DNA from: Peptococcaceae bacterium
GTDB taxonomy: Bacteria > Bacillota > Peptococcia > Peptococcales > Peptococcaceae
Assembly (NCBI GenBank): GCA_017383785.1
Contig: JAFNVD010000117.1
Span: 1-31,356, forward strand
Direction of reading: 5' to 3'
DNA: 31,356 nucleotides
The notes under the pieces were generated by a model. The model ran no database searches, was not told the origin of the DNA, and saw only the letters and a program-made list of their open reading frames with translations. Below are positions 1-31,356 of the stretch, in pieces. A program made the position numbers and the translations under genes. The first letter of the stretch is position 1; each line of letters starts with the position of its first letter.

Positions 1-644
1 GCACCATATTGCATGGTTTTAGGATTGACAAATGTTAGGGTGCCTACACCGCCGGCATTGTCACGGATGAACAGACCAATTCTGTAGGAATCGGTTTCAT
101 CGCAGTATACAGGTGTAATAGTCTTATGCAATGTGTGATTTCCTCGCCGAATTTCTAGTGAAATATCATCACCTTGTGCGCCTAGTTCGTTGATCAACAT
201 GGCCAATTCATCATCGTGTATGACTTGTGTATTGTTTACACTAAGGATGATATCACCTGCTTGAATCCCGGCAGATTGAGCAGGATGCAGTTCTTTTGTT
301 TCGTTTTTCACCGGGGAATATCCTACGACTAGAATACCATCAGTACGCAAGAGAATCCCTACCGGCTGCCCGCCGGGATATAGCATAATCGGTTCTTTTT
401 GCTCAGCAGTTGTTTTTTGTGCTGGGAACAATGTAAAAAAGCGCATACTAAGTGTAGTGTCTAGATCGGCCATCCATTGTGCTGATGACGAAAAGGACAA
501 TGCGGTAGTATAATCGTTATCTGGTTGGGAGATTGATTCAGCTGTAAATGACGTGCCGATGATGCACATTGATAAAAATAATACGCAGAGTAGGCAAATA
601 AATGCCTTGTTTCGTCTTAGATTAGACGTAAAACGATGATTCAC
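1..644 (-). CDS. spoIVB: SpoIVB serine peptidase (5' part only; runs off the window edge)
   Basis: Manual minus-strand translation from GTG 644 (RBS GGAGGTG): hydrophobic N-terminus, LYPGGQPVGILLRTDGILVVG, PDZ-like PAQSAGIQAGDIILSVN, and RIGLFIRDNAGGVGTLTFVNP...YGA, all typical of SpoIVB. Not in the ORF track because it is truncated. Confidence 0.93.
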   Translation of the reverse strand, partial: MNHRFTSNLRRNKAFICLLCVLFLSMCIIGTSFTAESISQPDNDYTTALSFSSSAQWMADLDTTLSMRFFTLFPAQKTTAEQKEPIMLYPGGQPVGILLRTDGILVVGYSPVKNETKELHPAQSAGIQAGDIILSVNNTQVIHDDELAMLINELGAQGDDISLEIRRGNHTLHKTITPVYCDETDSYRIGLFIRDNAGGVGTLTFVNPKTMQYG

Positions 645-765
645 GAATTTCACCTCCTGCGATTACTATGTGCCGTGCGATGGTTTGAAAACCGTCAAAG
701 ATTTCACCAAAATGCACAAAAATTAACGATGGCAGATACTTTCGATTGTTCAAACTAGTCAAATT

Positions 766-794
766 TTGCATTGAAAATAGAATCGTGTTATAAT
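766..794 (+). promoter_or_regulatory. sigmaA-type promoter for the DUF4261-like gene
   Basis: TTGCAT (766-771), 17 bp spacer, TG-n-TATAAT (789-794). Confidence 0.7.
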
Positions 795-834
795 ACATAA
801 CATGATATGTACAGAACGAAAGGTGGTCACACTT

Positions 835-1659
835 ATGCAGATGGCATATGATCCGGATTTGATATTGACAGAGGAATATACAGAAGCGGAAGTACAGAAT
901 TATACCGGGAGTTTTTGCGGATTTGTATTGTTAAATGGCAGTTATGATTTGCATGCATTAGCGCAGAGATTACAACAGAATTACGGCATAGCAATACAGA
1001 GTAATCATGCTGAGGAGATGCTTGATGATCCAAATGGTATCGTACATGATTTGATGTTGAATGTGCCTGGCGCTATGATAACAATTAGTTTTTTGAACGA
1101 GCCGATTCCGGATGGCGAAGTAGAGTTCGCAGCAATGCATGCAGAATGGGAAGGGGCTAAATTAGCAGCGTCAAAGCATAGAGCCCATTTGATGATTGCA
1201 GTGTTGCCTGATACCATGCCGGCACATGAGGCAGGGTTATTGTATTGTCGCATTTTATCAGTAGCCTTAGAAGATGCGGCCGTATTGGCGGTATATACAT
1301 CCGGAACGGTTTTAGAACCGATACAGTTTTGTTACAATACGGAAAAATCGGGTAATGTATTACCATTAAACAATCTGATTTTTGTTGGTACTTATGAGCG
1401 AGATGGTGGCATGTGTGGTTATACGATAGGTTTAGATGCTTTCGGTAAAGATGAACTGGAGATTTTAGATTGTAAAGAATCGCCTGAGCTGATTCACCGT
1501 GTCCTTTATATGTGTGCAGATAAAATGATACATGAAAATAAAAGCGCCGCATGGTATATTACTGTGGATGTGGATGGTACACAATGGGAAGGTCGTCGCA
1601 AAGATGGTGTCATGGTAGAAGGGCACAGTTTGCATTTGCAGCCAATTAAAACAAAATAG
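835..1659 (+). CDS. DUF4261-like domain protein, function unknown
   Basis: Start moved to ATG 835 (RBS AAGGTGG). Segments PIPDGEVE..A..W..A....HRAHLMIAV and GYTIGLDAFGKDELEI resemble DUF4261 proteins from memory; not searched. Confidence 0.62.
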   Translation: MQMAYDPDLILTEEYTEAEVQNYTGSFCGFVLLNGSYDLHALAQRLQQNYGIAIQSNHAEEMLDDPNGIVHDLMLNVPGAMITISFLNEPIPDGEVEFAAMHAEWEGAKLAASKHRAHLMIAVLPDTMPAHEAGLLYCRILSVALEDAAVLAVYTSGTVLEPIQFCYNTEKSGNVLPLNNLIFVGTYERDGGMCGYTIGLDAFGKDELEILDCKESPELIHRVLYMCADKMIHENKSAAWYITVDVDGTQWEGRRKDGVMVEGHSLHLQPIKTK

Positions 1660-1674
1660 CAAACATAACAAAAG

Positions 1675-1699
1675 CAGCTCCTGTCAATGACAGGAGCTG
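1675..1699. terminator. Bidirectional intrinsic terminator between convergent genes
   Basis: Perfect inverted repeat CAGCTCCTGTCA-A-TGACAGGAGCTG, A-rich on the left, between stops at 1659 (+) and 1713 (-). Confidence 0.72.
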
Positions 1700-1712
1700 T
1701 TGTGATTCGATA

Positions 1713-2318
1713 TTATTCTTTTTTCAAATTTGGTACTACGATTTCTTCGGATTCTTCTTCAGGCATATAGTTTTTACCAATCGCAATGCAGATAATGGTT
1801 TTGTAGCCGGCTGCTTTTAAGATATCGTGACCAGCTTTCAGAGAAGCGCCGTTGGTAGTAACATCGTCAAACAGAATAGCGATGGATTCATCGGTGATTT
1901 CACAGCAACGAGATTTTTCGATAGATGCCATGTGGCCGGACAGCTTATCGTCTACAGCGCCTACAGTTTTGGTACGAACCAAACATTTTGCAGCGTCAAA
2001 GAAAGACTGGTTTGCACGGCACAAGTCTTCAACCAATGGATACAGACCGGAACGATAGTTATCGATGGTACAGGATGGGAATGCATACAGATGTACGTCC
2101 TCACCTTCCAGCTCTTTGGTCAGTTTTTCCCAGTATGGGTCGTTGTACAGATAACCACGCACATAGTCTAATGCGTCGTCTAAATTTTGTCTAAAGTCTA
2201 ACAGACGATTGCAGTGATTGTTGTAAAATTCCTGTTTGTACATATCTACTGGATAGTAGTCACGCAGGTATAACAGTTCGAAGTTTCCGTCCGGATAATA
2301 GTAGCGATGCAGTTTCAT
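1713..2318 (-). CDS. Type I phosphoribosyltransferase-fold protein (ComF/DprA-associated-like), substrate unknown
   Basis: Start at ATG 2318 (RBS GGAGG). PRPP-binding loop ILFDDVTTNGASLKAG followed by ILKAAG..IICIAIGK. Confidence 0.75.
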   Translation of the reverse strand: MKLHRYYYPDGNFELLYLRDYYPVDMYKQEFYNNHCNRLLDFRQNLDDALDYVRGYLYNDPYWEKLTKELEGEDVHLYAFPSCTIDNYRSGLYPLVEDLCRANQSFFDAAKCLVRTKTVGAVDDKLSGHMASIEKSRCCEITDESIAILFDDVTTNGASLKAGHDILKAAGYKTIICIAIGKNYMPEEESEEIVVPNLKKE

Positions 2319-2584
2319 AATAACGCCCTCCATATATAAGTGAATATTGTGAAGTATAAAAGCAGTTCTGATATAGGTAAAATAATTATATAAGAACTTT
2401 ATTCTTACTTTGAATATATTATATAAGAAAAACTTTGAGATTTCAATAAGAAAATTCGAAATGTTGATGTATTTTTCGAAATTTTTTTAAAAAAATCATT
2501 TCCTTTCTGTATTTTTTTGCGGTTTCCTGTTATCATAGATAACAGAATAAATGGAAAATCTATTATGTAGGTGAGAGCAGAGAT

Positions 2585-3925
2585 ATGAATATCAATATCC
2601 CATGGCAATGCGAAAAAATATTGAAAAGATTTAATGAACATGATATAGAGGCCTATTTGGTAGGTGGCTGTGTACGTGACAGTCTGCTCGGTAAAGAACC
2701 AAAAGATTGGGATATCTGCACAGCAGCATTACCAGAACAAGTTATTACATTGTTTGAAGATGAAAAAGTAATTTTAACCGGTTTAAAACATGGTACAGTT
2801 ACAGTACTCATTGGTGGGATGCCAATTGAAATTACTACCTATCGTATAGACGGTGAATACGAGGATAACCGTCGTCCAAAAGAAGTGTTTTTTACCGATA
2901 GTTTGCGTGAAGATTTGAGTCGTCGTGATTTTACCATCAATGCATTAGCCTATCATCCGGATAAAGGCGTGATTGATTATTTTGATGGTATTGGTGATTT
3001 AGAGCGTGGGTTGATTCGTTGTGTAGGCGATGCGGCCAGTCGGTATCAAGAGGATGGGCTGCGTATTATGCGTGCAGTACGTTTTGCATGTGTACTTAAT
3101 TTTCAGTTTGAAGCAGAAACCGAGCAGGCCATAAAAGAATATAGTTTTCTTTTAGGCAATATTGCAAAAGAACGGATTCAGGTAGAGTTTGATAAAATTC
3201 TTACCAGCTCTTGGGCTGCCTATGGATTGGACACTTTGGCGCGGCTCAACTGTTTTCCATATTTCCTTCCGGAAATTTGTCATACTTGGCAGTTTAATCA
3301 GGAGGGCGGGCTGCATCAGTATGATGTATTTGGTCATACTTTGAAAATGGTAAGTCTAGTGCCGGCCGATGTAGTACTACGTTTGACTGCACTTTTGCAT
3401 GACATCGGGAAACCGTATGTGTGGCAGAATATTGATGGTAAGGATGAGTTCCCGCAACATGAAGTTGTAAGTACTGAATTAGCAGAGCATATTTTGGAGC
3501 GTATGCGCTATGACAACAAAACCATTGCACAGGTAAAACGCTTGATTGCAGAGCATACCAGAGGGTTATTGCCAAAACCATATCTTATGCGTCGTGCAGT
3601 AGCGGATTTAGGTGTTGAAGGGGTAAAACAGCTGATTGCCATAAAACGAGCTGATATTCAAGCACATAATGAAATATTGGAAAAAGACCCGCTTACTATT
3701 TTTGATGATATGGAACGAGAATTGGATCGCATTTTAGCACAGAGAGAATGCTGTTCTTTAAAACAACTGGCTGTTACAGGAAAAGAAGTGATTGCTCTTG
3801 GTGCTAAGGGGCGCAGTGTAGGCGATATATTGGATGCTTTATTAGAACTTGTATTAAAATATCCGGAACAAAATGAGAAAACATATTTGCTAGCGCAAGC
3901 AGAAAAGATGGTGAACGAAGCATGA
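2585..3925 (+). CDS. cca: Class II tRNA nucleotidyltransferase (CCA-adding enzyme) with HD domain
   Basis: GGCVRD, DWD, TYRIDG, EDLSRRDFTINALA, EDGLRIMRAVRF, ERIQVEFDKIL; HD domain HQYDVFGHT...LLHDIGKP. CCA-adding versus CC- or A-adding specificity cannot be settled by eye. Confidence 0.9.
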   Translation: MNINIPWQCEKILKRFNEHDIEAYLVGGCVRDSLLGKEPKDWDICTAALPEQVITLFEDEKVILTGLKHGTVTVLIGGMPIEITTYRIDGEYEDNRRPKEVFFTDSLREDLSRRDFTINALAYHPDKGVIDYFDGIGDLERGLIRCVGDAASRYQEDGLRIMRAVRFACVLNFQFEAETEQAIKEYSFLLGNIAKERIQVEFDKILTSSWAAYGLDTLARLNCFPYFLPEICHTWQFNQEGGLHQYDVFGHTLKMVSLVPADVVLRLTALLHDIGKPYVWQNIDGKDEFPQHEVVSTELAEHILERMRYDNKTIAQVKRLIAEHTRGLLPKPYLMRRAVADLGVEGVKQLIAIKRADIQAHNEILEKDPLTIFDDMERELDRILAQRECCSLKQLAVTGKEVIALGAKGRSVGDILDALLELVLKYPEQNEKTYLLAQAEKMVNEA

Positions 3926-4695
3926 GTATAATGTATGAAACAATTCATTCTGATCAAAATCAGTGGTTGAAACGCTGCAAAGCATTACAACAAAAAAAAT
4001 ATCGGCAGCAGTATGGGCAGTTCGTGGCAGAGGGCTTACGGTTTGTGCAGGAAGCTATCGAGAACAATGCCTCTGAAGTAATCTTGATTGATGAGGCACA
4101 TATGGCATTGGCGCAACAATTGCCGACTACAAATATTCCTATTTATATAGTGAAAGCGGGTCTGTTGGAAAAAGCATTAAATACTGTTAATCCGCAAGGG
4201 ATTGCAGCTATTGCACGTCAATCTAAGTGGGACTGGCAGAGTGTATCGGATATGGACCAAATCGTAGTTATCGATGGCGTACAAGATCCGGGCAATCTGG
4301 GTACCATTATGCGCACAGCGTTGGCAAGCGGTACACAAGCTATGCTTTGTTTAAAAGGCACTGTAGATTTGTATAATGATAAAACATTGAGATCTACTAT
4401 GGGGGCAGTATTTCGCCTTCCTGTATTTCACATAGATGATGTAGATGCTATGGTAGATGATTTGCATGGCTGGGGATTTGAAACTTTGGTAGCGGATATC
4501 CGTGCAGAACAGTATTATCATCAGATGGAGTTCCCGAAAAAAGCTGCATTGGTGGTAAGTAATGAGGCTAATGGTCCACAGCTTATCAAGCAAGGTGATA
4601 AAATGGTGAAAATTCCATTGTATCAAGAGGCGGAATCCTTAAATGTGGCTATCGCTGCCGGCATATTATTGTATGCTATTAAGACATCTAGGTGA
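3922..4695 (+). CDS. TrmH/SpoU-family RNA 2'-O-methyltransferase
   Basis: FVAEG, DGVQDPGNLGTIMRTA, SNEANG, ESLNVAIAAGILLY SPOUT motifs; ATGA overlap with the cca stop suggests translational coupling. Confidence 0.9.
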   Translation: MSIMYETIHSDQNQWLKRCKALQQKKYRQQYGQFVAEGLRFVQEAIENNASEVILIDEAHMALAQQLPTTNIPIYIVKAGLLEKALNTVNPQGIAAIARQSKWDWQSVSDMDQIVVIDGVQDPGNLGTIMRTALASGTQAMLCLKGTVDLYNDKTLRSTMGAVFRLPVFHIDDVDAMVDDLHGWGFETLVADIRAEQYYHQMEFPKKAALVVSNEANGPQLIKQGDKMVKIPLYQEAESLNVAIAAGILLYAIKTSR

Positions 4696-4747
4696 GTATA
4701 GGGGGATATGTTTGCTATCTTGAAAATATAATGGCAGGTGAATCCTT

Positions 4748-4987
4748 ATGACAGAATCGTTTCGTCCGAAATGGGAAGAATTATATTGGTATATTGGTCA
4801 AGACGATAATGACAAATGGACTTTTATGCAAAAATCCTGTGTCAATGATTGGATTGATAAATATCATATCAGCATGGGGAATTGTTATCCAAACAAAGAA
4901 GAGGCCGTATTTGATATGTATGATATGCTAGAGAAAATCACCGGTGAAGATGGTTATACAGTGTGGCTACGGGATGGGAAAATGTAA
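4748..4987 (+). CDS. Small hypothetical protein (79 aa, aromatic-rich)
   Basis: RBS GCAGGTG upstream, open frame, downstream terminator hairpin. Confidence 0.6.
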   Translation: MTESFRPKWEELYWYIGQDDNDKWTFMQKSCVNDWIDKYHISMGNCYPNKEEAVFDMYDMLEKITGEDGYTVWLRDGKM

Positions 4988-5023
4988 CTAATTAACACAG
5001 CGTAAATATAGAAGCATAAAACA

Positions 5024-5062
5024 AAAGAACCTGATTTGTATCTTTACAAAATCAGGTTCTTT
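5024..5062. terminator. Bidirectional intrinsic terminator
   Basis: AAAGAACCTGATTTGTA-TCTT-TACAAAATCAGGTTCTTT (one bulge) between convergent ORFs 4748-4987 and 5140-5499. Confidence 0.75.
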
Positions 5063-5139
5063 CTATTCTGTTGTAACTTGCATTTGGACAATATGCAATT
5101 GTAATAAATTCGAATATTTATACAGCTTTTGAGCAACTT

Positions 5140-5499
5140 TTACTCGATGCACATGTTGTTTACAAACATAGTGCTTACAGTAGTTTTGTGGTGTTGCAGT
5201 GTACTGATACGAGCTTCTAATGCATAGCCTTCGTCAGATGCTGCTTTGCGGTATTTTGCTTCTGCGATTTCAATTTCACGGTTCAGCGCTACAAGTTCCA
5301 GAATCAGCTGCTGTTTTGCTTCTTCTTCCGGCATTTCAGTACATTTTAACAGCTGTGCGGATTTAGTATCGCCTTTCAGTAATGCTTCTGCAATTTCAGC
5401 TTCGGATAATTCTACCGGTTGTGCTACTTTTGCAGATGGTGCCAGCAGCTCTTCTGTGGACGCTGCCAATGCTAATGCTTGAACATCTTGAAGATTCAT
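5140..5499 (-). CDS. Hypothetical helical/coiled-coil protein (119 aa)
   Basis: RBS AAGGGG, upstream TG-T-TATAAT on the minus strand, Ala/Glu/Leu-rich heptad-like sequence, host-like codons. Confidence 0.65.
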   Translation of the reverse strand: MNLQDVQALALAASTEELLAPSAKVAQPVELSEAEIAEALLKGDTKSAQLLKCTEMPEEEAKQQLILELVALNREIEIAEAKYRKAASDEGYALEARISTLQHHKTTVSTMFVNNMCIE

Positions 5500-5729
5500 A
5501 CGAAAAACCCCTTATCATAATTTTTATTCGACTCATGTTAGAGATGAGTTCATTATAACACATTTATAATAAAAATACAGTGCTATTTTATAAAAAATAT
5601 AAATTTTTTTTTGAATTTTATGATTGAATCAAATCGGAAAGTGGTTTGGAATAGTTTGGTTGATGGTATATTATGATTAAGAAAAGAAATTATACCGCAA
5701 GAAACTATCAATTCCCATAGCAATTTTGC

Positions 5730-5758
5730 TTGTATGTGCAGGGGATTGCTGATACAAT
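5730..5758 (+). promoter_or_regulatory. sigmaA-type promoter for the nitroreductase gene
   Basis: TTGTAT (5730-5735), 17 bp, TG-a-TACAAT (5753-5758). Confidence 0.6.
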
Positions 5759-5795
5759 ACAGTAGAAAGATAACTTGCAGAAAGGGGTAACAAAA

Positions 5796-6344
5796 ATGAA
5801 AAAAAGAGAATTAGAATATGAGTTGATGAAAGAAATCGAAGAACGTTATTCTACGATGCACTTTGGTGAAGGAGACGTAGCGGAAGAAGATTTGCGTGCT
5901 ATGTTACTGGCAGCAACACAGGCTCCATCGGCCTATAATGAACAGCCTTGGCGCTTTTATGTAGCAAAAACACAGCAGGATAAAGAGATGTTGATGGAAT
6001 ATATGTTGCCGGGGGAAAAAGAATGGATGATGCAGGCGCCGGTTTGGATTTTGTTGGCCGGTGATGTAGGTGATACCCACAATGGTTTATTTAATTACTG
6101 GGCATCTTTTGATGCAGGATGTGCATGGGGATTCTTAGCATTGGAAGCACAGCGTCGCGGCTATGTGACACATTGCATTGGTTCTTTAGACCGTGTGGAT
6201 TTACGTAATGAGTTTCAAAAAAATGAAAATATCGAGATTTATGGTCTTGTCGCTGTTGGTCGTCCGGCCGCACCGGAAGTGACTACAAAAGAAAAAGTAC
6301 CGTCAAGAAAATCTGTGAATGCTGTACAGTTGCGTCGAAAATAA
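5796..6344 (+). CDS. Nitroreductase-family flavoprotein
   Basis: Start at ATG 5796 (RBS AAGGGG). RYSTMHF, AATQAPSAYNEQPWRF, FDAGCAWGFLALEAQRRGYVTHCIG. Confidence 0.85.
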   Translation: MKKRELEYELMKEIEERYSTMHFGEGDVAEEDLRAMLLAATQAPSAYNEQPWRFYVAKTQQDKEMLMEYMLPGEKEWMMQAPVWILLAGDVGDTHNGLFNYWASFDAGCAWGFLALEAQRRGYVTHCIGSLDRVDLRNEFQKNENIEIYGLVAVGRPAAPEVTTKEKVPSRKSVNAVQLRRK

Positions 6345-6391
6345 TAAGTATTTCTTATTGAACGGATTTTTGCAAGGATAGTTAACTATGT

Positions 6392-6419
6392 TTGCATTTT
6401 TGTTCACAAATAGTACAAT
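6392..6419 (+). promoter_or_regulatory. Possible sigmaA promoter for the ArsR-family gene
   Basis: TTGCAT (6392-6397), 16 bp, TACAAT (6414-6419); spacing is suboptimal. Confidence 0.4.
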
Positions 6420-6451
6420 GAGCTGTTCAGTAGCAAATGGAGGGAATTGCC

Positions 6452-6799
6452 ATGGAGGAACAGTGGCAGTGCGAAGAATTTTGTGTGCATGATAAAGTCT
6501 TAGCTGAAATTGAACCAAAACGTATTTCAGAGGCACAAAGCCAGCAGACAGCAGAATTATTTAAGGCTTTGGGCGATGCAACAAGAATGAAAATTTTGTA
6601 TTATCTCTTGCAGAAAGAGCTTTGTGTATGTGATTTAACTGTGCTGGTAGGCGCCAGCCAATCAGCGGTTTCGCATCAGCTTCGTATTTTGCGTAATTTA
6701 CACATCGTGTATGGAAAAAAAGAGGGTAAGCAAGTCATTTATAGCATTTGCAACGATCATGTGCGTCGTCTTTTAGAAGAAGCATTGGCATTTTCGTAA
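6452..6799 (+). CDS. ArsR/SmtB-family metal-sensing repressor (CadC-like alpha3N site)
   Basis: Start at ATG 6452 (RBS GGAGGG). CEEFCVH, LFKALGDATRMKIL, ELCVCDL, SQSAVSHQLRILR, GKQVIYS. Confidence 0.9.
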   Translation: MEEQWQCEEFCVHDKVLAEIEPKRISEAQSQQTAELFKALGDATRMKILYYLLQKELCVCDLTVLVGASQSAVSHQLRILRNLHIVYGKKEGKQVIYSICNDHVRRLLEEALAFS

Positions 6800-6874
6800 T
6801 CTTCCTGCAATAAAATTCCTGTAAAAAATCGAAAGAAAAATATAAAAAGTTCGAATTTTCACATAGAAAAAGGA

Positions 6875-6904
6875 TTGCGGAAACCATAGGAAATAGTATA
6901 AAAT
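6875..6904 (+). promoter_or_regulatory. Possible sigmaA promoter of the hydrogenase operon
   Basis: TTGCGG (6875-6880) with TATAAA (6897-6902, 16 bp) or TAAAAT (6899-6904, 18 bp). Confidence 0.4.
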
Positions 6905-7068
6905 GATACTAGGCAGAATACTGCCTAAGTTATCCATAAATTATGAGGGCATCTGTTTTAACAGTACAGATACAGTATTCTGGGAACTGCGGATGTATTG
7001 AAAAAACAGCTGACTCATTCAATTTTTAGTAACACTTTTTCATTACTTTTATTTTTGAGGTGAATAAA

Positions 7069-8664
7069 ATGGAAAAACACAAAGAACAAGAAAACAAAGG
7101 CATGAGCAGACGCCGTTTTCTGAGTGTTATGGCAGGTGCTGGTGTTGTTGGTGCTGCAACAACTATGACCGGTTGCAGACCTGTCAGTGATCCAAGCGGT
7201 ACTGGCTGGCTGCCAAATCAGTATCGTAACGCAAGTGCGCAGCCTGTACAGGTAAAAGGTCGTGTGCCACTGGATCCAGCAAACGTATCCTTAGTACGTA
7301 ACGACGAAAAATGTATCCTGTGCGGTCAGTGCTTAGAAGCTTGCGAAAAAGTACAGAGCGTATTTGGTTACTATGAACTGCCTGTAATTGACGAATTTAT
7401 CTGCGTACATTGCGGTCAGTGTTCTCTGTGGTGCCCAACAGGCGCTATTGCAGAACGTAGCGATGTAGAAAACGTATGGAGAGCAATTCAGGACCCAGAA
7501 ACTGTAGTTGTTGTACAGACTGCTCCTGCTACACGCGTTGGTATCGGTGAAGAGTTCGGTATGGGCGCTGGTGCTTGGGCTGAAGGTCAGATGGTAACTG
7601 CTCTGCGTATGTTAGGCTTTGACGTAGTAGTTGACACCAACTTCAGTGCTGACTTAACTATTATGGAAGAAGGCTCCGAATTAGTAGAACGTGTAACTCA
7701 TGGTGGTGTACTGCCACAGATGACATCCTGCTGCCCTGGTTGGGTTAAATTCGTAGAATACTATTATCCAGAATTGATTCCAAACCTGTCTTCCGCTCGC
7801 TCCCCAATGATGATGCATGGTTCTACTCTGAAAACCTACAATGCACAGCAGCTGGGTGTAAGCTATGACAAAATTGTGAACGTTGCTATCATGCCTTGCG
7901 TAGCGAAAAAATTCGAAGCTAGCAGAGAACAGTTTGCTGGTTTAGAAGGCGGCGCTGGTAAATACTACAACGACGACACTGTAAAAGATATGGACTATGT
8001 ACTGAGCGTACGTGAACTGGCTGACATGATTCGTGAAAAACTGGATGTTGATTTCGCTAATCTGCCAGAAGGTCAGTACGACCAGATTGGTTCTACTGCT
8101 GGTTTAATCTTCGGTAACTCCGGTGGTGTTATGGAAGCGGCTGTACGTTCCGCATACACATTAATCACAGGTAATGAGCCGCCTGCAATGCTGTATGACT
8201 TACAGCCTGTACGTGGTCTGGAAGGCATCAAATATGCATCTGTTCCTGTTCCAGGTGTAGGCGAAGTAAAAGTTGCAGTTGTATCCGGTTTGGCAAATGC
8301 ACGTAAAGTATGTGAAGATATCAAAGCGGGTAAAGCGGACTTCCACTTCTTAGAAGTGATGGCTTGCCCAGGCGGATGTATTTCCGGCGGCGGTCAGCCA
8401 AAAACTGCAGTACCTCCACAAGATTGGGTACGTGAAGCACGTACAGCTACCATGTATAATCATGATAAAGCTGGTGTAATCAATGGTTCTGCTGCTGGTG
8501 CAGGTCAGATGACTACCGAAAAAGGTGTACTGAACCTGAGCCACAAAAACCCACAGATTGATGAAATCTACAAAGAATTCTTACATGAACCATTAAGCCA
8601 TCTGGCACATGACCTGTGTCATACCCATTATGTAGACAGATCTGATTCTTTAATCAGAAAATAA
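7069..8664 (+). CDS. hydA: Tat-exported single-chain [FeFe]-hydrogenase catalytic subunit (2x[4Fe-4S] + H-cluster + fused small-subunit domain)
   Basis: Start at ATG 7069 (RBS GAGGTG). SRRRFL Tat motif; CILCGQCLEAC and CVHCGQCSLWCP ferredoxin motifs; H-cluster signatures TSCCPGW, MPCVAKKFE, EVMACPGGCISGGGQP; C-terminal SHKNP...AHDLCHTHY. Confidence 0.96.
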   Translation: MEKHKEQENKGMSRRRFLSVMAGAGVVGAATTMTGCRPVSDPSGTGWLPNQYRNASAQPVQVKGRVPLDPANVSLVRNDEKCILCGQCLEACEKVQSVFGYYELPVIDEFICVHCGQCSLWCPTGAIAERSDVENVWRAIQDPETVVVVQTAPATRVGIGEEFGMGAGAWAEGQMVTALRMLGFDVVVDTNFSADLTIMEEGSELVERVTHGGVLPQMTSCCPGWVKFVEYYYPELIPNLSSARSPMMMHGSTLKTYNAQQLGVSYDKIVNVAIMPCVAKKFEASREQFAGLEGGAGKYYNDDTVKDMDYVLSVRELADMIREKLDVDFANLPEGQYDQIGSTAGLIFGNSGGVMEAAVRSAYTLITGNEPPAMLYDLQPVRGLEGIKYASVPVPGVGEVKVAVVSGLANARKVCEDIKAGKADFHFLEVMACPGGCISGGGQPKTAVPPQDWVREARTATMYNHDKAGVINGSAAGAGQMTTEKGVLNLSHKNPQIDEIYKEFLHEPLSHLAHDLCHTHYVDRSDSLIRK

Positions 8665-8681
8665 AAAGGGAGGTATGAATA

Positions 8682-9509
8682 ATGTCTAGTAAAGTTACAG
8701 ATCAGAAAAGCGTTCTGGTTGACTTAACAAAATGCGTTGGTTGCGGTAGCTGTACAGTTGCCTGCAAATTGTGGAACGCACAGAGTTTCCAGAATCCTCA
8801 GACAAATGAATATGAAAATGCTCACGGTGTAGATGTACAGCTGGATAGCAATACATGGACCACTGTAGAACATAAAAAAGTAAACAAAGATGGTCAGGAA
8901 GTATGGCGTTTTGTAAAACGTCAGTGCATGCACTGCCTGGAACCAGCATGTTCCTCCGTATGCTTTGCACACGCATTCCACCAGACAGAACAGGGTGCTG
9001 TACAGTACGACCCATCTGTATGCGTAGGTTGCCGTTACTGCATGATCGCATGTCCATTCGACATTCCTAAATATGAATGGGAAAAAGTACTGCCATCCGT
9101 AATGAAATGTCAGTTCTGCTCTTCCAAACTGGAAGATGGCGAAGCTCCTGCATGTGCAAGCGTATGCCCAACAGATGCTCTGATGTTCGGCAACAGAGAT
9201 GAACTGCTGGCAAAAGCACATGAAATCATTAACAACGATAGCAGATATCTGAACCATGTATATGGTGAAAAAGAAGTTGGCGGTACCAGCTGGCTGTATA
9301 TCTCCGACGTAGACTTTGGCGAACTGGGCTTCCCAACCAACCTGCCGGAAAAATCTATTCCGGAAAATGTACACGGTTTCACTCGCTTCACAATTCCAAT
9401 TTTCGCAGTAGGTGCTGCAGCATGGACAGGTGTAAGCCTGTATGCAAAACGTCGTCATGCAGTTGCGCATGAAGGCCACCATGCTGAAGAACACCACGAA
9501 GAAGCGTAA
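8682..9509 (+). CDS. HybA/FdnH-like 4x[4Fe-4S] electron-transfer subunit with C-terminal membrane anchor
   Basis: CVGCGSCTVAC, CMHCLEPACSSVC, CVGCRYCMIACPF, KCQFC...PACASVCP; terminal hydrophobic helix FTIPIFAVGAAAWTGVSLY followed by KRR; RBS GGAGGT. Confidence 0.92.
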   Translation: MSSKVTDQKSVLVDLTKCVGCGSCTVACKLWNAQSFQNPQTNEYENAHGVDVQLDSNTWTTVEHKKVNKDGQEVWRFVKRQCMHCLEPACSSVCFAHAFHQTEQGAVQYDPSVCVGCRYCMIACPFDIPKYEWEKVLPSVMKCQFCSSKLEDGEAPACASVCPTDALMFGNRDELLAKAHEIINNDSRYLNHVYGEKEVGGTSWLYISDVDFGELGFPTNLPEKSIPENVHGFTRFTIPIFAVGAAAWTGVSLYAKRRHAVAHEGHHAEEHHEEA

Positions 9510-9529
9510 GAAAGGGAGGTCATCATAAT

Positions 9530-10729
9530 ATGGAATGGATTTTCAAAAGCAAAACAGGTAGATGGAACCTGAGATTGACCCCAATCAGACTGGGCATGCT
9601 GGCATTCGTAGCATTCTCCCTGGTTATGATTTTAGCAAGATACTATGCAGGTCTGGGTTACTGGACCAACTTGAGCGACTTAATGCCATGGGGTGCATGG
9701 ATTGGCGCTGACATGAACGTAATCGCACTGGCTGGTGCTGGTTTCAGTACCGCTATTATTACCCACATTTTCCATGCGGAAAAATACAATCCAGTATCCA
9801 GAAGATGCTTACTGCTGAGCTTTATCGGTTACATCCTGGTACTGTTAATCCTGATCGTTGAAATCGGTCGTTGGGATAATTTCTGGACACCATTCGTTTC
9901 TCCTGGTATCCACTCTCCAATGTTTGAAGTTTACATGTGTATCGTAGCTTACCTGGTTCTGCAGGTAATCGAACTGGTTGAAGTTGGTACTGAAAAAGTG
10001 GCTCCAAAATTCCACAAAAAAATGCAGCCTTTCATGCAGATTGTATTCATCGCTGCATGTACCGTTCCTCTGGGTCATCAGGCTTCCCTGGGTTCTTTGT
10101 ACTTAGCAATGCCTGCTAAACTGGATCCAATTTGGGCTACACAGATGATGCCTTGGTTATTCGTACTGTCTGCATTCTTCGTAGGTCCTTGCGTAGCAAC
10201 TGTAGAATACATTTGGACCAACAGCCGTTACAAAATGAAAGTTGATACCGGTATGCTGTATGGTCTGTGCCGTATCTCTGCAGTACTGATGGCTGTATAC
10301 TTTGTACTGAAATGTGCTGACCTGGTAATGCGTGGTCAGGTAGGTAACGTATTTGCTTTCAACTTCGTAAGCAACATGTTCCTGTTAGAAATGCTGTGCC
10401 TGTGCATTATCCCAATCGTAATCCACCTGATTCCATTTGGTAGAACACAGGGTGGTCTGCTGACATTTGGTATCGTAGGTATGATTGGTTTGGTACTGAC
10501 CCGTCTGAACGTAGTGTTCACAGGTATGAGTGCACACATCGGTGCTTTGGGCGGCAGCTACATTCCATCCTTCATGGAAATCGTATCTACCATCGGTCTG
10601 TTCTTCTTAGCATTCTTAGCTTACATGTGGGTAACTGAAAACTTCCCATTCTTCTTTGGTGTAGCTGGCGATGCAGAAGAAGATAAAGAAAACCCATCTG
10701 CTAGCGGTTACAACCAGGCTGTTCTGTAA
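9530..10729 (+). CDS. NrfD/PsrC-family (HybB/HmcC-like) polytopic membrane subunit, putative quinone-reactive module
   Basis: About 10 hydrophobic segments; PWGAWIG, ALAGAGF, EIGRW, HSPMFEV, HQASLGSL motifs; RBS GGAGGT. Confidence 0.9.
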   Translation: MEWIFKSKTGRWNLRLTPIRLGMLAFVAFSLVMILARYYAGLGYWTNLSDLMPWGAWIGADMNVIALAGAGFSTAIITHIFHAEKYNPVSRRCLLLSFIGYILVLLILIVEIGRWDNFWTPFVSPGIHSPMFEVYMCIVAYLVLQVIELVEVGTEKVAPKFHKKMQPFMQIVFIAACTVPLGHQASLGSLYLAMPAKLDPIWATQMMPWLFVLSAFFVGPCVATVEYIWTNSRYKMKVDTGMLYGLCRISAVLMAVYFVLKCADLVMRGQVGNVFAFNFVSNMFLLEMLCLCIIPIVIHLIPFGRTQGGLLTFGIVGMIGLVLTRLNVVFTGMSAHIGALGGSYIPSFMEIVSTIGLFFLAFLAYMWVTENFPFFFGVAGDAEEDKENPSASGYNQAVL

Positions 10730-10769
10730 GAACTGCTTTGTAAAAATACATCATAGCAATATGATAAGC

Positions 10770-10803
10770 AAAGAGCGTTTCTCGTTTGAGAAACGCTCTT
10801 TTT
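10770..10803. terminator. Bidirectional terminator shared by the hydrogenase operon and sigG
   Basis: Perfect stem AAAGAGCGTTTCTC-GTTT-GAGAAACGCTCTTT followed by a T-run. Confidence 0.85.
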
Positions 10804-10810
10804 GTTGTGG

Positions 10811-11587
10811 TTATACATATTTACGCATACTTTGCAATGCACCTTTTTCTAATCGGCTAACCTGTGCTTGTGAGATTGCGATTTCATCAGCTACTTCCAT
10901 CTGTGTTTTGCCTTGAAAAAAGCGCATATCAATAATGCATTGTTCTCTGGGGCTTAATCGATCTAATGCTTGTTGAATTGCAATATTCTCTAACCAATGA
11001 AAGTCTGTATTTTTTGTGTCTTTCACTTGGTCCATGATATAGATTGGATCGCCACCGTCATTATAGATAGGGTCATATAAAGATACAGGTTCCTGAATAG
11101 CATCTAATGCAGCGCATACTTCTTCTATAGGCAATTCTAGTTCTTTTGCTATTTGATCAATACCGGGCTCTTTGCCGAGCTGTGCGGTCAGATACTCTCG
11201 GATTTGTAATGCTTTATATGCAATATCTCGCAATGAACGACTTACACGCATAGGTGTATTATCGCGCAGATATCGACGAACTTCCCCTAATATCATTGGC
11301 ACAGCGTAAGTAGAAAAACGTACTTCAAATTTTAAGTCGAAATTATCGATTGCTTTCATTAAACCAATGCAGCCCACTTGAAACAAATCATCTGCATTCT
11401 CATTTCTGTTGCTAAACCGTTGAATTACACTCAGCACCAAGCGTAAATTACCGTAAATCAGCTGTTCTCTAGCATCCTTGTCACCATTTTGATATTGCCG
11501 AAACAATACAAGCATTTGCTCGCTATTAAGTATCGGCAGCTTTGAGGTATCTACACCACAGATTTCTACCTTGCACAAATAAGCCAT
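10811..11587 (-). CDS. sigG: Late forespore RNA polymerase sigma factor SigG
   Basis: Diagnostic N-terminus KVEICGVDTSKLP, GNLRLVLSVIQRF, DDLFQVGCIGLMKAIDNFD, FSTYAVPMILGEVRRYLRDN, EPVSLYDPIYNDGGDPIYIMDQV; RBS GGAGGG. Confidence 0.96.
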   Translation of the reverse strand: MAYLCKVEICGVDTSKLPILNSEQMLVLFRQYQNGDKDAREQLIYGNLRLVLSVIQRFSNRNENADDLFQVGCIGLMKAIDNFDLKFEVRFSTYAVPMILGEVRRYLRDNTPMRVSRSLRDIAYKALQIREYLTAQLGKEPGIDQIAKELELPIEEVCAALDAIQEPVSLYDPIYNDGGDPIYIMDQVKDTKNTDFHWLENIAIQQALDRLSPREQCIIDMRFFQGKTQMEVADEIAISQAQVSRLEKGALQSMRKYV

Positions 11588-11650
11588 GTCAGTCCCTCCG
11601 AATGCGTCATCATGTAAAAAGTTTTTCTGTTTGATTTACTTTGATGAGTT

Positions 11651-11680
11651 AATTATTGCCTCAAAGAGTTTGATTTATAC
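11651..11680 (-). promoter_or_regulatory. sigmaF-type (forespore) promoter of sigG
   Basis: Minus strand GTATA-N15-GGCAATAATT matches the B. subtilis sigmaF consensus GYATA-N15-GGnrAnAnTw at every position. Confidence 0.75.
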
Positions 11681-11726
11681 GGCTTAACAAAATGTAACAC
11701 TTGTCAGAATGTATTCACACAACAAA

Positions 11727-11760
11727 AGAGGCTATTGTCAATAAATTGACAATAGCCTCT
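11727..11760 (-). terminator. Intrinsic terminator after the UPF0182 gene
   Basis: 16-bp perfect arms AGAGGCTATTGTCAAT / ATTGACAATAGCCTCT, followed by TTTGTTG on the minus strand. Confidence 0.82.
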
Positions 11761-11779
11761 GTGTTGTTATGCAGTTGAT

Positions 11780-14557
11780 TTATACAGTAATATCTGATAA
11801 TTCGTCAATGTTTTCTGCATCGTTTGTACTTTCACTAGTTGAACTTGTTTTGCCCAGCTGATTGATAGCTTTTTCTAAAGCATCCATGTATTTACCGTAA
11901 TCAGCCCAGTTGCCTTGCTGTGCAGACAGTTTGGCATTCTGATATGCAGTTTTGATTTGCTGTACGGCTTCGTCATAGGTTACAGTAGAATCATTTTCTG
12001 CTGGATTGGAAGTAGACGGTGTATCGCCAGGACCGGCAGATTCAAAATTAGTTCCAAATAACTGGCTTAATGCTTCATCCAGTGTTTTGGCCATCACGAT
12101 TTGATCTTTATAAGCTACGACGATACGTACCACTTCCGGTAGACTATTTTCATTGTTGGTAGTCAAGTAAATCGGCTCGATATACAGAATGGAGTTCTGA
12201 ATCGGAATAACCAGAAGATTACTGCGGATTACAGAAGAACCTTGCTGATCCCATAAGTTCAGATTCTGAGAAATTTCAGAGTCATTACTGATACGAGCTT
12301 CTACTTGTGCTGGACCATAAATGGTGGACTGTTTCGGGAATTTGAACAGTACTAGCTTACCATAGTTTTCATCGTCGTTACGTGCTGCCAGCCAAGCTAC
12401 CATATTGTTTTTCTCGGTTGGTGTAAATGGACGAATCAGCAAGAACTCAGTAGCATCGGAACCAGGCAGGCTCATATTTACAAAGTATGGTTCCATCTGT
12501 TCAATCTGATTGCCATAAATTTCGTTGGCAATGCTCCACACGTCTTCTTTATTGTAGAAAACAGTCGGATCTTTCATGTGATAACGCTGATAGATTTCAG
12601 TCTGTACTTCAAATAAAGTAGTGGAGTATTTCAGATGTTCACGAATATTCTGAGGCATTTCATCCAGTGTCAAGAATAAGCCAGGGAATACTTTGGCATA
12701 ACTCTGTACCAGTGGGTCACTATTATCCACAATGTAGAATTTTGTTTCACCATCATATGCATTTACAGTTACTTTTACAGAGTTACGTACATAGTTTTGA
12801 CCGTAGAACGGAGATGCAGTGTTGGAAATTCTCGCAGCATACGGATATTTGTTGCTAGAGGTGTATGCATCAATTACCCAAACCAAATTACCATTGTCAA
12901 TTACCAGATATGGATCTTGATCAAAGGTTAGGAATGGTGCAATTTTTTCTACGCGGTCTAAAATATTACGGTTCAACAGGATTTTACTATCACTGTTGAT
13001 TAAGTTAGAAAACAAAATTTTGTAGTTAGCACGATCCAGTGCGAACAGTGCTTTGTTGCCCACGGTCATATTGATACCGGCATCGCCTGCGTACTGAGTT
13101 TGTGCATTGGTATCACCGGTTGGATAGTCAAATTCCGGCTCTTTGGTATTTACAATAACATAATCGTTGGTTAGCTGACCAAAATAAATTTCCGGACGAG
13201 TAATCATCAATTCCTCAACGGAAGTAGTAGGAGGAATGTTTTCTACCCACATTTCCGGCTGACCCTGTGTAGTTACTTTGTTTACAGGCGTAACAACTGC
13301 ACCGTAGCCATGGGTGTATTTCAGATATTTATTAACCCAAGTTTGTGCAGAAACATCCAGACTGTTCTGGTCTAATTCACGAGCAGACAGATAAACCTGT
13401 TGCTGTGCACCATCGATATTATAGCGGTCAATGTCAACGTCTACAAATTTGTAGTACAAACGCATACTCTGCAGTTGATTGAATACAGTGATGGTTGGGC
13501 GATAGTCAATCAAACGAATGTTATTGATGGTGTCCATTTCATCTTTTAAATCGGATGCAGTTAACACACCGTCACCGCTAAATTGTACTTCGGTAATCTG
13601 ATCTAAACCATAAGCTTTATTGGTCATTTCGATGTTGTTAGAGATATAAGGCTGTTCTTTATGAATTTCAGCAGGGTTTACGATAAAGTTTTGGACAGTA
13701 CCTTGTGCCACACCGCCAATTACCAAAATCCCAATCAATAGTACAGGACCGAGAGATGCAATACGAGCGCTTTTCTTTTTCAAGCCTACCAGTAAAGTGA
13801 TAGCGGTAATTACGCAAGCGATACTAGCCAGATTGTACATTGGTAAGGTAACCTTTAAGTCAGTATAGCCTGCACCAAATACAGCACCATCTTGTGCATA
13901 CAGGAGATTAGCTCCGTTCAGTTGGAATCCAGCAATCATTAAAAGTACAAACGCAATGGCAAAATAAATAATACGTTTGCCCATAAGCTTAAAGCTGCGT
14001 TTGCTAAAGCCTTGCAAGTAGAACGTCATCAGCAAGTTGAACATAAAGATAACAGCCAGGAAGAAGAAAGCTAAGTAGTACACAGTTTCAAACAACGATA
14101 AATTAAAGAAGTAGAAACTGATATCACGGCCGAATACCGGATCTACTACATTGGCAGGTGTTTGTTCTAAAAACAGCAGAATATTCTGCCACAATGCAGT
14201 AGCGGAAATCCATCCCGCAAACAACCCTAGAAACAGTGATGGAATCAATGCTAGTACACGTTTTCCCGTTTTCTTTTCCGGTACATTGATGACGGTGTCA
14301 TCTTCTACTTTTACTTCTGGCTGATACTTGGTACTTACCAGCAGTGTGAAGTAGGATAGCAAAAATACCATAAGAAATACCGCAGCACCTACTGCAAATT
14401 TGGCAAATGTGAATTTTAAGAATACCGGTGCATAGCCAATTTCGGAGAACCACAGATAATCGGTGGCAAAATGTGCAATCTGCGGACCGAATACCACTAG
14501 AACAGCAATGATTGCAATCAGCAAACCGGCTTTGCCCAGGTTGGCAAGAAATTTCAA
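11780..14557 (-). CDS. UPF0182-family membrane protein
   Basis: TTG start with GGAGG RBS; N-terminal multi-TM region with DYLWFSEIGY, DPVFGRDISFYFF, GAGYTD; large soluble domain with YTHGYG, PEIYFG, DPYLVI, WVIDAYT, NYVRNSVK, IYGPAQV, NLLVIPI. Confidence 0.9.
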   Translation of the reverse strand: MKFLANLGKAGLLIAIIAVLVVFGPQIAHFATDYLWFSEIGYAPVFLKFTFAKFAVGAAVFLMVFLLSYFTLLVSTKYQPEVKVEDDTVINVPEKKTGKRVLALIPSLFLGLFAGWISATALWQNILLFLEQTPANVVDPVFGRDISFYFFNLSLFETVYYLAFFFLAVIFMFNLLMTFYLQGFSKRSFKLMGKRIIYFAIAFVLLMIAGFQLNGANLLYAQDGAVFGAGYTDLKVTLPMYNLASIACVITAITLLVGLKKKSARIASLGPVLLIGILVIGGVAQGTVQNFIVNPAEIHKEQPYISNNIEMTNKAYGLDQITEVQFSGDGVLTASDLKDEMDTINNIRLIDYRPTITVFNQLQSMRLYYKFVDVDIDRYNIDGAQQQVYLSARELDQNSLDVSAQTWVNKYLKYTHGYGAVVTPVNKVTTQGQPEMWVENIPPTTSVEELMITRPEIYFGQLTNDYVIVNTKEPEFDYPTGDTNAQTQYAGDAGINMTVGNKALFALDRANYKILFSNLINSDSKILLNRNILDRVEKIAPFLTFDQDPYLVIDNGNLVWVIDAYTSSNKYPYAARISNTASPFYGQNYVRNSVKVTVNAYDGETKFYIVDNSDPLVQSYAKVFPGLFLTLDEMPQNIREHLKYSTTLFEVQTEIYQRYHMKDPTVFYNKEDVWSIANEIYGNQIEQMEPYFVNMSLPGSDATEFLLIRPFTPTEKNNMVAWLAARNDDENYGKLVLFKFPKQSTIYGPAQVEARISNDSEISQNLNLWDQQGSSVIRSNLLVIPIQNSILYIEPIYLTTNNENSLPEVVRIVVAYKDQIVMAKTLDEALSQLFGTNFESAGPGDTPSTSNPAENDSTVTYDEAVQQIKTAYQNAKLSAQQGNWADYGKYMDALEKAINQLGKTSSTSESTNDAENIDELSDITV

Positions 14558-14646
14558 ATAAATCCCCTCCTATAGAGATAATTGTCTTGACTATATTTTA
14601 TAACATTCTCCCTGTTTTATCAATGCGAAAACTATTGAGTTTTAGT

Positions 14647-14674
14647 GTCAATTTGCAGATTTCGGTCATATAAT
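14647..14674 (+). promoter_or_regulatory. Candidate sigmaE-type (mother cell) promoter
   Basis: GTCAATT-N13-CATATAAT; the -10 fits CATAnAnT, the -35 is only approximate. Confidence 0.4.
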
Positions 14675-14704
14675 GCAACGAAAGCAAAGAAGGAGGCTGA
14701 TTGT

Positions 14705-15544
14705 ATGACTGAAAATCAAATGCGTAATTCCGTATGTAATTGCCAGTCCAACAATAATACGGTGCAATGTCCAACCTTGCGCATGGGTAATCGTGGCTCT
14801 GCTGTAGCATTTGTGCAGAGATTGTTGCGTCAAAGGGGCTATAATGTGTTGGTAGACGGTATTTTTGGTAATATGACTAGAAATGCTGTGACGAATTTCC
14901 AGCGTAGAAATAATCTTTCACAGACTGGTCTGGTGGATGAGGGCACCTGGCGTGCTTTGGGTGTAACATGTTTACCGGGCCAGTATTTTCCGGGGAATGA
15001 TAATGGTGTAGGCAGTATCATTGACACACCGCAGACCTTGCCGAGTTTTCCGAGTATACCAGCATATCCGGGGAATAATGATATACTCGATACGCCACAG
15101 ACCTTACCAAGCTTTCCTGATACACCGGTATGGCAGGAGAATGAGTTGGATGGGTTCAACTACACTTGGGAAGAGGTTGGCAATTACCGCTATATCTTGA
15201 CTACCAACAAATCTCGTTATGCACAAGGCGAAATTGTGTATATTACATTCCGTAAACGTAATATTTCTGATAATACGCAAGTGCTGCGGTATCCGTCTGA
15301 TGAACTGTTTGATTTTTATATTTCTGATCGCAATGGTGTTGAAGTATATCGGCTGAGTCGTAATGTAGTGGATAACGGTTTTCCACATGAAATTGTACTT
15401 ACACCGGGTCAGGCTGAGACAACAGACTTTCAATGGAATCAAGTGACGAATACCGGGCAATGGGTAACACCGCAGCCACTAACTTTGTGGGGGGTCAATA
15501 CAGCAGTAGGCGTCAGCGTACCGTTACCATTCAGTATTTATTAA
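14705..15544 (+). CDS. Peptidoglycan-binding (PG_binding_1) + Pro-rich repeat + BsuPI-like domain protein
   Basis: Start at ATG 14705 (RBS GGAGG). PTLRMGNRGSAVAFVQRLL..DGIFG..TRNAVTNFQRRNNL..TGLVDEGTWRAL; C-terminal TNKSRYAQGE.V...RN....LRYPS...FDF.I.D..G.EVYR.S....LTPGQ....WNQ resembles BsuPI (recognised by eye). No signal peptide. Confidence 0.75.
   Translation: MTENQMRNSVCNCQSNNNTVQCPTLRMGNRGSAVAFVQRLLRQRGYNVLVDGIFGNMTRNAVTNFQRRNNLSQTGLVDEGTWRALGVTCLPGQYFPGNDNGVGSIIDTPQTLPSFPSIPAYPGNNDILDTPQTLPSFPDTPVWQENELDGFNYTWEEVGNYRYILTTNKSRYAQGEIVYITFRKRNISDNTQVLRYPSDELFDFYISDRNGVEVYRLSRNVVDNGFPHEIVLTPGQAETTDFQWNQVTNTGQWVTPQPLTLWGVNTAVGVSVPLPFSIY
14990..15118 (+). repeat. Intragenic two-copy tandem repeat (PGN..I.DTPQTLPSFP)
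   Basis: DTPQTLPSFP at 15023-15052 and 15089-15118 (66 nt apart); CCGGGGAAT at 14990 and 15068; synonymous differences between copies. Confidence 0.85.
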
Positions 15545-15551
15545 CAACTTG

Positions 15552-15579
15552 TTCTATTTGTCTATGCGTTACATATACT
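15552..15579 (+). promoter_or_regulatory. Candidate sigmaE-type promoter of spoIVA
   Basis: TTCTATT-N13-CATATACT; spoIVA is sigmaE-controlled in B. subtilis and C. difficile. Confidence 0.5.
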
Positions 15580-15610
15580 ATACCACCAAGAATCTATGGA
15601 GGGATACAAT

Positions 15611-17143
15611 ATGGATAAACACATAGACAGAAGCCTAGAAAAAGAAGAAAGTTTATCGGAACAGTTTGCAGAAAATAGTATTTTTGAGGATATCTCCAGC
15701 CGTACCGGAGGCAATATTTATATTTCTGCAGTGGGACCGGTGCGCACCGGAAAATCTACTTTTATTAAAAAATTTATGGACTTGGTAGTACTGCCTCGTA
15801 TTACTGACGAATATGATCGTGCTCGCACTACTGATGCACTGCCGCAAAGCGGTGCCGGTAAAACCATTATGACCACCGAACTGAAATTTGTACCCGATGA
15901 TGCAATCCTAATTGAAATCAGTGATGGTGTTAAAGCCAAAGTTCGGTTAGTAGACTGTGTAGGTTATGCCATTGAAGGCGCACTGGGCTTCATGGAATCC
16001 AATGGCCCTCGCATGGTGCGCACACCATGGTATGATCATCCGATTCCATTTGAAGAAGCTGCTGAAATTGGTACCAAAAAAGTCATCACGGATCATTCTA
16101 CCATGGGCATTTTGGTAACTACCGATGGCAGTATCACAGATCTGCCACGGGAAGCCTATGTGGCAGCTGAGCAGCGTGTAGTAGCAGAACTGACCGAGCT
16201 CAATAAGCCATTTATCGTAGTGCTCAACAGTCGTCATCCTGAAGATGTGGCCACATTAACGCTGGCTAATGAATTAGAAGAAGCTTATCAAGTTCCGGTG
16301 TTGCCAACGAATGTAGCAGGTTTGGACGAAGATGGCATCATGCGTATTTTGGAGGAAATTCTCTTTGAGTTTCCGGTATCAGAAGTAAATATCGGTTTGC
16401 CACAATGGATTGAAGATTTAGATTGCGATCATTGGTTGAGAGCTAAATTTGAAGATGCGGTGCACAGTGCTATCAGTGAAGTAAAACGACTTCGTGACAT
16501 TGATCAATCCATTCAGTGTCTAGCTGCGTATGATTTTGTCAAAGATATTGTATTGGACCATATGGATTTGTCCAATGGGGTAGCCAGTATTGAAATGGCA
16601 GCAGAAGATGATTTGTTCTACAGAGTGTATCAGGAAGTGAGTGGGGTAGAAGTCACCGGTCTGCACGACATATTGGCCAATACTAAAGAGTTTGCCTTTG
16701 CAAAAAAAGAATACGATAAGTTGGAGCATGCTTTGTATGATGTACAGGAAAAAGGCTATGGTATGGTGATTCCAACCATGGAAGAAATGATCCTGGAAGA
16801 ACCGGAACTCACCAAAAAAGGCGGAAGCTTCTGCGTAAGGCTCAAAGCTAGTGCACCAACACTGCATATTATTCGTTCCGATGTCACTACCGAAATCACG
16901 CCGCTTATGGGATCTGAACGGCAGTGTGAAGATTTGGTACGCTACATGAGCGACAAATTTGAAGCCAACCCGTTGGCAATGTGGGAGTATGATATCTTCG
17001 GAAAATCCTTGCATGACTTAGTACGAGAAAATATGGAAGGTAAATTGCAGAAAATGCCTGAAAATGTACAGCGTAAATTGCAGGAAGCGGTACGACGGAT
17101 TACGAACGACGGGAGTGGAGGATTAATCTGCATTATCATATAA
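15611..17143 (+). CDS. spoIVA: Stage IV sporulation protein A (coat morphogenetic ATPase)
   Basis: Start at ATG 15611 (RBS GGAGGG). IFEDISSRTGGNIY..VGPVRTGKSTFIKKFM, LPQSGAGKTIMTTE, VDCVGY, TPWYD, DHST.G.LVTTDGSI; C-terminal NDGSGGLICIII. Confidence 0.97.
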   Translation: MDKHIDRSLEKEESLSEQFAENSIFEDISSRTGGNIYISAVGPVRTGKSTFIKKFMDLVVLPRITDEYDRARTTDALPQSGAGKTIMTTELKFVPDDAILIEISDGVKAKVRLVDCVGYAIEGALGFMESNGPRMVRTPWYDHPIPFEEAAEIGTKKVITDHSTMGILVTTDGSITDLPREAYVAAEQRVVAELTELNKPFIVVLNSRHPEDVATLTLANELEEAYQVPVLPTNVAGLDEDGIMRILEEILFEFPVSEVNIGLPQWIEDLDCDHWLRAKFEDAVHSAISEVKRLRDIDQSIQCLAAYDFVKDIVLDHMDLSNGVASIEMAAEDDLFYRVYQEVSGVEVTGLHDILANTKEFAFAKKEYDKLEHALYDVQEKGYGMVIPTMEEMILEEPELTKKGGSFCVRLKASAPTLHIIRSDVTTEITPLMGSERQCEDLVRYMSDKFEANPLAMWEYDIFGKSLHDLVRENMEGKLQKMPENVQRKLQEAVRRITNDGSGGLICIII

Positions 17144-17177
17144 ACCACCTAGTTAAATTTATTGTGTGTAGATACAC

Positions 17178-17206
17178 TTGTCAACAATTAAATCAATTGT
17201 TATACT
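17178..17206 (+). promoter_or_regulatory. sigmaA-type promoter of the VOC gene
   Basis: TTGTCA (17178-17183), 17 bp, TG-t-TATACT (17201-17206). Confidence 0.72.
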
Positions 17207-17244
17207 AAATACGGCTATACAATTAAATCATAGGAGGCAATAAT

Positions 17245-17622
17245 ATGAATTTTAGTTTTGCACATAATAACTTTAATGTATTTGATTTGGAAAAATCTAT
17301 AGCGTTTTACAAAGATGCGCTGGGTCTGACTGAAACCAGTCGTATTGAAGCAGAAGATGGTAGTTTTATCATCGTGTATTTGGGAGACACTGTAGGTACC
17401 CCACATAAATTAGAATTGACCTGGCTACGTGATTGGGACCGTCCGTACAATTTAGGCGATAATGAAATCCATCTGGCATTTCGTGTAGATGATTTCGAAG
17501 CAGCACATGCCAAACACAAAGAAATGGGCTGTATTTGTTTTGAAAACGAAGCTATGGGAATTTATTTCATCAATGATCCGGATAACTATTGGTTAGAAGT
17601 AATCCCTGCACATCATGTTTAA
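17245..17622 (+). CDS. VOC/glyoxalase-family protein (lactoylglutathione lyase-like)
   Basis: FAHNNFNVFDLEKSIAFY..ALGL, LELTW, HLAFRVDD, FINDPDNYWLEV; RBS GGAGG. Confidence 0.88.
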   Translation: MNFSFAHNNFNVFDLEKSIAFYKDALGLTETSRIEAEDGSFIIVYLGDTVGTPHKLELTWLRDWDRPYNLGDNEIHLAFRVDDFEAAHAKHKEMGCICFENEAMGIYFINDPDNYWLEVIPAHHV

Positions 17623-17630
17623 ATTAATAA

Positions 17631-17659
17631 TTGCGCAATCTTCGTTCATATGATATAAT
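17631..17659 (+). promoter_or_regulatory. sigmaA-type promoter of rnpB
   Basis: TTGCGC (17631-17636), 17 bp, TG-a-TATAAT (17654-17659). Confidence 0.75.
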
Positions 17660-17677
17660 ACACAATTGATATTGACG

Positions 17678-18011
17678 TGAGTAAGTGAAATGGTCGCGGC
17701 CGCAAGGCTGAGGAAAGTCCGGGCTCCATAGGGCAGGATGCTTGCTAACGGCAAGTGAGGGTGACCTTAAGGAAAGTGCCACAGAAAACAAACCGCCCTG
17801 CTTCGGCAGTGGTAAGGATGAAACGGTGCGGTAAGAGCGCACCAGCGGCAAGGTGACTTGTCGGCTTGGTAAACCCCATTCGGTGCAAGACTTAATAGGA
17901 GACTTCGTGGAGTTGCCCGCTCCGTCTCGGGTAAGTCGCTAGAGATTCCGGGCGACCGGAATTCGAGATAGATGACCATTCAACGACAGAACCCGGCTTA
18001 CGGCTTAGTCA
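17678..18011 (+). ncRNA. rnpB: RNase P RNA, type A (ends approximate)
   Basis: Universal GAGGAAAGTCCGGGCTC, GGAAAGTGCCACAGAAA, GAAACGGTGCGGTAAGAGCGCACC, GGTAAACCCC and ACAGAACCCGGCTTA motifs in the expected order. Confidence 0.97.
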
Positions 18012-18032
18012 GTCAATATCGCTACATACGTT

Positions 18033-18070
18033 ATGCCTCAGAAGCAATTCCGAGGCATTGTTTTTTATTT
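18033..18070 (+). terminator. Intrinsic terminator after rnpB
   Basis: ATGCCTC-N12-GAGGCAT followed by TGTTTTTTATTT. Confidence 0.7.
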
Positions 18071-18105
18071 GTACTATTTGATAAAATTCTATGGAGTGTA
18101 CACGT

Positions 18106-19266
18106 ATGAACCTGAATATTCGAAAAAAGCAAATGATTACTTATGTAGCAGTGCTGCTTGTGTCTATACTGTATATTATAGTGGGACACAATTTGGCCAT
18201 TGCCAATTACCATGCTTTTTCAGGCGATGACCAATCTATCGTTATCAAAGCTGAAGTGGTAGAACTTACAGACCGCTATACTGTTATGTACCCTCTTAAC
18301 GAATTTGAGTATGCAGAAGATGAAACAATTGTATTTCGTGCCAAGGTTACAAGCGGTGATATGAAAGGGCAGACCATTGAAGCTGCGCAGACATTGGATT
18401 ATTTCACAGCAGTGCACCTGCCGGTAGTAGAGCCGGGAGATCGTATCCTGCTGTACAGTATTCCGGGCGGTATGGCAGAGCATGAATGGCTTATGAGCGA
18501 TTACCAACGTTTTGACCAGATTTTGATTTTAGGTGCAGTGTTTGTGTTATTGGTGCTTTTGATTGGCCACTGGCAAGGTGTAAATACATTGATTTCGCTG
18601 GCGTTGACTTGTCTTGCAGTATTTTATGTATTTATTCCTGCAGTGTTGGCAGGGGAAAGTATTTATCTGTGGTCTATTGCTACTTGTATCTATGTCACTT
18701 TTATGACATTGTTTATTGTAAACGGTGTCAATGCTAAAAGTATCGGTGCCATTTTAGGTTGTTTGGCCGGTATTGTAGTAGCAGCGGTGTTGACTTTATT
18801 TTTTGAAGAATCTATGACACTGACAGGGCTCTTGGATGAAAACTCGGTGCTTTTGTACGGACTCAATCCTGATGCACCGTTTAACCTGAAAGCTATCATC
18901 TTTGCTGCTATTATCATCGGCTCTATGGGGGCGATTATGGACGTGTCTATTTCTATTGCTGCTGCACTGGAAGAGTTAAAAGAAAAATTGCCGCAGATTA
19001 CTTTTAGAGAACTGTTCCAATCCGGCATGAACATCAGCCGCGATATTATGGGAACTATGGCAAATACATTGATTCTGGCTTATATCGGTAGTGCATTGGC
19101 AGGGGTATTGCTCATGGTAGCATACAATAGTGCTATGATAGACTTGTTTAATCGTGAAATGATTGTAGTAGAATGTTTGCAGGCATTGGCCGGCAGTATC
19201 GGTATTTTAATGGCTCTGCCGTTTACTGCATTGATTTGTGCGTTGTTATATCAAAGCAAAAAATAA
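18106..19266 (+). CDS. YibE/F-family membrane protein
   Basis: Probable start ATG 18106; N-terminal TM plus OB-like region (V.PGDRILL), YQR, then many TMs with IIIGSMGAIMDVSISIA, GMNISRDIMGTMANTLILAYIG, LAGSIGILMALPFTA. Confidence 0.88.
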   Translation: MNLNIRKKQMITYVAVLLVSILYIIVGHNLAIANYHAFSGDDQSIVIKAEVVELTDRYTVMYPLNEFEYAEDETIVFRAKVTSGDMKGQTIEAAQTLDYFTAVHLPVVEPGDRILLYSIPGGMAEHEWLMSDYQRFDQILILGAVFVLLVLLIGHWQGVNTLISLALTCLAVFYVFIPAVLAGESIYLWSIATCIYVTFMTLFIVNGVNAKSIGAILGCLAGIVVAAVLTLFFEESMTLTGLLDENSVLLYGLNPDAPFNLKAIIFAAIIIGSMGAIMDVSISIAAALEELKEKLPQITFRELFQSGMNISRDIMGTMANTLILAYIGSALAGVLLMVAYNSAMIDLFNREMIVVECLQALAGSIGILMALPFTALICALLYQSKK

Positions 19267-19286
19267 CGTTTTAAAAGGCACACAAT

Positions 19287-19340
19287 AGGGTAAGAATTAC
19301 TGAAATAATTATGAGGCTTCAGTAGTTCTTGCCCTTTTTT
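19287..19340 (+). terminator. Long-stem intrinsic terminator
   Basis: AGGGTAAGAATTACTGAA-N13-TTCAGTAGTTCTTGCCCT (18 bp, two G-U pairs) followed by a T-run. Confidence 0.75.
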
Positions 19341-19385
19341 GAAATCGCTTAAAAATAATATATTGAACTAACGTAGGTGAAATTC

Positions 19386-20102
19386 ATGAATAAATCAACG
19401 ACAACAACCAAACCAGTGAAAACATCAAAAACAAAAAAAATAACTGCTAAAGAAAAACGTCTGCAAGCAGAAAAACAGGCCTTGGCATTAGAAATCGTGG
19501 CACGATTAAAACAAGCATATCCTGATACAGACTGCACGTTGGAGTATGACCAGGCGTGGAAACTGCTGGTAAGTGTACGTTTAGCAGCCCAGTGTACTGA
19601 TGCTCGTGTCAATGTAGTTGTGCAGGATTTGTATGCCAAATACCCTACCCAAGCAGCATTAGCAGAGGCTGGGGTAGATGACATAGAGGCTATCGTGCAT
19701 CCATGTGGTTTAGGACCTAGCAAAGCACGAGATATCAGCGCATGTATGAAAATATTGCGTGACCAGTATAATGGCAATGTACCCGATGATTTCAATGCAC
19801 TTTTGGCACTGCCGGGAGTAGGACGCAAAAGTGCCAATCTCATCATGGGTGATGTATTTGGCAAGCCTGCCATCGTAACAGATACTCATTGTATTCGTTT
19901 GGTAAATCGTATGGGTTTGGTAGACGGTATCAAAGAGCCTAAAAAAGTTGAAATGGCATTGTGGGATCTCATTCCACCGGAAGAAAGCAATGACTTCTGC
20001 CATCGCTTGGTAGACCATGGGAGAGCAGTATGCACAGCCCGTACCCATCCATATTGCGATCAATGTTGCCTCAATGATATCTGTCCGAAAAACGGAGTGT
20101 AG
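19386..20102 (+). CDS. nth: Endonuclease III (HhH-GPD glycosylase with [4Fe-4S])
   Basis: Start at ATG 19386 (RBS AGGTG). LLVSVRLAAQCTDARVN, HhH LLALPGVGRKSANL, DTH, C-x7-C-x2-C-x5-C cluster motif. Confidence 0.93.
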   Translation: MNKSTTTTKPVKTSKTKKITAKEKRLQAEKQALALEIVARLKQAYPDTDCTLEYDQAWKLLVSVRLAAQCTDARVNVVVQDLYAKYPTQAALAEAGVDDIEAIVHPCGLGPSKARDISACMKILRDQYNGNVPDDFNALLALPGVGRKSANLIMGDVFGKPAIVTDTHCIRLVNRMGLVDGIKEPKKVEMALWDLIPPEESNDFCHRLVDHGRAVCTARTHPYCDQCCLNDICPKNGV

Positions 20103-20171
20103 AATAGAACTATGAAAAAATATGCAGGGTAAAGCCTGTTTATATAATATTTTATATTGATGATTATATAA

Positions 20172-20255
20172 GGACGCTGGTTCAATGTGCTGCTCTAAAA
20201 ATAGGTTTCAAAATCTATTTTGGAGGAGTGGTTTGCTTAGCGTCCCTTTTTATTT
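20172..20255 (+). other. Long imperfect hairpin with 3' T-run (terminator or small structured RNA)
   Basis: GGACGCTGG(20172-20180)/TTAGCGTCC(20237-20245) outer stem; CTCT-A-AAAATAGGTT/AATCTATTTTGGAG inner stem; TTTTTATTT follows. Confidence 0.55.
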
Positions 20256-20309
20256 CCCTCTGCATACAATAATAGAGAAACTCTTTTTGTTTGACAGGAG
20301 GGGATGTGC

Positions 20310-20579
20310 TTGCGTAGGAGGGTACGACGTGCGGGGCGTAGGACTATGAAAGGCAGACAGACAAGTACATGCCCGCCGGGTATGGCATATGTGGGCAATG
20401 TATTTTTGCTTGGATTGGCTACACTTATTGAAGAATTGGTAGATTTGCAGGCAGCCAATGCACTGGAAGTATTACTAGAGCCATTTCAGCAGGAACAAGA
20501 TGGTGGTACAAAGCAGGAAATTTTAGCTAACGATGTGCAGGAAAATGCGGTGATTGATTTGCTGGATGGGCTGCTGTAG
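20310..20579 (+). CDS. Small hypothetical protein (basic N-terminus, hydrophobic middle, acidic C-terminus)
   Basis: In-frame TTG 20310 lies 8 nt after AGGAGG; ATG 20346 is an alternative start. No family recognised. Confidence 0.5.
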   Translation: MRRRVRRAGRRTMKGRQTSTCPPGMAYVGNVFLLGLATLIEELVDLQAANALEVLLEPFQQEQDGGTKQEILANDVQENAVIDLLDGLL

Positions 20580-20720
20580 ATGTGGTTTGCATGTATACAC
20601 AACAGTTTTGCAGAAAAGGCTTTGCAGAGCGGCAAAAATATAGTAAAATATATTGATATATTTTGTATTGCAGTGAATTTGTATTATCACTTGAGAATAA
20701 ATGCTGGAGGCGTTGTAACT

Positions 20721-22211
20721 ATGAATTATATTAGTACTCGTAACAATATGGAGCCGGTCAGTGCAGCAGAGGCTATTGCTCGCGGCATGGTGCCAAATGG
20801 CGGGTTGTTTGTGCCGGAAGCAATTCCTGCACTGGATGCAGCTGAGATTGCTGCTATGGCGGGCAAATCTTATCAGGAATTAGCGCAGTGGATTTTGGGC
20901 AAATATCTGACTGACTACACTGCAGAGGACATTGCGGATTGTGTAGCAGGTGCATACAATATCAATTTTGATACACCAGAGATTGCTCCTCTGGTAAAAC
21001 TGAATGACAATGAATATATTCTGGAGCTGTGGCATGGGCCTACCGCTGCGTTTAAGGATATGGCATTACAGCTCACGCCTCGTCTGTTGGTAAAAGCTAT
21101 TGAAAAGTTGGATTTACAGCAGGAAGTGATTATTCTGGTGGCTACTTCCGGTGATACTGGCAAAGCTGCGTTGGAAGGCTTTAAAAATGTAAAAGGTACT
21201 CGCATTATTGTGTTCTATCCGGCACACGGCGTAAGCAAAGTGCAAGAGCTGCAGATGGTAACTACCGACGGTGACAATACTTATGTAGTAGGGGTAGAGG
21301 GCAACTTTGACGATTGCCAGAGTGCTGTGAAGGAAATTTTTGCTGACCGTGCACTGGAAGCTGTTATGGCGGAGCATGGGTATCAATTCTCTTCTGCCAA
21401 CTCTATCAACTGGGGTCGTCTGCTGCCACAGATTGTGTATTATTTTGCCGCTTATTTAAATTTGGTACATCAAGGTGCTGTAGCTTACGGTACACCGGTA
21501 GATTTTGTAGTACCTACCGGTAATTTCGGCAATATTTTGGCAGCGTGGTATGCAGGGCAGATGGGTCTGCCTGTAGGCAAACTGGTATGTGCATCCAACA
21601 AAAATCAGGTACTGGCAGATTTCTTTGCAAGCGGTGTATATGATCGTCGCAGAGATTTTTATCAGACCAACAGTCCATCTATGGATATTCTGATTTCCAG
21701 CAATCTGGAGCGTTTCTTATTTGCTATGACAGGCAATGACGGTGACAAGGTAGCTTTGTGGATGGATCAGCTGAAAAATGAAGGAATCTTTACAGTAGAT
21801 GCTGATACCAAAGCGAATATTGATAAATTTATCGTTGGCGGTGCTGCTGATGAAGTAGAAACTTTGTCTATGATTGCTGCCTGCTACGACGAAAGTAAAT
21901 ATGTTTTGGATACGCATACAGCGGTAGCAGTAAAAGTATCTCGCGAATATCGTGAGGCTAGTGGTACAGCAAATATTGCTGTAATTGACTCTACTGCACA
22001 CCCTTGCAAATTTGTATCCAGTGTATTGTCTGCATTTGATGGTGTGGACAAGAAAGAAAGTGAACTGGAAATGCTGGAACAGCTGGTGAGCCTCACCGGT
22101 ATCAGCCAACACAAAGGGCTGCAGGATTTGGACAAAAAACCGGTACTGCATACAACGGTATGTGAAAAAGATGAAATTTCTGCTGCAGTGCAGCGTATTT
22201 TAGGGATATAA
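20721..22211 (+). CDS. thrC: Threonine synthase
   Basis: True start ATG 20721 (RBS GGAGG), not 20580. YISTRN, GGLFVP, ELWHGPTAAFKD (PLP Lys), ATSGDTG, SANSINWGRL, VPTGNFGNI, SPSMDILISSNLER. Confidence 0.96.
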   Translation: MNYISTRNNMEPVSAAEAIARGMVPNGGLFVPEAIPALDAAEIAAMAGKSYQELAQWILGKYLTDYTAEDIADCVAGAYNINFDTPEIAPLVKLNDNEYILELWHGPTAAFKDMALQLTPRLLVKAIEKLDLQQEVIILVATSGDTGKAALEGFKNVKGTRIIVFYPAHGVSKVQELQMVTTDGDNTYVVGVEGNFDDCQSAVKEIFADRALEAVMAEHGYQFSSANSINWGRLLPQIVYYFAAYLNLVHQGAVAYGTPVDFVVPTGNFGNILAAWYAGQMGLPVGKLVCASNKNQVLADFFASGVYDRRRDFYQTNSPSMDILISSNLERFLFAMTGNDGDKVALWMDQLKNEGIFTVDADTKANIDKFIVGGAADEVETLSMIAACYDESKYVLDTHTAVAVKVSREYREASGTANIAVIDSTAHPCKFVSSVLSAFDGVDKKESELEMLEQLVSLTGISQHKGLQDLDKKPVLHTTVCEKDEISAAVQRILGI

Positions 22212-22228
22212 TTTGGGAGGAACTTAAC

Positions 22229-23122
22229 ATGGCAGATGGATTGATGCGTGCATTGGCTTATGATGGTCAGGTACGTGTATCGGCAGTAATTTGTACCGAC
22301 GCAGTAGAAACAGCACGCAAACGACATGATGCATTCCCTACAGCTATTGCAGCTTTGGGCAGAACGATGGCAAGTACATTGTTATTAAGCTGGGGGTTAA
22401 AAGGGGAAGGCAGTATTACACTGCGTATTTTCGGTGATGGCCCTCTAGGCGGTATTATTGTGACTGGGGATGCCCATGGTAATATCAAAGGCTATGTACA
22501 GGAGCCACAGACAGACTTGCCTTTGAATGCTCGCGGCAAGTTGGATGTAGGCGGTGCAATCGGCAATGGTGACTTATATATTTCCAAGGATATTGGATTA
22601 AAAGAACCATATACCGGCAGTGTACCATTGGTGACCGGTGAAATCGGTGATGATGTGGCAAGCTATTTGATGAATTCTGAACAGACTCCATCTGTGGTAT
22701 CGGTAGGGGTACTGGTCAATCCGGATTACAGTGTAGCGGCAGCGGGCGGCATTATTATTCAGGCTATGCCGGGCGCTGATGATGCTGTGCTGGATGATTT
22801 GGAAATGAGATTACAGTCTGCACGTGCTGTCAGTGGCTTAATCAATGAAGGTGCTGATATCAGAGGCATTATTCAAAACTATCTGCCGGGTGTAGAAGTG
22901 CAGTTCTTGGAAGCGAAAGACATTCAGTGGCAGTGCAATTGCAGTTATGAAAAAATTAGCGGTTTGCTGAAAAGTATTGGCGTGGATGAGTTGACAGATA
23001 TGATTGAAAAAGACGGTGAAACAGAAGTGGTATGTCATTTCTGCAGCAGCCATTATCATTTTGATCGTGAGCAGCTGGAAGCTGTACTTGCAGAAATGAA
23101 GCAGGATTTGTTGAATCAGTAG
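22229..23122 (+). CDS. hslO: Hsp33 redox-regulated chaperone
   Basis: ALGRTMA, GDGPLGG, LDVGGAIG, YLMNSEQTPS, AAGGIIIQAMP, Zn motif CNCS...CHFC. Confidence 0.95.
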   Translation: MADGLMRALAYDGQVRVSAVICTDAVETARKRHDAFPTAIAALGRTMASTLLLSWGLKGEGSITLRIFGDGPLGGIIVTGDAHGNIKGYVQEPQTDLPLNARGKLDVGGAIGNGDLYISKDIGLKEPYTGSVPLVTGEIGDDVASYLMNSEQTPSVVSVGVLVNPDYSVAAAGGIIIQAMPGADDAVLDDLEMRLQSARAVSGLINEGADIRGIIQNYLPGVEVQFLEAKDIQWQCNCSYEKISGLLKSIGVDELTDMIEKDGETEVVCHFCSSHYHFDREQLEAVLAEMKQDLLNQ

Positions 23123-23141
23123 TATAGATAGAAAGATTTAG

Positions 23142-23172
23142 AAAGGCCATGCATGTTTGTGTATGGCCTTTT
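23142..23172 (+). terminator. Terminator-like hairpin between hslO and folC
   Basis: AAAGGCCATGCA-TGTTTG-TGTATGGCCTTT followed by T/G. Confidence 0.6.
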
Positions 23173-23192
23173 GTGTAGGAAGGGATAAAAGA

Positions 23193-24446
23193 ATGAATTA
23201 TCAGGAATGTATCGCTTATCTGGAAAATGTATGTCCGCGCGGGTCTTCAGGCGGCAAGGAACGCACTGCGATTATGGCTGAGCTTATGGGCAATCCGCAG
23301 GATACGCTGTCGATTATTCATGTGGCGGGGACGAATGGAAAGGGGTCTACCTCTGCCGTTATCGAGTCTATTTTGCGTCATGCAGGATACAAGGTGGGGC
23401 TTTTTACTTCCCCTCATTTAGAACGTTATGAAGAACGTATTCAAATCAATCGTCAGCCTATTCCGGAGGCAGAGTTTACGGCTATTATGAGCCATTTGAT
23501 AGAGGATGTGATTCCTAAAGCCATGGCTGATGGTATGAGCCATCCGGGAGCGTTTGGCCTTTTGACATTGGCTGCATTTCAGTATTTTGCAGGGAAAACA
23601 GATTTTGTAGTGCTGGAGGTAGGTTTAGGCGGATGGCTGGATCCTACCAATATTATCGCATCTCCTGTGCTTAGTGTAATTACCCCGTTAAGCCTAGAGC
23701 ATTGTCATATTCTTGGCGATACCATTGAGCAGATTGCCAAAGAAAAAGCGGGGATTATCAAACCGGGTATTCCAGCTATTACTGCTCCGCAAGAGGAACG
23801 TGCTCTGGCAGTGCTCAAGGTAGATGCATTAGAAAAACAATCTCCTTTAGTATGTTTGTACAAAGATACATTAAAACCTGTGACTACCAACTTAGTAGGG
23901 AACTATCAACAGATGAACTGCAACACTGCTTTGGCAGCGGTGCAGAATTTAATAGAGCGTGGCGTGGTACAGGTGAGTGATCAGCAAATAGCCGATGCAT
24001 TGTGTCATGTATCATGGCCAGGCAGAATGGAATATTTCGCTTTAGGCGAGGGAAAAGCTATTTTGTTGGATGGTGCACATAACCCTGCAGGGATTACCGG
24101 CTTAGCAGAAAATCTGCGTGACTTGTACAGTGATAGAGAGATTATTTTATTCTTGTCTATTCTAGATGACAAGGAGCAGGTGACTATGCTCAAAGAAATT
24201 TTGCCACAGGCTTCCGCTGTAGTACTTACACGGCCAGAGCATGATGACCGTGCACAGCACTGGATGCAGATTGAGCAATATATTCATGAGATTGCACCGA
24301 ACTGTCCATGCAGAATGTATGACAACGACAAAGCAGGTTTAAAACAGGAAGTAGAGCGATTGCAGGAAGGGCAGATGCTATGTGTGACAGGATCGTTGTA
24401 TTTGATTAGCGATTGTCGTTCGTATTTATTGCGTGAATTATTATAA
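23193..24446 (+). CDS. folC: Folylpolyglutamate synthase/dihydrofolate synthase
   Basis: Start at ATG 23193. IHVAGTNGKGS, GLFTSPHL, EVGLGG.LD.TN, IAKEKAGIIK, WPGRME, LDGAHNPAG, GSLYL. Confidence 0.92.
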   Translation: MNYQECIAYLENVCPRGSSGGKERTAIMAELMGNPQDTLSIIHVAGTNGKGSTSAVIESILRHAGYKVGLFTSPHLERYEERIQINRQPIPEAEFTAIMSHLIEDVIPKAMADGMSHPGAFGLLTLAAFQYFAGKTDFVVLEVGLGGWLDPTNIIASPVLSVITPLSLEHCHILGDTIEQIAKEKAGIIKPGIPAITAPQEERALAVLKVDALEKQSPLVCLYKDTLKPVTTNLVGNYQQMNCNTALAAVQNLIERGVVQVSDQQIADALCHVSWPGRMEYFALGEGKAILLDGAHNPAGITGLAENLRDLYSDREIILFLSILDDKEQVTMLKEILPQASAVVLTRPEHDDRAQHWMQIEQYIHEIAPNCPCRMYDNDKAGLKQEVERLQEGQMLCVTGSLYLISDCRSYLLRELL

Positions 24447-24533
24447 CAGATAGGCTCGTTGTGAAGTTATTCTATTGTTGTTGACCAAAGCATATGCATA
24501 TAGTAATGAAGCGGAAAGGTGGACAACTGCTAT

Positions 24534-25340
24534 ATGCGTAGGTTGAAGCAATGGGGAATGCTCTTTTGGGTGATGATATTAGCCATGGTGTTTGTACAAG
24601 CTGCGGGAAGCTATGTAGCAAAAGAACTCAATCGTTTAGAGCCAACAGAACATCAATCAGAGCTATATATCCAAGAGAAAGTAGTAAAACAAAATGTCTT
24701 AAAACTGACACCTCGAGAATATTATACGGTGCAAATCGGTTCATACCCAGATATAACAGATGGTCAAGCGGTTGTGGATGCACTTGCGATATTGGGATAT
24801 CGTGTATTTGTTTCCGACGGACCGCCGTATCAGCTATGGCTGGGCTGTCTAGGTGCGGCACCTGACTCGAAGGCTTTGCCTAATGAAATAATTGCCATAG
24901 GCAGTGATATTTTTGTGCAGAAACAAATTCTCAATCAGCTGAATTTTCAGTTTCCGGCTGAGGACACTACTCAATGGCAGGATGTGGCTGTGTTGATTGC
25001 CAGTTTGGATGTGGTGATTGGTCATTCGCTGCAGATGTTTCAGGATTACCGGTATGAGGCATGCAGTGTAGACAACTGGAATAGTATGATTCATCAAGTG
25101 CAAGAGGAGTTGGCCTTGATAGCATCTTCTGGAGACAGAGTGCTTGGATATATGAAAGAAGAACAGTCGGCAGGGATGCTTCTGGATATCTTGACTGTAA
25201 TCAATCGGTATCATGAAAGTCTTGGTCTGATTGAGGAAAAGCAGTCTACTAAAGTTGTACTTCTTGCACAGAGTTGTCTTATGGAATTGATCGATTGTTA
25301 TCATGATTTTATTCAGCAAAACAGCGTAAATAATGAATAA
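24534..25340 (+). CDS. Single-pass membrane protein with a SPOR-like domain
   Basis: Probable start ATG 24534 (GTG 24519 lies inside the RBS). N-terminal TM; YYTVQIGSY...Q.VVD.L...GYRVFV...PYQLWLG resembles a SPOR repeat; helical C-terminus. Confidence 0.6.
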   Translation: MRRLKQWGMLFWVMILAMVFVQAAGSYVAKELNRLEPTEHQSELYIQEKVVKQNVLKLTPREYYTVQIGSYPDITDGQAVVDALAILGYRVFVSDGPPYQLWLGCLGAAPDSKALPNEIIAIGSDIFVQKQILNQLNFQFPAEDTTQWQDVAVLIASLDVVIGHSLQMFQDYRYEACSVDNWNSMIHQVQEELALIASSGDRVLGYMKEEQSAGMLLDILTVINRYHESLGLIEEKQSTKVVLLAQSCLMELIDCYHDFIQQNSVNNE

Positions 25341-25378
25341 CGAAAAAAGTGTTTATGTATTTGAGTATCGATACCCTA

Positions 25379-25407
25379 TTGATTATTTGTTAAAAAATAG
25401 ATATAAT
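25379..25407 (+). promoter_or_regulatory. sigmaA-type promoter of rex
   Basis: TTGATT (25379-25384), 17 bp, TATAAT (25402-25407). Confidence 0.7.
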
Positions 25408-25452
25408 ATGGTGTCGGAATAGTTTTGCAGTATTATCAAAGGAGTGTTTTTC

Positions 25453-26103
25453 TTGAAAGAATTTAAAATACCAGAAGCAACAGTCAGCCGTTTATCAGTT
25501 TATTCTAGATATTTGACTGAAGTAGAAAAACAGCATATTGTCAGCATTTCCTCTGGTGAAATTGCAGAAGGTATGGGTGGCACTCCGGCGCAGGTGAGAA
25601 AAGATCTTGCGTATTTTGGTGAATTTGGCACACGTGGTGTTGGGTACAATGTAAAACAGTTGAATCAGGAAATCAAAAATATTTTAGGTTTGTCTAAAAA
25701 ATGGAATATGATTTTGATTGGTGCAGGTAATTTAGGTTCTGCACTGAGCCAGTATCACGGTTTCCGTGAACGTGGTTTTGAAATCAAAGGGATTTTTGAC
25801 AATGACTTAAATAAAGTAGGGCTCATGCTTAATGGGTTACCGATTTATCCAATCAATGAAATGGCAGATTATATCGAAGCTAATGGTATCAGTATTGCAA
25901 TCATTGCAGTACCGGGCGACTATGCACAGGATGTGGCAGATATACTGGTAGAAACTCCAATCAAAGGCATTCTGAACTTTGCACCGGTGGTATTGACTGT
26001 GCCTGATGAAGTAGAAGTACGCAATGTAGATTTGAGTGTAAACTTGGAAGTGCTGAGCTATAATATCGAGAATAATCTGGATACTATGCCAGAAGAAGAA
26101 TAA
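25453..26103 (+). CDS. rex: Redox-sensing transcriptional repressor Rex
   Basis: TTG start 8 nt after GGAG. IPEATVSRL..Y.RYL, QVRKDLAYFGEFGTRGVGYNV, Rossmann LIGAGNLG.AL, GILNFAP. Confidence 0.97.
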   Translation: MKEFKIPEATVSRLSVYSRYLTEVEKQHIVSISSGEIAEGMGGTPAQVRKDLAYFGEFGTRGVGYNVKQLNQEIKNILGLSKKWNMILIGAGNLGSALSQYHGFRERGFEIKGIFDNDLNKVGLMLNGLPIYPINEMADYIEANGISIAIIAVPGDYAQDVADILVETPIKGILNFAPVVLTVPDEVEVRNVDLSVNLEVLSYNIENNLDTMPEEE

Positions 26104-26121
26104 TATTTTCATAACGATTTT

Positions 26122-26157
26122 ACAGCTTGTCGGTGGATGCCGGCAGGCTGTTTTTGT
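26122..26157 (+). terminator. Intrinsic terminator after rex
   Basis: ACAGCTTGTCGG-TGGATG-CCGGCAGGCTGT (12 bp, two G-U pairs) followed by TTTTGTT. Confidence 0.78.
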
Positions 26158-26294
26158 TATGTTTTGATTATACTAGTCAGTTGTGATTTTTTTGTTAAGA
26201 ACATAGATTATTACTTGTTTCTAAGTGGCTATAATGGTATTATAAAGTGATATGGAATTGACTTGTTTTTGCATGTTAGAAAGGATTTTTCGAT

Positions 26295-26894
26295 ATGAAA
26301 TTGATTTTGGCTTCGGCTTCTCCGAGACGTCGCGAACTGTTGACACAAGTAGGCGTTAGCTTTGTAATTGAAGTGAGTGATGTCGAGGAAGTGCTGGATG
26401 ATACATTGTCTCCGGAGCTGCAGGTACAATCTTTGGCATTGCAGAAAGCACAGGCAGTAGCGGCGCAGCACAAGGATGGTTTGGTGCTGGGAGCGGATAC
26501 TGTAGTGGTCGATGCGGGCAGCCTTTTGGGCAAACCGCAGAATACAGAAGAGGCTGCGGAAATGCTGCGAAGCTTGTCGGGTAAGTGGCATCAGGTGATG
26601 ACCGCGGTGGCACTGGTAGATGCCAATGATACAAAACATGAATGGACGTCTGTAGAAATTACCAATGTAAAATTTCGCGATTTAACAGAAGATGATATCG
26701 CAGCCTATGTGGCAACAGGGGAATCTATGGACAAAGCAGGTGCGTATGGCATCCAAGGTTATGGAGCGCTTTTGGTAGAGCGTATTGAAGGATGCTATAA
26801 CAATGTAGTGGGATTACCTCTGCAGCTAGTAGCCAAAGGGCTGCGTAACTGGGGGATTAATCTATATGAGTATAAAGAAGTGCAAACTCAATGA
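26295..26894 (+). CDS. maf: Maf/YhdE-family nucleoside triphosphate pyrophosphatase
   Basis: LILASASPRRRELL, VLGADTVVV, LGKP, DKAGAYGIQG, NVVGLP. Confidence 0.95.
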   Translation: MKLILASASPRRRELLTQVGVSFVIEVSDVEEVLDDTLSPELQVQSLALQKAQAVAAQHKDGLVLGADTVVVDAGSLLGKPQNTEEAAEMLRSLSGKWHQVMTAVALVDANDTKHEWTSVEITNVKFRDLTEDDIAAYVATGESMDKAGAYGIQGYGALLVERIEGCYNNVVGLPLQLVAKGLRNWGINLYEYKEVQTQ

Positions 26895-27555
26895 CTATCC
26901 GGAACAACTGCGTCCAAGAGAACGGATGGCATTGCTGGGAGCAGATAAATTAACCGATGTGGAGCTTTTGGCTATTTTAATTTCCACAGGAAATAAAGAA
27001 ACTAATGTGCTGGAATTGGCGTCTCATATTTTGCAGGCGCATAAAGGAATTACAGGACTTCAGAATTTGACACTTGCAGAACTGACACAGGAGAAAGGTG
27101 TTGGAAAAGCGAAGGCTACCACCATACTGGCAGCGGTGGAGCTTGGCAAGCGTGTGCACAACAGTACAGTGGCATACCGTCCTGTGATTAATGGATCGTC
27201 TGATGCAGGTGTATTATTGGAGAGCCGTATGCGCCATTTAGACCGTGAACATTTTTGTGTGGTTCTTTTGAGTGCAAACAATGCTGTGATTGGCATTGAA
27301 ACCATTTCTATCGGTACATTGACCAATACGCAGGTACATCCTCGGGAAGTATTTAAACAGGCGATTCGTCAAAGTGCTTCCGGTGTGATATTGGCGCATA
27401 ATCATCCAAGTGGAGACAGTGTGCCGAGTGATGAGGATTTGTATTTGACAGAGCGATTGGTGGAAGCCGGACAGATTATAGGAATTCATGTGATAGATCA
27501 CATCATTGTTGGAGAAGATAGTTATTATAGTTTTCGTGATAACGAGCTACTGTAG
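26866..27555 (+). CDS. radC: RadC (JAB/MPN domain) protein
   Basis: PRER, ELLAILI.TG, GVGKAKA...AAVELGKR, VHPREVF, HNHPSGD..PS.ED, DHIIVG; overlaps the maf 3' end by 29 nt. Confidence 0.95.
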   Translation: MSIKKCKLNDYPEQLRPRERMALLGADKLTDVELLAILISTGNKETNVLELASHILQAHKGITGLQNLTLAELTQEKGVGKAKATTILAAVELGKRVHNSTVAYRPVINGSSDAGVLLESRMRHLDREHFCVVLLSANNAVIGIETISIGTLTNTQVHPREVFKQAIRQSASGVILAHNHPSGDSVPSDEDLYLTERLVEAGQIIGIHVIDHIIVGEDSYYSFRDNELL

Positions 27556-27625
27556 TGTATCGATACTGCAGTGGTGTTAGAGTAAATGTGTTGTTGTGGT
27601 TGTGTAATAGAGAGGGGTTATTACT

Positions 27626-28648
27626 ATGGCAAGAGAAATTGCGATTGATTTGGGTACAGCCAACAGTCTGGTATATGAAAAAGGCAAAGGGATTGTGATT
27701 AGAGAACCATCTGTAGTTGCAATTGATAAAAAGACCAATAAAGTGCTGGCAGTAGGGGAAGAAGCAAAGCAAATGATTGGTCGTACACCTGGCAATATTG
27801 TGGCGATTAAACCGTTGCAGGACGGGTTTATTGCTGATTTTGATGTATGTGCAAGTATGCTGAAATACTTTTTCAACAAAACACTGGGGACCATCGGTAT
27901 GTTTTCTAAGCCAAGAGTCATTGTATGTGTACCGGCAGGCACTACTTCCGTAGAAGAACGTGCAGTGCGTCAGTCTACTATGCAAGCCGGGGCGAAAGAA
28001 GTGCATATCATGGAAGAACCAATGGCAGCAGCTATCGGTGCGGGGTTGCCTGTTGCAGATCCGATCGGCAGTATGATTGTAGATATCGGTGGCGGTACAA
28101 CAGACGTAGCCGTGATTTCTCTGGGTGGTGTGGTGACCAGCCAGTCCATTCGTGTGGGTGGCGATAAAATGGATGATGCCATTGTGAATTTTGTAAAAAA
28201 ACAGCACAACCTGCTGATTGGGGAACGTACAGCAGAAGAAATCAAAAAAGCTATCGGGACAGTATATATTCATCCTGATGATACACCAAAAACATACAAT
28301 ATCAACGGTCGTGACTTGATAACAGGGCTGCCAAAACAGGTGGAAGTAGCCGATTATGAAATTCATCAGGCGTTTAAAGAGTTAATGGATTCTATTTTGG
28401 ATTCCATCAAAAACTGCCTTGAAAAAACTCCGCCGGAACTGGCAGGCGACATTATTCAGAACGGTATTGTGCTGGCAGGCGGCGGTTCCTTGGTGCGTGG
28501 TATGGATACCTTGATTTCAGAAAGAACAGGCATTCCTGTAATTTATGCAGAAGATCCGCTGAGCAGTATTGTACTGGGTGCAGGGAAAGCGTTAGAGAAT
28601 ATTGATTTGTTGAGTAAAGTGGAGTATGGTCACAAAATCAGCAGATAA
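27626..28648 (+). CDS. mreB: Rod shape-determining actin homolog MreB
   Basis: IDLGTAN, EPSVVA, RTPGNI, EEPMAAAIGAG, VDIGGGTTDVAVISLGG, LAGGGSL. Confidence 0.97.
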   Translation: MAREIAIDLGTANSLVYEKGKGIVIREPSVVAIDKKTNKVLAVGEEAKQMIGRTPGNIVAIKPLQDGFIADFDVCASMLKYFFNKTLGTIGMFSKPRVIVCVPAGTTSVEERAVRQSTMQAGAKEVHIMEEPMAAAIGAGLPVADPIGSMIVDIGGGTTDVAVISLGGVVTSQSIRVGGDKMDDAIVNFVKKQHNLLIGERTAEEIKKAIGTVYIHPDDTPKTYNINGRDLITGLPKQVEVADYEIHQAFKELMDSILDSIKNCLEKTPPELAGDIIQNGIVLAGGGSLVRGMDTLISERTGIPVIYAEDPLSSIVLGAGKALENIDLLSKVEYGHKISR

Positions 28649-28656
28649 TGGAGTAG

Positions 28657-29508
28657 ATGAGCATGTTCAATAATAAAAAATTGCGGATTGCAGCTGCTCT
28701 GATGGTTCTTTTGATTGGTTTGCTTGCACTTGCAGGCAATACAGTACAGGTACGGGAAAATCCAACCATTCTGGAAAAAGGACTTCGCATCGTGGCGAGT
28801 CCTTTTCAGAATGGATTTCATGCAATCAGCAATGTTTTTGATGGTATTGGCGTATATTTTGCTGATAAAAAAACATTGGAAGAAGAAAATTTCAAATTGC
28901 AGCAAGAGTTGGATGCGTTGCAGTACCAGATTATGCGACTAGAAGAAACTGAGCTTGAAAATATGCGCCTGAAAGAACTGCTCGGCTACAAAGATGCCAA
29001 CAAAGCGGTGTATCAGCTGCAGTTAGCAGAAACAATTGCGAAAAAAAATAATAATCTGCAATATATGATCACCATCAACAAAGGCAGTGATGATGGTGTC
29101 AAGGCAGGCATGACAGTAATGAACCATTACGGTTTGATTGGTCGAGTGTCTTCAGTGCTTTCCTCTAGCAGTGAAGTGTTATTGCTGCCTGACCATGAGA
29201 GTGCAGTAGGTGCTAGAGTAAAAAGTACCCGAGAAGCATTAGGGGTAGTAAAAGGGGACGGTACCAGTACCGGCAACCTTCATATGGTGCATTTACAACA
29301 TGATGCAGAAATTGCAGAAGGTGATGTAATTATTACTTCAGGTTTGGATACCGTATATCCGGAAGGAATTCCAATCGGCATAGTGACCAGTATTGGCGAT
29401 GATGCCAACGGCTTGACAAAGACAGCGTATATCGCACCGTATGTAAATTTTTTGCAGTTGGAAGAAGTATTTATATTGATGAATAGCGGAGGGGGTAGCG
29501 GACGGTGA
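28657..29508 (+). CDS. mreC: Rod shape-determining protein MreC
   Basis: N-terminal TM, coiled coil LEEENFKLQQE...ENMRLKELL, TINKGS.DG...GM.V....GLIGRV, GDVIITSGLD..YPEGIPIG.V; follows mreB. Confidence 0.95.
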   Translation: MSMFNNKKLRIAAALMVLLIGLLALAGNTVQVRENPTILEKGLRIVASPFQNGFHAISNVFDGIGVYFADKKTLEEENFKLQQELDALQYQIMRLEETELENMRLKELLGYKDANKAVYQLQLAETIAKKNNNLQYMITINKGSDDGVKAGMTVMNHYGLIGRVSSVLSSSSEVLLLPDHESAVGARVKSTREALGVVKGDGTSTGNLHMVHLQHDAEIAEGDVIITSGLDTVYPEGIPIGIVTSIGDDANGLTKTAYIAPYVNFLQLEEVFILMNSGGGSGR

Positions 29509-29990
29509 AATATGCGCTCCTTGTATTCTCCGCATTTATTGGCATAGTATTGCAAGATACTGTATTTAATGCCATTTCTATTGCCGAAGGCAAACCGGAT
29601 ATTGTTTTAATCCTGGTGGTATTTTATGCATTGTTCCATGGGCACATTCATGGCGGCCTTTTAGGTGTGGCATTTGGCTTGATGGAAGATTTGATGACCG
29701 GTCGATTTATTGGCTTGAATGCCATTTGTAAAGGGTTAACAGGGTTTATCGTAGGGCTTATGTCAGAGCGTTTGTACAAAAACAATTTTTCAATCCCTGT
29801 AATCACTGTATTTGTCGCAACCTTTTTGCATGGTATTATTTATGTCTGTTGTGGCGCAGTGATTGGGTTAAACCTGGAAGGTATCAGATTGATGATGGTA
29901 TCCATTGCTGACGCTGTGTATAATATTGTGTTTAGCCCGTTTTTCTATGCGGCGTTTTATCATTTTTACACATTGAACAAAGAGGAATAG
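29505..29990 (+). CDS. mreD: Rod shape-determining protein MreD
   Basis: Hydrophobic throughout, KPDIVLILV, FGLMEDL..GR.IGL; GTGA overlap with mreC. Confidence 0.93.
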   Translation: MKYALLVFSAFIGIVLQDTVFNAISIAEGKPDIVLILVVFYALFHGHIHGGLLGVAFGLMEDLMTGRFIGLNAICKGLTGFIVGLMSERLYKNNFSIPVITVFVATFLHGIIYVCCGAVIGLNLEGIRLMMVSIADAVYNIVFSPFFYAAFYHFYTLNKEE

Positions 29991-30047
29991 TTTGGTGTTG
30001 TTTTTTGTGTAATTGTATTGTAGAACTTTAGCGAGAAAGGAGTGAAT

Positions 30048-31356
30048 GTGTTGCAGGATCGAGAGCGCAGTCAGGTGGAAAAGCTTACCGGCATGTATAC
30101 GGTAGCGGTGATGCTTGTGATTGGTATTTTGCTTGCCAAGCTTGGCTGGATGCAGCTGGTGGAAAATGAATATTACGCATCCCGTGCAGATGCACAGCGG
30201 AGTCGTTTGCTGACCATTACTGCAGCACGTGGTGACATTTCCACCAGCGATGGTGTGGTGTTGGTAACCGATCACTCCAGCTATCAGGTAACCATAGATT
30301 ATCTGGCTGTTAGAGAAAACGGAAAATATAAAGAAGATGTCATCAGTCGTTTGTCTGAACTTTTGGGTGATGAACAAATGACACCGGAAAAAATTATCGA
30401 AATTTGTGATGCCAATCGAGGATATTTGTATAAACCGATTGTCATCAAAAAAAACTTGGATATTGCAGCGGTAAGTCGTATTGAAGCGCATCGTGACGTA
30501 CTTCCGGGAGTAAATATTGAGTCGGTACCGGACCGTACTTATATGCATGGCACATTGGCAAGTCATGTACTTGGTTATATCGGGTTGGTAAACCAGGATG
30601 AGTTGGATGCACAGACAGATGCTCAAAATGCCGGTGATGAAAATGCCACCAACTATAAAATGGGGGATTATGTAGGCAAAGTAGGCGTAGAAAAGCAATA
30701 TGATGCGTATTTACGCGGTGTGAATGGATATCGTGAGGTAGAAGTAAATGCTGCCGGGCGTCCTGTAGCAGATGTGCAAACCGTAGACCCTAAAAATGGA
30801 GAAAGCCTGGTGCTGACCATTGATTATGATTTACAGTTGGCATTAGAAACTGCCATGGACGATACAATCAAACGATTACAGTCTCAGGCCAGATCGGACA
30901 AGGCCGGTGCCGGGGCTGCGGTTTTATTGGATGTAAATACCGGGAAAGTATTGGCCATGGTAAGCCGTCCGGATGACAATATTACGCAGCAAAACAGAGC
31001 TATTCAAGGTCGTTATCTGCCGGGTTCTACTTTTAAACCGGTAACCGCGGTGGCGGCGCTGGAAAGCGGTGTCATCACCGATACAGAGAAAATTTTCAAC
31101 CCGGGTCGTTACTGGGAAAAACCATATATCAAGACAACAGCTCCAATTGGTTATTACAACTTGTACAATGGTATGGCGTTGTCTGATAACGTATACTTTC
31201 AGGAATTAGGTAATCGTGCCGGCATCGACAATATCGCCAAATATGGTGAGATGCTTGGGTTGGATGGCTCTACCGGCATAGACCTTGCATATGAAAGCAG
31301 CGGTACAAGAGCGACGGAAGGTCTCCCAACTCCGGAAAAACGCGATATGTATCAGC
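30048..31356 (+). CDS. mrdA: Class B penicillin-binding protein 2 (5' part; runs off the window edge)
   Basis: Manual translation from GTG 30048 (or TTG 30051; RBS AAAGGAG): TM with KLGWMQLV, ITAARGDI, R.YMHG.LASHVLGYIG, GKVGVEKQYD..LRG, LTIDYDLQ, SxxK = STFK (31026-31037), SxN = SDN (31182-31190). Confidence 0.94.
   Translation, partial: MLQDRERSQVEKLTGMYTVAVMLVIGILLAKLGWMQLVENEYYASRADAQRSRLLTITAARGDISTSDGVVLVTDHSSYQVTIDYLAVRENGKYKEDVISRLSELLGDEQMTPEKIIEICDANRGYLYKPIVIKKNLDIAAVSRIEAHRDVLPGVNIESVPDRTYMHGTLASHVLGYIGLVNQDELDAQTDAQNAGDENATNYKMGDYVGKVGVEKQYDAYLRGVNGYREVEVNAAGRPVADVQTVDPKNGESLVLTIDYDLQLALETAMDDTIKRLQSQARSDKAGAGAAVLLDVNTGKVLAMVSRPDDNITQQNRAIQGRYLPGSTFKPVTAVAALESGVITDTEKIFNPGRYWEKPYIKTTAPIGYYNLYNGMALSDNVYFQELGNRAGIDNIAKYGEMLGLDGSTGIDLAYESSGTRATEGLPTPEKRDMYQ

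What the first reader, a model, noticed from the sequence alone, without database searches (positions are those of the whole stretch)
7069..10729. Outward-facing, membrane-bound [FeFe]-hydrogenase wired to a HybA/HybB-type quinone module
Seen: three tightly linked genes with strong RBSs and one terminator, encoding a Tat-signal FeFe catalytic subunit with intact H-cluster motifs, a 4x[4Fe-4S] TM-anchored subunit, and an NrfD-family membrane subunit. Known: HybA+HybB form the quinone-coupling module of the E. coli [NiFe] Hyd-2, and most Firmicute FeFe enzymes are cytoplasmic and H2-evolving or bifurcating. Inference: a respiratory H2-uptake complex in which an FeFe enzyme replaces the NiFe module, giving a spore-forming anaerobe an H2:quinone redox loop. 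I recall similar trimeric operons from Desulfotomaculum-type genomes, so the architecture may be annotated elsewhere, but I know of no biochemical characterisation of it. The hydEFG, tatAC and quinone biosynthesis genes are not in this window.
Basis: partly seen in the sequence, partly recalled or inferred. Interest (0 to 1): 0.85.

Follow-up and report, generated by a model that had tools for sequence, protein, structure and literature searches.

The report
Exported membrane-bound [FeFe] hydrogenase operon
Three genes of an uncultured gut Peptococcaceae bacterium encode an iron-only hydrogenase that is probably exported, lipid-anchored and docked on a quinone-linked membrane module, most likely feeding hydrogen electrons into sulfite respiration. 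Genome papers on related sulfate reducers already predict this enzyme type, but I found no biochemical study of it.

Summary
hydA (7069-8664), a 16-Cys Fe-S gene (8682-9509) and an NrfD-family gene (9530-10729) form a tight operon that ends at a 14-bp terminator.

HydA has all three H-cluster motifs and a twin-arginine signal ending in a Cys. That Cys is present in all 36 clade members inspected, which suggests a Tat-exported lipoprotein. The Fe-S and membrane subunits align end to end with E. coli HybA and HybB but score below the curated HybA/HybB cut-offs. The Fe-S subunit has no signal of its own, so it probably rides out with HydA, as FdnH does with FdnG.

The window's genome is a 77%-complete assembly. 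It or its genus relatives carry TatAC, HydEFG, MenA, DsrAB and DsrMKJOP. No [NiFe] hydrogenase or APS reductase was found. The operon is assembled at high depth in four gut metatranscriptomes in which the neighbouring sigG is silent.

The best reading is an outward-facing H2:menaquinone oxidoreductase feeding sulfite respiration. Direction and quinone coupling are inferred, not shown.

The architecture is already described in genome papers on Desulfotomaculum ruminis, D. gibsoniae and D. nigrificans. This scan has noted it in at least four other genomes. It is a new member of a known, biochemically unstudied kind.

The parts
6992..7068 (+). 5' leader of the operon (promoter not mapped)
   Evidence: A single 3775-nt metatranscriptome contig (run X7) spans 6992-10766. 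Other runs hold contigs that start further upstream, at 6653 and 6204. The ribosome-binding site GAGGTG lies 7 nt before the ATG at 7069.
7069..8664 (+). hydA: Tat-signal [FeFe] hydrogenase catalytic subunit, M2 type with a fused C-terminal small-subunit domain
   Evidence: Pfam Fe_hyd_lg_C 9e-87 and Fe_hyd_SSU 7e-16. TIGR02512 group A at 460 bits, above its 406 cut-off. H-cluster motifs at 219, 275 and 429, and two [4Fe-4S] motifs at 82 and 112. The nearest solved chains are the bifurcating HydA1 (8a6t) and the Desulfovibrio periplasmic enzyme (1hfe, 8ryh).
7069..7176 (+). Twin-arginine signal peptide ending in a lipobox-like M-T-G-C (Cys36)
   Evidence: The RRRFLS motif, a hydrophobic stretch and x-[STA]-G-C are present in all 36 clade members inspected. 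Many carry the canonical L-[STA]-G-C. Lgt and LspA are present in the genus.
8682..9509 (+). Fe-S subunit with four [4Fe-4S] motifs, HybA/HmcB/FdnH-like, with a C-terminal tail anchor and no signal peptide
   Evidence: HmcB 1.7e-79 and HybA 1.8e-67, both below their equivalog cut-offs. It is 31% identical to E. coli HybA from HybA residue 39 to the C-terminal helix. It has 16 Cys. The nearest solved chain is FdnH, 1kqf_B.
9530..10729 (+). NrfD-family integral membrane subunit, HybB-like; the presumed menaquinone site
   Evidence: Pfam NrfD at 57 bits (cut-off 25.8). HybB model 1.1e-60, below its cut-off. It is 24% identical to E. coli HybB over 373 residues. The AF2 model (pLDDT 77.7) matches ActC of Alternative Complex III at TM 0.70-0.73.
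10770..10801 (+). Intrinsic terminator, shared with the convergent sigG
   Evidence: A 14-bp stem with 6 G-C pairs, followed by a T-rich tail. The RNA contig of run X7 ends at 10766, and depth falls to 0 beyond about 10870.
6437..6799 (+). ArsR/SmtB-family regulator, a conserved upstream neighbour within the genus (a possible regulator; its link to the operon is not shown)
   Evidence: Pfam HTH_5 and NF033788 at 93.6 bits, above its cut-off. It lies upstream of hydA in 15 genus-level loci and in none of the distant cassette loci.

Best explanation
The operon most likely encodes a heterotrimeric [FeFe] hydrogenase on the outer face of the cytoplasmic membrane.

Assembly (inferred). HydA folds and receives its H-cluster in the cytoplasm from HydEFG. 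It binds the signal-less Fe-S subunit, and the pair is exported by TatAC. The HydA signal is then cut at Cys36, which is lipid-modified. The C-terminal helix of the Fe-S subunit is inserted as a tail anchor. Both subunits dock on the 10-helix NrfD/HybB-like subunit.

Electron path (inferred). H2 is oxidised outside the cell. Electrons pass through the two HydA clusters and the four clusters of the Fe-S subunit to menaquinone bound in the NrfD subunit. If the protons for quinone reduction come from the cytoplasmic side, as proposed for other NrfD-type modules, the step is electrogenic. Menaquinol is then re-oxidised by DsrMKJOP, which reduces the DsrC trisulfide made by DsrAB. Overall, H2 would drive sulfite respiration.

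Shown here: gene content, motifs, homology, synteny, the genomic partners and in vivo transcription. Inferred: topology, lipidation, co-export, quinone coupling and direction of catalysis.
For: - Intact catalytic motifs and membership of [FeFe] group A.
- The Tat motif and the lipobox Cys are present in 36 of 36 clade members inspected.
- The Fe-S subunit aligns with HybA only after the HybA signal peptide. Its nearest solved relative is FdnH, a known Tat hitch-hiker with a tail anchor.
- The NrfD subunit aligns end to end with HybB and folds like ActC.
- The gene order hydA - Fe-S - nrfD is conserved in the genus, other Peptococcaceae, Gracilibacteraceae, Holophaga, Desulforamulus ruminis and Desulfitobacterium dehalogenans.
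- Elsewhere in the phylum the same Fe-S/NrfD pair follows Tat-signal molybdopterin (formate-dehydrogenase-like) subunits and, in one locus, a [NiFe] hydrogenase. It therefore behaves as a swappable membrane coupling module.
- Genomic partners: TatAC, HydE, HydF, HydG, MenA, Lgt and LspA.
- DsrK, J, O, P and M and DsrA all score above their curated cut-offs in the own genome. DsrMKJOP is an experimentally shown menadiol:DsrC-trisulfide oxidoreductase (PMC10861901).
- No [NiFe] hydrogenase was found in 15 genus genomes.
- The operon is assembled at 12-65x word depth in four gut metatranscriptomes, while sigG reads 0 and the gene beyond it reads 2-6.
- From established values (my own knowledge): H2/H+ at about -414 mV against menaquinone at about -74 mV makes uptake strongly favourable at gut H2 levels.
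Against: - No biochemical data exist for any member of this enzyme type that I could find.
- The own assembly is 77% complete and lacks tatC, hydE, hydG and lspA. It holds only a fragment of a UbiA-family gene.
- MenB and MqnA were not found in five genus genomes, three of them at least 94% complete. Menaquinone would then depend on a salvaged precursor.
- Position -3 of the lipobox is Met here, not the usual Leu, Val or Ile.
- E. coli Hyd-2, which uses the homologous module, is reported to be reversible (my own knowledge).
- Contig depths are a poor measure of expression (tool caveat).
Confidence: 0.62

Rival explanations
1. The complex has the same architecture but works mainly in reverse, or as a two-way valve. 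Menaquinol from an organic electron donor would be oxidised and protons reduced to H2 outside the cell, driven by the proton-motive force. This is what has been proposed for the externally oriented, quinone-linked enzymes of Syntrophomonas wolfei.
For: S. wolfei encodes an externally oriented [FeFe] hydrogenase, HYD-2, predicted to be linked to the menaquinone cycle. A membrane-associated hydrogenase activity band was identified as its catalytic subunit Swol_1925 (PMC3582634). [FeFe] enzymes are generally good H2 producers, and E. coli Hyd-2 can run backwards (my own knowledge). Nothing in the sequence fixes the direction.
Against: Making H2 from menaquinol is strongly uphill unless H2 is kept very low, and animal guts are rich in H2. 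The genome carries a menaquinol sink (DsrMKJOP and DsrAB) and several cytoplasmic [FeFe] hydrogenases that could make H2. There is no [NiFe] uptake enzyme to do the opposite job.
Confidence: 0.18
2. The membrane module is not a quinone reductase. The NrfD subunit would serve only as an anchor or proton path. Electrons from HydA and the Fe-S subunit would pass directly to another outward-facing partner such as DsrJ/DsrO, or across the membrane in the manner of Hmc.
For: The best NCBIfam match of the Fe-S subunit is HmcB, and the NrfD subunit also matches HmcC. Each genus genome tested holds only one other NrfD protein, DsrP. De novo DHNA synthesis genes were not found.
Against: Both Hmc scores lie far below their cut-offs (267 against 420; 155 against 550). 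No HmcA, HmcE or HmcF-like genes sit in the operon. The membrane subunit matches HybB better than HmcC (1e-60 against 4e-45). MenA is conserved in the complete relatives. The same module serves formate-dehydrogenase-like and [NiFe] partners elsewhere, as a general quinone coupler would.
Confidence: 0.1
3. The enzyme is not functional or not exported in this organism. It would be a cytoplasmic or immature hydrogenase, because the assembly shows no Tat system and no complete maturase set.
For: tatC, hydE and hydG were not found in the own assembly. Desulfitobacterium hafniense DCB-2 is reported to lack [FeFe] maturases (PMC9888536). One 99%-complete genus member, G010, also lacks hits to HydE and HydG.
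Against: The assembly is only 77% complete. The 97%-identical relative G003 has tatC, hydE and hydG. hydF is present in the own genome. All catalytic and signal motifs are intact and conserved. The operon is transcribed in gut samples.
Confidence: 0.04

Closest known systems
'Membrane-associated' Tat [FeFe] hydrogenase of Desulfotomaculum-type sulfate reducers: D. ruminis Desru_3431-3433 and Desru_0447-0445, D. gibsoniae Desgi_0926-0928, D. nigrificans DesniDRAFT_1068-1070 and 2001-2003. Known from genome papers only.
   Same: The gene order is the same three genes, with a Tat motif on the catalytic subunit and a 10-helix membrane subunit. HydA is 52-58% identical over its full length to the proteins of D. 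ruminis, D. nigrificans, Desulfosporosinus, Desulfitobacterium and Desulfonispora. The cassette was verified in D. ruminis and D. dehalogenans DNA. All fall in one HydA group in the tree. Papers: PMC3569383, PMC4148979, PMC4149029.
   Different: The host is an uncultured gut Peptococcaceae genus that reduces sulfite rather than sulfate. It has no AprA and no [NiFe] hydrogenase, it carries a full DsrMKJOP, and it has an extra orphan Tat-HydA paralog. The D. ruminis paper reads the signal as an uncleaved helix anchor. The invariant lipobox Cys found here argues for a lipoprotein instead.
E. coli hydrogenase 2 membrane module HybA/HybB (part of HybOCAB)
   Same: The Fe-S subunit is 31% identical to HybA, with four clusters and a C-terminal tail anchor. 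The membrane subunit is 24% identical to HybB from end to end. Neither membrane subunit is a b-type cytochrome.
   Different: The catalytic partner is a single-chain [FeFe] enzyme instead of the HybO/HybC [NiFe] pair. The Fe-S subunit lacks the Tat signal that HybA has. Scores fall below the curated equivalog cut-offs: 228 against 263 for HybA and 206 against 450 for HybB.
E. coli formate dehydrogenase-N subunit FdnH (PDB 1kqf chain B)
   Same: It is the closest solved relative of the Fe-S subunit (3.7e-35). It has four [4Fe-4S] clusters, no signal peptide of its own and a C-terminal transmembrane anchor (the FdnH biology is from my own knowledge). In the same phylum the same Fe-S/NrfD pair follows Tat-signal molybdopterin subunits.
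   Different: The membrane partner of FdnH is the dihaem cytochrome b FdnI, not an NrfD-type protein. The catalytic subunit is a molybdoenzyme.
Desulfovibrio periplasmic [FeFe] hydrogenase HydAB (PDB 1hfe)
   Same: It is an outward-facing M2-type [FeFe] enzyme. Desulfovibrionaceae and Desulfobulbaceae sequences are the next outgroup to the Tat-cassette clade after one long-branch paralog. The PDB match scores 326-362 bits.
   Different: There the Tat signal sits on a separate small subunit, the enzyme is soluble and it reduces cytochrome c3 (my own knowledge). Here the small-subunit domain is fused, the signal is at the N-terminus of the single chain with a lipobox, and the partners are a membrane Fe-S/NrfD pair.
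Syntrophomonas wolfei HYD-2 (catalytic subunit Swol_1925)
   Same: It is an externally oriented, membrane-associated [FeFe] hydrogenase predicted to be linked to the menaquinone cycle (PMC3582634).
   Different: Its membrane anchor is a b-type cytochrome, not an NrfD protein. The proposed physiological context is syntrophic H2 or formate production.

Membership tests
[FeFe] hydrogenase, group A (TIGR02512) | Score above the curated family cut-off | tested here: met
   460.1 bits against a cut-off of 405.95. It is not an A6 enzyme (519 against 765) and not a clostridial ferredoxin hydrogenase (376 against 900).
[FeFe] hydrogenase, group A (TIGR02512) | H-cluster binding motifs L1 (TSCCPxW), L2 (MPCxxKxxE) and L3 (ExMxCxxGCxxG) | tested here: met
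   Found at residues 219, 275 and 429.
[FeFe] hydrogenase, group A (TIGR02512) | Maturases HydE, HydF and HydG in the genome | tested here: inconclusive
   HydF is above its cut-off in the own genome and in 15 of 15 genus genomes. HydE and HydG were found in G003, G013 and other relatives but not in the 77%-complete own assembly or in G010.
Membrane-associated Tat [FeFe] hydrogenase of Desulfotomaculum and relatives | Twin-arginine motif on the catalytic subunit | tested here: met
   RRRFLS at residues 14-19, conserved in all clade members inspected.
Membrane-associated Tat [FeFe] hydrogenase of Desulfotomaculum and relatives | Three-gene order: hydA, Fe-S subunit, 10-helix membrane subunit | tested here: met
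   The membrane subunit model has the ActC-like NrfD fold.
Membrane-associated Tat [FeFe] hydrogenase of Desulfotomaculum and relatives | Orthology to the named Desulfotomaculum proteins | tested here: met
   HydA is 53-54% identical at 99-100% coverage to the D. ruminis and D. nigrificans proteins. All fall in one group in the tree, support 92/93.
Membrane-associated Tat [FeFe] hydrogenase of Desulfotomaculum and relatives | Extracytoplasmic location and membrane association of the enzyme | not testable with these tools
   This needs whole-cell against lysate viologen assays and cell fractionation.
E. coli Hyd-2 HybA/HybB module | HybA equivalog score (NF008134, at least 263 bits) and HybB equivalog score (NF008133, at least 450 bits) | tested here: not met
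   227.7 and 206.1 bits. The proteins are homologous but are not equivalogs.
E. coli Hyd-2 HybA/HybB module | Colinear full-length similarity, four [4Fe-4S] motifs and a C-terminal tail anchor | tested here: met
   BLASTP 4e-48 for HybA and 2e-32 for HybB, both end to end. 16 Cys.
E. coli Hyd-2 HybA/HybB module | The Fe-S subunit has its own Tat signal, and the catalytic partner is a [NiFe] enzyme | tested here: not met
   The alignment starts at HybA residue 39, and only 17 nt separate the gene from hydA. The partner is [FeFe], and no [NiFe] large subunit was found in the genus.
NrfD/PsrC family (PF03916) | Pfam gathering score, and the integral membrane fold of solved NrfD-like subunits | tested here: met
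   57.4 bits against 25.8. Foldseek gives TM 0.70-0.73 to ActC (6btm_C, 6f0k_C) at E about 1e-8 to 1e-9.
NrfD/PsrC family (PF03916) | Binds and reduces or oxidises a quinone | not testable with these tools
   MenA is present in the relatives. The binding site was not examined.
Tat-dependent bacterial lipoprotein | Lipobox [LVI][ASTVI][GAS]C at the end of the signal peptide | tested here: inconclusive
   This protein has M-T-G-C, with Met at position -3. Homologs have L, M, V or I at -3, and the [STA]-G-C part is present in 36 of 36 sequences. Lgt is partial in the own genome. Lgt and LspA are present in four relatives. Lipidation itself cannot be tested here.
Desulfovibrio-type periplasmic HydAB | A separate small subunit that carries the Tat signal; a soluble enzyme | tested here: not met
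   The small-subunit domain is fused at the C-terminus (Pfam Fe_hyd_SSU at residues 491-527). The signal is at the N-terminus of the single chain.

The most novel reading that the evidence does not exclude
In this [NiFe]-free gut genus, the lipid-anchored Tat [FeFe] hydrogenase on its HybAB-like module would be the main H2-uptake enzyme. It would reduce menaquinone built from a salvaged precursor, in an electrogenic step, and so drive DsrMKJOP/DsrAB sulfite respiration. These bacteria would then be an unrecognised guild of [FeFe]-dependent hydrogen-consuming sulfide producers in animal and human guts. The enzyme class would be the first Tat-dependent lipoprotein hydrogenase.
Probability: 0.45. 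Interest if true: 0.6.

Novelty: new member of a known kind. Interest (0 to 1): 0.4.

Why it matters
Textbooks assign respiratory H2 uptake to [NiFe] hydrogenases, and [FeFe] enzymes are usually treated as cytoplasmic H2 producers. This enzyme class would be an [FeFe] counterpart of E. coli Hyd-2. I found no biochemical study of it.

Here it sits in a widespread gut lineage, with relatives assembled from cattle, goat, sheep, deer, mouse and human gut metagenomes. No [NiFe] hydrogenase was found in that lineage, the genomes carry the full machinery for sulfite respiration, and the operon is transcribed in vivo. That makes the lineage a good place to ask which bacteria consume H2 and produce H2S in the gut. 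Cultured relatives such as Desulforamulus ruminis carry the cassette, and D. nigrificans has a close full-length HydA homolog and two published copies of the enzyme; these would be practical sources for a first purification.

Tried and rejected
- TatC, HydG, HydE and LspA gave no hit in the own assembly. I read this as incompleteness (77%), because the 97%-identical relative G003 has all four.
- A sequence search of the PDB with the NrfD subunit found nothing at E up to 0.01. A fold search of an AF2 model was needed.
- My simple Kyte-Doolittle scan at threshold 1.6 missed the Fe-S tail anchor and two of the membrane-subunit helices. I rely instead on the HybA/HybB alignments and the model.
- Pereira et al. 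2011 (Front Microbiol 2:69), which I recall as the first survey of this enzyme type, is not held in the library. I cite it from memory only.
- Membership of HmcBC was considered and rejected. The scores are far below the cut-offs and the other Hmc subunits are absent.
- Sulfate respiration was considered and rejected. No AprA scored above its cut-off in 15 genus genomes.
- A cytoplasm-facing orientation was considered and rejected. The Tat motif and lipobox Cys are present in all 36 clade sequences inspected.
- The Thermacetogenium paper concerns a [NiFeSe] enzyme and a formate dehydrogenase, not this enzyme type.
- No paper describing a lipoprotein [FeFe] hydrogenase was found.
- HydDB classification and a multimer structure prediction could not be run with these tools.

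Full report
WHAT IS IN THE SEQUENCE

Three + strand ORFs lie at 7069-8664, 8682-9509 and 9530-10729. The gaps between them are 17 and 20 nt. Each start has a GAGG/GGGAGG-type ribosome-binding site. A 14-bp-stem terminator at 10770-10801 follows and is shared with the convergent sigG. The surrounding genes are housekeeping and sporulation genes: a CCA/poly(A) polymerase-family gene, a SpoU methylase, UPF0182, spoIVA, thrC, hsp33, folC-like, rex-like, maf, radC and mreBC. The operon therefore stands alone.

THE THREE PROTEINS

HydA (531 aa)
- It matches Pfam Fe_hyd_lg_C at 9e-87 and carries a C-terminal Fe_hyd_SSU domain.
- It passes the NCBIfam [FeFe] group A model (460 bits, cut-off 406). It does not pass the A6 model or the clostridial ferredoxin-hydrogenase model.
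- It has the three H-cluster motifs and two ferredoxin-type cluster motifs.
- Its closest solved relatives are the bifurcating HydA1 and the Desulfovibrio periplasmic enzyme.

The Fe-S subunit (275 aa)
- It has 16 Cys in four cluster motifs.
- Its best family matches are HmcB (1.7e-79) and HybA (1.8e-67). Both fall below their equivalog cut-offs, and both begin at model position 34-35.
- It is 31% identical to E. coli HybA, from HybA residue 39 through the C-terminal helix. HybA residues 1-38 hold its own Tat signal.
- FdnH is the closest solved chain.

The membrane subunit (399 aa)
- It passes Pfam NrfD. Its best NCBIfam match is HybB at 1.1e-60, below the cut-off.
- It aligns with E. coli HybB from end to end at 24% identity.
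- An AF2 model built on 17 homologs (pLDDT 77.7, pTM 0.78) matches ActC and ActF, the NrfD-like subunits of Alternative Complex III, at TM 0.70-0.73.

EXPORT AND ANCHORING

The N-terminus of HydA carries RRRFLS, then a hydrophobic stretch, then M-T-G-C. I read the N-termini of 36 clade members: 25 from related loci and 11 from a sample of the phylum. Every one has the twin-arginine motif and x-[STA]-G-C, and many have the canonical L-[STA]-G-C. A conserved G-W-[LMV]-P-x-Q-Y segment follows.

This argues for a Tat-exported lipoprotein. It does not fit the uncleaved helix anchor suggested for D. ruminis (PMC3569383). Lgt and LspA are present in the genus.

The Fe-S subunit has no signal peptide, and there is no room for one. 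It most likely leaves the cell bound to HydA, and its C-terminal helix is then inserted as a tail anchor. This is known for FdnH with FdnG (my own knowledge; a 2024 paper on Tat-integrated tail anchors is PMC10924467, listed but not read).

THE ORGANISM AND ITS OTHER GENES

The window lies in a 1.32-Mb assembly of 234 contigs that is 77% complete. Its close relatives are "Peptococcaceae bacterium" MAGs from cattle, goat, sheep, deer, buffalo, mouse and human guts.

Found in the genus:
- TatC in four of four relatives tested, next to TatA in G013. It was not found in the own assembly.
- HydF in the own genome and in all 15 genus genomes.
- HydE and HydG in G003 (HydA 97% identical), G013 and other relatives, but not in G000 or G010.
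- MenA, well above its equivalog cut-off (412 against 277 bits) when scanned in G010; G013 and G007 carry a matching UbiA-family gene. The own genome holds only a fragment of a UbiA-family gene at a contig end.
- A contig of the own genome that encodes ResB and CcsB followed by DsrK, J, O, P and M, all above their equivalog cut-offs.
- DsrA above its cut-off, with a weaker dsrA-model hit (presumed DsrB) adjacent to it in the relatives, in the own genome and in all four relatives tested.

Not found in the genus:
- MenB and MqnA, in five genomes. Menaquinone probably depends on a salvaged precursor.
- AprA above its cut-off, in 15 genomes.
- A [NiFe] large subunit, in 15 genomes, seven of them at least 90% complete.

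Each genome tested has only two NrfD proteins: this one and DsrP. The genus therefore looks like a sulfite reducer, not a sulfate reducer, whose hydrogenases are all of the [FeFe] type.

DsrMKJOP has been shown to be a menadiol:DsrC-trisulfide oxidoreductase (PMC10861901). That gives a complete inferred chain: H2, then HydA/Fe-S/NrfD, then menaquinone, then DsrMKJOP, then DsrC/DsrAB, then sulfide.

EXPRESSION

Four animal-gut metatranscriptome runs from two studies hold 76-92% of the operon's sampled words. When their contigs were laid on 5000-13000:
- Word depth over 7136-10606 was 21-65, 12.4, 25-71 and 15-65 in the four runs.
- Depth over sigG (10874-11674) was at or near zero (at most 0.7) in all four.
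- Depth over the UPF0182 gene was 2-6.
- In run X7 a single 3775-nt contig runs from 6992 to 10766, that is, from the leader to the terminator.

The silent sigG argues against DNA carry-over. The tool warns that contig depth is a poor measure of expression and that a contig is not proof of a single transcript.

DISTRIBUTION AND RELATIONSHIPS

- The order hydA - Fe-S - nrfD is kept throughout the genus, in other Peptococcaceae, Gracilibacteraceae, unnamed Clostridia, and Holophaga and Holophagaceae.
- It is also kept in Desulforamulus ruminis and Desulfitobacterium dehalogenans.
- HydA homologs at 52-58% identity and full coverage occur in Desulfonispora, Desulfosporosinus, Desulfitobacterium, Desulfotomaculum, Desulforamulus and Syntrophobotulus.
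- In a sample of 401 genomes of the phylum, 42 (35 of 278 genera) have a close homolog of the membrane subunit.
- I fetched 20 of those loci. Eleven are full hydA cassettes with a Tat motif and lipobox. At least seven place the same Fe-S/NrfD pair after a Tat-signal molybdopterin (formate-dehydrogenase-like) subunit, which is split at an in-frame stop (probably selenocysteine) in several of them. One places it after a [NiFe] small and large subunit.

The maximum-likelihood tree has 70 rows and is midpoint-rooted for drawing only. All Tat-lipobox HydAs fall on one side of a branch (support 92/93). The next rows out are a long-branch paralog from the own genome and then a Desulfovibrionaceae/Desulfobulbaceae group.

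The genus also has a second Tat-lipobox HydA, about 61-63% identical, with no Fe-S or NrfD neighbour. In the tree it forms a clade (100/100) that is sister to the genus cassette clade (99/100).

COMPARISON WITH THE LITERATURE

Genome papers on three species each describe one or two copies of a three-gene "membrane-associated" [FeFe] hydrogenase with a Tat motif:
- D. ruminis (PMC3569383).
- D. gibsoniae (PMC4148979).
- D. nigrificans/carboxydivorans (PMC4149029). This paper also notes a 10-helix membrane subunit and the likeness to the extracellular formate dehydrogenase.

I recall that Pereira et al. 2011 surveyed this enzyme type, but the paper is not held. In nine full-text searches I found no purification or enzymology of it.

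The nearest studied analogue in function is S. wolfei HYD-2, which has a cytochrome b anchor. D. hafniense DCB-2 is reported to lack [FeFe] maturases, so not every carrier may make an active enzyme.

This scan has already followed up the same enzyme type in at least four other genomes, with the same conclusion.

VERDICT

The checks added four points:
- The Fe-S subunit has no signal of its own, so co-export with HydA is likely.
- HydA is probably a lipoprotein.
- The downstream electron sink is DsrMKJOP/DsrAB.
- The quinone probably depends on a salvaged precursor.

Direction and quinone coupling remain inferences. This is a new member of a known, biochemically unstudied kind. The points of interest specific to this window are the [NiFe]-free, sulfite-reducing gut host and the evidence that the operon is transcribed in vivo.

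Noticed in passing
G000:C177:1040-2563 (locus L004); orthologs in L034-L040; G010:C9 (L104:7178-8719, - strand): A second Tat-plus-lipobox [FeFe] HydA, about 61-63% identical, has no Fe-S or NrfD gene beside it. In G010 it lies next to a desulfoferrodoxin gene. In the tree it is a 100/100 clade, sister to the genus cassette HydA, which suggests a duplication within gut Peptococcaceae. Its electron acceptor is unknown. It could share the Fe-S/NrfD module or reduce DsrJ.
   Followed up: partly
G000:C20 (L105:2519-10386); G000:C58: The own genome encodes ResB and CcsB, then DsrK, J, O, P and M, all above their equivalog cut-offs. DsrA is on another contig. The DsrJOP part is reported to be absent from many Gram-positive sulfate reducers (PMC10861901), so a full DsrMKJOP in a Peptococcaceae is notable. 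No AprA was found in 15 genus genomes, which points to a sulfite or organosulfonate respirer.
   Followed up: partly
genus genomes G000-G014: No [NiFe] hydrogenase large subunit was found in any of 15 genomes, while each has 3-14 matches to HydA, not all of them separate genes. MenA is present, but MenB and MqnA were not found, which suggests dependence on a naphthoquinone precursor made by other gut bacteria.
   Followed up: partly
window 5775-6799: A nitroreductase-family gene and an ArsR/SmtB regulator lie directly upstream of hydA in all 15 genus-level loci examined, but in none of the distant cassette loci. The regulator has weak matches to BigR and TsoR-type regulators. Some RNA contigs run from inside the regulator gene into hydA (6653-7331 and 6204-7331). 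The regulator may control the operon or be co-transcribed with it.
   Followed up: partly
window 10811-11587 (- strand): sigG has zero contig depth in all four gut metatranscriptomes, while the neighbouring genes on both sides are covered. This is consistent with vegetative, non-sporulating cells in those samples.
   Followed up: no
G010 (99% complete): This genus member has HydF and eight matches to HydA, but no hit to HydE or HydG above their cut-offs. Either the adjacent hydE-hydG pair fell into an assembly gap, or this species matures its enzymes in another way. Unexplained.
   Followed up: no
L122, L124, L126, L129, L130, L134, L135 and L136 (phylum relatives): The same Fe-S/NrfD gene pair follows Tat-signal molybdopterin (formate-dehydrogenase-like) subunits, split at an in-frame stop (probably selenocysteine) in several of them, in at least seven loci. 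It follows a [NiFe] small and large subunit in one locus. The pair behaves as a modular membrane coupling unit used by three kinds of catalytic subunit.
   Followed up: partly
G013, G005, G008 and G004 (larger genomes of the genus): These genomes give between about 10 and 33 matches to the AprA model, mostly its N-terminal FAD-binding part, in open frames of about 560-600 aa. This looks like a large family of flavin reductase paralogs. The window's own small-genome species and its closest relative G003 have none.
   Followed up: no
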